Of a DNA stretch of 64,000 nucleotides, positions 1 to 64,000 are shown piece by piece. The stretch is from positions 12,615-76,614 of the forward strand of contig CAMTOO010000001.1 in NCBI GenBank assembly GCA_947074185.1. The letters are read 5' to 3'. Origin of the DNA: an uncultured Negativicutes bacterium (lineage in GTDB: Bacteria; Bacillota; Negativicutes; Acidaminococcales; Acidaminococcaceae). How positions within the stretch are numbered: position 1 is the stretch's first letter; every line of letters begins with the position of its first letter. Under the pieces are notes generated by a model. The model was given only the letters and a program-made list of their open reading frames with translations, did no database searches and had not been told where the DNA came from. A program made the translations under genes and the position numbers.

Positions 1-1490
1 TTAAAGGTTACAATGATTTATCAACAACACACAGTCATCTTGCCGCTGAATGGGATTTTGATAAAAACCTATCTATTAATTTATTTGAAACTAGTGCGTT
101 CTCTAACAAAAAAGCATGGTGGAAATGCGAAAAAGGACACTCTTATGAAACTACTGTTGCTCGTAGATCACGCGGCTCTGGTTGTCCTATATGTAGCAGT
201 AAAATAATACTTCCTGGTTATAATGATTTGTCTACAACTCATAAAGAATTAGTCAAGTCGTGGGATTTTTCTAAAAATAATGATATTGACATTAGAAAAG
301 TTAGTAAAGGATCAGAAAAAAAGGTTTGGTGGAAATGTAAAAAAGGTCATTCTTGGTTAGCCGCTATTTATTCAAGATCTAGTGGTGTCGGATGCCCTAT
401 TTGTGCAAAAGAACTTCAAACTTCTTTTCCTGAAAAAGCTCTTTACTTTTATATAAAATCTGTATTTCCTGATGCAAAAACAAATTATACAAATGAAAAT
501 TTAAATAATTATAAAATCGATATTTATATTCCTAGTTTATCACTAGCTATTGAATACGATGGTGAACGATGGCATAAAAACATTGAAAATGATATAAAAA
601 AAGATACTATTTGTAAGAATCTAGGGATAAATGTTTTTCGAATTAGAGAACCAAACTGCCCTGTTCTTAATTCTTACTCGCACTGCATAATAACCAAATC
701 AAAAAAAGATGTACATTCTAACATTCTTTTGCTTTTTGAAGAACTTAAAAAATTTGGCTATTTGAAAAATATTCTTGTTCCCCCTATAAATTTAGAATGT
801 GATAGTATTAGAATTTACAACTTAATAGACTTACACGAGAAAAAAAATTGCATCAGTAAAATGAACCCTGCCCTACTTAAAGAATGGGATTTCAAAAAGA
901 ACGAATCACTTTCACCAAATACTATTACCCTAGGATCCGATAAAAAAGTTTGGTGGAAATGCGAAAAAGGTCATTCTTATACTATGGCCGTTAGCGGAAA
1001 AAATAGAGGTAGAGGATGCCCCATTTGTGCTGGAAAAAAAATACTTATTGGGTACAATGATTTTGCTAGCCAAAGCCCTACACTGCTAAAATACTGGGAT
1101 TTTGATAAAAACAAAATATTACCCACAGATATTTCTAACGGATCCGATAAAAAAGTTTGGTGGAAATGCGAAAAAGGTCATTCTCATGAATGTTCCATTA
1201 ATAGTAAACGAGCTGGAATAAAATGTCCTTATTGCTCAGGCAAAAAAGTTTTAATAGGGTTTAATGATATTACAACTACTCATCCTGAAGTTTCCAATCA
1301 ATGGAAATTTACTAAAAATGATTGCCTACCACAAACTGTTTCTGCTGGATCCCACAAAAAAATTTGGTGGAAATGTGAAAAGTGTAAAGGAGAATGGCAA
1401 ACATCCATATATAATCGGACTCTAAACAACTCATCCTGCCCTCATTGCAAAAAGAACAAACAAAACTCAAATAAAACTCCTAAAGGTTAG
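1..1490 (+). CDS. Multi-zinc-ribbon repeat protein with embedded Vsr/DUF559-like PD-(D/E)XK nuclease domain; 5' end lies outside the window
   Basis: Frame 3 is open from nt 3 (KGYNDLSTTHSHLAAEWDFDKN..WWKCEKGHSY..GCPICSS) straight into the 228..1490 ORF, so the TTG at 228 is internal. There are at least five ~69-aa modules W(D/K)FxKN..KKvWWKCxKGHs(W/Y)..GxGCPxCxGKK.L.G(Y/F)ND (DUF4379-like zinc ribbon). Between modules 2 and 3 lies IDIYIPSLSLAIEYDGERWH..DIKKD..GINVFRIRE, which resembles the Vsr/DUF559 endonuclease core. Confidence 0.8.
   Translation, partial: KGYNDLSTTHSHLAAEWDFDKNLSINLFETSAFSNKKAWWKCEKGHSYETTVARRSRGSGCPICSSKIILPGYNDLSTTHKELVKSWDFSKNNDIDIRKVSKGSEKKVWWKCKKGHSWLAAIYSRSSGVGCPICAKELQTSFPEKALYFYIKSVFPDAKTNYTNENLNNYKIDIYIPSLSLAIEYDGERWHKNIENDIKKDTICKNLGINVFRIREPNCPVLNSYSHCIITKSKKDVHSNILLLFEELKKFGYLKNILVPPINLECDSIRIYNLIDLHEKKNCISKMNPALLKEWDFKKNESLSPNTITLGSDKKVWWKCEKGHSYTMAVSGKNRGRGCPICAGKKILIGYNDFASQSPTLLKYWDFDKNKILPTDISNGSDKKVWWKCEKGHSHECSINSKRAGIKCPYCSGKKVLIGFNDITTTHPEVSNQWKFTKNDCLPQTVSAGSHKKIWWKCEKCKGEWQTSIYNRTLNNSSCPHCKKNKQNSNKTPKG
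933..1184 (+). repeat. Two perfect 45-bp direct copies inside the zinc-ribbon gene
   Basis: GGATCCGATAAAAAAGTTTGGTGGAAATGCGAAAAAGGTCATTCT occurs at 933..977 and 1140..1184. The copies are 207 bp apart, which equals one 69-aa protein module. Confidence 0.95.
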
Positions 1491-1516
1491 CCTCAAATCT
1501 AACTTTTAGGAGTTTT
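1473..1516 (+). terminator. Rho-independent terminator of the zinc-ribbon gene
   Basis: 18-bp stem AAAACTCCTAAAGGTTAG / CTAACTTTTAGGAGTTTT with one G-U pair and an 8-nt loop. It spans the stop codon and ends in TTTT. Confidence 0.7.
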
Positions 1517-1534
1517 AATATCATTCAATAAAAA

Positions 1535-1568
1535 AGACAACACCTACATAAATTTGTAGATGTTGTCT
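1535..1568 (-). terminator. Hairpin terminator downstream of herA and of the pseudo-guaA 3' end
   Basis: Stem AGACAACACCTACA / TGTAGATGTTGTCT with one mismatch and a 6-nt loop. An A-run at 1530..1534 gives a U-tract on the minus strand. I saw no other strong hairpin between the herA stop (1739) and here. Confidence 0.6.
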
Positions 1569-1572
1569 CTAT

Positions 1573-1586
1573 TTTATTCCCACTCA
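1573..1586. repeat. att-like 14-bp direct repeat, distal copy (TTTATTCCCACTCA)
   Basis: Identical to 8249..8262, the stop codon and last codons of guaA on the minus strand. The minus-strand reading upstream gives ..KKP*PEWE*, a degraded echo of guaA ..KPPATIEWE*. Confidence 0.6.
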
Positions 1587-1738
1587 GGTCAAGGTTTCTT
1601 TTTCTCAACTGGCAATCTTGATTTTTCAGGGCTTTTCGTGGCTTAGTTTGCCAAATTCGCATCGTATTTTTTGAGAAGCAGATTTTATGCACTCAAATTG
1701 CACTCAGGAATACATGTATTGAACAATTACCACAATCA

Positions 1739-3595
1739 TTATTCTATATACCATTTTTCGGATATTTTTGCATTGTCACTATCTGGTTTTGGAGAGGCTT
1801 GTTCAAACTTAGTTAGAGTTGGAAGATTGATTGCTGTTCCAAATACAAGAGCATGTCCAGTTTGCAAATATGTAAGTCTATCTATCATTGCTTGATTTAT
1901 ATATGGCACCATTCGAGCAATATATTGAAGATCATCAGGATTTTGGACACGGTGAATAATGAAGTTGCTACACTGTGAAACAACCGTTTTAGACAACTCG
2001 CTTGGCCGCTGTGAAGAGATGCCCATAAGCAGACCGAACTTTCGGCCTTCCTTTGCGATGCGTTCAAAAATATTGTAACCAAGCACCCCATAAGTACTCT
2101 CGTTTCTAACAAACCTATGAGCCTCTTCTATTATAAAGTTTATCGGCATATCTGCCTTATTGTCCATGCGTTTAAGATAATCAAGCAGCAGTTTTGCAAG
2201 AACTTTAGTAACCACTTCAGCAGATGAATCATCGAGTAAACTGATGTCGATATTTACTATCTGATGCTCATCAAGAAGATTGCTTACATATGACTCAATA
2301 GTATCAAACCCTGTTTTCATTAGTATTTTTCCTTGTATTCCATCAGTTAACGCTTGAAGTCTAGTAATAAGAGTTGATGTATACTCTTGAATTCTCTGAG
2401 AACTTATACTCCCTTCATAGAAAGTCGCAAATTGAACAGCTTCAAGAAATTGCTGCATTGTATATGTCACTGTTTTTGATGCGGGAATAGACTCTGCAAT
2501 ATCATTTTTTATAAACGCTTGTACAAACTTAATGGTATTTTCTTCATCTGTAAATGAACCATAATTCATTGTAACAGCGTGTCTAAGATTAGATGATTTT
2601 GTAATCTGGGCATCCAAGTTTATTTCATTAGTTTGAAATGTAGTTAATATCCCTTTAACTTTATCAGACTTTGATGCAGAGGTATCAGAGCTATTGATAA
2701 TCCCAAGTATTGTACTGGCTAATATGTGATTTTTCACATCATCATCATGATTATCAGGGTCGAAAAAACAACGTGCAAGATCAATAGCACGTTTTAGGAT
2801 AGGAACTTGTGTTTTTTCAGTTGCATGCAACAAAATAGCCCAGTCATCCGCAGTCAGTGCCCATACAGGAATTTCCAGACGATTAGTTTGGGCGCTGTTT
2901 TCTGATGCAATCAAGAATTTTGATTGAACTTGTGGATTAACGATAGAGACTTGCGAAAATGCCTGCGCATATTCGCCGTTAGAATCAATAATGACAAACT
3001 TTGCGCCCCTTGCTGAATAATTTGTCTTCGAAAAAATCCTTTGCAATATGGTTGCAACTGTATTTGACTTACCAGCACCTGTGTTACCAAACACGGCAAA
3101 ATGAAATCCATAAAAACGGTCTATATTCACTCTAACCGAATAATCAGGGAAAATAACAGATGAACCAATCGGTAACAACTTAGCTTTCGTTAAGTGCTCA
3201 GTTTCATTTACAACCTCTTCCTCATTTGATACTTCAAGCATAGCAGTCAAGTCTTTTTTTGAAATAATATTTACTTCTGAGAAAATAAGTGGCATTTTTG
3301 AAACGCCAAAGAAAAATTGATTCGATATAATTTCACCAATCAAGTTAATATTTAGCAGGCGGTTGCTATTCGGCTTGCTCATTTGCTTACTAGTGAGCAT
3401 AGACTTTTCTTCAACACTAGTGATTTCTCCAACAATTGTGCGTCCAATGTCATAGATTGAAACATATGATCCTACCTCACCAACGAATCGAGGACCATCC
3501 ATAGTATTTACATAGTTTCCAAGGGCTTCGTACATCTCCGCAACAATACCACGTTGGTTTATAGAAACTAATTTCCCAATACTGCGACTATTCAT
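1739..3595 (-). CDS. herA: HerA-like (DUF87) ATPase, partner of the SIR2 defence protein
   Basis: Walker A is FGNTGAGKSNT and Walker B is INFIIEEAHRF. The protein is 618 aa. Its start overlaps the SIR2 stop by 8 bp, and a GGAGG lies 6 nt upstream of the ATG. Confidence 0.85.
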   Translation of the reverse strand: MNSRSIGKLVSINQRGIVAEMYEALGNYVNTMDGPRFVGEVGSYVSIYDIGRTIVGEITSVEEKSMLTSKQMSKPNSNRLLNINLIGEIISNQFFFGVSKMPLIFSEVNIISKKDLTAMLEVSNEEEVVNETEHLTKAKLLPIGSSVIFPDYSVRVNIDRFYGFHFAVFGNTGAGKSNTVATILQRIFSKTNYSARGAKFVIIDSNGEYAQAFSQVSIVNPQVQSKFLIASENSAQTNRLEIPVWALTADDWAILLHATEKTQVPILKRAIDLARCFFDPDNHDDDVKNHILASTILGIINSSDTSASKSDKVKGILTTFQTNEINLDAQITKSSNLRHAVTMNYGSFTDEENTIKFVQAFIKNDIAESIPASKTVTYTMQQFLEAVQFATFYEGSISSQRIQEYTSTLITRLQALTDGIQGKILMKTGFDTIESYVSNLLDEHQIVNIDISLLDDSSAEVVTKVLAKLLLDYLKRMDNKADMPINFIIEEAHRFVRNESTYGVLGYNIFERIAKEGRKFGLLMGISSQRPSELSKTVVSQCSNFIIHRVQNPDDLQYIARMVPYINQAMIDRLTYLQTGHALVFGTAINLPTLTKFEQASPKPDSDNAKISEKWYIE

Positions 3596-4727
3596 CGGTA
3601 ACCTCCGCTTCGAATTTCTTAATCAATTCGGTTACTGATTGCATTTGAGATCCTTCTGCCATATCAGGGTGCACTGCCGGAAGAACTGACTCAACAATAT
3701 TCTTAAAATAATGAATATTATTATCTGAGTTTATTACTGTTATGCGTGAATCATTAAGCAAAATCAACTTGTTGATATTTTCGCTTTTGCCAAACACTAC
3801 CAATCGGAAAGAGGGCACAGCCAAAGCATTCATTATAATTCGATTGATATGGTCATCGCTAAAGCTATATCCCATAACAATAAGAACACCATTTTTTTGA
3901 ACTAATTTATTCTCCATTGTTCTAAATAAGTCTGAGTAAGGTGTCATTAATGTAGTCCTATCCTTGAGCGGTGTCGGGTAAATCATTACGGTGTCGTCGT
4001 CGGAAATAGATTCATAGTCTTGTTCCCAGACCTGCTCATCTTTTCGGATCCAAGAAATGGAACCATGAATTTTCACAAGATTAAAGAAAGAAGAAATACG
4101 CTCCCACACATCACGGCTGAGATTCATATTATCCACATACATATAGCTATAACTTGTTGGAGAAAACTTCCTTTTATATGTGCCGGCAAAGCCATTGTTG
4201 TATTGAAATCCAAGTTCATCAAGTGCCATTTCGTTAAAAAGATCATAATTAGTAGTAAATATGCTAATAGGAGTTTTCCTTGTTCGCTGGGTAATCTTTG
4301 TATAAAAATCCTTATATACAGTTTTCACTTCCGCACTATTCAACCCCAAAATAATTCTTTTTCGTAGGAAACTACGTAGAATCTTAGTTTTCTTTGTGGC
4401 TTGAGCATCAACTTCAATAATTTGATTAGCTATTTGAACAGCACCTAAAGCCTCAATTAATTTTTCAAGATTTTTTTCGAAACACCCATTCATTTTTTTG
4501 CCTGCAATATCAAAGTCTGGATTTTCAGAAAAAAAGCTACTGTATATGGCAGCCATACCTGGGATTCCTGTTTCTGTACCATCAACGACATGGCTAGAAC
4601 AGCCCGCACCAATAAAGAAGCTAAGATTATCAATTTGAAGCAACTGAGCTATCTCATTGCGCAGTCCTTCCAGAGATATATTATGGTTCTCTTTTCCAAT
4701 ATAATAACAAATATTTGCGTCAGACAT
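3588..4727 (-). CDS. SIR2-family (SIR2_2) NAD-binding/NADase defence protein
   Basis: Carries FFIGAGCS (Gly-rich NAD loop), TTNYDLF and KIHGS motifs. GGAGG lies upstream of the ATG. The gene sits upstream of, and is translationally coupled to, herA. Confidence 0.85.
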   Translation of the reverse strand: MSDANICYYIGKENHNISLEGLRNEIAQLLQIDNLSFFIGAGCSSHVVDGTETGIPGMAAIYSSFFSENPDFDIAGKKMNGCFEKNLEKLIEALGAVQIANQIIEVDAQATKKTKILRSFLRKRIILGLNSAEVKTVYKDFYTKITQRTRKTPISIFTTNYDLFNEMALDELGFQYNNGFAGTYKRKFSPTSYSYMYVDNMNLSRDVWERISSFFNLVKIHGSISWIRKDEQVWEQDYESISDDDTVMIYPTPLKDRTTLMTPYSDLFRTMENKLVQKNGVLIVMGYSFSDDHINRIIMNALAVPSFRLVVFGKSENINKLILLNDSRITVINSDNNIHYFKNIVESVLPAVHPDMAEGSQMQSVTELIKKFEAEVTDE

Positions 4728-4824
4728 ATGCTACCTCCATTAATAAGTTGTTGGTGAATATGTAATATACTCATTCGCCACATGAATCTTGTCAAGCTTT
4801 TTATCGACTATGCTACTGCACTTA

Positions 4825-4833
4825 TGGTATAAT
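4825..4833 (+). promoter_or_regulatory. Extended -10 promoter candidate for the endonuclease gene
   Basis: TGGTATAAT (TGn + TATAAT at 4828..4833) lies ~35 nt upstream of RBS AAGGGAG and the ATG at 4868. There is no good -35. Confidence 0.4.
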
Positions 4834-4867
4834 AAATTATTATATCTTTAAAGGGAGTAAAGAATTT

Positions 4868-5749
4868 ATGGATTTTAGAGACATCTTAGACATTGCGAAA
4901 GACGAACTGATATCACTTGACGATAACCTTATTGATGTACTTGACATTACAAAACCTTCAACACTGGCTTACGCTGCGCAACTGGCAAAAGTTATTTCAA
5001 AATTGTCCCCGTTATTAGGCAATATGATTGAATTTTCAACCGTCGATCTGCTCAATTCTCATGATTGGCAAGGCATGGGAACATGGATACGTCAAGATCC
5101 AGGATTCCCAGATGCAGTATTTAAGAGCGAGACAATTCTCCCCAATCCAGGTATTGAAATTAAGGCATGGTTTCCTTTTGCCACAGAGATTACCGCACGG
5201 TTTAAAGATAGCGTCACCATTTTTGAGAATAACAATATTGACATGGCGCTTATTGCATGGCTACCCGAGCATGTAATATGGGGTCAGCCAAAAATAATTG
5301 ACGTGCTTGTTGTGAGTGGTAAGAGCGTCGCTGAAGCAAGAGATCGTCACTATCATCGTCCGCCCGATTACTTGGTTTTTGAGCCTGAGGATACAACTGC
5401 ACGCACAGCAAATCTGCAACAAACAAATACAAATGGTTATAAGTTTCAGACGGATAAAAGCTGTATAGGTGATGCTATCTCTGTTGTCGAATCATGGGGA
5501 GATGCAGGAAAAGAGTACAGTGTAAGTCCTACATACCAACAAATGCTGCGTACATTGCAGGGTCAATTTGTATATCGATTGGACACAAACTATGCCAAAA
5601 TTGATAGAATTGAACACTCGGACATTAAAGCATTTAAGCAAAAGGTATTAGCAACCCAGTATTATGGAATGACTATCAGGGAATGGAGTGCACTATTAAG
5701 TTCAAAAGATGATACTCGGCTCAAAAATGCACTAAGTTCCATTCTGTAA
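4868..5749 (+). CDS. Putative type II restriction endonuclease (PD-ExK)
   Basis: Shows E55 .. P81-D82 .. E97-I98-K99 (GFPDAVFKSETILPNPGIEIKAW), a PD-(D/E)XK signature. The gene is convergent with the methyltransferase gene and overlaps its 3' end by 18 bp. Confidence 0.55.
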   Translation: MDFRDILDIAKDELISLDDNLIDVLDITKPSTLAYAAQLAKVISKLSPLLGNMIEFSTVDLLNSHDWQGMGTWIRQDPGFPDAVFKSETILPNPGIEIKAWFPFATEITARFKDSVTIFENNNIDMALIAWLPEHVIWGQPKIIDVLVVSGKSVAEARDRHYHRPPDYLVFEPEDTTARTANLQQTNTNGYKFQTDKSCIGDAISVVESWGDAGKEYSVSPTYQQMLRTLQGQFVYRLDTNYAKIDRIEHSDIKAFKQKVLATQYYGMTIREWSALLSSKDDTRLKNALSSIL

Positions 5750-6718
5750 ATGTTTATCAAAACGGTCTACTGCGACCTCAAACACGTCTGAATTAATCTC
5801 CGCGCAATAGCATTGTCGCTCTAACTCCTCCGATGCAATAGCTGTTGTGCACAGACCTGCAAATGGGTCCCAAACCACATCCTTTTTTTCGGACGACATT
5901 TCTACTATACGCTTGATTAACTCCAAGGGTTTCTGGTTTAAATGTATTGCTTTTTGTTGTACTTTTAATCTCTCTTTGCCACGTAACTGTGGACACTGCC
6001 ACACATTTGTTAAACCTATTGGACAATAAAACTTTGAGCGTAGATTTGCCCATTGCTCACATGTAATTGGGACTTTCCCATCAAGAGAAAAATATGGCCT
6101 TCCACGTTTATCCCCATACTCATTTGCATATATGGATATTTTTTCAAATGCATCAGCAGGGGGCATATACCACAAGTGGCACTTTGTGAAGTATTTTCTA
6201 GTTGCAGCATTTTTCACACCACAAGCATCGTTTGTTTTTGAAAATGGCAACCCCGTTCTTGCCCATTCATATCTAAGCCATTCTTTCATCGATGTGGCTT
6301 TTCCATCTGTGTGAAAAATCGGTTTTTTAATATACTGCACACAAACTTCCGTTACCACAGGAAGGTGTCGAATTGTTTTAGTGTTTATGTTCCCGGCAAC
6401 ATGGCCCATTCCTTTGTCCCACACACAACAAGATACATATTCCCAGCCATTTTTTTCAAGGAGAGGATGCACTGTTGCCCATCCAATTTCTGTATTCCAA
6501 AACCAAAGTGTGGTAAGGGGCGACGCTGCCTTGCTCCATGCCTTTATATGAGGTTCATACCATGCACCTAAACCCTCGCTAGAAACCAAGTCCCCAGGAA
6601 AACCACTGACCCCATAAGGTCCGTCGGAAACAATTACGACTGGAGTCTTCCAACTTTCATATAAATCCAGGGCATTTCCACAAAACAGATGGATATCCCC
6701 AAAATCTTTCCTACTCAT
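5732..6718 (-). CDS. Beta-class N6A/N4C DNA methyltransferase
   Basis: An N-terminal motif IV-like VSDGPYG and a C-terminal motif I VWDPFAGLCTTA give the IV-then-I order of the beta class. Start chosen at ATG 6718, with GAGGAG 8 nt upstream. The GTG at 6727 from the ORF track abuts the SD sequence. Confidence 0.85.
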   Translation of the reverse strand: MSRKDFGDIHLFCGNALDLYESWKTPVVIVSDGPYGVSGFPGDLVSSEGLGAWYEPHIKAWSKAASPLTTLWFWNTEIGWATVHPLLEKNGWEYVSCCVWDKGMGHVAGNINTKTIRHLPVVTEVCVQYIKKPIFHTDGKATSMKEWLRYEWARTGLPFSKTNDACGVKNAATRKYFTKCHLWYMPPADAFEKISIYANEYGDKRGRPYFSLDGKVPITCEQWANLRSKFYCPIGLTNVWQCPQLRGKERLKVQQKAIHLNQKPLELIKRIVEMSSEKKDVVWDPFAGLCTTAIASEELERQCYCAEINSDVFEVAVDRFDKHLQNGT

Positions 6719-6723
6719 TAGAT

Positions 6724-6933
6724 TCACTCCTCATCCTTACAGTGAGACAATATATCCTCGACATTACAGTCAAAAAAATTACACAAGCGATTGATTATTT
6801 CTAGTGAAACCTGTTCACCTCGACCCATCTTGTCCATTGTAGATTTAGAAATATCTGCGTATGCCATTAAGTCTTTTTTGCTCATATCTCTATCAATAAG
6901 CAATTTCCATAGTGGTTTATAAGAAAAGCTCAC
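6724..6933 (-). CDS. Small XRE/Cro-type HTH protein, probable R-M controller (C protein)
   Basis: SFSYKPLWKLLIDRDMSKKDLMAYADISKSTMDKMGRGEQVSLEIINRLC is a typical HTH. Start set at GTG 6933, preceded by AGAAAGAGGTGAT (near-perfect SD) at 7-nt spacing. The ATG at 6963 lies inside the predicted promoter spacer. The stop overlaps the region just upstream of the MTase start. Confidence 0.75.
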   Translation of the reverse strand: MSFSYKPLWKLLIDRDMSKKDLMAYADISKSTMDKMGRGEQVSLEIINRLCNFFDCNVEDILSHCKDEE

Positions 6934-6953
6934 AACATCACCTCTTTCTCTTG

Positions 6954-6992
6954 ATTGTAGCATATAAGTATTGATAAGTCAATACTTATATG
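6954..6992 (-). promoter_or_regulatory. Near-consensus sigma-70 promoter overlapped by a 14-bp-arm palindrome (candidate C-box operator)
   Basis: On the minus strand: TTGACT (6982..6977), a 17-nt spacer, then TACAAT (6959..6954). The perfect inverted repeat CATATAAGTATTGA-TAAG-TCAATACTTATATG (6961..6992) covers the -35 and the spacer. Confidence 0.65.
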
Positions 6993-7124
6993 CTGTATTC
7001 GGTTCGTGTAGCCTGTTCTTCATGATTGCTAATTCGCTCCGTTCCTCGCTGTATGGTACAGCAAGCCGAAAACAAAGCGGTCCCCTTTCAATCTCAAAGC
7101 TAAAACTGCCTTGCTCGTCATCGT

Positions 7125-7352
7125 CTAAAATCTGATATGGTTATCGTTCTCCTTGTGCTTTTGATATGCTTCTTGCCGCCTTAGTCGTATGGCTTCTTTT
7201 TTGAAGGCATCCTCGTCTCGCCAGTAGAAGGTCACAATCGTTCGCAATATTTCGGCAATCAGTTTCAGCACAATAAATTTAGCGTGACAATGGGGCCACA
7301 TCGCCCTATCCATTGGGATATCTGCGTGTATTGCTCTGTATCCGCTATGCAT
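7125..7352 (-). pseudogene. Orphan 75-aa ORF, probable gene remnant
   Basis: It has no convincing RBS. A second frame stays open directly downstream (PYQILDDDEQGSFSFEIERGPLCFRLAVPYSEERSELAIMKNRLHEPNTAYKY), which suggests a frameshifted relic. The region is visibly GC-richer than its flanks. Confidence 0.3.
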
Positions 7353-7419
7353 TGCAAAAAATTCCTTAGTCGATAATCACCTCTTGTGTTATTACGCTAT
7401 AAAGAAAGCGATGGGTTGC

Positions 7420-7572
7420 CCCACCGCTTCAAATCCCTACTTCAAGGTAAGGGTTCACCTCTTGGCGGCTTTTACCGCAAATCCCTACTTCGTATTGCTA
7501 CAGGCTAGGGTTCTCCTCTTCGGCGGCTAATGCCGCAATCCCTACTTAGAAGGCAAGGGGTTTCCTCTTTCG
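7420..7572. repeat. Three tandem imperfect ~48-57-bp units, each forming two hairpins
   Basis: The core (A)AATCCCTACTT occurs at 7431, 7479 and 7537. GGGTT(C/T)(A/T)CCTCTT occurs at 7451, 7508 and 7558. CGGC-loop-(G)CCG hairpins lie at ~7465 and ~7521. CCCTAC..(G)TA(A)GGG pairing is present in each unit. Confidence 0.8.
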
Positions 7573-7721
7573 TTTATTTTATACAATTATCCTTCTTCTG
7601 TCAACAAGCTTAAAACTTCATAAAGTTAAAACCTCATTGTCTGAAAAACGGTCGTTTTTCGGACTTTTGTTTTGCTCATTTAATCAAGGGAATTTTTTAG
7701 CGCAAAAGTGTCTGTTTTCTA

Positions 7722-8166
7722 GTCTGAAAATCAAAGGCTGTTTTCTAATGGTGCATATAGAATTCCCAAACCAACTCAACTGTTTAAAATAGAAGAAGCT
7801 CTCGGCTTGAATTCAGGTAGCCTATCTAATCCTCCTTTACGAAATATATCTATCACAACAGCAGGCGAAGTAATGTCTCTACTTTTTATGCTTGAAGACC
7901 AAGGTTGCTTGATGTTCCAGTGTGAACAGGATACAGAAGGCAAAGCAATTCCTTGCACAACAAGTGCTAAATTCTATAGACAATCAGTAAATTGCGTTCT
8001 GGACGAGTGGATACAGTACAAACTTGGACAGACCGCAAGGGCAGCTTTACTTGATAACTACAGTGACGAAGAACAAGAACGAATGCAAGTTTCAGAACTG
8101 AGCTTAGAAGAGGCAGAAAAGCAGCGGCTAATGAGTAGCCAAGTACCCATAAAAAAGGAACAATGA
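7722..8166 (+). pseudogene. 5'-truncated/degenerate XRE-family regulator remnant
   Basis: The open frame starts right after a TAG with ..NGAYRIPKPTQLFKIEEALGL.., the C-terminal part of an HTH_3 motif. The first HTH helices and a start/RBS are missing, and only fragments in another frame are seen upstream. Confidence 0.4.
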
Positions 8167-8197
8167 TAATATTGCACTCATTTTGTACTCAACAGCA

Positions 8198-8240
8198 TAA
8201 AAAAGAGCCGCAAACCCTTGTAAATTCAGGGTTTACGGCT
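8198..8240 (-). terminator. guaA rho-independent terminator (bidirectional shape)
   Basis: On the minus strand: AGCCGTAAACCCT-loop-AGGGTTTGCGGCT followed by CTTTTTT. Confidence 0.8.
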
Positions 8241-8248
8241 TTGTTTTG

Positions 8249-8262
8249 TTTATTCCCACTCA
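8249..8262. repeat. att-like 14-bp direct repeat, guaA-proximal copy
   Basis: TTTATTCCCACTCA is the reverse complement of ..GAG TGG GAA TAA (E-W-E-stop of guaA) plus one nt. It is identical to 1573..1586. Confidence 0.6.
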
Positions 8263-9788
8263 ATAGTTGCTGGTGGTTTTGATGTTATGTCGTATACAAT
8301 ACGGTTTACGCCTTGTACTTCGTTTACGATGCGGCGACTAATTTGATCAAGTACTCCGTATGGAATATGAGCCCAATCAGAAGTCATTCCGTCGCTACTT
8401 GTTACCGCACGTAATGCGATTGTGTGGCAATATGTACGTCCGTCACCCATTACTCCTACAGAGCTAATGTTTGGTAGGCATGCAAAGTATTGCCAGATTT
8501 TACGTTCAAGTCCTGCATTTGCAATTTCTTCTCTAAATATTGCATCTGCTTCTCTTGTAATTTCTAATTTTTCTGGTGTTACTTCACCAAGTACACGAAT
8601 TGCAAGTCCTGGGCCTGGGAATGGTTGGCGCCATACTAAATCAGATGGGATGCCAAGTTCTTCGCCTACTGCACGTACTTCATCTTTAAATAATTCTCTT
8701 AGTGGTTCGATTAAAGATAAGTCCATATCTTCAGGAAGTCCGCCTACGTTGTGATGGCTTTTGATAACAGCACTTGTGCTTGTTCCGCTTTCTACAACGT
8801 CTGGGTAAATTGTTCCTTGTACAAGATAATCTACATGTCCAATTTTATTAGATTCTTCTTCAAATACTCTAATAAATTCTTCGCCGATAATTTTACGTTT
8901 TCTTTCAGGGTCTGATACACCTGCAAGTTTACCAAGGAATCTATCTGCTGCATTAACACGAATAAGATTCATGTCAAATTTTTCTCTAAAAATTGCTTCT
9001 ACTTGATCACCTTCGTCTTTACGTAATAAACCGTGATCTACGAATACGCAAGTTAGTTGTTTGCCTATAGCTTGGTGTACCATTACCGCTGCTACAGAAG
9101 AGTCTACGCCGCCACTAAGTGCGCATAAAACTTTTTTATCGCCAACTTGTTCTTTGATTTCTTCGATTTTGCTTTGGGCAAAGGATTTCATTGTCCAATC
9201 CCCTTTTAAACCACAAATTGCGAAAAGGAAGTTGTGAAGCATCTTTTTACCAAAAGGAGTATGTTCTACTTCTGGATGGAATTGTACGCCATAAAGTTTA
9301 CGGTCGTCATTAATCATTGCTGCCACTGGACATTCGGAAGTTGCAGATACAACTTTAAATCCTTCTGGTACAGTTGCTACGAAATCAGTGTGGCTCATCC
9401 AGCAAATATTATTTTCTTCTAAGCCTCTGAATAATTCGCAATCTTGTAAAACAATGGAAGTTTTGCCATATTCACGTACATCTGCGCTTTGCACTTTACC
9501 ACCTAGGGTTTGTGCCATAAATTGATGTCCGTAGCAAATACCAAGCACTGGTACTCCAAGTTCAAATACTCCTGCATCTACTTTTGGAGTGTCGTCACCG
9601 TATACGCTTGCTGGTCCACCTGTGAAAATAATCGCAGCTGGATTTTTTTCTTTTATTTGCTCTAAAGTGTAGTTATAAGGAACTATTTCGCAATAAACCC
9701 CATGTTCTCTTACACGTCTAGCAATAAGCTGATTATATTGTCCACCAAAGTCAATGACTAGCACCAATTCATGTGCTTCTTTTTCCAT
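8250..9788 (-). CDS. guaA: GMP synthase (glutamine-hydrolysing)
   Basis: 512 aa with a GATase domain (GICYGHQ, HPE), ATP-PPase SGGVDSS and the C-terminal ..PPATIEWE. Confidence 0.97.
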
Positions 9789-9848
9789 CTTTTAGTCCTC
9801 CTATATTAAATAAAATTATTGTTTTTTTCTTAAAATGAATTATATTTC

Positions 9849-9877
9849 AATATACCATATTAGCCCTAAAAAATCAA
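9849..9877 (-). promoter_or_regulatory. guaA promoter candidate
   Basis: On the minus strand: TTGATT, a 17-nt spacer, then TATATT preceded by TG. Confidence 0.45.
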
Positions 9878-9889
9878 TGTAAAACAGTA

Positions 9890-9926
9890 CAAAAACAGGG
9901 GAATAATTCCTAAGAATTATTCCCCT
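9890..9926 (-). terminator. groEL terminator
   Basis: On the minus strand: AGGGGAATAATTC-TTAG-GAATTATTCCCCT followed by GTTTTTG. Confidence 0.8.
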
Positions 9927-9947
9927 GCGAAAAGTTTTTTCTAAGTA

Positions 9948-11591
<1,644 letters not shown>

Positions 11592-11617
11592 TTATATCTT
11601 AATCAGTTAGTGATTTA

Positions 11618-11911
11618 TTATTTTTTACCGACAATAGCTAAAATATCGCGTTCAGTAACGATTAAATATTCTTTGCCATCTAATTTAACTTCTGTACCAG
11701 CATATTTAGCAAAAACTACTTCGTCGCCTTTTTTTACTTCTGGAGCAACGCGTTTGCCAGCTTCGGTCATTTTACCGCTGCCTACTGCTACTACTTTACC
11801 AATTTGTGGTTTTTCTTTTGCTGCTGTATCTGGTAAAAAGATACCGCTTGAAGTTTTTTCTTCTTTTGTAACTATTTCAATTACAACGTGATCTGCTAAT
11901 GGTTTTAACAT
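11618..11911 (-). CDS. groS: Co-chaperonin GroES
   Basis: 97 aa, [12 protein letters not shown].., immediately upstream of groEL. Confidence 0.97.
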
Positions 11912-11981
11912 TGTGAATCCCCTTTCAAATATATAAATTATTATAAATTTTTATAAATTTTAGGCTTTACAGCCGATAATA

Positions 11982-12010
11982 ATTATACCAAAAATTTCCT
12001 GCTGATCCAA
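11982..12010 (-). promoter_or_regulatory. groESL promoter candidate
   Basis: On the minus strand: TTGGAT, a 17-nt spacer, then TATAAT with an upstream TG. I found no CIRCE inverted repeat in the leader. Confidence 0.5.
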
Positions 12011-12021
12011 TATCTACCAAC

Positions 12022-12053
12022 CAAAAAGCTTTACTACAAAGTAGTAAAGCCTT
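12022..12053 (-). terminator. Terminator after the ANTAR regulator gene
   Basis: On the minus strand: AAGGCTTTACTAC-TTTG-TAGTAAAGCTTT followed by a T-rich tail. Confidence 0.65.
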
Positions 12054-12058
12054 GTTAG

Positions 12059-12637
12059 TTATTTTTTATCAACTGCAGCAATAATTGCTTCTGCTACTTC
12101 TTTAATACTTAATCTGCGGTTCATACTATATTGTTGCATTCTGCGATATGCTTCTTGCTCGTTCATTCCATGAGCAGTCATCAAAACGCCTTTTGCTCTA
12201 TCTAAAAGTTTTCTAGTTTCTAAACTTTCTTTTAAATTGCCTATTTCATCTTCTAGCATTTTAGCTTCGCCAAATTTTGACATTGCAATTTCAATTGCTG
12301 GGAATATTTGTTCTTCACGAACTGGTTTTACAATATAACCAAATACGCCTGATTCTGCTGCTTTTGCTACAATATCTTCTTGGCTATAAGCTGTCAAAAG
12401 TACTACTGGAGCAATTTGCTCTTCGTTAATAAGTTTAGCTGCTGCAAGACCATCCATAACAGGCATCTTTACGTCCATAAGGATTAAGTCTGGTTTTAAT
12501 TCTCTAGCTTTTAAGAGTGCTACTTCTCCATTTTCAGCTTCACCTACAACATTATGTCCTGCATCTGTAAGTAGTTCCTTTAAATCAAGACGGATAATTG
12601 CTTCGTCATCTACTATTAAAATATTTAGTGCTTTCAT
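12059..12637 (-). CDS. Response regulator with REC + ANTAR RNA-binding domain (PdtaR-like)
   Basis: The REC domain shows DDE..D..MP..DG. The C-terminal part LETRKLLDRAKGVLM..EQEAYRRMQQYSMNRRLSIKEVAEAI is an ANTAR domain. Confidence 0.88.
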   Translation of the reverse strand: MKALNILIVDDEAIIRLDLKELLTDAGHNVVGEAENGEVALLKARELKPDLILMDVKMPVMDGLAAAKLINEEQIAPVVLLTAYSQEDIVAKAAESGVFGYIVKPVREEQIFPAIEIAMSKFGEAKMLEDEIGNLKESLETRKLLDRAKGVLMTAHGMNEQEAYRRMQQYSMNRRLSIKEVAEAIIAAVDKK

Positions 12638-12639
12638 TA

Positions 12640-14022
12640 TTATTCCTCCACTCCTTTAGGTATAGTTACAATCGCTCTTGTTCCACCTTTCGGATTAGGG
12701 AGCAATTCGAAAACGCCTTTCAAATCAGATTCTACCATAGTTTGAATAATTTTTAGACCCAAACTTTTTGTTTTACTAAGATCAAAACCTTTTGGAAGCC
12801 CTGTGCCATCATCTGTTATTTCTAACAAATAACAATCTTCTTTTATTGAGAAATTAACTGATATTTCTCCAACTTCTCTATCATCAAAAGCATGATCTAA
12901 AGAATTTTGCAAAAGTTCATTTAGTACTAAAGCAATACTTGTTGCTTTTTCAGAAGATAAGGCTACGTTATCTGCATTAAAACTAGTTTTTAATTTTAAA
13001 TTAGGAGTAACCATACTGCCCATAATCGCTTCGTAAATACCACTTGCAACTACTGCAATATCTATTGTACCACTATCTTCTTGAGATAAAAACTCATGCA
13101 CTACTGCAATACTATTTACTCTATTAATACAATCTCGAAGCACTACTTGAGTTTCTTCTGATACTGCTCTTCGTTCTTGTAAACGGAGTAAGCTAGCAAT
13201 AGTCTGCAAATTATTCTTTACTCTATGATGAATTTCTTTAATAACAACAGACTTAATTAAAAGTTCTTCATCTTTCTTTTTAAGTTCTGTTATATCTTCA
13301 AAGATTACTATTACTGCTGGCGTTTTCTTAAACGGTATAACTGGTATAACCCGAACATTTAAAAGTATACCTTGAATATTTAAGTCTTTTTCTTCTGCTA
13401 CACCAGACTGCAAAACGCTATTTACAACAGGCCAGTTAATATCTAAACTATTTGTTCTTTTACCTACCAAGGTACTTATCCCTAGTATTTGGAATATATG
13501 CTGAGCCGTTTTATTTGCCTCTGTAATGGTTTTTTCATCATTTACAACCATCAAGCCATCTATAGGTGCTAAGCGACGATAGCAGTTATTTCCTACAACC
13601 TCACGCTTATAGTTACGCAACAAATTCATAGCTGTATCAAAAAACTTCATTTTTTCTGATTTAGTAGTAAATACAGCTACTGCAAAACACTTATCTTTCA
13701 TGTCTCTTAGTGGATAAATTTTTGTATTTGCAAACTCACCCAAAGCGTATTCTCTTTTTCCTTCTACAACAATATTACGTTGCAAAGCTCTTGCAATAAG
13801 AGGCTCTTCAGATAAATCAATTGTTCGAAGCGCTTTTTGTGAATGGTGATGAACAAAATTTGTTAGTGGTTCTGCCTCGCAAAATACTTCAGCAGCATTA
13901 ACACCCTCAGCAGGGCGCAAATATATAGTTACATGTGCATTTGCAATATCTGCAACTAAAGGCATTCCTGCGCTTATAGAAAGCAAAATATTCTTTTGTT
14001 CTGCTGAAAAATTAGTAAGCAT
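12640..14022 (-). CDS. Sensor histidine kinase, HisKA_2 type (PdtaS-like)
   Basis: H-box EIHHRVKNNLQTIASLL and the HATPase motifs NELLQNSLDHAF and GLGLKIIQ. It lies 2 bp upstream of the ANTAR regulator gene. Confidence 0.85.
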   Translation of the reverse strand: MLTNFSAEQKNILLSISAGMPLVADIANAHVTIYLRPAEGVNAAEVFCEAEPLTNFVHHHSQKALRTIDLSEEPLIARALQRNIVVEGKREYALGEFANTKIYPLRDMKDKCFAVAVFTTKSEKMKFFDTAMNLLRNYKREVVGNNCYRRLAPIDGLMVVNDEKTITEANKTAQHIFQILGISTLVGKRTNSLDINWPVVNSVLQSGVAEEKDLNIQGILLNVRVIPVIPFKKTPAVIVIFEDITELKKKDEELLIKSVVIKEIHHRVKNNLQTIASLLRLQERRAVSEETQVVLRDCINRVNSIAVVHEFLSQEDSGTIDIAVVASGIYEAIMGSMVTPNLKLKTSFNADNVALSSEKATSIALVLNELLQNSLDHAFDDREVGEISVNFSIKEDCYLLEITDDGTGLPKGFDLSKTKSLGLKIIQTMVESDLKGVFELLPNPKGGTRAIVTIPKGVEE

Positions 14023-14071
14023 TATATCCCCTCAAATCTTTAAAGTCAGTATTTATCAATGAAAGACACTG

Positions 14072-14184
14072 TTATCAACATAGTTTTTTATTTATCCACG
14101 AAGTTATCCACTTTATACACAAGTTTATCCACAGAAAAATTGGTTATTTTAATGTTTTTTCTAATTTTTTCCACGTTATCCACA
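14072..14184 (+). promoter_or_regulatory. DnaA-box cluster (non-oriC)
   Basis: All boxes are in the same orientation. TTATCCACA is perfect at 14125..14133 and 14176..14184. There are 8/9 matches at 14072 (TTATCAACA), 14092 (TTATCCACG), 14104 (TTATCCACT) and 14113 (TTATACACA), and a 7/9 match at 14167. Confidence 0.8.
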
Positions 14185-14198
14185 ATTTTCACTAGTAT

Positions 14199-15212
14199 TT
14201 ATTCTAATTTCAAACCAGGATTTGCGTTCAATTCCAGTGGACTTTTTACCCCTGCTTGGTGCAAATAATATCCTCTGCAAGCTATCATTACTGCGTTGTC
14301 TGTACATAAGATAGGCGTTGGATGAACTAGCCTAGCCCCTACTTTTTCTGCGGCTTTTGCAAGTTCGTTTTGCAAGGTATTATTTGCTGATACACCACCA
14401 GCTAAAACTACTTCTTTAAGTCCTGTAGCTTTTAAGGCCAGCACTGTTTTCTGCACTAGTACATCTACTATAGCTTTTTGGAAAGATGCTGCTACATCTG
14501 CCTTATTAACATCTCTCTTGCCTTGTTCTTCTTTGTGCAAATAGTTAATAACAGCAGATTTCATGCCACTAAAACTAAATTGAAATTTTTCATCTAACAT
14601 TGCACGCGGAAAATCTATAGCTTCTGGATTTCCTGCTTTAGCTAATTTTTCAATTTCTGGTCCACCTGGATATGGAAGTCCCATTACCCGGGCAATTTTA
14701 TCAAAAGCTTCGCCTGCTGCATCATCTCTTGTTTGTCCTAATAATTCAAAACTATTATAACTTAGTACTTTCATAAGTGCAGTATGCCCACCTGAAACTA
14801 CTAATGCTAAAAATGGCGGTTCTAAAGTTTGATCATTTAAAAAATTAGCAAATACATGACCTTCTAAATGATTGACACCTATTAGCGGTATTTTATTTGC
14901 CCAAGCTAATGCTTTAGCTGCAGATAGTCCTACTAATAACGCTCCTACTAGCCCTGGCCCATAAGTTACTGCTATTGCATCTATTTGCGCTAAAGTAACA
15001 TTTGCCTTATTTAGAGCTTCGTCTATAACAGGCATAATATTTTCTATATGTTTACGAGAAGCGATTTCTGGTACCACTCCTCCAAATTTTTGATGGGTAT
15101 CTATTTGAGAAGAAATAACATTAGATAAAACTTCGCGACCGTTACGTACTACTGCTGCCGCTGTTTCATCGCAACTGCTTTCTATCCCCAAGATATAAAT
15201 ATCTTTTCCCAT
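14199..15212 (-). CDS. tsaD: tRNA N6-adenosine threonylcarbamoyltransferase TsaD
   Basis: 337 aa with [15 protein letters not shown] and GGVSAN. Confidence 0.96.
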
Positions 15213-15232
15213 AATAACTCCTCTATCTAAAT

Positions 15233-15691
15233 CTAATTTTTATAAATCCACATAATAACTGCATTTTCGTGGTTATCTTCATAATAATTTGGTCTTACAC
15301 CTTCTGAAACAAAACCATTTGCTTGATATATCTTTTGCGCCGAAATATTACTTTCTCGTACTTCTAAAGTCATAGCTGTAGCACCTTGTTCCCAAGCTGA
15401 TTCTAACATCGCTTTAGTAAGTACTTTCCCTAGTCCTCTATTGCGTTCTGTTTTTGCAATAGCAACTCTAGTAACTTGCGCTTCCCCTACAACAAGCCAA
15501 AACCCTGCATAGCCTAACATTATTCCATTTTCTTCTAGAACTAAATATGTGCTTAAGGAATTATTTATTTCATCTACCCACATATTATCGCTCCAAGGAT
15601 CATGAAAAGCGTCTTCGTCTATGAGTCGTGCAGCTTTAATATCTGCTGCGGTCATTGTTCTGATTGTAGTGCTTGTTGTTTCTTTTCCCAT
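15233..15691 (-). CDS. rimI: Ribosomal-protein-alanine N-acetyltransferase
   Basis: GNAT fold (RNRGLGKVL). It lies in the tsaB-rimI-tsaD context. The N-terminal extension parallels B. subtilis RimI, and a GAGG lies 10 nt upstream of the ATG. Confidence 0.85.
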
Positions 15692-16353
15692 AATTCTTCT
15701 GCCTCAGATTTTCTTATGTAATATGGTGTTATACCAAAAACTTCTTTCCCAGAAACAGTACTTCCTGCATTTGCTGCTTGTGCTACAGAAGTTGCTTTAG
15801 GCATTCTTACATCTTCACTAGCAAGGCTAATTTCTGCCTTTAAGGAATCTACTAGTTTATCGCATTCGCCAAGTAAGATAGTTTTCATGCCATAACTTGC
15901 AATCTTAGTAAAAAGTTCTTCTTTAGAAACTACTTCTACTGCTTGCTTTTCTATTAATTTTCCTTGCTGCCAAGTGTAAAGTGCTAAATAATAATTTCCT
16001 TTTTGCGCATCTAAAACTGGAGCTAGTAAAATATTTTCTTCTTGAATATTATAGGCTAATGCTTTTAAAGTATTAACTCCGCATAATTCACACTTCCAGC
16101 TATATGCCATAGCTTCGGCTGTTGCAAGTCCTATTCGAAGTCCTGTAAAAGAACCAGGGCCTATACTTACAGCTATTTTACTGATTTGGTCAAAGTCTGT
16201 TTTGCTTTCAGTAAACAATTGATCTATTTGCACCATTAGTGCTTCTGAATGTGTTAGTCCTATATTAGCTTCATAAGATGCAATTACTTCGTCACCTTTA
16301 ACTAAAGCTACTGTACAAACTTTGGTTGATGTATCTATCGCTAAAGTTACCAT
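15652..16353 (-). CDS. tsaB: tRNA threonylcarbamoyladenosine biosynthesis protein TsaB
   Basis: LAIDTST.. N-terminus and GPGSFTGLRIG. Confidence 0.92.
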   Translation of the reverse strand: MVTLAIDTSTKVCTVALVKGDEVIASYEANIGLTHSEALMVQIDQLFTESKTDFDQISKIAVSIGPGSFTGLRIGLATAEAMAYSWKCELCGVNTLKALAYNIQEENILLAPVLDAQKGNYYLALYTWQQGKLIEKQAVEVVSKEELFTKIASYGMKTILLGECDKLVDSLKAEISLASEDVRMPKATSVAQAANAGSTVSGKEVFGITPYYIRKSEAEELWEKKQQALQSEQ

Positions 16354-16808
16354 TTAGCTTCCACCTGCCTTACTAGTTCTTCGTTGCGTTCTCCTACAGC
16401 AGAAATTTTTATAAGTCTGCCTTCAGGAATAATACTTAAAGTTATTTGCAAATGTTCAGGAGGAAGTTCTGAAGTGAATAGCTCTGCCCACTCTATAAGA
16501 GTTATTCCATCTCCACCTGCATATTCATAAAATCCAATATCTTCTAATTCACTTGGGCTATTTAAGCGATAAAGGTCAAAATGCCTAACTTCATTATTAG
16601 TACCATTGTAAATATTCATAATAGAAAAAGTAGGGCTGCTAACCTCTGCATCAGCTACTCCTTGCGCAATGGCAATACCGCGACTTAGAGCAGTCTTACC
16701 TGCACCTAAATCACCACTTAAGCAAACTACGTCATTTGATTGTAGCAATTCCCCTAGAACATTACCAAGTCGCTCGGTTTCAGCGACGGTTTTACATACT
16801 ATTTCCAT
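16347..16808 (-). CDS. tsaE: tRNA t6A ATPase TsaE
   Basis: GDLGAGKT Walker A, SPTF, and DLYRL. Confidence 0.92.
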   Translation of the reverse strand: MEIVCKTVAETERLGNVLGELLQSNDVVCLSGDLGAGKTALSRGIAIAQGVADAEVSSPTFSIMNIYNGTNNEVRHFDLYRLNSPSELEDIGFYEYAGGDGITLIEWAELFTSELPPEHLQITLSIIPEGRLIKISAVGERNEELVRQVEAKW

Positions 16809-16875
16809 ACATATTCCTCTCTGTACTAATATTGCGAAAAAAGCAGTACCGACTTATGTCGATACTGCTGGATGA

Positions 16876-17418
16876 TTATTTCAATAAGGTTTTATTACGA
16901 GTTAATGGATCAATAAGATCCATGTGTCCGTTAAGTGTAGTAACTTTTTTCCCTTCAACAAGTATTTGCACTCGTTTAACTTCTGGGAATTCAGTAAGCG
17001 TCATAACGATAGAGTTCACCATCATAAACTCTTCATAAGAACCTTCTCTTTTTTTAGCAAATGCTTTATTGAAGTCTGCAGTAGCAAGACTGTTTTCAAC
17101 TTTTACACCAAGCAAAGCAGTCCCTGGTGGAAAAAGATTTTGCAAAGTCTTTTCTGTAGGCTCAGTATTTATCAAAGCGCTTAATGCAACTTCATACTTA
17201 GTTTTATCACCTAATGTGTGCTTCACCTTTTCAGGAACTAAAATTTCTGTACCGTTTTTTGGAATACGATACACAACAAAGTCCTCTGTTTGAATTTTCA
17301 CTGGCTGGTCAATCTTTGCGCCAGTAGTAGGACCTGCACCGTTTTCAGTTGTATTAATGCATCCGGTTATAACTAGTGCAACCAAAATTGCTACTACAAC
17401 CGTTAATTTCTTTAACAT
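16876..17418 (-). CDS. GerMN-domain lipoprotein
   Basis: Lipobox ITGC, and a GerMN-like C-terminal part (..SIVMTLTEFPEVKRVQILVEGK..). Confidence 0.7.
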   Translation of the reverse strand: MLKKLTVVVAILVALVITGCINTTENGAGPTTGAKIDQPVKIQTEDFVVYRIPKNGTEILVPEKVKHTLGDKTKYEVALSALINTEPTEKTLQNLFPPGTALLGVKVENSLATADFNKAFAKKREGSYEEFMMVNSIVMTLTEFPEVKRVQILVEGKKVTTLNGHMDLIDPLTRNKTLLK

Positions 17419-17432
17419 TTTACACGTCCTTA

Positions 17433-18515
17433 TTATTTAAAGTATTGCTCAATTCCTTCAGCTATGCTTTTTGCAAGTTTATCTTGGAACCAACCACTTT
17501 GTAAAAGTTTTTCTTCTTTTTTGTTTGTAATAAAGCCTAGTTCAAGTAATACTGCTGGCATGCCAGATCTTTTCACAACATAGAAGTTTGCTTGTCTAAT
17601 TCCTAAATCCGTTAAACCAAAGTTTTTAACCATGTTGTTTTGGATAGATCTTGCAAGTTTAGCATCATAATTATTTTTATGGAAATAATAAGTGCTTAAA
17701 CCACCAACATTTTTATTTGTACTACCGTTAATATGCACACTAACAAATATATCTGCCTTATTAGCAGTACCAACATCAACACGTGCTTGTAACTCTTGAG
17801 CATCTGTTGCTCTAGCACCTGCTGTATGTACATCTTTATCAGTAGTTCTTGTCATAGATACTTTTGCACCACGATTTTCAAGTTCTTTACGCAATTTCAT
17901 AGAAATAGCTAAAGTTGCTTGTTTTTCTCTATAACCACTTTGACCTACAGCACCTGGATCACTACCACCATGCCCTGGATCAAGAGTAATTAATTTCCCT
18001 TTTATCCCACCACTAGTTTTATAGTTAATTACTGGAACTGCTGGTGTTTTTGTAGTTCCTGTAGCTGGTTTTGTTGTAGGTACGCTACTAGTAGCTTTTT
18101 TATTTACTGTAACATCAACAACTACCCTATCTGGACGTCCTGTTGTTGGATCTTTTTTTAGAACAAATGATTTATAATCACTTTTTTTTATAACTTTATT
18201 GAGTGGAACAGTAACAACTGTCTTTTTATTAACTTCTGCTACACTCATTGTTTTGGCTATATCACTACGAATAGCAGCTTTTTTAGAAACCTTAGAATCT
18301 AAAGTTCCATTTACAGTAATTACTAAATCTTTATTTTTTAGTTCGACTGTATAGTCTGCTTTCTCGGATGTATCTATAACAAAACGCAATACATTGTAAG
18401 GATCAACGCCCCATGTTACTTTGTTTACCTTGGTCGCTGCTGAAGCAGTAGAACATATTAACAAAGTCAATAGGAGTACAAAAACGTAAGACCATCTCTT
18501 ATGCAACTGCCTCAC
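17433..18515 (-). CDS. N-acetylmuramoyl-L-alanine amidase (AMIN + Amidase_3)
   Basis: Has a signal peptide, an AMIN-like N-terminal domain, and DPGHGG..HINGS..E amidase_3 motifs. The start is ambiguous (GTG 18515 or TTG 18506). Confidence 0.85.
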   Translation of the reverse strand: MRQLHKRWSYVFVLLLTLLICSTASAATKVNKVTWGVDPYNVLRFVIDTSEKADYTVELKNKDLVITVNGTLDSKVSKKAAIRSDIAKTMSVAEVNKKTVVTVPLNKVIKKSDYKSFVLKKDPTTGRPDRVVVDVTVNKKATSSVPTTKPATGTTKTPAVPVINYKTSGGIKGKLITLDPGHGGSDPGAVGQSGYREKQATLAISMKLRKELENRGAKVSMTRTTDKDVHTAGARATDAQELQARVDVGTANKADIFVSVHINGSTNKNVGGLSTYYFHKNNYDAKLARSIQNNMVKNFGLTDLGIRQANFYVVKRSGMPAVLLELGFITNKKEEKLLQSGWFQDKLAKSIAEGIEQYFK

Positions 18516-18657
18516 CTCGTTTCATTTTTTTGCGCCTTATTATACCATGTATTTTTTAAATTGTAAATAAAAAAGATATGCTATTTCAATAGCCTTCACA
18601 TATTGTTAGTTAGAGCTAACTCCTACTTTATGCTTGTTTCCGATTATTAAATCAAGG

Positions 18658-20211
18658 CTATTCGTTCTCTGAGTATATTTCAAGTCTTGCTTCAACAAGA
18701 TTATCTATAATTTCACTTGCTTTTAAACCAACCATTCCATCAGTCGCAAGATCTCCTGCTAATCCATGCAAATACACCCCAACTAATGCTGCCTCTAAGC
18801 TAGTAGAGCCTTGCCCTATTAGTCCAGCAATAACTCCGGTTAGTACATCTCCACTGCCAGCTGTTGCCATTGAAGCATTTCCAGTAGTATTAAGATAAAC
18901 ACTACCGTCTGGCGAAGCAATAACTGTTGGAGCGCCTTTTAATACTAATACTGCATTCCATTCTTTAGCAAAACGCTTTGCTAGTTCCACTCTGTTTGCA
19001 TCAACATACTCACTATCTGCATCTATAAGGCGAGCTAACTCTCCTGGATGCGGAGTTAAAACTTTTGGTGCAATCATCGTTTTCAAAACATCAATATTAT
19101 CTATCAAAGCATTTATCCCATCTGCATCTAAAACGCAAGGGGTTTCAATATTCTTTAAAATACTACGAACAACTTCTGCTGTTCCTTCTGAATCTCCTAA
19201 ACCTGGTCCAATAGCTAAAACATTTACTTTTTCAGCCATGTTCAAAACATCTATACCAGCGCTTGCCGTTAAGTTTCCTGGTGCGTTTTCCGATAAAGGG
19301 CGTACCATTACTTCGGTTAGTTTCACTGACAAAATATCTTTTACTGAAGCAGAAGTCATTAGTGTTACCAGCCCTGCACCTATTTTAACAGCGGCTTCTG
19401 AACACAAAGCTGCTGCCCCAGTATAACTAGGGCTACCTGCTACTACTGCTACTCGACCGGCATCACCTTTATGGGCATTTCCTAGACGTAGCGGCATTAA
19501 ATTTAAAACTATTTCTTCTGTTAGTAAAAATCTTTTTTCTGTATTTTGCGCAATAATATTAGCTGGAATTCCTATATCTGCAACTAAAACTTCACCTACA
19601 TAATCTACTGCAGGATATAAATATAAGCCAACCTTAGGTAGTGCCATCGTAACTGTAACATCTGCCATTACTGCGTTTTCATCTACAAAACCGGTATCTG
19701 CTTCAACTCCTGTTGGAATATCCACTGCCAAAACAATACCTTCTGCTTGGTTAATACATTTACAAAATTCGCGATATTTAGGAGTTAACTCGCCTACAAA
19801 GCCTGTACCTAAAAGCGCATCAATTATAAGATCCGCTTCTTTACAAATATTTGCTAGCATTTCAAGTTCATCGCCAGAATTTATGGTTTCTACTTGTCCA
19901 CCTGCATTTAAGAAAAATTGTAATTCCTCACTAGCAGCTCCTTGCACTTCTGTTTCTGCATTAGCAAGAAAGACAATTACTTCACTACCTCGATTTTGAA
20001 GCCATCGAGCCGCACTAAAGCCGTCCCCGCCGTTATTACCTTTGCCTGCCAAAATAATTATTTTAGCGCCTGCACAACCTTCTAAGTAGGTTTCTGCCAC
20101 ACTAGCAATAGCATGACCCGCATTTTCCATCAAAAGCACTTGAGGGATTCCAATATTTTTTTCTGTTACTTGATCCAAGTTACGCATTTCCTCTGACAAT
20201 AATACTCGCAT
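18658..20211 (-). CDS. nnr: Bifunctional NAD(P)H-hydrate repair enzyme (epimerase/dehydratase)
   Basis: 517 aa with YjeF_N (GKGNNGGDG) and a carbohydrate-kinase C-terminal domain (GSGDVLTG). Confidence 0.9.
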   Translation of the reverse strand: MRVLLSEEMRNLDQVTEKNIGIPQVLLMENAGHAIASVAETYLEGCAGAKIIILAGKGNNGGDGFSAARWLQNRGSEVIVFLANAETEVQGAASEELQFFLNAGGQVETINSGDELEMLANICKEADLIIDALLGTGFVGELTPKYREFCKCINQAEGIVLAVDIPTGVEADTGFVDENAVMADVTVTMALPKVGLYLYPAVDYVGEVLVADIGIPANIIAQNTEKRFLLTEEIVLNLMPLRLGNAHKGDAGRVAVVAGSPSYTGAAALCSEAAVKIGAGLVTLMTSASVKDILSVKLTEVMVRPLSENAPGNLTASAGIDVLNMAEKVNVLAIGPGLGDSEGTAEVVRSILKNIETPCVLDADGINALIDNIDVLKTMIAPKVLTPHPGELARLIDADSEYVDANRVELAKRFAKEWNAVLVLKGAPTVIASPDGSVYLNTTGNASMATAGSGDVLTGVIAGLIGQGSTSLEAALVGVYLHGLAGDLATDGMVGLKASEIIDNLVEARLEIYSENE

Positions 20212-20213
20212 AC

Positions 20214-20585
20214 TTATACCTCCAGTATAACTTGAGCTATGGCAAATTCCTTTGTGTGACTTAATGATACAAAAACTTTATTTATGCCTTTTTCTGTTGC
20301 CAAGTCTTTAAAAAAACCTGTTAAAACAATCTCTGGCTTTCCTAATTCATCATTTATTATTTCTATATCTTGCAAGGTTCCTTCTCTTAAACCTGTTCCT
20401 ATCGCTTTTAGAAATGCTTCTTTTGCAGCAAATCTCGCCGCATAACTTTCTACTTTAACTTTATCGTCATGTGTACAGTAAGCTATTTCTTTTGCTGTAT
20501 AAACACGTTCCTTAAAACCTTGCTTTTCAAGAGCTTTTTCTATGCGACCTACTGCTACAATATCGCAACCAATGCCAAAAATCAT
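20214..20585 (-). CDS. acpS: Holo-ACP synthase
   Basis: 123 aa with GIGCDIV and FAAKEAFLKA. Confidence 0.92.
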   Translation of the reverse strand: MIFGIGCDIVAVGRIEKALEKQGFKERVYTAKEIAYCTHDDKVKVESYAARFAAKEAFLKAIGTGLREGTLQDIEIINDELGKPEIVLTGFFKDLATEKGINKVFVSLSHTKEFAIAQVILEV

Positions 20586-20600
20586 AGTATCCTCACATTC

Positions 20601-21047
20601 TTATTGCTCTTTAATAAAGTTCTTTTCTACCAAAAATGCTGCTAAAAATGCTCCAATTTTATTAACTAACTTAATGCAATTAATCATATGTTCACGTGTA
20701 TTAAATTCATATGGCATTAAGTCTCCACAAGAGGATGAGCCAAACTCAGCCACAAATCTATCATGAAATTCTTTACTAACTGGATAAATTTCTTTAAGAG
20801 ATTTTTCCTCTGGATTGTTACGTCCATTCACTGCACTAATAACCATGATGCAAGCTGCAAGAGCACCACAAAGATCTCTAGCATGCCCCATACCACCACC
20901 AAAACCTGAACATAGACGATACGCATTATCATCTATTTTGATTTCTGTATTAGTTCTGAATGCCTGAACAATAGCTTCCGCACAATTGTTACCTGCTTTA
21001 AAACAATTACCAACTTCTGCGCCCATACGTTCCGTAAATTCACTCAT
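20601..21047 (-). CDS. C_GCAxxG_C_C family redox protein
   Basis: CFKAGNNCAEA..GGGMG..LCGALAA pattern. Confidence 0.7.
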   Translation of the reverse strand: MSEFTERMGAEVGNCFKAGNNCAEAIVQAFRTNTEIKIDDNAYRLCSGFGGGMGHARDLCGALAACIMVISAVNGRNNPEEKSLKEIYPVSKEFHDRFVAEFGSSSCGDLMPYEFNTREHMINCIKLVNKIGAFLAAFLVEKNFIKEQ

Positions 21048-21084
21048 GATGATTCCTCCTCTTAATAATTTATTTTATCTTACC

Positions 21085-22791
21085 TTACTTTTTATCTTTA
21101 TCACTTTCTGTTTCATAAGGCCATGCACTCATTCCGCCTTCAAGACTATACACGTTTTTATAACCTAAGCCTTTTAGCATCACTGCTGCCTCGTAACCAC
21201 GTAAATTAATTTGACAAGATGTTACTAAATAAGCATTTTTATCTAGCAAACTTTCTTCTGCAGTACTTCTTACTTGATTTAGCGGAAGATTAATGATATT
21301 ACCACAACCAGCAATACGATTAGCTGCGAACTCGCCTGGAGTTCTTACATCAACTAAGGTATAACGTGGATCTGTTTTGTATTTTTGGAAATCTTTTGGA
21401 TTTATGCCTTTTAACATGCCATTCATTTTATTCAAGAGCACATTAGCTGCTGTTGCAATATTATCAATAGGTCCGTTAAACGGCGGTGCATATCCATAAT
21501 CCATATTGCTTAAATCTTCAAGTATGCCATGATAATTTATTACAGTTGCTATTGCATCAATACGTTTATCTACTCCGCCCATACCAATTGCTTGAGCACC
21601 AAGAATTCTGTGTGAGCCTTCTTCTGCGATAAGTTTCAAGATGATTGGTTTTGCCCCTGGCATATAACCTAAACGATCTGAACCTGGTACAACAACAGTT
21701 GTAAATTTAAAACCTTGTGCTGCCGCAGTTGTTTCGTTTAGACCTGTAGACCCCACTTGCCAATCCATAATCTGACAGATACTAGTAGTTAGTACCCCAG
21801 GATAAATTTCTCTTTGTCCTGCAATATTATTAGCGATTACTCTGCCGTGTTTATTTGCAGTAGATCCCATTGGAGCATATACTTTCCAGCTACCTACAAG
21901 ATGATTATTTTCTACACAGTCACCACCTGCATAAATAGTTGAGTCAGAAGTTCTTAAGTATTTATCTACTACAATAGCGCCTGTCTCACCGATTTTAAGA
22001 CCTGCTTTTTCAGCAAGTTCTACATTTGGTTTAACGCCAACTGCAACGATAACTAGTTGTGCAGATATTACACCTTTATTTGTTCTAACTCCAGAAACCT
22101 TATCCGTACCTTCAAAAGCTGATACTACTTCTCCTAAATGGAATTCGATTCCTTTTTTAGTTAAAGATTTTTTAAGGTGATCCCCTAATTCTTTATCTAA
22201 CATTTGAGGTAAAATTCTATCTTTCATTTCAACTACTTTTACTTTGATTCCTTTTTTGTGGAAAGCTTCTGCAAGTTCCATACCAATAAGCCCTGCACCA
22301 ACAATAGCAACTTCTTTTACATTAAGAGCTTTTATTTCCTCTTCTACTTGCAACACTTCCCATGGGAACCAGAAGTTATAAATACCTCTTAGTTCATTTC
22401 CTGAAACAGGGAGTTTAATAGGGGTTGCGCCTGTTGCTAAAACAAGTATATCGTATGGAATATATTCTTCTACTTCTCGTTCAAGGTCATATGCTACAAC
22501 TGCTTTTTCATCTCTATTGATTGATAAAACTTCTCTTCTTAATAAAATGTCGAATCCTTTTACCTCTTCAAAAAACTCTGGCCCTCTTAATACTCCTTGA
22601 GGAGTATGGGTAAATGCAGTAAAGTCTTTAACATCTTCACCTATATAATATGGGAAACCGCAAGCGCCGTAGCTTACTTGAAAACCACGTTCTAATACAA
22701 GAATTTTTGCCTTAGGATCCACTCTTCTTAATCTTGAAGCAACTTTCATACCTACTGCTACGCCACCAATTATCAATACTCTTTTACTCAC
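21085..22791 (-). CDS. CoA-disulfide reductase-like FAD oxidoreductase with C-terminal rhodanese domain
   Basis: GGVAVG dinucleotide fold, redox Cys in SYGACGFPYYIG, and rhodanese CQINLRG near the C-terminus. Confidence 0.8.
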   Translation of the reverse strand: MSKRVLIIGGVAVGMKVASRLRRVDPKAKILVLERGFQVSYGACGFPYYIGEDVKDFTAFTHTPQGVLRGPEFFEEVKGFDILLRREVLSINRDEKAVVAYDLEREVEEYIPYDILVLATGATPIKLPVSGNELRGIYNFWFPWEVLQVEEEIKALNVKEVAIVGAGLIGMELAEAFHKKGIKVKVVEMKDRILPQMLDKELGDHLKKSLTKKGIEFHLGEVVSAFEGTDKVSGVRTNKGVISAQLVIVAVGVKPNVELAEKAGLKIGETGAIVVDKYLRTSDSTIYAGGDCVENNHLVGSWKVYAPMGSTANKHGRVIANNIAGQREIYPGVLTTSICQIMDWQVGSTGLNETTAAAQGFKFTTVVVPGSDRLGYMPGAKPIILKLIAEEGSHRILGAQAIGMGGVDKRIDAIATVINYHGILEDLSNMDYGYAPPFNGPIDNIATAANVLLNKMNGMLKGINPKDFQKYKTDPRYTLVDVRTPGEFAANRIAGCGNIINLPLNQVRSTAEESLLDKNAYLVTSCQINLRGYEAAVMLKGLGYKNVYSLEGGMSAWPYETESDKDKK

Positions 22792-22898
22792 GATTCATTT
22801 CCCCCTTAATAAATTTTCTTGTTTCATATACAATTATTATATCACAAAATCAGCGTAAAATAAAAGCAGAAGTAGGTTTCCCTACTCCTGCTTTTCAG

Positions 22899-25439
22899 TT
22901 ATTTTACAACGATATTTCCTTTTTCAAAATCAATCTTAACTGTGCTGCCATTTTTTATTTCCCCGGCAACAATTTTTTTACTCAAAATATTTTCTACAGT
23001 ATGTACAATAAGGCGTTTCAATGGACGCGCACCAAACACAGGATCAAATCCAGTTTCTGCTAAGTGATCTACTGCGGCATCTGTATACTCAAGTTTAATT
23101 TCAAGTTGTTTAGTAAGTCTTGCACCAAGTTCATTAAGAACAATTTTAACAATATCTTTGATTTGATCAGCTGCAAGAGCTTTAAATACTACGATATCAT
23201 CAATACGGTTCAAGAACTCTGGTCTAAAGAAGCCCATTAACATTTTAGTGATTTCTTCTCTTGGAAGTTCACCTTTACTTTCCATGATTTCTTTAGAGCC
23301 TAAGTTGCTAGTCATAATAATTAAAGTATTTTTAAAATCTACATTACGACCTTGACCATCAGTTAAGTGACCGTCATCTAATACTTGTAAAAGAGTGTTA
23401 AATACATCTGCATGCGCTTTTTCAATTTCATCAAAAAGTACTACAGAATACGGATGACGACGTACTGCTTCTGTTAATTGACCACCTTCATCATAACCTA
23501 CATAACCTGGAGGTGCACCAATAAGTCTAGATACAGTATGTTTTTCCATGTATTCACTCATATCGATACGAATCATATTGCGTTCATCATCGAAAAGAAC
23601 TTCTGCTAAAGTTTTTGCAAGTTCAGTTTTACCTACACCAGTCGGACCAAGGAAGATAAATGAACCAATTGGTTTATTTGGATCTTTGATACCTGCACGT
23701 GCGCGAACAACTGCTTCTGCAACAGATTTAACAGCTTCATCTTGACCAATAACACGTTTGTGCAAGATATCTTCAAGTTGCATAAGTTTTTCTCTTTCGC
23801 CTGAACCAAGACGTTGAACAGGAATACCAGTCCAAGTACTTACTACTTTAGCAATATCATCTTCGTCAACTTCTTCTTTCAAAAGAACTTCTCCATCTGG
23901 AGATTCATTGCCTTCTTCCATATTTTCAAGTTCTTTTTCAAGTTCTGGAAGACGACCATATTTTAATTCTGCAAGTCTATTAAGATCGTAATCTCTTTCT
24001 GCTGCTTCCATTTCTTGTTTTACAGCATCGATTTCTTTCTTAACTTCACGAACTCTAGTGATAGATGCTTTTTCTGCATCCCAACGTTTTACAAGTTCGT
24101 CATTTGCAGCACGCAATTCTTTAAGTTCTTCTTCAAGTTTTTCTAAACGATCTTTAGATTGAGCATCGTCTTCTTTCTTTAATGCTTGTGCTTCAATTTC
24201 TAATTGTAAGATACGACGTTTACTTTCATCAAGTTCTGTTGGTAAGGAGTCAATTTCAGTACGTAATCTTGCTGCCGCTTCATCCATTAAATCAATTGCT
24301 TTATCTGGTAAGAAACGGTCATTGATATATCTGTTAGAAAGTACTGCTGCAGCTACAAGAGCAGCATCTTTAATTCTTACACCATGATGAACTTCATAAC
24401 GTTCTTTTAAACCACGTAAGATAGAAATAGTATCTTCTACATCTGGTTCTTTAACTAATACTGGTTGGAAACGTCTTTCTAAGGCACTATCTTTTTCAAT
24501 ATACTTACGATATTCATTTAAAGTAGTTGCACCAATACAACGCAACTCACCTCTTGCAAGCATAGGTTTTAAAATATTACCTGCATCCATAGCACCTTCT
24601 GCAGCACCTGCTCCTACAACGGTATGGATTTCATCAATAAACATAATGATTTGTCCTGCACTATCAGCGATTGCCTTTAAAACTTTTTTAAGTCTTTCTT
24701 CAAATTCGCCTCTAAATTTAGCACCTGCAACTAATGCTGCCAAATCTAGTGCATAAACGGTTTTATTTTTCAAACCTTCTGGTACATCCCCTGCTACAAT
24801 ACGTCTTGCTAAACCTTCAGCAATTGCTGTTTTGCCAACACCTGGTTCACCAATAAGAACTGGATTGTTCTTTTTACGACGTGAGAGGATTTCAATAGTG
24901 CGACGAATTTCTTCATCTCTACCAATTACTGGATCAAGCTTACCTTCTCTTGCTTTAGCAGTTAAATCTTGACCATATTTTTCTAAAGTTTTCTTGCTTT
25001 CATCATCAGCAGCTGAGCCTACATAATGCATATATAAGCCTTCTGCTTTTTTCTTATCAATATCATATTTTTTAAATAAATCAACTACATCAGTATCCCC
25101 GTCATTAACTAAGCGAGCTACTAAGTGTCCAATATTGATTTCGTCATTACCAGCATCCTGCGCCATTAACGCATTAAGTCTAGCAAATCCTGTACTCATC
25201 ACAAGTTGTCTATCTTGTCCTTTTACAGAAGAAAGTTTACTCATGATTGCTTTTGCATCAGCTGCAAATTTGTTTTCATCAATTTTTAATGAGGATAAAA
25301 GAAATTTAAAGAAACCATCACTACTACATAAAGCCACTGCCACATGAGCACATGTAAGTTCTTGGTTGTAATTCATAACAGCCTGTTGTTGTGCGGCTTC
25401 TAATACACTTTTTACCTCTTCGCTATATCTTTCTTGCAT
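22899..25439 (-). CDS. clpB: ATP-dependent chaperone ClpB
   Basis: Two AAA modules (GEPGVGKT and GPTGVGKT) and a long coiled-coil middle domain. Start set at ATG 25439 (MQERYSEEV) with GGAGGTG upstream. The ORF-track N-terminal extension lacks an RBS. Confidence 0.95.
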
Positions 25440-25562
25440 AATAACACCTCCGAAAATATCTATCTTTTTTATATAGTAACACAAGGAAATATGTGTTCTA
25501 TGGCGAATTATTATATATTAGGGTATTTAATTACCCAAACTAAATTTAGTGAGGAAATATTT

Positions 25563-26624
25563 ATGAAAACATCTATGATTGTCTACCGTTTTTTTGACGT
25601 CGCCGATGAAATCAATCTTGACTTAGTACAAGCCCTTTGGACCAGTCGCAACAAAATTGCTTCTCGTTTACGTCTTGATCGAGTTTCAACTAAGTCTATT
25701 ACATTTAAAGATCCTCCTGTTCTTGTAGAACTTGGCTCTCACGAAATTGAAATTGCTGGAAAATCCTACTTTGTAGAAATTAAAGCACGTATTTTCGATT
25801 TTGGAGTTATCAGTCTTATTTTAAATGTATGCTTTGAAGAAAACGTTACTAAAGAAGAATATCTTGATATGGTTATGGCCACAGAAGATATGCCTGAAGA
25901 GCTTATTCACGAATTCTTAAATGCTGTTATCGAAACTATCGAACCTGCATGTGCTAATAAAAGAATTTCCGACTATGAAGAAGATTTCGTTGTTTATTAC
26001 TTCGAAGATCCTATTCCGGAAGACTGGGATATTGTTCCATTCTTACTTAAAGAACGAGCTGCTGTAAACGAACAAACTCGTGCTACAGCGCTTGAAAACA
26101 AATTCTCTTATGCTGATGATATTACATATCTAGCTTGGGACTCTGCTGTAGTTTATGATTCTACAAGCAACATGGATGTTCCTGACCTTCTAGAATTTGC
26201 TAATGCTCAATTTTTAGAACTTTGTTATTACGATAACTTACTTAATGAAGCAATCGATAAAAGTTATGATGAAATTGAAGAAGCAAGTTCTCAAAGCAGA
26301 ACAACCCGTCTTGAACGCTATCGTATTATCCGTAGCAATCTCATGGAAACCATGGCAGACGTTAGTACCTTAACTAGTAATATCACCAATGCACTTCAAG
26401 TTACTGAAGACATTTTTTATGCTAAAATTTATACTCGCTACTTATCCCTATCAAAAGCTTCCGTTTGGCAAAATAACATTGACAAGAAGCTTCAAGTTTT
26501 ACAACGTAGTTACAATCTTTTAAACGAAGAAGTTGCAACTTATCGTTTAGAAAAGCTTATGTGGTATATCGTAACCTTGCTAATCTTAGCAATCATCCTT
26601 ATTACATTTTTAGTTTTTAAATAA
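25563..26624 (+). CDS. RMD1/DUF155-like protein with C-terminal TM helix
   Basis: Start at ATG 25563 (MKTSMIVYRFFDV), with GAGGAA upstream. The family call rests on general similarity only. Confidence 0.5.
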   Translation: MKTSMIVYRFFDVADEINLDLVQALWTSRNKIASRLRLDRVSTKSITFKDPPVLVELGSHEIEIAGKSYFVEIKARIFDFGVISLILNVCFEENVTKEEYLDMVMATEDMPEELIHEFLNAVIETIEPACANKRISDYEEDFVVYYFEDPIPEDWDIVPFLLKERAAVNEQTRATALENKFSYADDITYLAWDSAVVYDSTSNMDVPDLLEFANAQFLELCYYDNLLNEAIDKSYDEIEEASSQSRTTRLERYRIIRSNLMETMADVSTLTSNITNALQVTEDIFYAKIYTRYLSLSKASVWQNNIDKKLQVLQRSYNLLNEEVATYRLEKLMWYIVTLLILAIILITFLVFK

Positions 26625-26628
26625 TTTA

Positions 26629-26656
26629 TTGGGAGTATTTACTGCTCCCAATTTTT
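26629..26656 (+). terminator. Terminator after the DUF155 gene
   Basis: TTGGGAG-loop-CTCCCAA followed by TTTTT. Confidence 0.6.
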
Positions 26657-26670
26657 ATTATATCACTAAA

Positions 26671-26777
26671 AGTCAAAAAGTCAAACTTTTTTTTGATAGT
26701 CAAATTATAATTGACAAAATAGCACCTCTATGCAAAACTATACCTACATAAAAAATCAAAAGTCAAAGAAGGTCAAA
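26671..26777 (+). promoter_or_regulatory. Array of (A/G)GTCAAA heptads upstream of lrgA, including a CtsR-consensus-like pair
   Basis: AGTCAAA occurs at 26671, 26679, 26698 and 26761, and GGTCAAA at 26771. The pair AGTCAAA-GAA-GGTCAAA (26761..26777) fits (A/G)GTCAAA-NAN-(A/G)GTCAAA. GTCAA-N7-TTGAC lies at 26699..26715. Confidence 0.5.
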
Positions 26778-26780
26778 CTA

Positions 26781-27152
26781 ATGAGTCCAAATTTGTTACT
26801 CAAAGGCATTGCTATTATTTTAGCTATCCAATGGGTTTCTGTAACAACTTTAAATATGCTTGGTTCAAAATTCCCTGCACCTTTATTAGGAATGATAGTT
26901 TTTTCTATACTCTTATATACAAAAGTCATTTCTAAGGAAAGTGTTAATTCTATTTGCCTTGTCCTTATAGAAAAAATGGGAATGCTTTTCTTGCCTGCAT
27001 CTGTAGGTATCATTCTTTATTTACAAATAATTAAGGATGAAAGCATTGCTATTTTTGCAACCATCATCATTAGTAGTTTAGTTGTCTTATTAACTACAGC
27101 TGCTTTCTTGGAGTTTGCCTTAGGGCGTCGCAATAAGAAAGGAGGAGAATAA
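26781..27152 (+). CDS. lrgA: CidA/LrgA family holin-like protein
   Basis: Small protein with 4 TM helices. Start at ATG 26781, with AAGAAGG 8 nt upstream. Confidence 0.85.
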   Translation: MSPNLLLKGIAIILAIQWVSVTTLNMLGSKFPAPLLGMIVFSILLYTKVISKESVNSICLVLIEKMGMLFLPASVGIILYLQIIKDESIAIFATIIISSLVVLLTTAAFLEFALGRRNKKGGE

Positions 27153-27868
27153 TGTTTTTTCCAGATATTCTAATTAACTCTCCTCTTTTTGGTATAGCTC
27201 TCACTATTGTTGCTTATAGCTTTAGTGAATTTTTAATTAGTCGCTTTGAAATTAATGGCTTGCCGCCTCTAATTCCTTCGACTTTGATGTGTATGGCTGT
27301 ACTTTTACTACATCCAAACATTACTTATGATCAGTATTTTAATGGTGCAGTCTTTATTCATTTTCTTTTAGGTCCTGCCACTATTGCACTCGCTCTACCT
27401 TTAATAGAAAATATTAAAACTTTAAAAGAAAATTTATCTATTATTGTTTCTGGGATTATTGTTGCAACCTTAGCCGGCGTTACTTCCATCTATGTATGCA
27501 GCAAAATCTTCGGTGCTAGCCCAGATGTGCTTTTATCCTTAATACCAAAATCCGTAACTACACCTATTGCCATGGAAATATCTGCTGCTATTGGTGGCAT
27601 TCCAGCACTTACTGTTGCTTGCGTAATCTTTACTGGTATGCTGGGTGCATCTATTAATCATAAAGTTCTCGCCTTATTTGGAATCAAAAATGATATTGCT
27701 ATCGGTCTTGCTATTGGTGCCTCAAGTCATGGACTCGGAACAAGTGCTTGTGCAAATAAATCACCTTTGCAATTAGCAATTGCTGGTGTGTCAATCGCCT
27801 TAACTGGTATCTCTACTTCGATTATCGCACCTCTTTTATTACCTATATTAGAAAAAATTATGCCATAA
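27152..27868 (+). CDS. lrgB: CidB/LrgB family protein
   Basis: Polytopic membrane protein. Its start overlaps the lrgA stop. Confidence 0.88.
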   Translation: MFFPDILINSPLFGIALTIVAYSFSEFLISRFEINGLPPLIPSTLMCMAVLLLHPNITYDQYFNGAVFIHFLLGPATIALALPLIENIKTLKENLSIIVSGIIVATLAGVTSIYVCSKIFGASPDVLLSLIPKSVTTPIAMEISAAIGGIPALTVACVIFTGMLGASINHKVLALFGIKNDIAIGLAIGASSHGLGTSACANKSPLQLAIAGVSIALTGISTSIIAPLLLPILEKIMP

Positions 27869-27908
27869 AAAAAGAACTATTGCTTAATACGCAATAGTTC
27901 TTTTTGTT
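27867..27908. terminator. Bidirectional terminator
   Basis: AAAGAACTATTGC-loop-GCAATAGTTCTTT flanked by A- and T-runs, between convergent genes. Confidence 0.75.
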
Positions 27909-29171
27909 TTAGACCCAACCTGTTACTGCATTCCACGAAGATGACCAGATATCTTTCATCCACTCCCATGCAGAGCTCATTCCATTTGTTATTGATTCAT
28001 ATACGCTAGCAAAGAAACCTTTTTCTTCGCTAGTATTTTTTATTTCTTCTTCCTCGTCAATTTGTTCTAACGCACTAGTTACATCTTCGATATTTAAAAC
28101 ACTAAGTACTGTCCCACCTAAAAACCCTTCGAATTCGCTAATGATTTTAGCATGAACTTTAATATCAAAGGTATCATTTAAGCTATTGCCGATTTTGCTT
28201 CCGATTTTTTCACCAAGGTACGCACCGATTAAAGCACCATTTATTGTTATACTACCTAAACTTATGCCTCCAGTAGCACCATCAAGAGCACCACCAGCAG
28301 CTGTTCCTGCTGCCGCGCCAGCAATAAATCCTATCTGTTTAAAATCAAAACCTGATAAAAGTCCTACCAAGGATGCGGTTGCAGTATCTGCTAGAACAGC
28401 AGCTCCTTCTTTGCCACTAATATCGCCATTTTTTACTCTTAAAACTGTTTTTGCTTCATTCATTGCATTAATTGCGATAACTGTTAGTTGTTTAGGTGCT
28501 ACTGTATTTACAATAGCAACTTCACTTTGAGATGCAGCAATTACTAAAGAAACTGCTAATGCTGCTTTAAGTCCATCATCAGAACCTTGCAATAAATCAT
28601 TACGTAAAACTTCAGCTTCTTTAGAAGTTAAGATGCTTCCGCTCCAAGATTTCCCTGCTATACTAAACCCTTCTGTTCTTCCCTTAGGTTTAAAATTAGT
28701 CACATCGCTACCAGTTATTTCAATAGCTTTTGTTACATAAGTTTTTAACTTCTTATCTAACCAACTACTTTTACTTTCACCAGAAGCAACTGCTTCTTGT
28801 AAAGATTTTTCTTGTTCTTTACTTGATTTAATAGTATCAACTATTTCTTGGGCAATTTCTATTTTTCTAGCATCTGAAACACTAAAAATATTGTTTTGCA
28901 CCTTCTCAAGAACCCAAGCGTTAACCGACATTTTATCTTTATTAGTATTATAGTCAATCAAATTAGCTGCAATTAGCTGCTGAATTTTACTAGCATCTGT
29001 TGCACTCATAACATCCGACAGAGAATTTACTGTTTTTCTCTCTGGAATACTTGTAAAGATAGATCCTTTTTCAGTTGTAGTAGTTGCTGGCTCTTCTGCT
29101 GCTAAAACTTGAGAGCAAAAACTCATACAAAGCATAACAACAAGAAAAAACTTTTTCATAACTAGTACCAT
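27909..29171 (-). CDS. Secreted hypothetical protein with C-terminal glycine-zipper and Trp-rich segments
   Basis: Signal peptide MKKFFLVVMLCMSFCSQVLAAEE. Contains GFIAGAAAGTAAGGALDGATGG..INGALIGAYLGEKIGSKIG and the tail SSAWEWMKDIWSSSWNAVTGWV. The start could instead be 29159. Confidence 0.6.
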   Translation of the reverse strand: MVLVMKKFFLVVMLCMSFCSQVLAAEEPATTTTEKGSIFTSIPERKTVNSLSDVMSATDASKIQQLIAANLIDYNTNKDKMSVNAWVLEKVQNNIFSVSDARKIEIAQEIVDTIKSSKEQEKSLQEAVASGESKSSWLDKKLKTYVTKAIEITGSDVTNFKPKGRTEGFSIAGKSWSGSILTSKEAEVLRNDLLQGSDDGLKAALAVSLVIAASQSEVAIVNTVAPKQLTVIAINAMNEAKTVLRVKNGDISGKEGAAVLADTATASLVGLLSGFDFKQIGFIAGAAAGTAAGGALDGATGGISLGSITINGALIGAYLGEKIGSKIGNSLNDTFDIKVHAKIISEFEGFLGGTVLSVLNIEDVTSALEQIDEEEEIKNTSEEKGFFASVYESITNGMSSAWEWMKDIWSSSWNAVTGWV

Positions 29172-29183
29172 CTTTCTATTAAT

Positions 29184-30674
29184 TTATTTGTTCAATAAAT
29201 CATTAAGCTTCATAAATTCTTTATAAGCTTTTTTTTCATTCGCAGTAACAAGTTTCATGCGCCAGCCTAAGAGTATTCCTATCTCTTTATTTAAAGCAGG
29301 TGAAACTTTGCCTCTTGCAAAATCCAATAACCCTTTATATTCATAGCCATCTACACAGAGTTCTTGTAATTCGTAGTAGGCTTTTTCTAATTGTTTATTA
29401 TAACTTTTATCCCAACTAGAACCTTTGAACAAATCTTTATTTGCATAAATAATGCTAACTAGATTATAAGCTTTAAGCGCTTGTTCTGCTGTTAATTTTT
29501 TCTTAGCATCTTTCGCTAAAGTGTTTATTTCAGCAAACAGTTCATCTAGACGACATTTAATTTGTTCTCCTGCTGGCAAGTATTTATCGTTACTCCATTT
29601 TGCGCCTTCTAATTCTGCAAGGGCTGCAAACATGACTCTATTATAAATACCTTTGCCAACTTGTTTATTTATGTTATTGCTTAAGCTTGCTATCTTTTCA
29701 TTGAGTAATATTGTTACTAAACTATTTTCTTTATACCCAATTTTTTCCCATTGATATAATAAACGTTTTAGCCTGCTAAATGCAACTAAAGGTTTTAATG
29801 CTACATCTAGATTTTGTTTAATTTTATCAGCAACATTAATAGAGCTACCTGTCCAGGCTAATAGACCTTCTAGATTCTCAAAGGATTTTAAAAATGTAAT
29901 TTCTGCATCTTTATTCTTACCTGAATCTAAAAATGTCTTTTGGTTTTTCAAAACGCCATCTGCATTTATGAAAAACATCTTTCTAAATTCATCATAAGCT
30001 AGTTCTTTGCTTGATATTTTAACTTTTTTAGAACTAGTCTTTTTCTCTAATAAACCTAACAAAGCTAATCCCCGCGCAAATTTACTGCGAGGCTCTACAA
30101 AGAATACTACTTTTTCTGCAAGTCGAGCAATAAAATTAAGCAGTTCACTTAGATTACCTTTTTTTATTTCAAATTCAATCTCATCAATTTTATCTTTGTA
30201 TTTCTCGCCTTTTATTTCACCTTGATCAATTGCTAATTCAACGGTGGTATTTTTTCTTATTTTCAAAAGGCGAACTTCTCTTTTTACATCAACAGTAAAA
30301 AGTTTTTCTAAGGTTTCCCCTTGCAAGATATCTTGCAAATCATCTTGAAAACCTAATGTTTCAAAGCCTTCAATTATAGGTTTTGCAGATCTTAAAGGTA
30401 AATTATATTCACAGCGTTCGGAAAATCCTCCTGCTGCTATTTTATCTGTTTTTATTGTAGCCTCATATTTCTTACCGTCTTTACGAACACGATAAGCTAT
30501 GCCTGCTTGTTTTAAATATAACGATGGAGTGTCATAATAAGTACTTACTAATTTAAGTTCTTTTTTACTACCTTTAATAGTATTTTTACTTACCAATGCT
30601 GAATCTAAAAGTTCTTTAAGATTCTTCTTGTCTAGCACTAATTTTATTTCAATTTCAGTATTATTTTCAAGCAT
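29184..30674 (-). CDS. CYTH + CHAD domain protein (triphosphate tunnel metalloenzyme / polyphosphate-associated)
   Basis: N-terminal EIEIKL (ExExK), followed by a long helical CHAD-like C-terminal part. Start at ATG 30674, preceded by GAGGTGAT. Confidence 0.75.
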   Translation of the reverse strand: MLENNTEIEIKLVLDKKNLKELLDSALVSKNTIKGSKKELKLVSTYYDTPSLYLKQAGIAYRVRKDGKKYEATIKTDKIAAGGFSERCEYNLPLRSAKPIIEGFETLGFQDDLQDILQGETLEKLFTVDVKREVRLLKIRKNTTVELAIDQGEIKGEKYKDKIDEIEFEIKKGNLSELLNFIARLAEKVVFFVEPRSKFARGLALLGLLEKKTSSKKVKISSKELAYDEFRKMFFINADGVLKNQKTFLDSGKNKDAEITFLKSFENLEGLLAWTGSSINVADKIKQNLDVALKPLVAFSRLKRLLYQWEKIGYKENSLVTILLNEKIASLSNNINKQVGKGIYNRVMFAALAELEGAKWSNDKYLPAGEQIKCRLDELFAEINTLAKDAKKKLTAEQALKAYNLVSIIYANKDLFKGSSWDKSYNKQLEKAYYELQELCVDGYEYKGLLDFARGKVSPALNKEIGILLGWRMKLVTANEKKAYKEFMKLNDLLNK

Positions 30675-30684
30675 TGCTATCACC

Positions 30685-31356
30685 TCACATTCGATCTTTT
30701 TCGCCAGTAATCTTCCATAACAATAACGGTATTCCAAATGCAACTAATAAAACTAAAGTTGCAACCATAAATGAATAATCAAATAATGATTTACCTAAAA
30801 ATACATATGCTATAGCTCCTGGAATCATACCTAGAAAAGTTGCTAGGGCATATGGTTTATAAGACATTGTTGTACAACCTGTCATAAGACTAATGGCATC
30901 ATAAGGGAAAATAGGTACCGTTCTTAACCATAACATGCGAATAAAATTTTTCTTTTCATCAGCCAAATAATTATGAATCTTCAGTCCCCATTTGCCTCCA
31001 TGCTCCACAAAAAGATTTTCTCCAAATCCTAAACGCGAAGCAAAGAATAATAATGTAGCGCTACTTAATCCTCCACATAATAGCAATAGTACTCCTACTA
31101 TAGGTGTGAAGAGTATACCTGCTGCCAAATTTAGCAAAAGACTTGGAAACAACAATATTGGCCTTATAGTATATAAAGCAACATATACAATTGGTCCCCA
31201 AATACCAAAGCCTAGTATCCAGTTTTGAATATCTTCTACAGAGCTTGGATGAAACACCTCTGGCGATTGATATACATAGCCAATTAAAAATAAATAAAAT
31301 ACTGCTGCTATAAGTTTTCTATGTCTAGTTATTATATTAGAATTGCTTTCTTCCAA
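30685..31356 (-). CDS. TVP38/TMEM64 (DedA-related) membrane protein
   Basis: 223-aa polytopic protein with ..R..P..P..L.N..AG.. pattern. Confidence 0.7.
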   Translation of the reverse strand: MEESNSNIITRHRKLIAAVFYLFLIGYVYQSPEVFHPSSVEDIQNWILGFGIWGPIVYVALYTIRPILLFPSLLLNLAAGILFTPIVGVLLLLCGGLSSATLLFFASRLGFGENLFVEHGGKWGLKIHNYLADEKKNFIRMLWLRTVPIFPYDAISLMTGCTTMSYKPYALATFLGMIPGAIAYVFLGKSLFDYSFMVATLVLLVAFGIPLLLWKITGEKDRM

Positions 31357-31444
31357 AATGTTTTTATAATTTATTTTTTAAGTAAATTATTCCTTTCATG
31401 ATGTTACTATTATCTTAAATCCTTTTGCCTATTCTTGCAAGCAA

Positions 31445-31481
31445 AACAAAAAGTCTATTACAGAAATCTGCAATAGACTTT
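31445..31481 (-). terminator. metH terminator
   Basis: On the minus strand: AAAGTCTATTGCAG-loop-TGTAATAGACTTT followed by TTGTTTTG. Confidence 0.7.
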
Positions 31482-31486
31482 TATAT

Positions 31487-33853
31487 TTATTTTAATATTT
31501 CATTAGCATAGTTCACTGCGTTAATAGCTGTTGCAGCATAGGCATCTGCTCCAATTCGCGCTGCATATTCTTCAGTAAGTACTGCACCGCCTACTACAAT
31601 TTTACAAGTTGAAACTTTGCGTAATTCTTTAATAGTTTCTTCCATCGCTCCAACAGTAGTAGTCATTAAAGCTGATAAACCTACTAATTCTGCCTTGTAT
31701 TCCACAACTGCTGCCACAATTGTTTCTGGTGCTACATCTTTGCCTAAATCCACAATACGGTAACCATAATTTTCTAAAAGTACTTTAACAATATTTTTAC
31801 CAATATCATGAATATCGCCTTTTACTGTTGCCATAACGATAACTTGTTTATCACTTTCGATATTATTCTTACTAGTGAAATCTTTGATAATTTCAAAAGC
31901 AGCTTTTGCGCTATCTGCACTCATTAAAAGTTGTGGTAAAAATAAACGTTTTTGCTCGAATTCCTCACCTACAACATTTAAAGCAGGAATCATATATTTA
32001 TTAATAATATCTAAAGGTTCTTCAGTAGTAAGTAGTTTTTTTACTGCCTCGCAACTTTGTTTAGATAACCCCTTAATAATCGCTTCAGTTAAAGAATATT
32101 CCTCTTTGCCTGCTGACACTGCTTGTTCTTTAGGCTTGTCAACAAATTGCGCTGTGTACGCTTTGCAACCATCATCAAAACCACCTAAAGCATTATAGGC
32201 ATAATAGGTTTCCATCATTCTTTCAGTATTAGGATTAATGATGCCACAGGACAGCCCAGCTTCAAGTGCAAGAGCAAAGAAAGTTGTATTGACTGCATCT
32301 CTATTAGGCAAACCAAAAGAGATGTTAGAAACGCCCATAATTGTTTTAATCCCTTTAGCAGTAAAATGCCTAATGATTTCTAAATCAACTTTAGCATTTT
32401 CACTACCTGTACTAATAGTTAGAGCTAATGGATCGATAATAATATTCTTAGCATCAATACCATATAAAGCTGCTTGATGAATTATTCTTTCACCAATTTC
32501 AATTCTTCCAGCGGCGTCCTCTGGGATTCCATTATCATCTAAGCAAAGCGCTACTACAACTGCACCATACTTTTTCACAAGAGGTAGAACTTTTGTCATT
32601 GATTCTTCTTTACCATTAACAGAGTTTAGTAAAGGCTTACCATTATAAATACGTAATGCCTTTTCCATTGCCTCATAATTTGAGGTATCTATTTGTAATG
32701 GAACAGAAGTAATCCCTTGCAAAGTAAGTATTGCTTTTTCTAAAATTTTAGGTTCATCAATTCCTGGAACACCAACATTAACATCTAAAACATGAGCACC
32801 CTTTTCGATTTGTTCAATACCTAACTTAGATATATAGTCAAAATCTTCATCAAGAATCGCTTGCTTTAATCTTGGCTTACCAGTTGGATTTATTCTTTCA
32901 CCAATTATAATTGCTTCTTCATTAAAAACTACTGCATTACCATAAGCAGCTACAATAGTCTTTTTTACTGCATTATTAAAGGGTTTGTAATCTTTACAAA
33001 CTTCTACTAATTTTTGAATATGTGCTGGAGTTGTACCACAACAACCACCTAAAATAGCAATTCCCTTTTCGGCAATTTTAGACATGATATTAGCAAATTC
33101 ATCTGGATCTACATCAAAATATGTTTTTCCATCGCGTTCTACAGGTAAACCTGCATTAGGATTTATCATAAACGGTAAATCCGTTGCACTTAATCCCTCT
33201 TCTAAGAAGTTTAAAATTTGCTCTGGTCCTAAACCACAGTTAAAACCAATGATGTCTACTCCTAAGCCTTCTGCCATAGCACAAGTTGAAGTAACAGAAG
33301 CACCAGTTAGAAGTTTACCATCAATATCAAAAGTAAAAGAACTAATAATAGGCAAATCACTATTTTCTTTAGCAGCCAAAATAGCTGCCTTCGCCTCATA
33401 ATTGTCGCTCATTGTTTCTATTAGAACAACATCTACCCCAGCCTTAACACCTGCTTTAACTGTCTCTGCATATAATTTTACAGCTTCCTCAAAAGGTAAA
33501 TCTCCATATGGCTCTAACAGTTTACCTGTTGGTCCTAAATTAAGTGCAATAAAAGTTTTTTCTTTACCATTAATTGCTTTACGTGCATTTTCTACAGCGG
33601 CACAAACTACATCCTCTACTGTATATTCCCCGCCTTGAGGAAATTTCAAAGCATTCGCACCAAAAGTATTTGTTTTTATTAAATTAGCACCAGCGTCAAT
33701 ATAAGAACGATGAACATTCTGGATAACTTCTGGATGAGTGAAATTCCAAATTTCAGGAAGTTCGCCTGGTTTTAAACCTTGAGCTTGAAGCATTGTTCCC
33801 ATTGCTCCATCAAAAAACAATATTTCTTTTTTTAATAACTCTTTAAATTTCAT
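31487..33853 (-). CDS. metH: Methionine synthase (Hcy-binding, pterin-binding and B12-binding modules, without the activation domain)
   Basis: 788 aa with GGCCGTTP (Hcy S-methyltransferase) and B12-binding DIHDIGKN. Confidence 0.92.
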   Translation of the reverse strand: MKFKELLKKEILFFDGAMGTMLQAQGLKPGELPEIWNFTHPEVIQNVHRSYIDAGANLIKTNTFGANALKFPQGGEYTVEDVVCAAVENARKAINGKEKTFIALNLGPTGKLLEPYGDLPFEEAVKLYAETVKAGVKAGVDVVLIETMSDNYEAKAAILAAKENSDLPIISSFTFDIDGKLLTGASVTSTCAMAEGLGVDIIGFNCGLGPEQILNFLEEGLSATDLPFMINPNAGLPVERDGKTYFDVDPDEFANIMSKIAEKGIAILGGCCGTTPAHIQKLVEVCKDYKPFNNAVKKTIVAAYGNAVVFNEEAIIIGERINPTGKPRLKQAILDEDFDYISKLGIEQIEKGAHVLDVNVGVPGIDEPKILEKAILTLQGITSVPLQIDTSNYEAMEKALRIYNGKPLLNSVNGKEESMTKVLPLVKKYGAVVVALCLDDNGIPEDAAGRIEIGERIIHQAALYGIDAKNIIIDPLALTISTGSENAKVDLEIIRHFTAKGIKTIMGVSNISFGLPNRDAVNTTFFALALEAGLSCGIINPNTERMMETYYAYNALGGFDDGCKAYTAQFVDKPKEQAVSAGKEEYSLTEAIIKGLSKQSCEAVKKLLTTEEPLDIINKYMIPALNVVGEEFEQKRLFLPQLLMSADSAKAAFEIIKDFTSKNNIESDKQVIVMATVKGDIHDIGKNIVKVLLENYGYRIVDLGKDVAPETIVAAVVEYKAELVGLSALMTTTVGAMEETIKELRKVSTCKIVVGGAVLTEEYAARIGADAYAATAINAVNYANEILK

Positions 33854-33867
33854 ATTTCACTGTTCCT

Positions 33868-34506
33868 TTAGTTAGTTTTGCGATATTCACAATTACCATT
33901 AGTACATTCATCGCATTTATTAATATTTTTTTCAGTCTTCCCTTGACGAATACCGATTACTGCTGTAACAGATTTTATAGGCGCCATCATACAACTATCT
34001 GTCAAAGTTAGACCTATTTTTTTGGATGTATCAAGTAGATTTGTTAGTGTTTTTTGCTCTAATAAATCCCAGTCGCTATATCCAGGAGAAAATCTATTAG
34101 TTAAGCTTTCCCCCTCAGGCAAACTGCGTTCTAGTTCACAACAAATCTCATCACAATAACTTTCAATTAGAGCCGCACTAACAGCTTGTACAGCTGCAGC
34201 TTCCGCTAAATCTGTTACTGTAAGTTGACGCAACACTTTATCAACACCAGCCCCAAGTGTTGCAGCAAATAAAAATACTTCCTTACAACCTTTTAGGTGT
34301 GTTGCTAAATCCTTGCTATTAAATTTTTCGCGACCATCTATCAGTACAGTAGAATCATTAATTTCACATGCTACGCGCATGTATGTAGATTTAGCTTTAA
34401 CCTCGTTACGAACTTTTAAATAAGCTAAATCAACTAAGGATCCTGCTCTTACATCATCTTTAGTCGTTCCAAAATACCTTAAGGCTTCTTCTCTATTGTA
34501 TTTCAT
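33868..34506 (-). CDS. Stand-alone methionine synthase activation (AdoMet-binding)-like domain protein
   Basis: 212 aa, located between metF and metH. Shows ..RFSPGYSDW.. and a C-terminal Cys cluster CDECTNGNC. Confidence 0.65.
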   Translation of the reverse strand: MKYNREEALRYFGTTKDDVRAGSLVDLAYLKVRNEVKAKSTYMRVACEINDSTVLIDGREKFNSKDLATHLKGCKEVFLFAATLGAGVDKVLRQLTVTDLAEAAAVQAVSAALIESYCDEICCELERSLPEGESLTNRFSPGYSDWDLLEQKTLTNLLDTSKKIGLTLTDSCMMAPIKSVTAVIGIRQGKTEKNINKCDECTNGNCEYRKTN

Positions 34507-34522
34507 AATACATCACTTTCTA

Positions 34523-35380
34523 CTATTTCAAAAGTTCAGAAAGATTTTTTCTTATTGTACCTATAATCTCTGGTTTATTCATTGTATATACATGAATATT
34601 ACTAAATCCATTAGCAATCAAATCAACTATTTGCCCTGTAGCATATGCAATACCTGCTTGTTGCATTGCTTCTGGTTTATCAGCAAACTTTTCAACAATA
34701 GCTCTAAAATGAGGTGGCAAAGTTGTTCCACTAAGCTCACAAATTCTTTTTATTTGGCTTACATTGGTAACTGGCATAATTCCAGGTACAACAGGAACAT
34801 TAATTCCTTTAGCCATCAAACGATACATGTAATTATATAATATTTCGTTTTCAAATACCATTTGTGTTACTAAAAACTCACAACCGGATTCTACTTTTAT
34901 TTTTGTGTTTAAAATATCTTGATCTAGACTAATTGCTTCTGGATGACCTTGAGGATAGCAAGCTCCACCCACGCAAAAATCGCCATAACTTTTAATTTTT
35001 GCTACTAAATCACTTGCATGTGCAAAAGAACCTTTTGTATCGCCTTCTGTTATTAAGTCTCCTCGTAATGCTAAAACATTTTCAATACCAGAAGCTTGTA
35101 ATTTAGAAAGGATATCTTCAATTTTACTTTCATCCGCCCCAACACAAGTTAAATGTGCTAGTGCTGGCAAACCATTTTTTTCTATTTCAGCAGCAATAGC
35201 AACAGTTTCTCCTACTGAAGTTCCTCCTGCACCATAAGTAACACTCATAAAATCAGTACCAGTATCTGCTATTTTGCTTATAATACCAAATGCATTTTGC
35301 AATTCACTACCTGATTTAGGTGGAAATATCTCACAGGAAATACTTATATCATTACTATTTAAAATGTTACTTAATTTCAT
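34523..35380 (-). CDS. metF: Methylenetetrahydrofolate reductase
   Basis: 285 aa, EIFPPK.. with VTYGAGG. Confidence 0.9.
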   Translation of the reverse strand: MKLSNILNSNDISISCEIFPPKSGSELQNAFGIISKIADTGTDFMSVTYGAGGTSVGETVAIAAEIEKNGLPALAHLTCVGADESKIEDILSKLQASGIENVLALRGDLITEGDTKGSFAHASDLVAKIKSYGDFCVGGACYPQGHPEAISLDQDILNTKIKVESGCEFLVTQMVFENEILYNYMYRLMAKGINVPVVPGIMPVTNVSQIKRICELSGTTLPPHFRAIVEKFADKPEAMQQAGIAYATGQIVDLIANGFSNIHVYTMNKPEIIGTIRKNLSELLK

Positions 35381-35403
35381 TTTTATATCCTTTCAATGGT
35401 AAA

Positions 35404-35435
35404 TAAAAAAGGGATAAGCGCATATGCTTATCCCT
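35404..35435 (-). terminator. Terminator of the DUF3298 gene, immediately upstream of metF
   Basis: On the minus strand: AGGGATAAGC-loop-GCTTATCCCT followed by TTTTTT. Confidence 0.75.
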
Positions 35436-35449
35436 CTACTTTGATTATA

Positions 35450-36280
35450 TTAGATATGAATAATATCTGCAATTGTATCAACAGCAATTGTATAAGTTTG
35501 GATACCTTCTGAAATAGGAGCTATTTCGCCTGGTGCATAAACAATTACAATGTCAGCTTTATCAGTAACATAGAATTTTTCCTTGCCAGTAATGTTGGAA
35601 GGTTTTTTAGCATATGCTTTTGCATCACTACCTGCACGATCATGCATGATGTCAATAATGCGTTCTGTTCCTTTATTTTGAATGTCGATTAACATATTAA
35701 GTCTTGTTTTGTAATCAGCACCTGCTGCAAACATATTTTCAAGAGACATCGCTCTACCAGTTTTCAAATCATAATTGAATGTATCAACATACACATTATC
35801 ATGAGCTCCACCAGTATTATATTTTGATTCTTGGTATACAGAAATAAATGTATCACTATGAGCTTTAACAGCATATTCTGTGTCTAAGAAAAGATCAGCA
35901 ACAGTTCCTGTAGCTGCTTTCATTTCATTGAAATCATTATTTACTTGTTTAGCAAGAACTTTCATATATGCATTATATTTTTTAGCATTAGTAATTTCAC
36001 CATTTTCATCTATAAAAACTTGTCTTCCTTCTTCAGCTTGAGCAGTTGGAATTATTGAATAAGCTGGAACCAATGCATATTCTGCTAAAAGAATATTGAC
36101 ATGACGATCTACTTTAGGACCACCTTGAGCACCAGTGATAACAGGAGCATTAATTTTTACTTTTCCTGCTTTTCCCCCAATGTTTTTAATTAATAACTCT
36201 TCTGCAAAACAGCTAGCAGACATACTTAATGCAACAGCAGTTGCTGCACATACAGTTAAAAATTTTTTGTTTAATTTCAT
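35450..36280 (-). CDS. DUF3298/DUF4163 (RsiV-like) secreted protein
   Basis: Has a signal peptide and NTGGAHDN..FNYDLKTGRAMSLENMF. Start at ATG 36280, with GGAGG 8 nt upstream. Confidence 0.7.
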   Translation of the reverse strand: MKLNKKFLTVCAATAVALSMSASCFAEELLIKNIGGKAGKVKINAPVITGAQGGPKVDRHVNILLAEYALVPAYSIIPTAQAEEGRQVFIDENGEITNAKKYNAYMKVLAKQVNNDFNEMKAATGTVADLFLDTEYAVKAHSDTFISVYQESKYNTGGAHDNVYVDTFNYDLKTGRAMSLENMFAAGADYKTRLNMLIDIQNKGTERIIDIMHDRAGSDAKAYAKKPSNITGKEKFYVTDKADIVIVYAPGEIAPISEGIQTYTIAVDTIADIIHI

Positions 36281-36364
36281 AAATACCGCCTCCACTAATA
36301 ATTTTTTCTTACCATGTAATTATATCACAATAACGTCAATGTTTAAATGTTTTTTTATTTGAAA

Positions 36365-36393
36365 ACAAAAAAAGATGAACAAAATGTTCATCT
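36365..36393 (-). terminator. tRNA operon terminator
   Basis: On the minus strand: AGATGAACA-loop-GTTCATCT followed by TTTTTTTG. Confidence 0.75.
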
Positions 36394-36402
36394 TTTTTCT
36401 TT

Positions 36403-36478
36403 TGGTGGGCACTGACGGGATCGAACCGCCGACATTCTGCTTGTAAGGCAGACGCTCTCCCAGCTGAGCTAAGCGCCC
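36403..36478 (-). tRNA. tRNA-Val (anticodon TAC), CCA encoded
   Basis: Manual cloverleaf: GGGCGCT acceptor stem, anticodon loop CTTACAA, T-loop GGTTCGATCC. Confidence 0.9.
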
Positions 36479-36481
36479 GTA

Positions 36482-36556
36482 TGGTGACCGGTAGGGGAAT
36501 CGAACCCCTGATACCGCCGTGAAAGGGCGGTGTCTTAACCGCTTGACCAACCGGCC
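36482..36556 (-). tRNA. tRNA-Glu (anticodon TTC), CCA encoded
   Basis: GGCCGGTTGGTCAAGCGGTTAAGACAC.., anticodon loop CTTTCAC. Confidence 0.9.
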
Positions 36557-36558
36557 AT

Positions 36559-36634
36559 TGGCTCCTCGAGTAGGACTCGAACCTACAACAACTCGGTTAA
36601 CAGCCGAGTGCTCTACCGATTGAGCTATCGAGGA
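36559..36634 (-). tRNA. tRNA-Asn (anticodon GTT), CCA encoded
   Basis: TCCTCGA acceptor stem, anticodon loop CTGTTAA, T-loop GGTTCGAGTCC. Confidence 0.9.
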
Positions 36635-36659
36635 ATACGTCAAAACGACTACGAAAGTT

Positions 36660-36688
36660 ATTATAGTATAAACACAATTCTTTGTCAA
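36660..36688 (-). promoter_or_regulatory. Consensus sigma-70 promoter of the tRNA operon
   Basis: On the minus strand: TTGACA, a 17-nt spacer, then TATAAT, ~25 nt upstream of tRNA-Asn. Confidence 0.8.
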
Positions 36689-36734
36689 CATTATTTTTCA
36701 AAAAATCTTTTTATACCGTTTTGCCCCTCGATTT

Positions 36735-37199
36735 TTACTTGCGAACTTTCACTACAATTTTTTGAACAGACTCTTTATTTTCTCCTATTTTACAGCCTGG
36801 ACGATGATACTCCCAAGGAAAGAAAATGGCAAACACTTTTTGTCCTAAAACAACCTGGTTTTGTTCAGAAAAATCTTCATAAAATAGTAAATCTCTTTCT
36901 TCTGCGTAATCTTCCACTAATTTTAAATTTTTAATATCTTCATCATAATATATTATTTCAGAACCTTTATTCAAATACTGAATATCAATATATTCAACAT
37001 GTCTTTCTGGCTTTTTAGCCTCAGCGGCCTCGGTATCGTAAGTATTTACTATAGCAAATACATCTTTACCTTTTATTTCATAAGTGCCATTTTCCATATT
37101 AGAAAAATCTGTTTCTAATATGTACTTTAGTCCTAATTGCAAGTTTTCACTTAAATATGGTAAAAGCTTATGAATTTCATTCTTTTTTCCACTTATCAT
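36735..37199 (-). CDS. YhcH/YjgK/YiaL (DUF386) family protein
   Basis: Family-typical ..PERHVEYIDIQY.. Start at ATG 37199, with GGGGGA 8 nt upstream. Confidence 0.7.
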   Translation of the reverse strand: MISGKKNEIHKLLPYLSENLQLGLKYILETDFSNMENGTYEIKGKDVFAIVNTYDTEAAEAKKPERHVEYIDIQYLNKGSEIIYYDEDIKNLKLVEDYAEERDLLFYEDFSEQNQVVLGQKVFAIFFPWEYHRPGCKIGENKESVQKIVVKVRK

Positions 37200-37323
37200 A
37201 AGAGTTTCCCCCTTTTTGTCTTTATAAAAGCATATCATAAAGTTATCTTAAAATAAATATCCTTTACAAAATTTCTTCCTTTGGGTAAAATTAGGAGTAT
37301 ATTTTTAATGAAAGAGGTTTACC

Positions 37324-38880
37324 ATGAGTTATTTAAACGTTACTAATGTTAGCCATTCCTTTGGCGGCAGACAAATTCTTGAAAATGTTTCTTTCAAGTT
37401 ATTAAAAGGAGAACACGTTGGTCTTGTAGGCGCTAATGGCGAAGGCAAATCCAGCTTCTTAAATATTGTTACAGGTAATCTTTTACCAGATGATGGTAAA
37501 GTAGAATGGCCTGGTAAAGTTACTGTTGGTTATTTAGATCAACAAAGCACTTTAGAAAAAGGCATGACTATCCGCGAAGTGCTTCACACTGCTTTCAATG
37601 CTGATTTTGAAGCAGAACAAGAAATGCTTACAATTTATGATAAGATGGAGTCCGCTACACCTGAAGAATTAGATAAAATGATGGTTAAAGTTGGCGAAAT
37701 ACAGTCAGAATTAGAAAGCAGCGGTTTCTATTCTCTTGATAGTAAAATAGAAGAATTTGCTAACGGACTTGGACTTGGTGACATTGGTCTAGATAAAGAT
37801 GTTGCTGAACTTTCTGGTGGACAACGCAGCAAAGTGCTTTTAACAAAACTTTTATTACAAAATGCTTCTATTCTTCTTTTAGACGAACCTACAAACTATC
37901 TTGATGTTGAACACATCGAATGGCTTACTAAGTTCTTGCAAAACTACGAAAATGCATTTATCTTAATTTCTCATGATATTGCATTTTTAAATAATGTTGT
38001 AAATGTTATTTATCACTTAGAAAACTGTGAACTTACTCGTTATTCGGGTGATTATGATAAATTCCAAGAGCTTTACGCTATCTATAAATCACAAAAAGAA
38101 AGTGCTTATGAACGCCAACAACAAGAAGTTGCTAAACTAGAAGATTTTATTGCGCGTAATAAAGCACGTGTTGCTACGACCGGTATGGCACGTAGTAGAC
38201 AAAAGAAACTAGATAAAATGGATATTATTGAAAAACCAAGGGAAAAACTTAAACCAACCTTTAAGTTTAACGAAGCTCGCACCCCTAGTCGTTTCATTGT
38301 ACAAGCAAAAGATTTAGTTTTAGGCTATGATTCTCCTCTTACTAAACCTGTAAGTTTCAACATTGAACGTGGCGAAAAAATCGCTATTCGTGGTGTAAAC
38401 GGGCTTGGTAAAACAACTCTTTTAAAAACTATTTTAGGTAAAATAAAACCTATCGAAGGTAATGTAGAATTAGGCGATTTTGTTGAACCTGGTTATTTCG
38501 AACAAGAAGAACGTGAGAAAAACCAAAATACTGCTTTAGATGATGTTTGGAACGAATATCCTGGCATGAACAACTATGAAGTGCGTGCAGCGCTTGCTGG
38601 TTGTGGTTTGACTAACGACCACATTACTAGTAAAGTTTTCGTTCTTAGTGGTGGCGAAGCAGCAAAAGTCCGTCTTTGCAAACTTATGCTAAAGCAAATT
38701 AACTGGCTAGTTTTAGATGAACCTACAAACCATTTAGATGTGGATGCTAAAGAAGAATTAAAGCGTGCTTTAAAAGATTTCAAAGGCACTATTTTGCTTG
38801 TTTCCCATGAACCTGAATTCTATGAAGGTCTTGTTTCAACTGTTTGGAATATCGAAGACTGGACAACTAAAATTATTTAA
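37324..38880 (+). CDS. ABC-F family ATPase (two ABC cassettes, no TM domain)
   Basis: GANGEGKS and GVNGLGKT Walker A motifs, LSGGQ and LSGGE signatures, and an inter-domain linker. Confidence 0.9.
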   Translation: MSYLNVTNVSHSFGGRQILENVSFKLLKGEHVGLVGANGEGKSSFLNIVTGNLLPDDGKVEWPGKVTVGYLDQQSTLEKGMTIREVLHTAFNADFEAEQEMLTIYDKMESATPEELDKMMVKVGEIQSELESSGFYSLDSKIEEFANGLGLGDIGLDKDVAELSGGQRSKVLLTKLLLQNASILLLDEPTNYLDVEHIEWLTKFLQNYENAFILISHDIAFLNNVVNVIYHLENCELTRYSGDYDKFQELYAIYKSQKESAYERQQQEVAKLEDFIARNKARVATTGMARSRQKKLDKMDIIEKPREKLKPTFKFNEARTPSRFIVQAKDLVLGYDSPLTKPVSFNIERGEKIAIRGVNGLGKTTLLKTILGKIKPIEGNVELGDFVEPGYFEQEEREKNQNTALDDVWNEYPGMNNYEVRAALAGCGLTNDHITSKVFVLSGGEAAKVRLCKLMLKQINWLVLDEPTNHLDVDAKEELKRALKDFKGTILLVSHEPEFYEGLVSTVWNIEDWTTKII

Positions 38881-38881
38881 T

Positions 38882-38921
38882 AAAAAACCTTTCAACACTA
38901 TTAATGTTGAAAGGTTTTTTT
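38882..38921. terminator. Bidirectional terminator
   Basis: AAAAACCTTTCAACA-loop-TGTTGAAAGGTTTTT between convergent genes. Confidence 0.8.
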
Positions 38922-38924
38922 ATG

Positions 38925-39632
38925 CTAAAGTTTAATATTTTGCAACCATTTTTCAAATTCTTGATCTGGGCTTGGGTATTTACTACGTTCTTCTGCAGTA
39001 ATTGTTAATTTTTCACCTTTACCATTTATTATATCAGCACCTTCGATGCCTCTGCGATCTAATGAAACTCCTGGAATGACTTTTGCATTAGGCGCTGCTT
39101 TAGCTATGTCATCAAAATAATTAGCTGCGCCAAATCCTGCATGACTACAGAATGGAGCAATAATTTTTCCATCTAGTTTTGCCTCGCTAAGAAATGTTGC
39201 TACTGGTGGTGCCATTGATCCCCACCAAATTGGTGAACCTAAAAATATTACATCATATTTAGAAAGATCAGGAACTGGATTTTTTAAAGCTGGTTTAAAT
39301 CCATTTCTAACTTCTTGACGCCCTTGAGCAGAAACTGCAGCATAATCGTTACCATAAGCAACTGCTGGTCCAATTACATATACATCTCCACCTACTTTAG
39401 CTCGCAATGTTTGTGCAGTGATTATATTGTTTCCACTATAAGAAAAATATGCTATCAAAACTTTTTTCCCAGCTAAACCTGAATATTTGTCTGTGCTTCC
39501 TGCAGAAGGTGATGCTGTAGTTGTAGTAGTTACTGCAGAACTTTCTACTTTTTGAATATTGCCTTTATTACCACAGCCGATTATCATTATTGCTAAAATT
39601 AAAATACCTAAACTAAGCCATATTTTTTTCAT
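38925..39632 (-). CDS. Flavodoxin-like lipoprotein
   Basis: Lipobox IIGCG, and a flavodoxin_4-like core (LIAYFSYSGN..GSPIWWG). Confidence 0.7.
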   Translation of the reverse strand: MKKIWLSLGILILAIMIIGCGNKGNIQKVESSAVTTTTTASPSAGSTDKYSGLAGKKVLIAYFSYSGNNIITAQTLRAKVGGDVYVIGPAVAYGNDYAAVSAQGRQEVRNGFKPALKNPVPDLSKYDVIFLGSPIWWGSMAPPVATFLSEAKLDGKIIAPFCSHAGFGAANYFDDIAKAAPNAKVIPGVSLDRRGIEGADIINGKGEKLTITAEERSKYPSPDQEFEKWLQNIKL

Positions 39633-39658
39633 GTCAACCTCCTAAGTATCTTTTTTTT

Positions 39659-39689
39659 ATAATACCTTCTAGAGTTGACTCGAAGTCAA
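39659..39689 (-). promoter_or_regulatory. Promoter with 19-nt spacer and overlapping dyad (MerR-type architecture)
   Basis: On the minus strand: TTGACT (39689..39684), a 19-nt spacer, then TATTAT (39664..39659). The dyad TTGAC-TCGAA-GTCAA lies at 39675..39689. Confidence 0.4.
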
Positions 39690-39692
39690 GCA

Positions 39693-39728
39693 AAAAGCGT
39701 AGTAATTTTTAATTACTACGCTTTTTTA
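39693..39728 (-). terminator. dfx terminator (bidirectional shape)
   Basis: AAAAGCGTAGTAATT-TTT-AATTACTACGCTTTT. Confidence 0.75.
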
Positions 39729-39731
39729 TAC

Positions 39732-40121
39732 CTACTTTTTAATTTCTGTTACCCATAATCCATGCAAATTACAATATGCATATACTTCTAAAGGTTGATC
39801 ACCATCTACAAGGGCAAAGGTTGCTTCAGGTTTATCATTAAGTTCTAGGATGCGGCGTTGCCCACCTTTTTTAGTTTGAAGGTATACCCAAGCAATATGA
39901 TGCTCTGCTGTCATTGGATGTTCAACACTACCAACTTTTGCTGTTACAATAGAACCATTAACAGTAACTACAGGAACATGCTTTTCTTTAGATGCATCTA
40001 TACTGTTAGCTCTTAGTGGCTCCATTTTTTCACCACAACACATCATTGGAACACCTGCATTTAAAATCATACCTACTAAATTACCACATTTTTTACAAAT
40101 ATAAAATTTTTCGTTAGACAT
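39732..40121 (-). CDS. dfx: Desulfoferrodoxin (superoxide reductase)
   Basis: N-terminal CxxC..CC centre (YICKKCGN..MMCCGE) and C-terminal EKHVPVV..HPM..H..CNLHG. Start at ATG 40121, with GGAGGA upstream. Confidence 0.9.
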   Translation of the reverse strand: MSNEKFYICKKCGNLVGMILNAGVPMMCCGEKMEPLRANSIDASKEKHVPVVTVNGSIVTAKVGSVEHPMTAEHHIAWVYLQTKKGGQRRILELNDKPEATFALVDGDQPLEVYAYCNLHGLWVTEIKK

Positions 40122-40147
40122 TGACAGTTCCTCCTTCTTCTTAAACA

Positions 40148-41698
40148 CTAATTATCTTTTCTTTCAATCCACGGGAATTTTTCTACTAATCTTTCCTTAC
40201 CAGAATTAATATTATTAATAGCTGCCACAATGTTACCAGAAGTTGCTGATACATTATGAGAGAACGAATCCATAGCAAGCATTTCACGTTTTTTCACATC
40301 AAATACAACTTGATTTAAGTTCATATACCATCTTCTACTATCCTGCACGCTTCTACCATCAATTTCTAACACCAAAATATAATCTGCACCAGCTTCTTCG
40401 GCCTTTGAATACATTTTCAGCATATCCATTTTTTCCTGATTCATGTTATAGTTTTCATCCATTATTACAAAATTAGGTATAATACGTTCATATTCTAACA
40501 TCATAAAACGCTTAACATCAGGAACATATTTATGCTTTTCTACTGCACCAGATGTTCCGACCCATATTGCAAATGTAGGTAATTTAGGTTTAATAATTAT
40601 TTTATCCGGTGTTAACTGCTCAATACCTGCTTTAACAGCTATATCGCGCTGTTTAAAAAATTCGGTAATACTTTGATCATAATACAGTGTCATATCATGT
40701 TGATGGTTAGACCAAATCGGTGAAACATCATATTTAATATTTTCCCCAAATTGTTTATAGCCACCAAAAAATGTTTGTAAACTACCAGGTATAGGATCTG
40801 CTTTAGTTGTAATACGAATCAAATCTATGCTATCTTCATATTCTTTAACAAAAGCAGCATTTGCAATAGCTGGAGCACCAAATGTTACTACAATAAATCG
40901 ATTTTTTGCAATTCCATAGGATGCTAACTTAGAACCTACTAAAGTGGCTACTGCTCCACCTAAACTATGACCGGATAAAATTGCAAATGTGTTTTTATCT
41001 TCTAAAACGATTTGAAATAAAGGTTTATCTACTATGCCATCATTATCTGTATCAAGCATCGTTTTTAAAACGGCCTCTGAATATCTATTAAAACCTTTAT
41101 GCACTTTAGGAAACGAAGACGGCAAACCTTTTTCATCAGCAATTTTCAAAGATTCTTCAAAGCTATTTCCACCAAAAGGTTCCTGACTTGTTTTAAAATT
41201 AAGTTTCCAATCTCCTTCTGAGGCACTACCACGAAAAGCTACCAAATAAATATTTTTATCCAATTGCTTTAAATGTTTTTTGTAAATCATAAAATTAATT
41301 TCTACACCATCTAAGTTCTTTTTAACAGGCATAGATTTCCAACCATGATCACTCAAATGTTCAATTAATACAGATGTTTTCGGATCATATGCACTTAAAC
41401 AAGTTTCTGCTGCCAAGCTAATATAGTAAGAATCTAAATAAGCATCCTTTATTGCCTCTTTTCTTTCTTTCTCTTCTTGTGAACCAGCAATTTCATCCGT
41501 AATTTTTAATGCATTAGGATCTCTACCAAATACATCAGTCAGAGGAACAGTATTCCCCCTAATTTTCACATCGACTACAGGAACAAATTCTTCACCTGTT
41601 CTTATATTAGAGGCGAATATATAATTTTCGCATCCAAAAACTATGCTAAAAGCACACATTATTATAATTATTTTTCTAAATAAATTATCTCTTACCAT
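40148..41698 (-). CDS. Class 3 lipase-family (alpha/beta hydrolase) lipoprotein with extra C-terminal domain
   Basis: GHSLGGAVA nucleophile elbow and a signal/lipobox IVFGC. Start placed at ATG 41698. Confidence 0.7.
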   Translation of the reverse strand: MVRDNLFRKIIIIMCAFSIVFGCENYIFASNIRTGEEFVPVVDVKIRGNTVPLTDVFGRDPNALKITDEIAGSQEEKERKEAIKDAYLDSYYISLAAETCLSAYDPKTSVLIEHLSDHGWKSMPVKKNLDGVEINFMIYKKHLKQLDKNIYLVAFRGSASEGDWKLNFKTSQEPFGGNSFEESLKIADEKGLPSSFPKVHKGFNRYSEAVLKTMLDTDNDGIVDKPLFQIVLEDKNTFAILSGHSLGGAVATLVGSKLASYGIAKNRFIVVTFGAPAIANAAFVKEYEDSIDLIRITTKADPIPGSLQTFFGGYKQFGENIKYDVSPIWSNHQHDMTLYYDQSITEFFKQRDIAVKAGIEQLTPDKIIIKPKLPTFAIWVGTSGAVEKHKYVPDVKRFMMLEYERIIPNFVIMDENYNMNQEKMDMLKMYSKAEEAGADYILVLEIDGRSVQDSRRWYMNLNQVVFDVKKREMLAMDSFSHNVSATSGNIVAAINNINSGKERLVEKFPWIERKDN

Positions 41699-41762
41699 AT
41701 ATACCTGCTTTCTAAATAAAAACAACCTTATCTTACAACTAAATTATACCAAATTTATCAAT

Positions 41763-41802
41763 AAAAAACAAAGGGACATTTTCCTAAGAAAATGTCCCTT
41801 TG
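41763..41802 (-). terminator. csp terminator
   Basis: On the minus strand: CAAAGGGACATTTTC-loop-GAAAATGTCCCTTTG followed by TTTTTT. Confidence 0.8.
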
Positions 41803-41850
41803 GGTTCATTGAAAAATATATGCTAATTTTAAAATTAACTTATCTATATC

Positions 41851-42048
41851 TTACAAACGAACAACGTTAGCAGCTTGTTCACCGCGATCGCCTTGAACTA
41901 CGTCAAATTCTACGCCTTGACCTTCTTCAAGAGTTTTGAATCCATCAGTTTGGATTGCGGAGAAATGAACAAATACATCGCCACCATCTTCGCGTTCGAT
42001 AAAACCATAACCTTTTTCTGCATTAAACCATTTTACTTTGCCTGTCAT
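41851..42048 (-). CDS. Cold-shock protein (CspA family)
   Basis: [25 protein letters not shown]. Start at ATG 42048, with AGGAGG upstream. Confidence 0.95.
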
Positions 42049-42184
42049 ATTGGGCCTCCTAAAAAATAAACTTGTTCGAGACCGAGCCTTGCTCAAATCA
42101 CTTACTCGTCCATTATATGATAATAAAAAAAATAATGCAAGTGTTTTTTTATTAATTTGATATTACATCAGAATATATCATTAT

Positions 42185-42427
42185 CTATCCTTGACATAAT
42201 TCCTCTTTATCTTTTTTGCTTAATTGCTTAATTGCGTATTCTCGTTGCATAGCCTCTTCTTTAGTATCAAAGCGTTCTTGATGAATAAGTTCCAAAGGAC
42301 CTCTGCCACGAGTATATTTAGCGCCCTTTCCACTTTTATGCATTTCTAGTCTATGTTCTAAATCATTAGTCCAACCAGTATAAAGGGAACCGTCACCACA
42401 GCGCAAAATATAAACAAAAGCTGTCAT
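42185..42427 (-). CDS. GIY-YIG nuclease family protein (UPF0213)
   Basis: YILRCGDGSLYTGWTNDLEHRLEMH. Confidence 0.85.
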   Translation of the reverse strand: MTAFVYILRCGDGSLYTGWTNDLEHRLEMHKSGKGAKYTRGRGPLELIHQERFDTKEEAMQREYAIKQLSKKDKEELCQG

Positions 42428-42428
42428 T

Positions 42429-42899
42429 TTATTTTAAGACCTCTACTTTTTCCATAACAACTTCTTCTACTGGGCGATCTCTAAAATCTGTTCTGCACAT
42501 TCCAATAGTACGAATTATTGGCATTCCTTCTACTACTTTTCCAAAAATAGCATGTTTGCCGTCAAGCCATGGTGTTGGCGCAAGTGTAATGAAAAATTGG
42601 GAACCACCAGTATTTGGACCTGCATTAGCCATAGATAAAATACCTTCATCATCATGACGTAAGCCTTCGCCAAATTCGTCTTTAATTTTATAGCCAGGAC
42701 CACCCATACCAGTTCCTGTAGGATCTCCACCTTGAATCATGAAATCTTCAATTACTCTATGAAAAACAATCCCATCATAATAACCTTTTTCAACTAATTC
42801 AATAAAATTCTTAGTTGTTAATGGTGCTTTATCCTCAAACATTTCAATAACAAATTCACCTTTGTTAGTTGTTACTTTTACTTTTCTATTTTCGCTCAT
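42429..42899 (-). CDS. ppiB: Cyclophilin-type peptidyl-prolyl isomerase
   Basis: FHRVIEDFMIQGGDP..GSQFFI. Confidence 0.93.
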   Translation of the reverse strand: MSENRKVKVTTNKGEFVIEMFEDKAPLTTKNFIELVEKGYYDGIVFHRVIEDFMIQGGDPTGTGMGGPGYKIKDEFGEGLRHDDEGILSMANAGPNTGGSQFFITLAPTPWLDGKHAIFGKVVEGMPIIRTIGMCRTDFRDRPVEEVVMEKVEVLK

Positions 42900-42901
42900 G
42901 T

Positions 42902-43789
42902 TTAATCCTCCAAATTTCTATTTTCTTTTTTATTTTTAATTAAATAAAACAACAAATAAATACCGCAACCTGATGCTGCCATCCATACTGGAACAAGCGC
43001 TTTCGCAGCTTCATCACCTTGGAACCAAGCTAACAAAAATGAACTTACCATCATAAAACCTTGTGCAGTTTGTAATCGTTGAGGAATAAGTCTAACTCCA
43101 TCTTGATCACCTTTTGCGGTTGTGTAATTTGCCATAGTAATTTCTGGTAGTAATAGAATACAAGTAATACCCATTAACCAAAGATATGATACAGAGAGTA
43201 CGGCTTTTTCACCCGTTTGAACTGCCATCGCTGCTGTAGCAAAAGCTAAACCAGAAATATATAAACTGCGGTAATATCCGCCTTTTATTTGGCTTTCAAT
43301 TATATAAGCTACACCAGTAACAATTGGATAAATCCAAAAGCCTTCTTTTCCTAACCAAAACGCCATAAGGATTATAATTGCGTTATCTCCGATTTGGTGT
43401 CTTGAACCTGAGGAACGATTTAAAAGTCTAAGGACAAATAATGCCCAAATCAAAACCGTTATAGAACCAGCTCCCCAAACAACTTGACCAACAACTGTTA
43501 ATACAGCACCAATTAAGCCACATATTTTTCTAGAAGGCTCTGGATCGAGTTCCTGTGCTATAAAAAACGAGAAAAACACATTAGCACCAGCAGCAACCGC
43601 AAATGTTCCTATAGTAGCACTTGGGTCACCTGCAATAGTGCGCCAAATAGCAAAACAAACACCGGAAATAAGTGCTAGTAAGGTTGCTTGTCTTGTGGTA
43701 GTTTCGCCTAAATTAAGAGGACGACCTAACCCAAACACCTGACTTTTATTTGAAATTGTTTTGGTATATTTATTATCTTTCTTTGCCAT
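42902..43789 (-). CDS. Polytopic membrane protein, function unknown
   Basis: About 8 hydrophobic segments. I recognise no motif. Confidence 0.6.
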   Translation of the reverse strand: MAKKDNKYTKTISNKSQVFGLGRPLNLGETTTRQATLLALISGVCFAIWRTIAGDPSATIGTFAVAAGANVFFSFFIAQELDPEPSRKICGLIGAVLTVVGQVVWGAGSITVLIWALFVLRLLNRSSGSRHQIGDNAIIILMAFWLGKEGFWIYPIVTGVAYIIESQIKGGYYRSLYISGLAFATAAMAVQTGEKAVLSVSYLWLMGITCILLLPEITMANYTTAKGDQDGVRLIPQRLQTAQGFMMVSSFLLAWFQGDEAAKALVPVWMAASGCGIYLLFYLIKNKKENRNLED

Positions 43790-43813
43790 AAATCTCCTCT
43801 AGATTGTTAATTA

Positions 43814-44365
43814 TTAAACAATCTTTTCTCCGTGATATGTTTCGCCGCCACCATCTGGTAATAAATTGTAGCGTTTAGTCCATAAATCTTTATATTTTAC
43901 TGCTTGAGCATGAATATTAGCAATATTATCTTCACTTAAGGTTTTTACTACTTTGCCTGGAATTCCAGTTACTAATGAAAATGGTGGAATGATAGTACCT
44001 TTGGTTACAACAGAACCCGCTGCTACGATAGAGCCTCTACCAACAACTGCACCATCTAAAACTGTCGCTCCCATACCGATTAAGCAATGATCTTCAACTG
44101 TACACGCATGTAAAATTGCACCATGACCAACAGTAACAAAGTCACCTACAACACATGCATAGTTATCAGCAACATGTAAACAAGAATTATCTTGAATGTT
44201 TGTGTATTCGCCAACTTCAATGCGATTTACATCACCTCTAATAGTTACATTAAACCATGCACTACTATAAGCTTTCATTTCAACTTTTCCAATGACAGAT
44301 GCTTCTTCAAACACCATTGCTTTTGCATCAATCTTAGGCATTTCGCCTTCAAATTCTTTTAACAT
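43814..44365 (-). CDS. Gamma-carbonic-anhydrase-like hexapeptide-repeat protein
   Basis: Left-handed beta-helix repeats (..IGMGATVLDGAVVG..). Start at ATG 44365 after GAGGTGAT. Confidence 0.85.
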   Translation of the reverse strand: MLKEFEGEMPKIDAKAMVFEEASVIGKVEMKAYSSAWFNVTIRGDVNRIEVGEYTNIQDNSCLHVADNYACVVGDFVTVGHGAILHACTVEDHCLIGMGATVLDGAVVGRGSIVAAGSVVTKGTIIPPFSLVTGIPGKVVKTLSEDNIANIHAQAVKYKDLWTKRYNLLPDGGGETYHGEKIV

Positions 44366-44398
44366 AATAATCACCTCGTTAAATTTTATTTATATAAT

Positions 44399-45628
44399 TT
44401 AATATATAACTTTATTGGCGACCCTTGTCTTGTAATTATAGTATGCAGCACAAATAAGTACGCATCCCGTAATAAAAAGAACGTATTTAGTAGACATCAT
44501 AGATCCCATAATGCCACCTAAAACAGGTCCAACAACACCACCAAATTGTTGTGCTGAAGTTACTAATCCAAAAGATTTTCCTCTCATAGATTTATCTGTA
44601 ACTTCCACTAAAGCAGAGTTAACATTAGGAATAGCACCTGCTAAGAACAATCCATATACAAATTGTATTATAGCAAATTGCCAAATATTTCCTATTAGCG
44701 GTTGAAATAAATTTACTATGCCTGCGCAAGCAAATACTATACTTAAAACTTTGAAAAAGCCAAAACGTTGACCTTGATTTCCCCAAAATGGTGCAGCTAA
44801 AATACCAGCTATACCACCTATAGAAAAAATCCAGCCTGCCATTTCAATAGATTTATTATCATTACCACCCATCAAATCACCAACATATATTGTTACAAGT
44901 GGTTGAATAAGCATTGTGCATACTTGTATCAAGAAAAAAATACACATTACATAGCGCAAACTTATATTACTGTATGCTTCTTTTAAATCAGCTAACATAC
45001 TTACTTTTTTAACAATAACTTCTTTGTTATGGGCACCATCTCTAACTAAGAAGAAAACCATAGTCGTAGCAAAAAGTAAACTTGCTGCACCTACAAAAAA
45101 TGACATCCTCATGCCAAACCAGGTACTTAGATATCCACCTAGTAACGGACCCATAATTGTGCCACTAGCAATTGCTGTTTGCATTAGTCCCATTCCCCAA
45201 CCCATTTTATTCTCTGGTAAAGAAGAAGATACTAAAGCAAGAGATGCTGGTACAAAACCACTAATCAAACCCGTTATTAAACGCACACCAAAAAATTGTT
45301 CTGGACTTTGTACTACTGCGCCTAACCAATAAGTTAAAGATAAACCTATACCAGCACGAATAGCCATTTTACGTTGCCCTATTTTATCAGCCCAAGCACC
45401 CCAATAAGGAGCCATGATTGATGATCCTAAAAATGTTATTGCATATACTATGCCTGACCAAAAATTAATATTTGCTTCGTCAACATGAAGTTCTTTTAAT
45501 AAATAAACTGGCAAGAAAGGAACACAACTTGTATAGCTAGCACAAGCTAGGAAAATCCCTATCCATAGCACTATTAGATTCTTTTTCCAGTTTATATCTC
45601 CACTACCTTTTTCGTCCCAAATGGACAT
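44399..45628 (-). CDS. MFS transporter
   Basis: 12 TM segments and a WADKIGQRK loop 2-3 motif. Confidence 0.88.
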   Translation of the reverse strand: MSIWDEKGSGDINWKKNLIVLWIGIFLACASYTSCVPFLPVYLLKELHVDEANINFWSGIVYAITFLGSSIMAPYWGAWADKIGQRKMAIRAGIGLSLTYWLGAVVQSPEQFFGVRLITGLISGFVPASLALVSSSLPENKMGWGMGLMQTAIASGTIMGPLLGGYLSTWFGMRMSFFVGAASLLFATTMVFFLVRDGAHNKEVIVKKVSMLADLKEAYSNISLRYVMCIFFLIQVCTMLIQPLVTIYVGDLMGGNDNKSIEMAGWIFSIGGIAGILAAPFWGNQGQRFGFFKVLSIVFACAGIVNLFQPLIGNIWQFAIIQFVYGLFLAGAIPNVNSALVEVTDKSMRGKSFGLVTSAQQFGGVVGPVLGGIMGSMMSTKYVLFITGCVLICAAYYNYKTRVANKVIY

Positions 45629-45747
45629 TTTCTCATCTCCAATTTTAAAATTACATTAAAATTATATCACATTTCCTCTTTAAGTATAGAGATTTTTAAT
45701 GTATAATTCTATATAGTATATAAAAATAATTTAAAGGATGTGAAAAA

Positions 45748-46827
45748 GTGAAATCTTTTGAAACACAAGAAATAAATAAAATAGGCTTTATAGATAAACT
45801 CTTTGGTGAAAAAGATACTGGTAATGCTTTAGTTGAAATAAATAACTTACTTGCTCAAGCTGAAAAAGCTAGCGATGTTACTCAAGCAGATATCGATGCC
45901 GCTTTCAAAAAATGGAAAGCTAAACCAGATGAAAACAATATTTCCCAACGCTCTGCAATGTTTAGAAAAGTTGCAGATATTGTTTACACAGAAGTTGTTT
46001 CTAAGGAAGATTCTTTATTTTCCGAAATAGAACACGTTGGCAATATTCTTTCTTTATCAGATGTATTAAAAAAATCTGCGATTTCCGCAGCAAAGAAAGC
46101 TGCTTATTTCTCTAGATGTAGACATATCACTGAAGGCACAGAACCTCTTACCTTAAAAGATATTAATGATATCTTTGATTATGAAGATATGGACGGACTA
46201 GAAATTCGCATTCAAATTTTCAATGGTTATGTTAATACAATTATGGAAGGTATAACCGAAGCTAAAAGCTTTTCCCCTGAAGAAGAAGAAAAATTAGTTG
46301 GCATTGCTGAAAGTTTAGATGTTCCATTAGAACTTAAACCTAATATTGCTAATGCTTTAAAACAATATCGTCAAATTTGGGGCGCAAAAAATACTGCTCT
46401 TAAACCATTAAAAATCGACTTCCCTTTAGACGATGGTGAAAGTTGCTACGCAGCAACACAAGCTGGCCTTAGCGAAAGAAAAATGGTTGAAATGGAAGAA
46501 AATTATTTCGAACTAACTCGACGTTTAGAAATAGATGAAACTATCAATTTCAAAGGAGATCAAATCGAACATCCTAAACATGAAGTTGAAGCAGTAGTTA
46601 TCAAAAACGTAGGCAATATTATTCTTACGAATAAATATGTTAGATATTCTAGTGAAGAAGACAATATCAAAATTCCAATTGCTGAACTAGAAAACGTAGA
46701 TTTAGAAGTAACACTTTTAAAATTTTCTCTTAAAAACGGTAATGAAGTGCTTATTCGCTTAAGTGATGAAGCATCTGAAATTTTCTTCATTCTCTTAAAT
46801 CGTGTTCGTGCTGAATTAATACAATAG
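45748..46827 (+). CDS. Hypothetical protein, possibly with a C-terminal bacterial PH/GRAM-like domain
   Basis: GTG start with AAAGGA upstream. No catalytic motif is recognised. The C-terminal part GNIILTNKYVRYSS..IPIAELENVDL resembles a PH-like fold. Confidence 0.55.
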   Translation: MKSFETQEINKIGFIDKLFGEKDTGNALVEINNLLAQAEKASDVTQADIDAAFKKWKAKPDENNISQRSAMFRKVADIVYTEVVSKEDSLFSEIEHVGNILSLSDVLKKSAISAAKKAAYFSRCRHITEGTEPLTLKDINDIFDYEDMDGLEIRIQIFNGYVNTIMEGITEAKSFSPEEEEKLVGIAESLDVPLELKPNIANALKQYRQIWGAKNTALKPLKIDFPLDDGESCYAATQAGLSERKMVEMEENYFELTRRLEIDETINFKGDQIEHPKHEVEAVVIKNVGNIILTNKYVRYSSEEDNIKIPIAELENVDLEVTLLKFSLKNGNEVLIRLSDEASEIFFILLNRVRAELIQ

Positions 46828-46931
46828 TTTGTGATTTTTCAGCAAACTGCATCCGTTTATTAAGGTGTTAACATCAAATTCATGCTATAATTAATTTGTA
46901 TCTATAATATTAAGCTAGGAGGTTGAAAGCT

Positions 46932-47474
46932 ATGTCAAATATTTTTATGGAAAAAAAGAAACACAGTGACTTTACTTGGGAATCACTTGGTGATATTGAA
47001 GAAGGAAGAGGTAATTTAGGGACAGAAATGCCTGTTATTGTTTACCGTCTATTCCAATACACAATAAACCATATTTTAACTAAAGAACATGGTCAACAAT
47101 TTAGTGATGAAAAATTTAGAGCTGCAGGCCTTTTAGCTGGTTCAGAATTTGCTAAAAATTGTTTGGATCTAAACCAAGACTTAAACGGTTTTATTGCACA
47201 ATTGCAACAAGTTCTTAAAGATTTAAAAATAGGTATTTTACGTGTCGAAAACTTCAACCCTTCTAATGGTGATATTACATTAACTGTTGGTGAAGATCTT
47301 GACTGTAGTGGATTACCTATTACAGGAGAAGTTGTTTGTACCTATGACGAAGGTTTTATTTCTGGTATTTTGGAAACATATACTGGTACAAAATATGACG
47401 TTAAAGAAATAGACTGCTGGTCTAGTGGTGATAGAGTTTGCCGTTTTAGAGGCGCCGTAGAACATGAAAAATAA
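46932..47474 (+). CDS. V4R (4-vinyl reductase-like) small-molecule-binding domain protein
   Basis: ..MPVIVYRLFQYT..GLLAGSEFA.. with a C-terminal Cys pair. GGAGG lies 9 nt upstream of ATG 46932. Confidence 0.6.
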   Translation: MSNIFMEKKKHSDFTWESLGDIEEGRGNLGTEMPVIVYRLFQYTINHILTKEHGQQFSDEKFRAAGLLAGSEFAKNCLDLNQDLNGFIAQLQQVLKDLKIGILRVENFNPSNGDITLTVGEDLDCSGLPITGEVVCTYDEGFISGILETYTGTKYDVKEIDCWSSGDRVCRFRGAVEHEK

Positions 47475-48684
47475 AGAAGTAAATGATATCCTTTTTCATT
47501 TTTTAAGTGATGTCCTTTACAATACCAAACATGCAGAAATGAATTTAGACGAGCTGCCTGAGGATGCCCAAGATTTAGCAAAAGGGCTCCTATATTTAAA
47601 AGAATGTGTATTAGAATTGCGTACTTTTAGCAAAGGTCTTGCTGATGGTCACATTAATACGAAACCACCAGCTAAAGATAATCCTTTAACTTGGGATATT
47701 CGTGCAATGCAAGGTTCTATTACCCACATGATTTGGCAGGCTAAACAAGTTACTCAAGGCGATTTTGATCAAAAAGTTGACTTTATGGGTGAACTTTCTG
47801 ATGTTTTTAATGCAATGACTTTAGAAATCAAAAAACGTGAAGAACGTTTAGTTGCTGAAGCTAATGTTATTGCTAAACAAAACACTAACCTAGAAAGAGC
47901 TCAAGATTTACTTAAACGTATCATTAGTTTCGTCGATGAATGGATTGTAATCATTGGGAAAAATGGTGAAACTATCTACAATAATGCTGAAACAGCTGAA
48001 AAAATTGAGATTAGTCCTTACCATCTTGAAGCTATTCGCGATAAACTATGTAACCTTCACGTCCCATCTGATGAAACTACTAGTTCTTTTGAAATTGTTT
48101 TTACTCCTGATGAGAAATATGATTCTACCTATTATTTTTCTGTTATGATGAATGAAATTCTTTGGAATAATGATACTGCACGAATTTTTATCATTAGAGA
48201 TATTTCAAAAGAAAAAGAAATAGAAAGTATTGCGTTTGTTGATAGTCTAACTAATACTAATAATCGTGCTTATGGCATGCAATATTTAAAAGAACAATTA
48301 GATGCTGGTGAAGATTTCCAAATTATCTTTATCGATATGGATATGTTGAAATTTGTTAATGATACATACGGTCATAAAGAAGGAGATACTTATATAATCT
48401 CAACAGCAAATGCCTTACGAAAATTACCAGAACCACGTACTATTTGTCGCCTAGGCGGAGATGAGTTTTTGGTTATTGCAAATTCATATGAGTACGACTA
48501 TCCAGCACTGCTAAATGAAATAACTGAAGAATTAAAAAGTGGTTGTACACAATATGAACGCAGTTTTAGTTATGGTATATCTAATACAAAGGAAGATGGT
48601 AGAAATATCAAACAACTTCTTCTTTTTGCTGATGAACGAATGTACCAACATAAATTTGCTCGTAAAAAAGAACGTAAAAATTAA
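47464..48684 (+). CDS. Diguanylate cyclase (GGDEF) with N-terminal sensory region
   Basis: The D..LT...NR.. and RLGGDEF active-site motifs are present. No RxxD I-site lies 5 residues upstream. The gene overlaps the V4R gene by 11 bp. Confidence 0.85.
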   Translation: MKNKEVNDILFHFLSDVLYNTKHAEMNLDELPEDAQDLAKGLLYLKECVLELRTFSKGLADGHINTKPPAKDNPLTWDIRAMQGSITHMIWQAKQVTQGDFDQKVDFMGELSDVFNAMTLEIKKREERLVAEANVIAKQNTNLERAQDLLKRIISFVDEWIVIIGKNGETIYNNAETAEKIEISPYHLEAIRDKLCNLHVPSDETTSSFEIVFTPDEKYDSTYYFSVMMNEILWNNDTARIFIIRDISKEKEIESIAFVDSLTNTNNRAYGMQYLKEQLDAGEDFQIIFIDMDMLKFVNDTYGHKEGDTYIISTANALRKLPEPRTICRLGGDEFLVIANSYEYDYPALLNEITEELKSGCTQYERSFSYGISNTKEDGRNIKQLLLFADERMYQHKFARKKERKN

Positions 48685-48720
48685 AAACACATTGCTTTTT
48701 AAAAGCAATGTGTTTTTTAT
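48684..48720. terminator. Bidirectional terminator
   Basis: AAAACACATTGCTTTT-AA-AAAGCAATGTGTTTT followed by TT. Confidence 0.8.
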
Positions 48721-48836
48721 TTGTATATTCTATTCATAGCCAGTATTAGCAACAACATATTTTGATGAATGCCGCCCTTACATTGCTTCATACCATCCTC
48801 ATTGTTTGATAAATCTTAGACTGCCCCCTAATTAGC

Positions 48837-49589
48837 CTAAAACTTTCCGCCTCCGCCACCATGTTTATCATCTGCAGACGATGTCGACACAGTTTTAGAT
48901 TTAGCAGTGCGCGTAATATCTGTATACATGAATAAATCTGCTGTTTCTCTTACCTGGAAGCTATCTTGATTTAAATATTCACTAGCAGTTTGTCTTTCAC
49001 CTACATTGCTCATACTACTTTTCATCGTATAGCCTGCACCAAGGGTAATAAGACTACCTGCTCCTAATGCACTCAAAATTATAGTTAGCCAATTATCTTC
49101 TTTTAAAGGTTTTCCATTTTCTTCATAATAGGTAATAAGCTCATCGCTTTTCTTACCATATTCCGTAAATGCTTTTAGATACTCTTGATTTTTTAACGCA
49201 GGTACAATACTTTTACCGATTGTTTCAATACCATAGTCACTAATGATATTTTTCATTTTAACATCTGTAGCAACATACCAATCTCTTGTTTCCATATTAA
49301 GTACTAATACCATATTACCTTTTGCACCATCATTAAAATGCTTATCTAAAAGGAAATTAGCATACTCACCAACTTTTTCTCCTTTAGTTGGCATTGATTT
49401 TCTTGCTACAACAGCAATTCTTACATCGTGTTTCTTTTCTAAGGCGTTAAGCGTCTTTGTTAAACTAACAAGTTGCTGATCATTCAACAAATATGCTGAG
49501 TCCACTACACTAGGAGGAGCGGCCAAAGCTTGTGCCCAAAAACAGAAAACAAACACAACAGTTGTAATAACCTGGAATATTTTTTTCAT
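48837..49589 (-). CDS. TPM-domain protein (YdjH/YgcG-like) with C-terminal TM helix and Gly tail
   Basis: Has a signal peptide and a TPM-like core. It lies in a ydjI/G/H-like gene cluster. Confidence 0.7.
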   Translation of the reverse strand: MKKIFQVITTVVFVFCFWAQALAAPPSVVDSAYLLNDQQLVSLTKTLNALEKKHDVRIAVVARKSMPTKGEKVGEYANFLLDKHFNDGAKGNMVLVLNMETRDWYVATDVKMKNIISDYGIETIGKSIVPALKNQEYLKAFTEYGKKSDELITYYEENGKPLKEDNWLTIILSALGAGSLITLGAGYTMKSSMSNVGERQTASEYLNQDSFQVRETADLFMYTDITRTAKSKTVSTSSADDKHGGGGGKF

Positions 49590-49601
49590 ATTCTCACCCT
49601 C

Positions 49602-50708
49602 CTAACCTAGAATCATCTTTAAAACACCATAAACAACAGTACATACACCAATAAATGAACCGCCGCAATAAGTATAAAGTTTCGTTTTATCAACAGGTAA
49701 TTCACCTACTAATTTGCCTGTTTGTCCATTCATCATAAAAGTGTAGACTTTGCCTTGATATTTTGTAGAAAGAATCCATACAGGAGCAAGTGCATATTTT
49801 ACAGCACCTTCACCTTTTTTAACAACACAATCCTTTACTTCATATCCTTCATATGCTACAGACAATGTGCTTCCAAGTTCGTTTAACATAGTATTTTTTA
49901 TCCGTTCATCTGCTCTTGGAGCACTGCTTTCTGCATCAACATCATATTTATCTGCTAAATAGCCTGTTAAATAACCTGCAGAAAATTCTTTCATTTGATC
50001 GTAATCATAAGGTTCAATACTGTCCATATAAGCATCATCCATTTTAACGCTACCATCTACTGGTACGTTATTAAACTCAGCTTTTCCAAAACGTTCGCAA
50101 TCATAATAATGTGTTTCTGTTACCGTTTCATCGGCATCATCATATTTCTCTGTAGTGTATGCCTTAAAATTAGCATATACATTGACAGTAGAATCAAATA
50201 ACCAAAACGGTACATACATACCTTGAATATCTTCTGTTCTATTATTAGCAACAAAAGAACTAGGTAATAGCAACTTACCTTTATAAAAACCTTTTAATGC
50301 CTCTACAGCATCTTTTTTTGTTTTTACGAAAGGAATAACATAATCAGGTTTCAATGCACCATCAAATCTACCAGGAAGCATTGTTGGATTTCCACAATAG
50401 CAACATTCTGTAGCAAGTGTATTGCCGTCTGTCACTATTTCTGCCCCGCAAGAAGAACATGTAAACACTTTCAGTGCCGCTAGTTCCTCTTCACTCCATT
50501 CTTCGCCTGCTTCTGCGGTTTTCCACTTATCTTCTTTAGCAGCTTCTGCAGCTGCTGCACGTTCTTGTTCCTTAGCAAATAATGTTTCTATTACCGATAT
50601 TTCAAATTTATTACCACAATATTCACAAGTTACATCATTTGTACCAGGAAGAAAACTTAGTGGCGCACCACATTCAGGACATTTATAGCTTACAGAAGTA
50701 TTAGCCAT
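49602..50708 (-). CDS. Double zinc-ribbon protein (YdjG-like) with C-terminal TM helix
   Basis: YKCPECGAPL..CEYCGN and FTCSSCGAEI..CCYCGN. Confidence 0.7.
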   Translation of the reverse strand: MANTSVSYKCPECGAPLSFLPGTNDVTCEYCGNKFEISVIETLFAKEQERAAAAEAAKEDKWKTAEAGEEWSEEELAALKVFTCSSCGAEIVTDGNTLATECCYCGNPTMLPGRFDGALKPDYVIPFVKTKKDAVEALKGFYKGKLLLPSSFVANNRTEDIQGMYVPFWLFDSTVNVYANFKAYTTEKYDDADETVTETHYYDCERFGKAEFNNVPVDGSVKMDDAYMDSIEPYDYDQMKEFSAGYLTGYLADKYDVDAESSAPRADERIKNTMLNELGSTLSVAYEGYEVKDCVVKKGEGAVKYALAPVWILSTKYQGKVYTFMMNGQTGKLVGELPVDKTKLYTYCGGSFIGVCTVVYGVLKMILG

Positions 50709-50720
50709 AAGTTATTCCCC

Positions 50721-52013
50721 CTATTCTGGCTTTTTAGCCCCGCAACTGGAACAGAATTTACCGTCGTTCACTGTTCCACATTGACATTTCCAACCAGCTT
50801 CTGGTTTAGATTTACCGCATTCTCCACAGAATTTTCCGGTATTTCCGCCATGTCCACACTCACAAGTCCATCCTTCGCTAGGTTGAGGGTTTCCGCATTC
50901 ACCGCAGAATTTACCAGTATTACCACCATGTCCGCAAGAACAAGTCCAGCCTGCAGCTGGTGCTACTTGTGGTGGTGCTTGTGGTGCAGCAGCTGCTTGC
51001 TGTTGTCCCATAGCATATAAATTATTAGTGTTCATGCCACCAGCATTATTTGCCATATTCATGCCCATAAAGCCCATTGCGGCGCCCATGCCACCTTGAT
51101 TGTTAGCAGCATCTTGCATTGCTTGTGCTTGAGCACCAACCAAGTGAGCTGCTGCCATAGTAGGATTACGGAATGCTGCATTACGTTGGATTTCTTTAAT
51201 AAGTTTTTCATCTTCTTCACTAGCTTTAACAGAGCTTACACCAAAGGATACTATTTCAATACCGCGTAATTCGCCCCATTTTTCGCTAAGTACATTATTT
51301 AAAGCATCTGCCATTTCCTGAGTATGCCCAGGCAATGCACTATAACGAATACCCATTTCAGAGATTTTTGCAAATGCCGGTTGAAGTGCAGTCATTAATT
51401 CTGTTTTTAATTGGCTGTCTATCTCAGATCTATCATATTCGCTTTCCACGTTACCGCAAACGTTGGTATAGAACAAGATAGGATTTGTAAGTCTATAACT
51501 ATATTCGCCAAAACATTTAATAGCTATATCCACATCCAAACCAATATTGTTATCTACTACTCTAAATGGCACTGCACTAGGAGTTCCATATTTATTACCC
51601 ACTATTTCTTTAGTGTTAATATAGTAAACCCTTTGATCTTTACCAGTATCGCCACCCATAGTAAAACGTTTAGCAACTTGTTTGAAAACAGCTGGCACTG
51701 ACTCTTTTAAATCACCTGCAAAAATTGTTGGTTCTGTTGATGAGTCATACACAAACTCACCAGGTTCAGCGCATATTTCTACTACCTTACCTTGCTCAAT
51801 AATCAGCATACACTGTCCTTCATTGACAGCGATGACTGACCCATTACTGATAATATTATCATTACCAGAAGTATTAGAACTGCGACTACCAACCTTTTTT
51901 TGGCCTTTAATCACCAAAATATCTTGTGTCAATTGGTCGCAATAGAAATACTCTTTCCATTGATCTGCAAGCATCCCGCCTGCAGCACCTTTAATAGCTT
52001 GAATTAACCCCAT
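50721..52013 (-). CDS. SPFH/band-7-like protein with three C-terminal zinc ribbons (YdjI-like, COG4260 type)
   Basis: SPFH-like N-terminal part, a Q/A/M/G-rich linker, then 3x GW(T/K)C.CG..N.GKFC..CG. Confidence 0.75.
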   Translation of the reverse strand: MGLIQAIKGAAGGMLADQWKEYFYCDQLTQDILVIKGQKKVGSRSSNTSGNDNIISNGSVIAVNEGQCMLIIEQGKVVEICAEPGEFVYDSSTEPTIFAGDLKESVPAVFKQVAKRFTMGGDTGKDQRVYYINTKEIVGNKYGTPSAVPFRVVDNNIGLDVDIAIKCFGEYSYRLTNPILFYTNVCGNVESEYDRSEIDSQLKTELMTALQPAFAKISEMGIRYSALPGHTQEMADALNNVLSEKWGELRGIEIVSFGVSSVKASEEDEKLIKEIQRNAAFRNPTMAAAHLVGAQAQAMQDAANNQGGMGAAMGFMGMNMANNAGGMNTNNLYAMGQQQAAAAPQAPPQVAPAAGWTCSCGHGGNTGKFCGECGNPQPSEGWTCECGHGGNTGKFCGECGKSKPEAGWKCQCGTVNDGKFCSSCGAKKPE

Positions 52014-52040
52014 AATACTCCTCCTTGTTCTTCTTTTATT

Positions 52041-52079
52041 TCAAAACAAAAAAGTGCCTAGTGTTGTCCACTAAGCACT
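52041..52079 (-). promoter_or_regulatory. Terminator-like hairpin inside the 5' leader of the SPFH operon (candidate attenuator)
   Basis: On the minus strand: AAGTGCTTAGTGG-ACAA-CACTAGGCACTT followed by TTTTGTTTTG. It lies 28-66 nt upstream of the start codon and downstream of the predicted promoter. Confidence 0.5.
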
Positions 52080-52158
52080 TCCCTATACATATAAATAATA
52101 TCTAGCGGACCTTTTTTGCTTCCACCTGAACATAATTTCTAAGTATTTACTTTATTTT

Positions 52159-52187
52159 ATTTTAGCATATCATCATGCTATTTTCAA
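52159..52187 (-). promoter_or_regulatory. Promoter candidate of the SPFH operon
   Basis: On the minus strand: TTGAAA, a 17-nt spacer, then TAAAAT. Confidence 0.5.
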
Positions 52188-52261
52188 ATTTCCAACTACT
52201 TTAGATGCTAATTCTGTTTTTATATTTTTAAATTGTATCTATTGTTACACATAAAACAAAT

Positions 52262-52301
52262 AAAAAAATCCATCAGCCTAATTTCTTAGTCTAATGGATT
52301 T
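52262..52301 (-). terminator. tRNA-Leu terminator
   Basis: On the minus strand: AAATCCATTAG-loop-CTGATGGATTT followed by TTTTT. Confidence 0.7.
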
Positions 52302-52314
52302 ACAAACATTAATT

Positions 52315-52398
52315 TGGTGCGGTTGGTGGGATTTGAACCCACACGAGTCTCCCCGCCACCCCCTCAAGATGGTGCGTCTGCCGTTCCGCCACAACCGC
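52315..52398 (-). tRNA. tRNA-Leu (anticodon GAG), class II with long variable arm, CCA encoded
   Basis: GCGGTTG acceptor stem, anticodon stem CCATC/GGTGG with loop TTGAGGG, and T-arm TGGGTTCAAATCCCA. Confidence 0.88.
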
Positions 52399-52434
52399 GT
52401 TACATAATAGCAACAAGGGTATAATAACACAACA

Positions 52435-53076
52435 TCATAAGGTCGTCAAGTGTTTTTTGTACAGTCTATAGTACTCGTCTCTATCCTCAAGTACTGATTT
52501 TACGTAATTTTTTGTATCATTATAGGGAATGTCTTTTATGGTTCCAAAATTATAATCCCAACCATTTTTTTCCATCCACTCTTTAGTTTGTCCTCGTCCA
52601 GCATTATATGCGATAAGTGCTAAAACTAAGTTCTTTTGAAACTCATATTCTAGTTCACTAACATACCAAGCACCCATTCTTATATTAGTTTCTGGGTCAT
52701 ACAATTCTGCTTTAGTGAAGTCTTTTAATCCCATTTGCTTAGATATCCATTCACCAGTATCTGGCATAATTTGCATAAGTCCAATTGCGCCAACTTTAGA
52801 AACAGCTCTTCGATTAAAATGACTTTCATTTTTAACAATTGCTGCCACTAAAAATGGATCTATATTATTCTTTTGGCTATATGAAACAATCTCGTTTTGA
52901 TATGGCCACATGTAAACAAATCTCATTTGAATATAATCACTTTGCCAAATCTTCCAAGCACCAAATAGAATTAAACTTAGTAGCACACAAACAGTTCCAA
53001 CGTATTTAGCAGAAAAAGCACTTCCCTTTTTCTTACTTTTATACTGTCTATATCTTTTAGTTTTTTCCCTAGTCAC
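52435..53076 (-). CDS. Lytic transglycosylase (SLT domain), membrane-anchored
   Basis: NESHFN..SKVGAIGLMQIMP..AYNAG. Confidence 0.88.
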   Translation of the reverse strand: MTREKTKRYRQYKSKKKGSAFSAKYVGTVCVLLSLILFGAWKIWQSDYIQMRFVYMWPYQNEIVSYSQKNNIDPFLVAAIVKNESHFNRRAVSKVGAIGLMQIMPDTGEWISKQMGLKDFTKAELYDPETNIRMGAWYVSELEYEFQKNLVLALIAYNAGRGQTKEWMEKNGWDYNFGTIKDIPYNDTKNYVKSVLEDRDEYYRLYKKHLTTL

Positions 53077-53078
53077 TT

Positions 53079-53678
53079 TTAGCTATTCTCCTGTAAATGT
53101 TCCCATGCAGTTTTAACTTTAGTAATGATATCTTCATTGCTTCCATTATTATCTATAACTAAATCCGCATATTTCTTTTTTTCTTCTAATGACATTTGAC
53201 TATTAATACGTGCTTCAACTTCTGCTCTTGTCATAGCATCTCTAGACATAGCTCTTTCTATCTGCACTTTTTTATCAACTGCCACAAGCCAAACTAAATC
53301 TACATTTTCATGCCAACCAACTTCTATTAATAATGGTATATCTAATACTACTACCTTCGTTCCATTACTTTCATTTTCTTTCAAAAAGTCACTCGCATCA
53401 TTCCAAACAATTTTATGAATAATTGCTTCTAATTTTTTCTTCGCCGCTTTGTCACTAAAACAAAGTTCAGCCATTTTAGCTCTATCTAATTCTTCAGCTT
53501 TTGTTAAGAATTCTTTACCAAAAACTTCTATAATTTTAACTAAGCCTTTGCTACCTTTTTTAGTAGCATTACGGCTACTTTCATCAGCATCAAAAATAGG
53601 TGCCCCTAAATTTTTTAAAATAGCTGTTACTGTACTTTTGCCTGATGCGATTCCACCTGTTACTCCAACAACAATCAT
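53079..53678 (-). CDS. coaE: Dephospho-CoA kinase
   Basis: GVTGGIASGKST, 199 aa. Confidence 0.93.
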   Translation of the reverse strand: MIVVGVTGGIASGKSTVTAILKNLGAPIFDADESSRNATKKGSKGLVKIIEVFGKEFLTKAEELDRAKMAELCFSDKAAKKKLEAIIHKIVWNDASDFLKENESNGTKVVVLDIPLLIEVGWHENVDLVWLVAVDKKVQIERAMSRDAMTRAEVEARINSQMSLEEKKKYADLVIDNNGSNEDIITKVKTAWEHLQENS

Positions 53679-53694
53679 TTAGGTTCCCCTTTCC

Positions 53695-54516
53695 TTATTT
53701 CTGACATTTTTTACAATAAACTGTGCCTCTGCCACCTATTTTCATTCCTTCTAATAATGTTCCACAAGTTTTACAAGGCTTGCCTTTGCGACTATAAACT
53801 AGTAGTTTATTTTGGTTACTACCTTTATTGCCATCGGCATCTTTATAGTCTCTAAAAGTAGTTCCTTTATTCTTTATTCCTTGTTTGATTACTTGATTTA
53901 TTCCAACATACAAAGCCTGCTGTTCTTTAGCTTTCAAAGTATTAGCTTCTTTAGCTGGATAAATATTAGCAACTGCTAAAGCTTCGTCTGCATAAATATT
54001 GCCTAGTCCAGCAATAACATTTTGATCTAAGATAAATGTTTTAATAGGTTTTTTGCTTTTCTTAATTTTTTCTTTAAGATATTCTAATGTAAATTCTTTA
54101 CTTAATGGTTCTGGTCCTAGATTTTCATAACTTTCTATGACTACATCCTTATTAGTGATTAAATGCATAGTACCAAAAGTGCGAATATCCGTAAACCATA
54201 AATTTAAGCCATTCTCCAGTTCGAATTTAACAGTTGCATATTTAGGAGCAGTTTCTGTTTTTGGCATTACAAGTAATGCACCTGTCATACGCAAATGAAT
54301 TAAGATAAACTGATCTTTACTAAAATGCAAAGCAAGATACTTTCCGCGTCTCTCAATGCTTGTTATGGTTTTATTTTTAACAACTTTTATAAATTCAGCT
54401 ACTGTAGGATATTTGATTATTCTATCTAACAGTACCTCTACCTTTTTTATTTTACTGCCAACTATTTTTGGGGCAAGTGTTTTTCTTACCTGTTCTACTT
54501 CTGGCATTTCTGGCAT
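53695..54516 (-). CDS. mutM: Formamidopyrimidine-DNA glycosylase
   Basis: MPEMPEVE N-terminus, and a C-terminal zinc finger CKTCG..CKKCQ. Confidence 0.94.
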   Translation of the reverse strand: MPEMPEVEQVRKTLAPKIVGSKIKKVEVLLDRIIKYPTVAEFIKVVKNKTITSIERRGKYLALHFSKDQFILIHLRMTGALLVMPKTETAPKYATVKFELENGLNLWFTDIRTFGTMHLITNKDVVIESYENLGPEPLSKEFTLEYLKEKIKKSKKPIKTFILDQNVIAGLGNIYADEALAVANIYPAKEANTLKAKEQQALYVGINQVIKQGIKNKGTTFRDYKDADGNKGSNQNKLLVYSRKGKPCKTCGTLLEGMKIGGRGTVYCKKCQK

Positions 54517-54537
54517 TGTATCATCTCGATTCGTAAC

Positions 54538-57237
54538 TTATTTTGTTTCTGCCCAGCTATTGCCAACCTTAACATCAGCAACCAAAGGAACCTCTAAGGC
54601 GAAGGCTTTTTCCATTTCACTCTTTACTATCTCGCCCACTCTTTCACAAGCACTTCCTGTTACTTCTAAAACTAATTCATCATGTACTTGTAAAAGCACG
54701 CGTGCAGTTACGCCTGCTTCACGCAAAGCTTTATCTACATTTAGCATTGCAACTTTCATAATATCAGCTGCAGTACCTTGAATTGGCGTATTGATAGCTG
54801 TTCTTTCTGCAAAGCTACGTAAATTAAAATTGCTATGTCTAATATCTGGCAAGTATCTTCTGCGATCCATAAGAGTGGTTACATAGCCTTTAGTACGTGC
54901 TTCTTTAACGATTTCTTCCATATATTTTTTTACACCAGTATAGCGTTCAAAATAATTTTCGATATATTGCGCAGCTTCTTTACGTGTCGAACCAATTTGT
55001 TTAGCTAAACCAAAATCGCTAATACCGTAAACAATACCAAAATTAACTGCTTTAGCTTTAGAACGCATTTCAGCAGTAACTTTATCTAAAGGCACTCCAA
55101 ATACCTCCGCAGCTGTTCTAGCATGTACGTCTTGTCCTAATTCAAAAGATTCTAATAACAATTTATCTTTAGCAATATGTGCTAAAATTCTTAATTCGAT
55201 TTGTGAATAATCACAAGCCATCAACTTGTTATACCCTTTGCCTGGTACAAAGAGAGACCTAATTTCACGGCCAAGTGCTGTACGAGTTGGTATATTTTGT
55301 AAGTTTGGATCAGTACTAGAAAGTCTTCCAGTAACCGTAACAGTTTGTTGGAAATGTGTATGAATACGATGAGTCTCTGGATCAATAAGAGGTTTTAACC
55401 CTTCTAAATATGTAGAGAACAATTTACTCAATTGACGATGTTCTAAAATAGTTTTTATCAAAGGATGCTTTCCTTCAAGTTCTTCTAATACCGTAACATC
55501 TGTAGAGTACCCCGTTTTCGTCTTTTTAATAACCGGTAATTGTAATTTTTCAAATAAAACTACACCTAATTGTTTAGGTGATTTAGGATTAAAGTTAGGA
55601 TCACCAGCTTGTTCTTTAGCAGTTTCTTCTAACTTCACAAGTTGCTTTGCAATTAGATCTCTTTTAATATCTAGAGCTTTTAAATCTACTGTAATACCTG
55701 CTAATTCCATGCGAGCTAAAACAGCGCATAAAGGTAATTCCAATGTTCGATACAATTTTTCGATTTTCTTAAACTCTAGTTGTTCTTTTAAGTTTCTACC
55801 TAGCTTTTCTAGACTTGATGCATCAATATTGAAACTACCTACTAAATACATTTCGCACAGCTTATCTAAAGCATAGGAAGCTTTTCCTGGCTCATCTAAA
55901 TATGCTGCGACAGTAAGGTCTTCAGTTATATTTTTAGGTTCTAAGTTTTGAGCAAAGCAAGTTTTATAAACTTCCTTACTTGCAACTGTTCCTTTTTTAG
56001 TTTCGCTAGTAGTAAGCCACTTAGTAAATTCTGCAATGGCATCATTTCCCTGGAAATCATAAATTATTTTATCGAAATATACTTGTGCAGTTGCAAAAGT
56101 TAAATCAGTAATTTTCCCTTGGCTTGTTGTTAAAAACCAAGTAATATCTTCGTTTTTCTCAATTTTTTCAATTGCATCAGCGGCTGATTTTTGAGAATCT
56201 AAAACAGTAACTTCTGTTTCGTCTTCTACAAATGCAAATAAACTGCTCATTCCATTTTCTAAAGCAGGTTCATTTTCAGCACTTGCATTTTCTTGGGTGA
56301 ACAAACTGCCTTCTTCTGCGTTAGTATTAGCGTCAACATTAGTAGCAACTTGATTAGAACTTTGTACTTCGCCCATTACATAAGCAAAACGCTCATAAAG
56401 ATTTCTAAATTCTAAATCTTGCATTAAGCCTCTCGCTGCTGTCTGAATACCGCTAATTTGATATTTATTAATATCTAAATCTACTGGTACATCAGTAAAA
56501 ATAGTAGCTAATCTCTTAGATAAAAGCGCTGATTCTTTATTTGCAGTTAGTTTCTCTTTTAAGCTTTTACCTGCAACATTTTCAATATTTTCTAAAACAG
56601 TTTCTACATTACCATACTCACAGATAAGTTTTAATGCTGTTTTTGGCCCAACCCCTGGAACTCCAGGAATATTATCTGAGCTATCTCCCATCAAACCTTT
56701 TAATTCAATAAGTTGTAATGGCACTAAACCTTCGTAATCCTCTGCAAAAGCTGCGGCATCATAAATCTTAATGTCACTAATGCCACGCTTTGTATAATAA
56801 ACTTTTGTACGATCATCAATTAATTGTAATTCGTCTTTATCACCAGTAACAATTACTACATCAGTTTCACTTGGTGCTTTTTTTGCAAATGTCCCAATGA
56901 TATCATCAGCTTCATAATTATCCATCTCTAAAACAGTTATTCCCATAGTTTCTAAAACTTGACGCATTAAAGGAAACTGTTCCTTAAGCTCTGACGGTGT
57001 TGGTTTTCTTTGTGCCTTATATTCTGGATAAAACTCTGTTCTAAAGGTTTTTCTAGATTTATCAAAAGCTACAACCACCCATTTAGGCTTTATATCAGTC
57101 ATAAGTTTAAGAAACATATTACAAAAACCATATACTGCTCCTGTTTGCAAGCCTTGCCTTGTCGTCAAAGGTGGCAAAGCAAAAAAAGCTCTATGAATAA
57201 GGCTACTGCCATCTATTACAAGAAATTTTTCACTCAT
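54538..57237 (-). CDS. polA: DNA polymerase I
   Basis: 899 aa with a 5' nuclease domain and pol motifs DYSQIELR and QVHDELV. Confidence 0.97.
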   Translation of the reverse strand: MSEKFLVIDGSSLIHRAFFALPPLTTRQGLQTGAVYGFCNMFLKLMTDIKPKWVVVAFDKSRKTFRTEFYPEYKAQRKPTPSELKEQFPLMRQVLETMGITVLEMDNYEADDIIGTFAKKAPSETDVVIVTGDKDELQLIDDRTKVYYTKRGISDIKIYDAAAFAEDYEGLVPLQLIELKGLMGDSSDNIPGVPGVGPKTALKLICEYGNVETVLENIENVAGKSLKEKLTANKESALLSKRLATIFTDVPVDLDINKYQISGIQTAARGLMQDLEFRNLYERFAYVMGEVQSSNQVATNVDANTNAEEGSLFTQENASAENEPALENGMSSLFAFVEDETEVTVLDSQKSAADAIEKIEKNEDITWFLTTSQGKITDLTFATAQVYFDKIIYDFQGNDAIAEFTKWLTTSETKKGTVASKEVYKTCFAQNLEPKNITEDLTVAAYLDEPGKASYALDKLCEMYLVGSFNIDASSLEKLGRNLKEQLEFKKIEKLYRTLELPLCAVLARMELAGITVDLKALDIKRDLIAKQLVKLEETAKEQAGDPNFNPKSPKQLGVVLFEKLQLPVIKKTKTGYSTDVTVLEELEGKHPLIKTILEHRQLSKLFSTYLEGLKPLIDPETHRIHTHFQQTVTVTGRLSSTDPNLQNIPTRTALGREIRSLFVPGKGYNKLMACDYSQIELRILAHIAKDKLLLESFELGQDVHARTAAEVFGVPLDKVTAEMRSKAKAVNFGIVYGISDFGLAKQIGSTRKEAAQYIENYFERYTGVKKYMEEIVKEARTKGYVTTLMDRRRYLPDIRHSNFNLRSFAERTAINTPIQGTAADIMKVAMLNVDKALREAGVTARVLLQVHDELVLEVTGSACERVGEIVKSEMEKAFALEVPLVADVKVGNSWAETK

Positions 57238-57304
57238 ATTACTCGCTCCTAACTTAGTATTTATATCAATTTTATAATTATTTTATAGTCTCTATATTAT
57301 ACCA

Positions 57305-57343
57305 CAAAAAATCCTCTCAAAGTAGTATACCTTGAGAGGATTT
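57305..57343 (-). terminator. Aminotransferase gene terminator
   Basis: On the minus strand: AATCCTCTCAAG-loop-TTTGAGAGGATT followed by TTTTTG. Confidence 0.75.
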
Positions 57344-57351
57344 TGCTTTAA

Positions 57352-58539
57352 TTATAAACATTCTTTAATTGCTTGACCCATGCGTTTGATACCTTCAATA
57401 ATTTTGTCATCTGGCATATTTGAGAAATTAATACGCATGCTACGATCTGTTTTTTCATTTGGATAGAAAGCATCACCAATTACTGCTGCTACTTTCATTT
57501 CAATACATTTATGGAATACTTTAGACGCACTGCAACCTTCTGGAACAGTTACCCAAAGGAATAATCCGCCTTCTGGATGAGTCCATTCAACGCCTGCTGG
57601 GAATTCATCTTCCATTGCCTTAATGATAACATCTCTACGATGTTTATAAAGTGCAACTATTTTTTGAACATGTGCATCTAAATCATAGGTGTCCATGAAA
57701 GCATCTACCACACCTTGATCAAAATTTGATGTATGTAAGTCAGCACTTTGTTTGATTTTAACAAATTCATCAATTACGGATTTATCTTTACCTGCAACCC
57801 AACCTAAACGTAAGCCTGGGCAGAATACTTTCGAGAAAGTTCCAAGGAACATTACTAAACCTTTAGTATCCATAGAAGTTAAAGATGGTAAAATTTCACC
57901 TTCATAACGAAGTTCTCCATATGGATTATCTTCTACTACTGGCAAGTTATATTTATTGATAACTTCCATAAATTCTTTACGACGTTCTAAAGACCAAGTA
58001 CGTCCTGTAGGATTTTGGAAATCAGGAATTACATAAATGAATTTACATTTTTTATTATTAGCAAGAATTTTGTCTAATTCTGCTGGAATAAGACCACCAT
58101 CATCAGTTGGCACTTCGATGAAATCTGGTTCGTAAGCATTGAACGCATTTAAAGCGCCTAGGTAAGAAGGGCTTTCGCATAATACTACATCACCAGGATC
58201 TAAAAACATTTTACCAACGAAATCTAAACATTGTTGAGAACCAGTGGTAATCAAGATAGCATCTTTATCAATTTCTGTATGATATTTTGCAAGCATACGA
58301 TCAGCGATTTTTGCTCTTAAGCTAGGTCTGCCTTCACTTGCTGCATATTGTAATAATTGTTGACCTTCTTTTAATACTAAATCATGAGAAACTTTTGCAA
58401 TTTCTTCAACTGGGAATAATTCTGGTGCAGGAAGCCCACCAGCAAAAGATATAATATCAGGTCTTGCTGTTAGTTTTAATAATTCTCTAATTTCAGATGA
58501 CTGCATTCTTTCCATTCTTTTTGCATAATTCATAGTCAT
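57352..58539 (-). CDS. PLP-dependent aminotransferase, class I/II
   Basis: SFSKVFCPGLRLGW (PLP lysine) and N..P.NPTG. Confidence 0.88.
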   Translation of the reverse strand: MTMNYAKRMERMQSSEIRELLKLTARPDIISFAGGLPAPELFPVEEIAKVSHDLVLKEGQQLLQYAASEGRPSLRAKIADRMLAKYHTEIDKDAILITTGSQQCLDFVGKMFLDPGDVVLCESPSYLGALNAFNAYEPDFIEVPTDDGGLIPAELDKILANNKKCKFIYVIPDFQNPTGRTWSLERRKEFMEVINKYNLPVVEDNPYGELRYEGEILPSLTSMDTKGLVMFLGTFSKVFCPGLRLGWVAGKDKSVIDEFVKIKQSADLHTSNFDQGVVDAFMDTYDLDAHVQKIVALYKHRRDVIIKAMEDEFPAGVEWTHPEGGLFLWVTVPEGCSASKVFHKCIEMKVAAVIGDAFYPNEKTDRSMRINFSNMPDDKIIEGIKRMGQAIKECL

Positions 58540-58643
58540 AATTTTTCCCTCACATTTACAGTTTGCATATAGTTTTTTCTATAATATAAAAATTCTACCA
58601 CCGGCAATAGACAATGTCAATAAAAGGATATCGCAAAAATCAC

Positions 58644-58679
58644 AAAAAAAGAAAACTGTCATAAATAAAACAGTTTTCT
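58644..58679 (-). terminator. Terminator of the HD hydrolase gene
   Basis: On the minus strand: AGAAAACTGT-loop-ACAGTTTTCT followed by TTTTTTTG. Confidence 0.75.
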
Positions 58680-58686
58680 TGACATT

Positions 58687-59115
58687 CTAGTCTTTTAAAA
58701 TTGCTAAAGCTTCTTCATATTTTTCTTTTCTCTTCAATGCTTTTCTATCTACTTTATCTAATCTAGATAAATCACTATTATGAGTCATATCCGCTATTTT
58801 AACTGCTTTAGCAATAGGATTTTTTTTGATGTTTTTTACATATTCCATATAAGGAACTTTTTTATCATGTGTTAAACATCTCAAAGCTTCAATAACTTCT
58901 TTACTAAAGCCTTTTTTCTTCAAATCAGAAAAAGTTGTTTTTGTATCTTCAACAACATCATGCAACAAAGCTACTATAGTTGTTGCTTCTGTATTCATCT
59001 GCTCGGCTAAATGAAAAGGATGGAATACATATGGCATTCCTGATTTATCTTTATCGTTTTTATGAGCTTTAAAACACACTTTCAACGCTTTTTTTGTCAT
59101 TGGTGTATAAATCAC
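58687..59115 (-). CDS. Small stand-alone HD-domain protein, (p)ppGpp-hydrolase-like
   Basis: H..HL....ALLHDVVEDT (RelA/SpoT-type HD_4 motif), 142 aa. GTG start after AAGGAAGGTGAT. Confidence 0.7.
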   Translation of the reverse strand: MIYTPMTKKALKVCFKAHKNDKDKSGMPYVFHPFHLAEQMNTEATTIVALLHDVVEDTKTTFSDLKKKGFSKEVIEALRCLTHDKKVPYMEYVKNIKKNPIAKAVKIADMTHNSDLSRLDKVDRKALKRKEKYEEALAILKD

Positions 59116-59181
59116 ATTATCACCTTCCTTTTATTAATCTTACACTCTTATTATAACATCTCACATAACCATTTATTTGTC

Positions 59182-59213
59182 AAAAAAAAGAGCTGCCTTA
59201 AAGGCAACTCTTT
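59182..59213 (-). terminator. gdh terminator
   Basis: On the minus strand: AAGAGTTGCC-TTTA-AGGCAGCTCTT followed by TTTTTTTG. Confidence 0.8.
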
Positions 59214-59220
59214 TAAAATC

Positions 59221-60456
59221 TTAATAAATACCGCGTAGTTTCATTGCTTCAGTAATACGACTAATAGCAACAATATAAGCAGCTACACGCATATCTACAT
59301 TATGTTTTTTCGCAGCATCATAAACTTCATTAAATGCTTTTTCCATAATTTCTGTTTGTCTTTCAATTACTTCTTCTTCTTTCCAGAAATAACGATATAA
59401 GTTTTGTACCCATTCAAAGTAACTTACTGTTACACCGCCACCATTTGCAAGAATATCAGGAACAACTAAAACACCTGCTTTTTTAAGAATTTTATCTGCA
59501 TCTGGAGTTGTAGGCCCGTTAGCACCTTCAGAAATAATCTTTGCTTTAATTTTCTTAGCATTAGCTTTAGTAATTTGTAATTCTAACGCACATGGGGAAA
59601 GAACATCTACAGGTAATTCTAATAATTTTTCATTACTGATAGGCTTAGAACCTTTAAATCTTGCTACACTACCTGTTTTTTGTACATGTGCTTCAATTTC
59701 ATAAGGATTCATACCTTTTTCATTATAGATTGCACCATAAACATCACTTACTGCAACAATTTTTACGCCTTGATCGTGTAATAATTTTGCAGTCCAGCAA
59801 CCAACATTACCAAAACCTTGTACCGCACAAGTAGCCTTTTTAGGATTAATTTTTAAAACTTTTAATGCTTGCATAGCTGCAATCATAACACCACGACCTG
59901 TTGCTGCTACACGTCCTAAAGAACCTCCAAGAGCAATTGCTTTACCTGTGATAAAACCAGGTTCGTACTGATTGTTGATTTTGCTAAATTCATCCATCAT
60001 CCAACCCATAATTTTAGCATTTGTATTAACGTCTGGAGCAGGAATATCTTTCTTTTCGCCAATAATAGGTGCAATTTTATCGATATAGCCTCTAGTTAGG
60101 GCCTCTAATTCACGTTCAGAAAGCTGAGCTGGGTCAACAATAATACCGCCTTTGCCACCACCGTAAGGTAGTCCAGCAACTGCACACTTGCAAGTCATCC
60201 AAAATGCTAAAGTCTTCACTTCGTCCAAGTTTACATTTTGATGATAACGAATACCACCTTTTGCAGGGCCCATCACAGTACTATGTTGAGAACGGTAACC
60301 AGTAAAAACTTTTGTTTTCCCATTATCCATACGTACAGGAATACTTACTTCCATAGTGCGTTCTGGATGAACAAATAAATCTGCAACAGTTTCATCAAGT
60401 TTCATTACTTTAATTGCTTCGTTCAAAGGAATTTGAGACATTTCAAAAAGATCCAT
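59221..60456 (-). CDS. Glutamate dehydrogenase (Glu/Leu/Phe/Val dehydrogenase family)
   Basis: GPAKGGIRYH and GFGNVG. Start at ATG 60456, with GGGAGG 6 nt upstream. Confidence 0.93.
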   Translation of the reverse strand: MDLFEMSQIPLNEAIKVMKLDETVADLFVHPERTMEVSIPVRMDNGKTKVFTGYRSQHSTVMGPAKGGIRYHQNVNLDEVKTLAFWMTCKCAVAGLPYGGGKGGIIVDPAQLSERELEALTRGYIDKIAPIIGEKKDIPAPDVNTNAKIMGWMMDEFSKINNQYEPGFITGKAIALGGSLGRVAATGRGVMIAAMQALKVLKINPKKATCAVQGFGNVGCWTAKLLHDQGVKIVAVSDVYGAIYNEKGMNPYEIEAHVQKTGSVARFKGSKPISNEKLLELPVDVLSPCALELQITKANAKKIKAKIISEGANGPTTPDADKILKKAGVLVVPDILANGGGVTVSYFEWVQNLYRYFWKEEEVIERQTEIMEKAFNEVYDAAKKHNVDMRVAAYIVAISRITEAMKLRGIY

Positions 60457-60640
60457 ATTATACCTCCCTCTCATATTTGCCTACATATTTTTAAGTTATC
60501 AATAAGGCAAATTCTCTTGTATACATTATACACTTTTTCAAAAAAATTGTATATATAAAATCATTAAAATTCTTATTTACTTAAACATTCAAAATGAATT
60601 ATTATAAAAATAGTTCGAAAATAGGAGAATTGATATCTAA

Positions 60641-62563
60641 ATGAAAAAAAACCATGTAATATTTAATATACAACAAATGATAAAGCTCTATTGCTTCTTT
60701 TTGGTACTTTTTACTATTTTTAGAATAGTTTTTTTACTATACTATTCTAATTATTTAATCGATGTTCCAATGATTGATATAGTAAAATCTTTATGGTATG
60801 GTATGCGTATTTCACTTAAAACTGTAGGTATCATTATATTAGTTGATCTAATATTTTGCTTAATCCCTAATCTTATTTACTCCAAATACCCTGTGAACAT
60901 TGTTAGAAAGACATTAGCTAGTGTTATTATCTTTTTATTCTCAGTCTCTTTTTTCGCTAGAATAATATATTATAAGATTTTCAATAGCACTTATGATTTA
61001 ATGGTAATTAACGGGTTCCATGATGATTTACAAGCTATATTAGCAACTGCTATTAACGAATACAATCTGCTATTATTGCTTCCATTAGCATTTATTGTTA
61101 GTGGAATAATTTCATATTTACTTTTCAAAACACTTGATTTGCCTGTGATTCACTATACCGATTTAAAATACCCAAAAGCAACATTTTCCCTTATTTTCCT
61201 GTTTGTTCCTATATTTTTTATATTTTCTAGATTTGGCGGTGCTTTCAATTATCACAATTCTGTTCACTGGGAAAACATTGCTAAATTTCAATCTCATATT
61301 TTAAATGAAAATGTTTTGGATGATGCTCAAGCCTTATATAGAGTCTATTGCTATTATGATAGGGCAAATGCAAATGCAAAAAACATATCACCTGAAGATG
61401 TTATTCAGGCTTTCAATGCGAATAATATCCCAATTCAAGACAATGATATAGATAGGTCATTTTATAAACAAACCTTTATGGGCATGAATTTAAATGCAAA
61501 TAATGTTGTTTTGATTCTAGGAGAAAGTTTGCCGCTATGGCCACAATTACCTGAATATCAAAACTTACAGATAACACCAAACCTTTCACGTTTAATGAAT
61601 TCCAATAAATCAATTTACACTAATTCCATGCTTTCGCATGGTACTGGTACTATGCCAACAGTCAACGGATTTGTTAGCGGATTACCTCCGACAACGCTAT
61701 ATGAAAATTATAGTTTTGAATCTTTTGAACACACTTACCAAACAGGCATAGCTAATAATTTTAAAAAATTAGGTTATAAAACTATATTCTGGTATGGTGG
61801 ATTTGAAAGCTGGCAAAATATAAAGAACTTTATCGTAGCACAAAGTTTCGATGAATTTCACGATGTAGCAGATTTTAACTCTAGCGAAAATAGTGCCTGG
61901 GGATGTCCTGATAGTGTGCTTTTTGATAATGTAAAAAAATATATTGAGAAACAAGATAAATCGTCAAAATTTTTCCATGTAATATTAACTACAAGCAATC
62001 ATCCTCCTTATGTTATTGATTTAGAAAAAGAAGGCTTTGATGTAAATAATGTAAAAAATAATTTACCTGCTAACATTAGTAACTCAAAGGATTCTCTTGT
62101 ACAATTGGGGCATATTTGGTATACCGATAAAACTATTGGCAATTTCATTTCTGCTGTTGAAATGACTAATCCCGAATCCTTATTTGTTATAACTGGCGAT
62201 CATGCAGAAAGATTTACTTTTAATGCAGTAGTAGATTTAAAAACCTTTTCCGCTGTGCCTTGTATCTTTTATGGACAACCTTTGCTTGGTAAAAATCTTC
62301 CTTTCAACACACAAATAGGAAGTCATTTGCAAATCATGCCTACTTTAATAGAATTACTGGCACCTAAAAACTATACTTATGTAAGCACAACTCCAAGTTT
62401 ATTTGAAAACCCCAAATTTGTATTTAATCATAAATTTGTAGCTTATGATAATAATATTTATTTAATCGAAGATCAACCTAATAAACTTTTTAAGTCTAAT
62501 ATCGATAGTTTGCGTAATATATCAACATTTAGAATCTTAAACGGCTCACAAATAAACAAATAA
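60641..62563 (+). CDS. LTA synthase/sulfatase-family membrane protein
   Basis: N-terminal TM bundle and an extracellular sulfatase-like domain (..ITGDHAERF). Confidence 0.8.
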   Translation: MKKNHVIFNIQQMIKLYCFFLVLFTIFRIVFLLYYSNYLIDVPMIDIVKSLWYGMRISLKTVGIIILVDLIFCLIPNLIYSKYPVNIVRKTLASVIIFLFSVSFFARIIYYKIFNSTYDLMVINGFHDDLQAILATAINEYNLLLLLPLAFIVSGIISYLLFKTLDLPVIHYTDLKYPKATFSLIFLFVPIFFIFSRFGGAFNYHNSVHWENIAKFQSHILNENVLDDAQALYRVYCYYDRANANAKNISPEDVIQAFNANNIPIQDNDIDRSFYKQTFMGMNLNANNVVLILGESLPLWPQLPEYQNLQITPNLSRLMNSNKSIYTNSMLSHGTGTMPTVNGFVSGLPPTTLYENYSFESFEHTYQTGIANNFKKLGYKTIFWYGGFESWQNIKNFIVAQSFDEFHDVADFNSSENSAWGCPDSVLFDNVKKYIEKQDKSSKFFHVILTTSNHPPYVIDLEKEGFDVNNVKNNLPANISNSKDSLVQLGHIWYTDKTIGNFISAVEMTNPESLFVITGDHAERFTFNAVVDLKTFSAVPCIFYGQPLLGKNLPFNTQIGSHLQIMPTLIELLAPKNYTYVSTTPSLFENPKFVFNHKFVAYDNNIYLIEDQPNKLFKSNIDSLRNISTFRILNGSQINK

Positions 62564-62574
62564 CCCTACAATCA

Positions 62575-62610
62575 AAAAGCACTCGTTAATGAAAACGAGT
62601 GCTTTTTTTT
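62575..62610. terminator. Bidirectional terminator
   Basis: AAAAGCACTCGTT-loop-AACGAGTGCTTTT followed by TTTT. Confidence 0.8.
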
Positions 62611-63814
62611 ATTTAAATTCGTTATAAATTTTGCCAAAGTCTATACCACCAATTTTGCGATTTTTATAATCAGCTTTTATTGATTCTACAGCACCAGCTA
62701 AATGTTTCGATGTAATTCCATATTGAATAGACAAGTATGCTTCAACAAAAGCCGCTAAATTATCACAGCCTTTTAATACTGCTCCATCAATTACATCTGT
62801 TACTTTTCCATTTTTATCCTTTTTGATTACTTCAACTAATTCTTCTGCTGTTTTATATGTTTTGATTTTACCATCAATTTTACATTTGTTAGCAAATTCA
62901 TTTTGAGTATAGTAATCTATATCTTTATGCCAAGATTGAGGAATTAGTGGGAATATTTTTTCTGCTACTTGTCGGCCTTCAATGTCTTTAATAAGTTCAT
63001 CTAGGCCTTCAATAGAGCGTTTTACAGGAGAAATAATATCCCTAGTTAAAACTTCTGGTAAATCATGGAACAAGCCACAAAGGAAGTTGTTAACTATTCT
63101 ATCATCTTTAGCTTTTAACTCTACAGAACAGAAATATGCTAGCATTGCAACAATAAGCACATGTCCCATAACAGATGTTTCTGGTATTCTAGGAGATTGC
63201 GCCCAACGTTTTTGGAAACGTAATTGCCCTACTAAATCGATGAACTTACTAGTTTTACCTTTTAATGCAAGCTTTTGAACACCTGCTAAATTGTAATGAT
63301 CCTCGATTTCATTAGCAATTGCTTCTCTAGTACGTTCTATACCATAAATACGTTTATTGAAATCATAAATTATATTAAATTCCCATTCTGTCGCAAGATA
63401 ATGAGCTGCTTTTAGAAGTTTCTTTTCTAAAGGATAGTAATTATCATCTTCAAAATGTTTTTCAAATTTACTAATAAAAGATGTACCTAGTCCTGGTATT
63501 TTTCTCTTTAGTTCTTTTAAAACCCATTCGTTAATCTTTCCTTTATGAACTCTCATAAGTTCATGGAATATAGGTGGTTTTATATCAGTAAGCACTATAC
63601 GGTGCATAAACTCAATAATTCCGCCTTCAATCAGTACACGCCAATTTAATTTAGCATTATGATCTTCTTCTTCATACTTTGCTAAAACATAAAGGATCAT
63701 CATCTTATGCGCCTGTTTATCAAGCTCTGTAAATCCACTTGGACGTATATGGTCGTTCCATCTTTGAATATGTGCTGCTTCATATAGAAATTCTATCAAC
63801 TCTTTTTTTAGCAC
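62609..63814 (-). CDS. HD-domain phosphohydrolase, apparent tandem YfbR-like halves
   Basis: The first half (IQRWNDHIRP..) lacks H/HD residues. The second half (KRWAQSPRIPETSVMGH..GLFHDLPE) carries them. GTG start, with AAGGGAG 7 nt upstream. Confidence 0.7.
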   Translation of the reverse strand: MLKKELIEFLYEAAHIQRWNDHIRPSGFTELDKQAHKMMILYVLAKYEEEDHNAKLNWRVLIEGGIIEFMHRIVLTDIKPPIFHELMRVHKGKINEWVLKELKRKIPGLGTSFISKFEKHFEDDNYYPLEKKLLKAAHYLATEWEFNIIYDFNKRIYGIERTREAIANEIEDHYNLAGVQKLALKGKTSKFIDLVGQLRFQKRWAQSPRIPETSVMGHVLIVAMLAYFCSVELKAKDDRIVNNFLCGLFHDLPEVLTRDIISPVKRSIEGLDELIKDIEGRQVAEKIFPLIPQSWHKDIDYYTQNEFANKCKIDGKIKTYKTAEELVEVIKKDKNGKVTDVIDGAVLKGCDNLAAFVEAYLSIQYGITSKHLAGAVESIKADYKNRKIGGIDFGKIYNEFK

Positions 63815-63834
63815 TTTAAAACTCCCTTTCTGCC

Positions 63835-64000
63835 TTATTTATATAGTAAATAAGGTTTAACTTTCTTTGCAAATGTTTTATTTTCTTCTTCCCAACGTGG
63901 GAATGCTGAACTTGCTGGAAGCTCAGTTCTTAAACTTTTTTCACCAAAAGCAATATCTATTGAATGTCCTTTGCCGCCGTATCTTTCTGGGTAAGGAATC
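63835..64000 (-). CDS. Hypothetical protein, 3' end only (continues beyond window)
   Basis: The open minus-strand frame ..IPYPERYGGKGHSIDIAFGEKSLRTELPASSAFPRWEEENKTFAKKVKPYLLYK ends in a stop at 63835..63837. It lies 20 nt upstream of the HD gene. Confidence 0.5.
   Translation of the reverse strand, partial: IPYPERYGGKGHSIDIAFGEKSLRTELPASSAFPRWEEENKTFAKKVKPYLLYK

Follow-up and report, generated by a model that had tools for sequence, protein, structure and literature searches.

Behind guaA in a gut bacterium of the family Acidaminococcaceae lies a block of defense genes and decayed DNA that is bracketed by two copies of a 14-bp word and has no recombinase gene in it, and the question is how it came to be there. 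IMEs and genomic islands are documented to target the 3′ end of guaA, and accretion at such integration sites has been described (PMC5357655, PMC5704250). The same sources define a CIME as an element in which int and the transfer genes are lost and attL and attR are kept; the part of PMC5704250 that cites Pavlovic et al. 2004 presents CIMEs as decayed remnants of ICEs or IMEs, defined for streptococcal elements. In the whole stretch of DNA that was analyzed (64 kb, hereafter the window), the segment at 1573–8262 is, with high probability, the remnant of an IME lineage with the last codons of guaA as its insertion site.

Results

As a preliminary description of this DNA had reported, a 14-mer pair brackets a SIR2-HerA system, a restriction-modification (R-M) system and decayed DNA. 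TTTATTCCCACTCA has exactly two occurrences in the window, each on the plus strand, at 1573–1586 and 8249–8262; no third copy is present in the window with one mismatch allowed, and the match between the copies ends at exactly 14 bp on both flanks. The copy at 8249–8262, here the attL core, comprises the last three codons and the stop codon of the target gene guaA (GMP synthase; 8250–9788, minus strand), which is intact (Pfam GATase and GMP_synt_C). Its product is 85–86% identical in amino acid sequence to those of Phascolarctobacterium and other Acidaminococcaceae; a guaA search gave one 100% match with the next best at 86%, and the species is represented by a single genome. The copy at 1573–1586, the attR core, repeats the E-W-E-stop word of guaA at the distal end (minus strand, TGAGTGGGAATAAA) and includes GAGTGGGA, the word in which experiments have placed the crossover of GIsul2 at guaA (PMC9376610).

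By itself, the 14-bp identity is not significant. The initial argument that one in 4^14 makes a chance recurrence unlikely is invalid as stated, because direct repeats of 14 bp or longer number 68 in the window (a minority are internal repeats of a zinc-ribbon gene and the remainder are scattered) and a repeated 14-mer sits at the stop codon of 6 of its 49 genes. Likewise, the proposed degraded echo of guaA past the distal 14-mer (KKP-stop-PEWE-stop) is no more similar to guaA than expected by chance. These counts, together with the separate origins of the cargo modules and the GC steps along the cassette, would fit a coincidental repeat, with the accessory genes gathered behind guaA by homologous recombination in the flanks or by illegitimate events. 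Such a coincidence fails to account for arm pairs at either end that are in register with those of intact elements, for the regulator remnant in its canonical position and for the excess (9 versus 0) with which this layout is seen in other genomes, all presented below; it is strongly disfavored, and we consider it highly improbable. Because of the in-register arm repeats at both ends, the truncated HTH regulator and the reappearance of this layout elsewhere in Bacillota, the data support the 14-mers being attL and attR cores that arose by site-specific integration into the guaA 3′ end, as was originally proposed.

Beyond each core, toward lower coordinates, a strong hairpin with a minus-strand T-run is found, in agreement with the preliminary description. 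The hairpin at 8199–8247 (minus strand, inverted repeat I1; −22.7 kcal/mol, z −3.9) is an element-borne terminator that now ends guaA, and counterparts occupy the same place in L099, L103, L036 and L008 (L numbers denote loci in other genomes). The hairpin at 1533–1570 (minus strand; −23.7 kcal/mol, z −6.4), found in a terminator scan as a 16-pair stem and T-run, lies just outside the attR core and would be the terminator that guaA had originally (B′ side). This hairpin works in both directions, serving the zinc-ribbon gene on the left flank as well.

This flank raises the possibility of tandem accretion, in which 1573–1586 would be an internal att site of a larger island whose integrase and further core lie left of the window. 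The zinc-ribbon gene combines DUF4379 and Vsr-like domains at 26–34% GC and is accompanied by a paralogue fragment; because its GC content is low and its domains are of accessory type, the island may extend left of the window. Homologues of this gene are missing downstream of guaA in 80 of 80 relatives, the gene content downstream of guaA differs in the closest relatives, and accretion has the precedent in the literature mentioned above. However, positions 1–1572, a left flank of only 1.5 kb, contain neither a third core (12-mer, up to 2 mismatches) nor a further copy of the arm words, and the distal core is directly followed by a strong terminator at a spacing normal for guaA, as on the original chromosomal side. 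We therefore regard accretion as unlikely.

The cores interpreted as attL and attR are each accompanied by a pair of arm-type repeats. On the attR side, TGCACTCA at 1688 and 1699 (TGAGTGCA on the minus strand) forms a pair at 1688–1706 (minus strand) with an 11-nt period, 101 nt from the core. On the attL side, TGCACTCA at 8173 and TGTACTCA at 8184 form a pair at 8173–8191 (minus strand), also with an 11-nt period, 57 nt from the core. In the 64 kb, TGCACTCA is present in only 7 copies, and 8-mer pairs of any sequence at 11–12-nt spacing are found at only ∼10 loci in the same DNA. Alignment places the attR-side pair in register, gap-free, with the arm pairs of L036, L057, L053 and L068, and the attL-side pair in register with those of L008, L036 and L057. 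The attL-side words, TGAGTGCA/TGAGTACA, are identical and in the same place in L099 and L103; element-specific arm words are present elsewhere (TGATACT in L036 and L008, TGATATTA in L057). A metagenome search with the arm pair of the window did not find a guaA element.

The ORF at 7759–8166 (plus strand) is a 5′-truncated pseudogene of the element's HTH regulator. It matches the L099 regulator with 55% identity (tblastn, E 5e-48), and pairwise comparisons with the L008 and L057 regulators give E values of 9e-6 and 6e-7. The remnant corresponds to residues 56–187 of the intact regulator, the HTH motif itself being absent, and homology stops near 7755. Like its counterpart in intact elements, it is convergent with guaA, and its closest relatives, P0243 and P0244, are located directly beside guaA in L099 and L103.

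The mobility genes are missing. No integrase or recombinase is found anywhere in the 64 kb, the best E value in tblastn with Xis and five integrases from the family being 0.37, which upholds the earlier statement that no recombinase lies between the repeats. The ORFs of the cassette show no integrase, excisionase, relaxase or NikA-like domains, and no oriT is identifiable within it; the rest of the window is likewise free of excisionase and relaxase genes. Since no int or xis remnant is detectable in the window, we infer the loss of the integrase rather than see it. The cassette has neither an integrase/excision module of its own nor the relaxase or a recognizable oriT of an IME; it does have the att-bounded ends and the loss of integration and transfer genes of a CIME, and, like elements specific for the guaA 3′ end, it sits in the terminal codons with the GAGTGGGA-containing core duplicated. 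Because no integrase, excisionase or relaxase is left, we regard the cassette as a CIME-type remnant with defense cargo. Among the three options raised initially, a decayed element, a CIME-like module or a unit of a tandem accretion, the decayed or CIME-like module is thus favored, with its att sites kept and its recombinase gone.

The same layout recurs in other genomes. Across 80 other Bacillota guaA loci, covering 569 kb downstream and 612 kb upstream of guaA, the EWE-stop 12-mer of guaA recurs 9 times downstream and 0 times upstream; its reverse complement gives 0 and 1, respectively. The guaA end word is also duplicated in L036, L053, L057, L058, L065 and L068. It bounds intact elements in L036 and L057 and integrase-less cassettes in L053, L058, L065, L068 and L069; 5 of ∼8 inserts bounded by direct repeats in other genomes are without an integrase. 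The integrases of intact guaA elements have Arm-DNA-bind_4, SAM_3 and Phage_integrase domains. In L099 and L103, the order from guaA is terminator, arms TGAGTGCA/TGAGTACA, HTH regulator, 62-aa Xis-like gene, tyrosine integrase and NikA-like gene; this far part of the array is intact in L103, whereas in L099 the contig stops within it.

The guaA 3′ end also serves some staphylococcal pathogenicity islands as an integration site. Given its comparably small size, the cassette could be imagined as the remnant of a phage satellite (PICI/SaPI-like) at guaA rather than of a conjugatively mobilizable element. The related intact elements, however, lack packaging and primase modules and instead contain NikA-like, Mob_Pre relaxase, AAA_25 or RepA_N genes, and in the cassette there are no phage-like genes and none of the integrase, primase/replication and interference/packaging functions of a satellite, which makes this origin extremely improbable.

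The content of the cassette agrees with what was first described, namely SIR2-HerA, an R-M system with a controller, decayed ORFs and a GC-richer repeat block. The HerA ATPase gene (1739–3595, minus strand; Pfam DUF87, PADLOC HerA E 3e-174) and the SIR2 effector gene (3588–4727, minus strand; Pfam SIR2_2, PADLOC SIR2 E 9e-96) overlap by 8 nt and, as adjacent genes of one operon, constitute a SIR2-HerA defense system, predicted to be antiphage. HerA shares 87% amino acid identity with copies carried by ICEs and islands of Clostridia, and the operon is 79–80% identical at the nucleotide level to operons on such elements, with homology stopping at the operon borders. Judged by its domains, the second module is a C-protein-controlled type II R-M system. 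It consists of a restriction endonuclease (4868–5749, plus strand; PADLOC REase_II E 8e-42), an N6/N4 DNA methyltransferase (5732–6727, minus strand; Pfam N6_N4_Mtase E 3e-22, PADLOC MTase_II 1e-22) and a small HTH controller (C) gene at 6724–6963, which with its palindrome spans 6724–6994 (minus strand; Pfam HTH_26 E 3e-18). The perfect 16-nt palindrome at the start of the C gene (6959–6994, inverted repeat I2) may be a C-box-like operator. In the position of xis and int of intact elements there is an orphan 75-aa ORF (7125–7352, minus strand), with no Pfam family and one dubious match among 1.84 billion representatives, which is probably nonfunctional filler. The repeat block at 7400–7570 consists of three tandem GC-rich units of 50–57 nt with two hairpins each; it has no Rfam family and no copy among the 97 loci examined.

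Discussion

The data show the att architecture, the regulator remnant, the lack of a recombinase in the window and the presence of the same layout elsewhere. They suggest the following course of events, the order of which, like any present-day mobility, is our reconstruction. The lineage encodes a tyrosine integrase whose N-terminal domain binds arm sites, and such an enzyme would have recombined the attP of the element with the guaA E-W-E-stop word TGAGTGGGAATAAA. This would have produced an attL composed of core 8249–8262, the terminator that the element brought along and a pair of arm sites, and an attR composed of two arm sites, a spacer of ∼100 nt and core 1573–1586, displacing the original guaA terminator to 1533–1570. 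A later internal deletion or replacement would have taken xis, int and the mobilization genes along with the 5′ portion of the regulator gene, with the defense cargo and both complete att sites surviving.

The closest counterparts are the guaA tyrosine-integrase IMEs in L036 (Acidaminococcus intestini), L008, L057, L099 and L103. They have the target word in common with the cassette, as well as the order of core, terminator, two arm repeats and divergent HTH regulator and the attR geometry; L099 and L103 also have exactly its arm words. In contrast to these IMEs, the cassette is without xis, int, the NikA-like gene, relaxase and replication gene, and its regulator is truncated. From the literature, ATE-1 of Trueperella pyogenes exemplifies such elements (table in PMC5704250). 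As with CIMEs, the cassette is flanked by attL and attR in the 3′ end of a housekeeping gene, with integration and transfer genes gone and cargo kept; it differs in its host (Acidaminococcaceae, Negativicutes), its target guaA and its cargo of SIR2-HerA and C-controlled type II R-M. GIsul2/CR2-sul2 of Proteobacteria likewise inserts at the guaA 3′ end with crossover word GAGTGGGA, and its integrase-less CR2-sul2 subunit between att sites is moved by the integrase of the island (PMC9376610); that system belongs to another phylum and carries resistance rather than defense cargo.

The cassette is incapable of moving by itself. In principle, a cognate integrase acting in trans could excise it or use it as a landing site. 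It is conceivable, though doubtful, that the cassette is not dead and belongs to a population of integrase-less defense cassettes with intact core and arm sites (here TGAGTRCA) that are moved in trans by co-circulating guaA IMEs of the L099/L103 type. The junction words are absent from viral_contigs, a result that is uninformative on excision or mobilization.

No new mechanism is involved, as CIMEs, IME decay and guaA targeting are already established, and the cassette is an ordinary yet cleanly delimited case of a known kind of mobilizable island. What is gained is that a defense island of a poorly sampled gut Negativicute is delimited to the base pair and its location explained. The GAGTGGGA-containing E-W-E-stop word of guaA serves as an attachment site for elements of Negativicutes and Clostridia, and of Proteobacteria according to the literature, and integrase-less derivatives with defense or toxin–antitoxin (TA) cargo are common at this site. 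A second copy of GAGTGGGAATAA with paired arm repeats downstream of guaA is suggested as a check in annotation. If mobilization in trans does occur, guaA would offer Bacillota a common docking site at which immunity modules without a recombinase can be exchanged.

The guaA 3' end as an attachment site

The 14-mer TTTATTCCCACTCA occurs twice in the 64 kb in the same orientation, at 1573-1586 and 8249-8262, with no third copy at 1 mismatch. As the preliminary description stated, the copy at 8249-8262 forms the E-W-E-stop terminus of the minus-strand gene guaA, and a strong hairpin lies on the lower-coordinate side of both copies. guaA spans 8250-9788, and each hairpin has a minus-strand T-run. 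The fold energies are -22.7 kcal/mol (z -3.9) for the hairpin beside guaA and -23.7 kcal/mol (z -6.4) for the one beside the distal copy. Recurrence of the 14-mer by chance had been considered improbable on the basis of 4^14, an argument that proves to be overstated. Direct repeats of 14 bp or more number 68 in the window; a few are internal to the zinc-ribbon gene and the others are scattered. When the same test is applied to all 49 larger genes, a stop-overlapping 14-mer recurs elsewhere in the window for 6 of them. Identity between the two copies of TTTATTCCCACTCA is exactly 14 bp; the supposed echo of guaA at the distal copy (KKP*PEWE*) shows no similarity past these 14 bp and was dropped as evidence. 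The 14-mer alone is therefore not beyond chance, and the decision must rest on other evidence.

The two copies enclose genes for HerA (1739-3595), SIR2 (3588-4727), a type II REase (4868-5749), an N6/N4 MTase (5732-6727) and an HTH controller protein (6724-6963), as well as an orphan 75-aa ORF, three GC-rich hairpin units (7400-7570) and a truncated ORF adjoining guaA (7723-8166). No recombinase is encoded between them, in agreement with the preliminary description. Searches of 6960-7760 by tblastx, blastn and tblastn reveal no int or xis remnants, and the fragments have no Pfam match. Region 6960-8250 has no matches in the plasmid collection and only sub-threshold noise in Rfam. The segment at 7400-7570 comprises three tandem units of 50-57 nt, each with a CCCTAC/GTAGGG-type hairpin and a GCGGC/GCCGC hairpin. 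A near-consensus promoter-like site (7604-7576, minus strand) precedes the units and the orphan 75-aa ORF follows them; the units correspond to no Rfam family and have no copy among the 97 loci compared. A perfect 16-nt inverted repeat at 6959-6994 (AGCATATAAGTATTGA / TCAATACTTATATGCT) overlaps the start of the controller gene and a promoter-like site, and is likely the C-box operator of the R-M unit.

In streptococci, the Tyr_3 family is documented to target the guaA 3' end (PMC5357655), and this target is shared by Trueperella ATE-1, a Brucella island and GIsul2 (PMC5704250). The crossover word of GIsul2, GAGTGGGA, has been demonstrated experimentally, and its integrase mobilizes an integrase-less, att-bounded sub-unit (PMC9376610). 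The window core contains this same word. Across 80 guaA loci of other Bacillota, the 569 kb downstream of guaA hold 9 further copies of a degenerate EWE-stop 12-mer, all in the same orientation, and the 612 kb upstream hold 0; the corresponding counts for the reverse-complement word are 0 and 1. The second copies are 1.4-7.8 kb off, and identity is limited to about 12-16 bp. Locus L052 was dropped as a genuine repeat case owing to a poor match.

The repeat-bounded DNA of L036 (Acidaminococcus intestini) and of L057 is an intact mobilizable element, and L008 carries an element of this type that is truncated where its contig ends. L008 and L036 have an HTH regulator divergent from the next genes, a small Xis-like gene and a tyrosine integrase (Arm-DNA-bind_4, SAM_3 and Phage_integrase domains), beyond which follow a NikA-like gene, an AAA_25 gene, a Mob_Pre relaxase and then cargo. 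L057 has the same plan within the ORFs scanned, among which no relaxase was identified. As cargo, L036 has an EF-G-like ribosomal-protection-type GTPase, and L057 has an AAA_21 ATPase. The same bounding word also encloses five integrase-less inserts of 1.6-6.4 kb, which carry a Schlafen-type helicase and a GNAT acetyltransferase (L053), a chemoreceptor (L065), AbiEii (L068), AlbA_2/HATPase_c_4 of the Schlafen/AlbA_2 type (L069), or no family found (L058).

Putative arm-type repeats and the regulator remnant

Each intact element contains paired, element-specific 7-8-mers with an 11-12-nt period at two places. One lies about 55-80 nt past the stop codon of guaA, behind a terminator carried by the element, and the other about 100-125 nt inward of the distal core. 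The word is TGATACT in L036 and L008, TGATATTA in L057 and L053, and TGACTCCA in L068. L053, which is integrase-less, and the integrase-bearing L057 have both arm words and attR-side sequence in common. Integrases that carry an N-terminal arm-binding domain classically have their arm-type sites laid out in this way. The window has pairs in the same arrangement, with TGCACTCA at 1688 and 1699 at one end, and TGCACTCA at 8173 with TGTACTCA at 8184 at the other. There are only 7 copies of TGCACTCA in the 64 kb, and only about 10 loci have any 8-mer pair at that spacing. At both ends, ungapped alignments (A1 for the attL side, A2 for the attR side) place the window arms and cores in register with the arms and cores of integrase-bearing elements. 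On the basis of this classical layout, we consider the window pairs to be putative arm-type sites of an arm-binding integrase.

The arm pair TGAGTGCA-N3-TGAGTGCA is also present in 12 unrelated metagenome contigs (L081-L092), several of which place it about 100-170 nt from apparent tRNA or tmRNA 3' ends. None of the 12 contigs matched in this metagenome scan for the window arm pair is at guaA. Given the tRNA- and tmRNA-like ends, the same arm word seems to serve integrative elements with other targets as well.

In pairwise comparison, the truncated ORF at 7723-8166 matches the guaA-proximal regulator of L008 with E 9e-6 and that of L057 with E 6e-7, and a database search returned intact HTH_3 proteins of 175-191 aa with 54-55% identity to this ORF. 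The contigs encoding these proteins, L099 and L103, have the order guaA, terminator, arms TGAGTGCA/TGAGTACA, regulator, 62-aa Xis-like gene and tyrosine integrase, and these arms are the same words as in the window. The integrase of L103 is intact (Arm-DNA-bind_4, SAM_3 and Phage_integrase) and that of L099 is a 298-aa fragment at the contig end; a NikA-like gene, RepA_N and further genes after the integrase are seen in L103 only. The window copy of the regulator spans residues 56-187 only (E 5e-48), with homology stopping near 7755, and the HTH motif is therefore gone. No xis or int trace is present in the window cassette.

Because of the arm pairs and the regulator remnant, a chance repeat is effectively excluded. 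The gene content and ends of the cassette indicate that it is very probably a decayed, guaA-specific integrative mobilizable element that matches the published definition of a CIME, in which attL and attR persist after loss of the genes for integration and transfer (PMC5704250). The earlier proposal of integration into the guaA 3' end is thus supported, and among the options it offered, a CIME or decayed element is favored. The main alternative is accretion, in which further elements with another GAGTGGGAATAA copy and an integrase would lie to the left of the window; it is compatible with a decayed element and appears unlikely. The words of the predicted attP junction, CTTTGTTTTG-TTTATTCCCACTCA-GGTCAAGGTTTC, and of the predicted empty attB, GTTGTCTCTAT-TTTATTCCCACTCA-ATAGTTGCTGG, are absent from viral contigs.

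Flanks and relatives

Both guaA and a neighboring 542-aa ORF (putative groEL) place the window in the Acidaminococcaceae, and guaA is 85-86% identical to that of Phascolarctobacterium and related MAGs. The species is represented by one genome in the protein collection, where guaA has one 100% match and a next best of 86%; neither guaA nor the zinc-ribbon protein, P0001 or the REase had a match in exact look-ups. Downstream of guaA, the relatives have nothing resembling the left flank of the window, and neither the zinc-ribbon gene nor any gene of the cassette has a homologue there in any of the 80. In Phascolarctobacterium faecium (L001 15655-18129), guaA is directly followed by a 518-aa gene, an approximately 160-aa gene and tRNA-Asn-Glu-Val. 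In the window this block is at 36403-39632, about 27 kb away beyond the opposite end of guaA. This displacement makes the guaA 3' junction a synteny breakpoint between genera, and distant relatives therefore cannot provide an empty site.

The left-flank zinc-ribbon gene (228-1490; 26-34% GC) encodes four DUF4379 treble-clef repeats and a Vsr/DUF559-like nuclease domain. ORF 13-207 has 18-20-nt words in common with it and is therefore regarded as a paralogue fragment. A 470-aa DUF4379 protein is encoded directly after the integrase of SIR2-HerA islands (L093 20302-21714, L094 16672-18084). Finally, short contigs from three other samples (L098, L104 and L105; SRR7610131, ERZ14021412 and ERZ14023113) match window 7595-8585 and 6189-7230 at 99-100% identity, so the decayed cassette is present beyond the source genome.

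The SIR2-HerA cargo

The SIR2-HerA operon (1740-4741) has 79-80% nucleotide identity to operons of Clostridia, and HerA is 87% identical at the amino acid level. Among the related loci (L093-L097), Caproiciproducens sp. CPB-2 carries one such operon within a conjugative element. Another is in an integrase-bearing defence island with Pfam DUF499, DUF1156, PLD and SNF2 helicase, a combination that we read as DISARM-like. The homology to the Clostridia operons stops exactly at the operon borders, which suggests that SIR2-HerA is exchanged as a two-gene module, as a unit, between different mobile elements.

Follow-up and report, generated by a model that had tools for sequence, protein, structure and literature searches.

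What is a tight cluster of DnaA boxes doing directly downstream of tsaD, in a stretch of chromosome that contains no replication origin? The question is raised by the 64-kb window considered here (the whole stretch of DNA that was analysed), which belongs to a 1.57-Mb assembly of 82 contigs whose GC content is 34.8% and whose completeness is estimated at 100%. The first-pass annotation had reported two perfect boxes, four 8/9 matches and one 7/9 match, all on one strand, and a box scan confirmed this description: window positions 14072-14184 carry seven same-strand boxes on the plus strand, the two perfect ones being copies of TTATCCACA. In order of coordinate, the boxes are:

14072-14080, plus strand: box TTATCAACA, 8/9; an outlier that overlaps a weak -35-like TTGATA and ends 49 nt before the kinase ATG
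14092-14100, plus strand: box TTATCCACG, 8/9
14104-14112, plus strand: box TTATCCACT, 8/9
14113-14121, plus strand: box TTATACACA, 8/9
14125-14133, plus strand: box TTATCCACA, 9/9
14167-14175, plus strand: box TTTTCCACG, 7/9, read by eye from the sequence
14176-14184, plus strand: box TTATCCACA, 9/9; nearest tsaD, 14 nt past its stop codon

All seven are housed in the 176-bp spacer (26% GC) between tsaD and a histidine kinase gene. The neighbouring genes are without exception on the minus strand, and groES and groEL come after the REC-ANTAR regulator. In the direction of transcription, the genes around the array are:

16347-16808, minus strand: tsaE (Pfam TsaE, E 1.1e-37), which heads the tsaE-tsaB-rimI-tsaD block
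15652-16353, minus strand: tsaB (Pfam TsaD-family N-terminal half, E 1.4e-26)
15233-15691, minus strand: rimI-type GNAT acetyltransferase (Pfam Acetyltransf_1, E 3.2e-15)
14199-15212, minus strand: tsaD, also called gcp (Pfam TsaD, E 3.5e-102), with its TAA stop codon at 14199-14201
12640-14022, minus strand: PdtaS-like histidine kinase (GAF_PdtaS, HisKA_2 and HATPase_c domains), with a ribosome-binding site GAGGGG at 14029-14034
12059-12637, minus strand: PdtaR-like REC-ANTAR response regulator (Pfam Response_reg, E 4.9e-28; ANTAR, E 5.4e-22)

The assembly encodes LpxC (C42:11312-12112), which was absent from the B. subtilis and Lactococcus controls; the presence of LpxC implies that lipid A is made and that the organism is a diderm. 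This fits the Negativicutes in spite of two genes elsewhere in the window, one for a protein with a GerM domain and the other for an N-acetylmuramoyl-L-alanine amidase with an Amidase_3 domain. The families and genome sizes of the sampled class, and a tsaD-kinase-ANTAR gene order shared with Pelosinus fermentans and Selenomonas, point the same way, so that the organism is most likely a member of the Negativicutes.

How unusual is such a cluster? Boxes were counted when they had at most one mismatch to the consensus TTATNCACA, a definition that leaves the 7/9 box outside the count. By this measure the 64-kb window shows no overall excess, with 24 boxes against 20.6 expected, and six of them fall within 113 bp. 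The genome as a whole has 547 such boxes in its 1.57 Mb, and a single 113-bp window reaches six, which is the maximum both genome-wide and among AT-rich windows (GC <= 0.28). The Poisson probability of six boxes in 113 bp is 3e-12 per window, so that 5e-6 such windows would be expected per genome. The comparison with other AT-rich regions had been fixed beforehand, and it leaves the array as the densest of all, with no AT-rich window elsewhere holding six boxes.

The boxes are not only dense but ordered, and they fall into two modules separated by a spacer:

14167-14184, plus strand: tsaD-proximal module, an abutting pair of TTTTCCACG (7/9) and TTATCCACA (9/9) at 9-bp spacing
14134-14166, no strand: inter-module spacer, 33 nt and A/T-rich; the boxes on either side of it start 42 nt apart
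14092-14133, plus strand: distal module, TTATCCACG, TTATCCACT, TTATACACA and TTATCCACA at 12-9-12 bp spacing
14104-14133, plus strand: triad of 30 bp, box-3nt-box-0nt-box, read as TGTGGATAA on the tsaD sense strand

In the sense direction of tsaD, the array of this genome runs TGTGGATAA-CGTGGAAAA, spacer, and then TGTGGATAA-act-TGTGTATAA-AGTGGATAA-ctt-CGTGGATAA. The same syntax is common among relatives, in which an abutting pair with a 9-bp period lies 10-40 nt past tsaD and is followed by a spacer of variable sequence, by the 12+9 triad and often by a weaker box 3 nt further on.

These statements about relatives come from a class-wide survey of the DNA 3' of tsaD from 110 genomes, in which an array was defined as at least three boxes (at most one mismatch, gaps of at most 70 bp) within 700 nt. 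Such arrays are present in 48 of the 110 genomes, drawn from at least 13 families. Almost all of their boxes point the same way (229 of 239, or 96%), reading TGTGGATAA on the tsaD sense strand, and their starts are bimodal, with one group +0-40 nt and the other +70-120 nt from the tsaD stop codon. Spacings from box to box in the 48 arrays peak sharply at two values, 9 bp (51 cases) and 12 bp (41 cases), and the 12+9 triad occurs in 43 of them with a median start at +78 nt. Between the modules, the distance from box start to box start clusters at 42-44 and 53-55 nt; in the relatives compared, the spacer keeps its length class while its sequence is not conserved. On this comparison the 30-bp triad is the core conserved module of the array. 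Whole families that retain both tsaD and the kinase have no array (0 of 19 members in family f15, 0 of 5 in f24), and the combination of wide presence with absence from entire families argues that the array is old and has been lost repeatedly. Its loss from families that keep the two flanking genes also means that it is dispensable.

Does the arrangement extend beyond the class? The first-pass annotation had called for a comparison of tsaD downstream regions across the Firmicutes, and a second survey covered 80 named tsaD loci, each of about 7 kb, with a cluster again taken as at least three boxes. Apart from one weak example, the clusters found there all sit 0-550 nt downstream of tsaD. The cluster-bearing loci belong to Alkaliphilus peptidifermentans, a Carboxydocellales MAG, six Clostridia or 'Clostridiaceae' MAGs, two unclassified Bacillota MAGs and Bacillus sp. 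FJAT-49711, and none was found among the Lachnospiraceae-type loci or the 14 loci from other phyla. In the Bacillus locus (L087) the array is followed by an ABC-F (ydiF-type) gene convergent with tsaD, as in B. subtilis, and it has the same box polarity and an abutting pair. The array is thus kept after tsaD, with like polarity (on the leading strand) and like layout, in three Firmicute classes, and position, polarity and layout together strongly support the view that these are the same locus. A literature search returned no paper describing a tsaD cluster outside the Bacillaceae and none describing the 12+9 layout, and searches with the abutting-box sequence strings gave no matches either.

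Within this genome, intergenic box clusters number four: at tsaD, between dnaA and dnaN, between noc and soj, and upstream of a UxaE-like gene. The triad is found exactly four times genome-wide, always at an intergenic box cluster:

C41:10324-10353: noc-soj spacer, 0 mismatches, three perfect boxes
C36:8781-8810: upstream of the UxaE-like gene, 1 mismatch
Window 14104-14133: tsaD array, 2 mismatches
C41:1419-1448: dnaA-dnaN spacer, 4 mismatches, with TTATCAACA-type boxes

Combinations of gaps other than those of the triad are essentially absent from the genome. Since one copy of the triad lies in the dnaA-dnaN origin spacer, the reading of these repeats as DnaA sites is strengthened. The cluster at C36:8781-8946 is a strong second non-origin cluster in its own right, with seven boxes, four of them perfect, in the spacer between a gene for an EamA-type transporter and the UxaE-like (tagaturonate epimerase family) gene. 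We also looked for a cluster beside other t6A genes, as occurs at B. subtilis ywlC, and rejected this idea because none of the four intergenic clusters is at tsaC.

The first-pass annotation had placed the tsaD array outside any origin context, and this stands. The sole dnaA gene is on another contig, C41, in a typical origin neighbourhood together with dnaN, rnpA, yidC, jag, trmE, mnmG, rsmG, noc, soj and spo0J, and a GC-skew check shows that skew is negative along the entire 64-kb window without a switch. From the uniform sign of the skew we conclude that the minus strand is the leading strand, that tsaD is co-directional with replication and that neither an origin nor a terminus lies within the 64 kb. 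The array has no adjacent dnaA or dnaN, no trio run, no conserved AT-rich element and no skew switch. In the five complete genomes of array-bearing relatives, the tsaD locus is 43, 84, 90, 100 and 141 degrees from dnaA, and these distances led us to reject the idea that the array is an origin-proximal, oriC-domain feature in this class. The tsaD gene is co-directional with replication in all five of these genomes, so that the polarity of the array relative to transcription is inseparable from its polarity relative to the replication fork (n=5).

The likely unwinding side of oriC is the dnaN-dnaA spacer, C41:1296-1540, which has an AT-rich stretch, a TAG-trio-like run (TAGTAGTCTTAGTAGTAAG) and weak TTATCAACA-type boxes; consensus boxes are fewer there than in the tsaD array. 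The dnaA gene itself deserves comment. The recognition residues in domain IV of the encoded DnaA are canonical: the domain retains KKR...GGRDHTTVIHA, the residues that contact the bases according to PMC2533591. Between the AAA+ domain and domain IV, the reading frame contains one in-frame TGA (C41:1799-1801; ...LDKLKHHI*DYFKIKYADLVGKKR...), after which the frame is intact to the normal C-terminus. Stop-codon use across the genome gives no sign of TGA recoding. An assembly error would be the simplest reading of this TGA, and a nonsense polymorphism or read-through could also account for it. If the TGA were real and not read through, the product would be a DnaA without its DNA-binding domain, and that would count against a DnaA reading of the array.

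Is the array part of a transcription unit, and is it tied to the kinase gene that follows? Synteny of tsaD, kinase and ANTAR genes is common to much of the class (among others, at the relatives' loci L012, L013, L016, L017, L025, L028 and L030) and is also seen in Pelosinus fermentans and Selenomonas. Where the array is absent, the kinase gene often begins only 3-60 nt after tsaD, which implies that it is co-transcribed with the t6A operon there. In 47 of 48 loci no hairpin of the intrinsic-terminator type separates the array from tsaD, nor does one separate it from the kinase in any of the 39 loci concerned; this, together with the kinase abutting tsaD where there is no array, argues that the array lies inside a transcription unit. 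The spacer contains no strong or conserved promoter: its promoter-like matches score 9-10 of 12, are not conserved in relatives, and the best of them overlaps the kinase ATG. A known or structured RNA in the spacer was considered and rejected, since Rfam gave no match at E <= 1 and the predicted fold of the spacer RNA is no better than that of shuffled sequences (z = 0.12).

The association with the kinase gene proves to be loose. The kinase is the next gene in 39 of the 48 array-bearing class members and is missing from that place in the other 9, and it follows tsaD without any array in 39 further members. The position of class arrays is fixed relative to the tsaD stop codon, and the distance to the kinase start varies from 104 to 386 nt. 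Because array and kinase occur independently among class members, we rejected a kinase/ANTAR link as the primary explanation. The suggestion in the first-pass annotation that DnaA might control the ANTAR two-component genes accordingly shrinks to a possibility, given this independence (9 against 39) and the lack of a conserved promoter.

Several rival explanations need to be weighed against this evidence. The simplest is that box-like words have clustered by chance in an AT-rich spacer, as the 26% GC of the spacer and the unremarkable box count of the whole window (24 against 20.6) might suggest. With about 5e-6 such clusters expected per genome, with AT-rich windows elsewhere never reaching six boxes, and with place, polarity and layout shared with 47 other class genomes, we regard chance as already refuted and its remaining probability as negligible. 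It is also extremely improbable that the array is a relic or auxiliary origin, that is, an oriC-like unwinding site. The array does share the 12+9 triad with the dnaA-dnaN spacer, and in this genome its inter-module spacer is A/T-rich; among relatives, however, that spacer is not A/T-rich, no TAG-trio run accompanies the array as one does the origin boxes, and skew does not switch anywhere in the 64 kb, with dnaA and dnaN on a different contig. Moreover, the complete relatives place the locus 43-141 degrees from dnaA, and the B. subtilis counterpart is classed outside oriC.

Two further alternatives take transcription of the region as their starting point. Perhaps the array is mainly a DnaA-dependent operator, acting at the level of a promoter or of read-through, that ties the PdtaS/PdtaR-like two-component genes to replication status. 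The boxes are indeed 49-162 nt upstream of the kinase ATG, the last of them overlaps the -35-like TTGATA, weak promoter-like hexamers occur inside the spacer, and no terminator separates tsaD from the kinase, which is the next gene at 39 of 48 arrays; in B. subtilis, DnaA represses or activates genes beside other clusters (PMC2533591). It is difficult to reconcile this proposal with the arrays that lack the kinase, in 9 class members as well as in Alkaliphilus, the Clostridia MAGs and Bacillus, whose arrays are followed by a convergent or unrelated gene, or with the 39 class members that have the kinase, often 3-60 nt from tsaD, and no array. The hexamers are weak (9/12) and not conserved among relatives, and the array keeps its distance from the tsaD stop codon rather than from the kinase start (104-386 nt away), so that we consider an operator of this kind quite unlikely. 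The other alternative is that the UGUGGAUAA repeats act as RNA, bound by a protein in the tsaD 3' UTR or intercistronic RNA, in which case the polarity of the boxes would be due to RNA and not to DnaA. The uniform orientation of 96% of the boxes with respect to tsaD, and the seeming transcription of the array, given the lack of a terminator before it, would be in keeping with such a role. Yet the repeats are exact matches to the 9-bp DNA consensus of DnaA, their triad recurs in the origin spacer and in spacers that are untranscribed or hold promoters, where it is oriented differently with respect to the neighbouring genes, and the B. subtilis counterpart is bound as double-stranded DNA both in vitro and in vivo (PMC2533591, PMC4447404). 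With neither an Rfam match nor a stable fold (z = 0.12) in addition, action as RNA seems very unlikely.

The reading that we prefer draws on B. subtilis. Ishikawa (2007) found that DnaA binds stably to eight intergenic regions of that organism, gcp-ydiF included (PMC2533591), and the first-pass annotation was right about a DnaA-box cluster between gcp (tsaD) and ydiF (PMC2533591, PMC4447404). The cluster downstream of gcp is conserved in the Bacillaceae and is occupied by DnaA in vivo, and its location between convergent 3' ends is atypical for transcriptional control (PMC2533591). In vitro, gcp-ydiF is among the strongest DnaA-binding regions, with 10 sites and a Kd of 0.15 uM with ATP (Smith and Grossman 2015, PMC4447404), and at low protein concentration it shows a 16-fold preference for ATP-DnaA over ADP-DnaA (PMC4447404). 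The array described here has the features of that type, namely dense intergenic boxes (4-8 with at most one mismatch, several of them perfect; six are present here) directly 3' of gcp/tsaD and outside oriC. We therefore propose that this diderm Firmicute, most likely one of the Negativicutes, very probably carries the orthologue of B. subtilis DBC[gcp-ydiF], and that its densely packed boxes, all pointing one way, would be expected to support cooperative assembly of ATP-DnaA.

What could such an element do? On boxes so close together and all in one orientation, ATP-DnaA would be expected to bind cooperatively as a short oligomer; by analogy with the B. subtilis data, the array may take up about seven protomers, with the ATP form preferred. 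Two broad roles can be envisaged from this point. In the trans-acting role, to which we give not far short of an even chance, the array would be a DnaA sink or regulator that sequesters or otherwise acts on ATP-DnaA and, together with other clusters, lowers the free ATP-DnaA and so delays initiation. This is the published working model, albeit a weak one for the tsaD cluster in particular. Deletion of all six non-origin clusters in B. subtilis advances initiation (Okumura 2012, PMC3245932), and a 2026 review still gives the six-cluster result collectively only. The first-pass annotation had supposed that the tsaD cluster titrates DnaA in the manner of datA, and here the B. subtilis evidence is unfavourable: deletion of DBC[gcp-ydiF] alone left the relative ori/ter ratio at 0.99 of wild type, and putting this cluster back near oriC did not rescue the six-fold deletion (3.13 versus 3.17) (PMC3245932). 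A neutral single deletion without rescue on re-insertion weakens the case for a simple titration role.

The cis-acting role, which we hold to be possible though rather improbable, starts from RNA polymerase that leaves tsaD and would run into bound DnaA. The bound DnaA might then gate or throttle read-through into the kinase and ANTAR genes, or transcription might strip DnaA off the array. There is documented precedent for roadblocking by DnaA in E. coli (PMC10950094, PMC11317965), where read-through from the glyV-X-Y operon modulates datA (PMC10950094). The trans and cis roles are not exclusive, and some other or unknown role is a further, more doubtful prospect. A more ambitious proposal, which we put forward as speculative and on balance unlikely, is that the array is not an interchangeable DnaA sink but has a dedicated part in the DnaA cycle of Firmicutes, with constraints on its geometry, that it dates to the split of Bacilli, Clostridia and Negativicutes, and that it belongs to the transcribed end of the t6A (tsaEBD) operon. 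Such an element might capture or convert ATP-DnaA in the manner of datA or DARS, or it might serve as a sensor coupled to transcription, with read-through from an operon tied to translation capacity evicting DnaA, or bound DnaA gating that read-through. If this were so, growth-rate-dependent transcription would be linked to replication initiation.

Whichever role applies, the locus presents a puzzle: the gcp/tsaD cluster is among the strongest DnaA sites of B. subtilis, and yet its deletion alone has no measurable effect. A diderm class keeps its position, its polarity and its 9/12-bp layout, far from the origin and in the terminator-less spacer of an operon, and these conserved features argue against an oriC-domain organiser as well as against a generic sink free to lie at any site. 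They direct attention instead to the geometry of the boxes and to their interplay with tsaD transcription. Clusters of this kind were already known from the published work on Bacillus; what the sequence comparison appears to add is that the layout is conserved and the polarity fixed, that the array is embedded after tsaD without terminators, and that it is not close to the origin.

How does the array compare with systems that have been studied directly? Like DBC[gcp-ydiF], it is intergenic, directly 3' of gcp/tsaD and outside oriC, with 7-10 packed boxes of which several are perfect. It differs in being followed by a PdtaS-like kinase gene that reads in the same direction as tsaD, rather than by the convergent ydiF of B. 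subtilis, in beginning 14 nt past the stop codon and lacking a terminator both before and after it, and in its diderm host. Relatives in the class have the locus 43-141 degrees from dnaA, whereas the B. subtilis clusters are described as mostly oriC-proximal, and the DnaA binding measured for DBC[gcp-ydiF] is predicted for the array here.

The resemblance to E. coli datA is one of arrangement. Both are non-origin box clusters just 3' of a translation-related unit, in the case of datA the glyV-X-Y tRNA operon, and ATP-DnaA oligomers are predicted on the array as well. There is no sequence homology between datA and the tsaD array, and the sequence of the inter-module spacer is not conserved. The function of datA requires an IHF site and boxes 2, 3 and 7 and consists in stimulating ATP hydrolysis on DnaA. 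At datA, read-through transcription and DnaA/IHF binding are mutually antagonistic (PMC10950094), a situation that the terminator-less layout described here parallels.

With the DnaA-regulated promoters of B. subtilis (dnaA, sda, ywlC and yydA), where DnaA is a repressor, an activator or a roadblock, the array shares the presence of a box cluster in the spacer upstream of a gene; it differs from them in having no convincing or conserved promoter and in tracking the stop codon of the upstream gene. Finally, the array resembles the oriC arrays of Firmicutes in that its 30-bp triad is also present in the dnaA-dnaN spacer of the same genome. The origin copy has weaker TTATCAACA-type boxes accompanied by a TAG-trio-like run and an AT-rich stretch, whereas the tsaD array has neither of these companions, nor a skew switch, and carries the stronger boxes.
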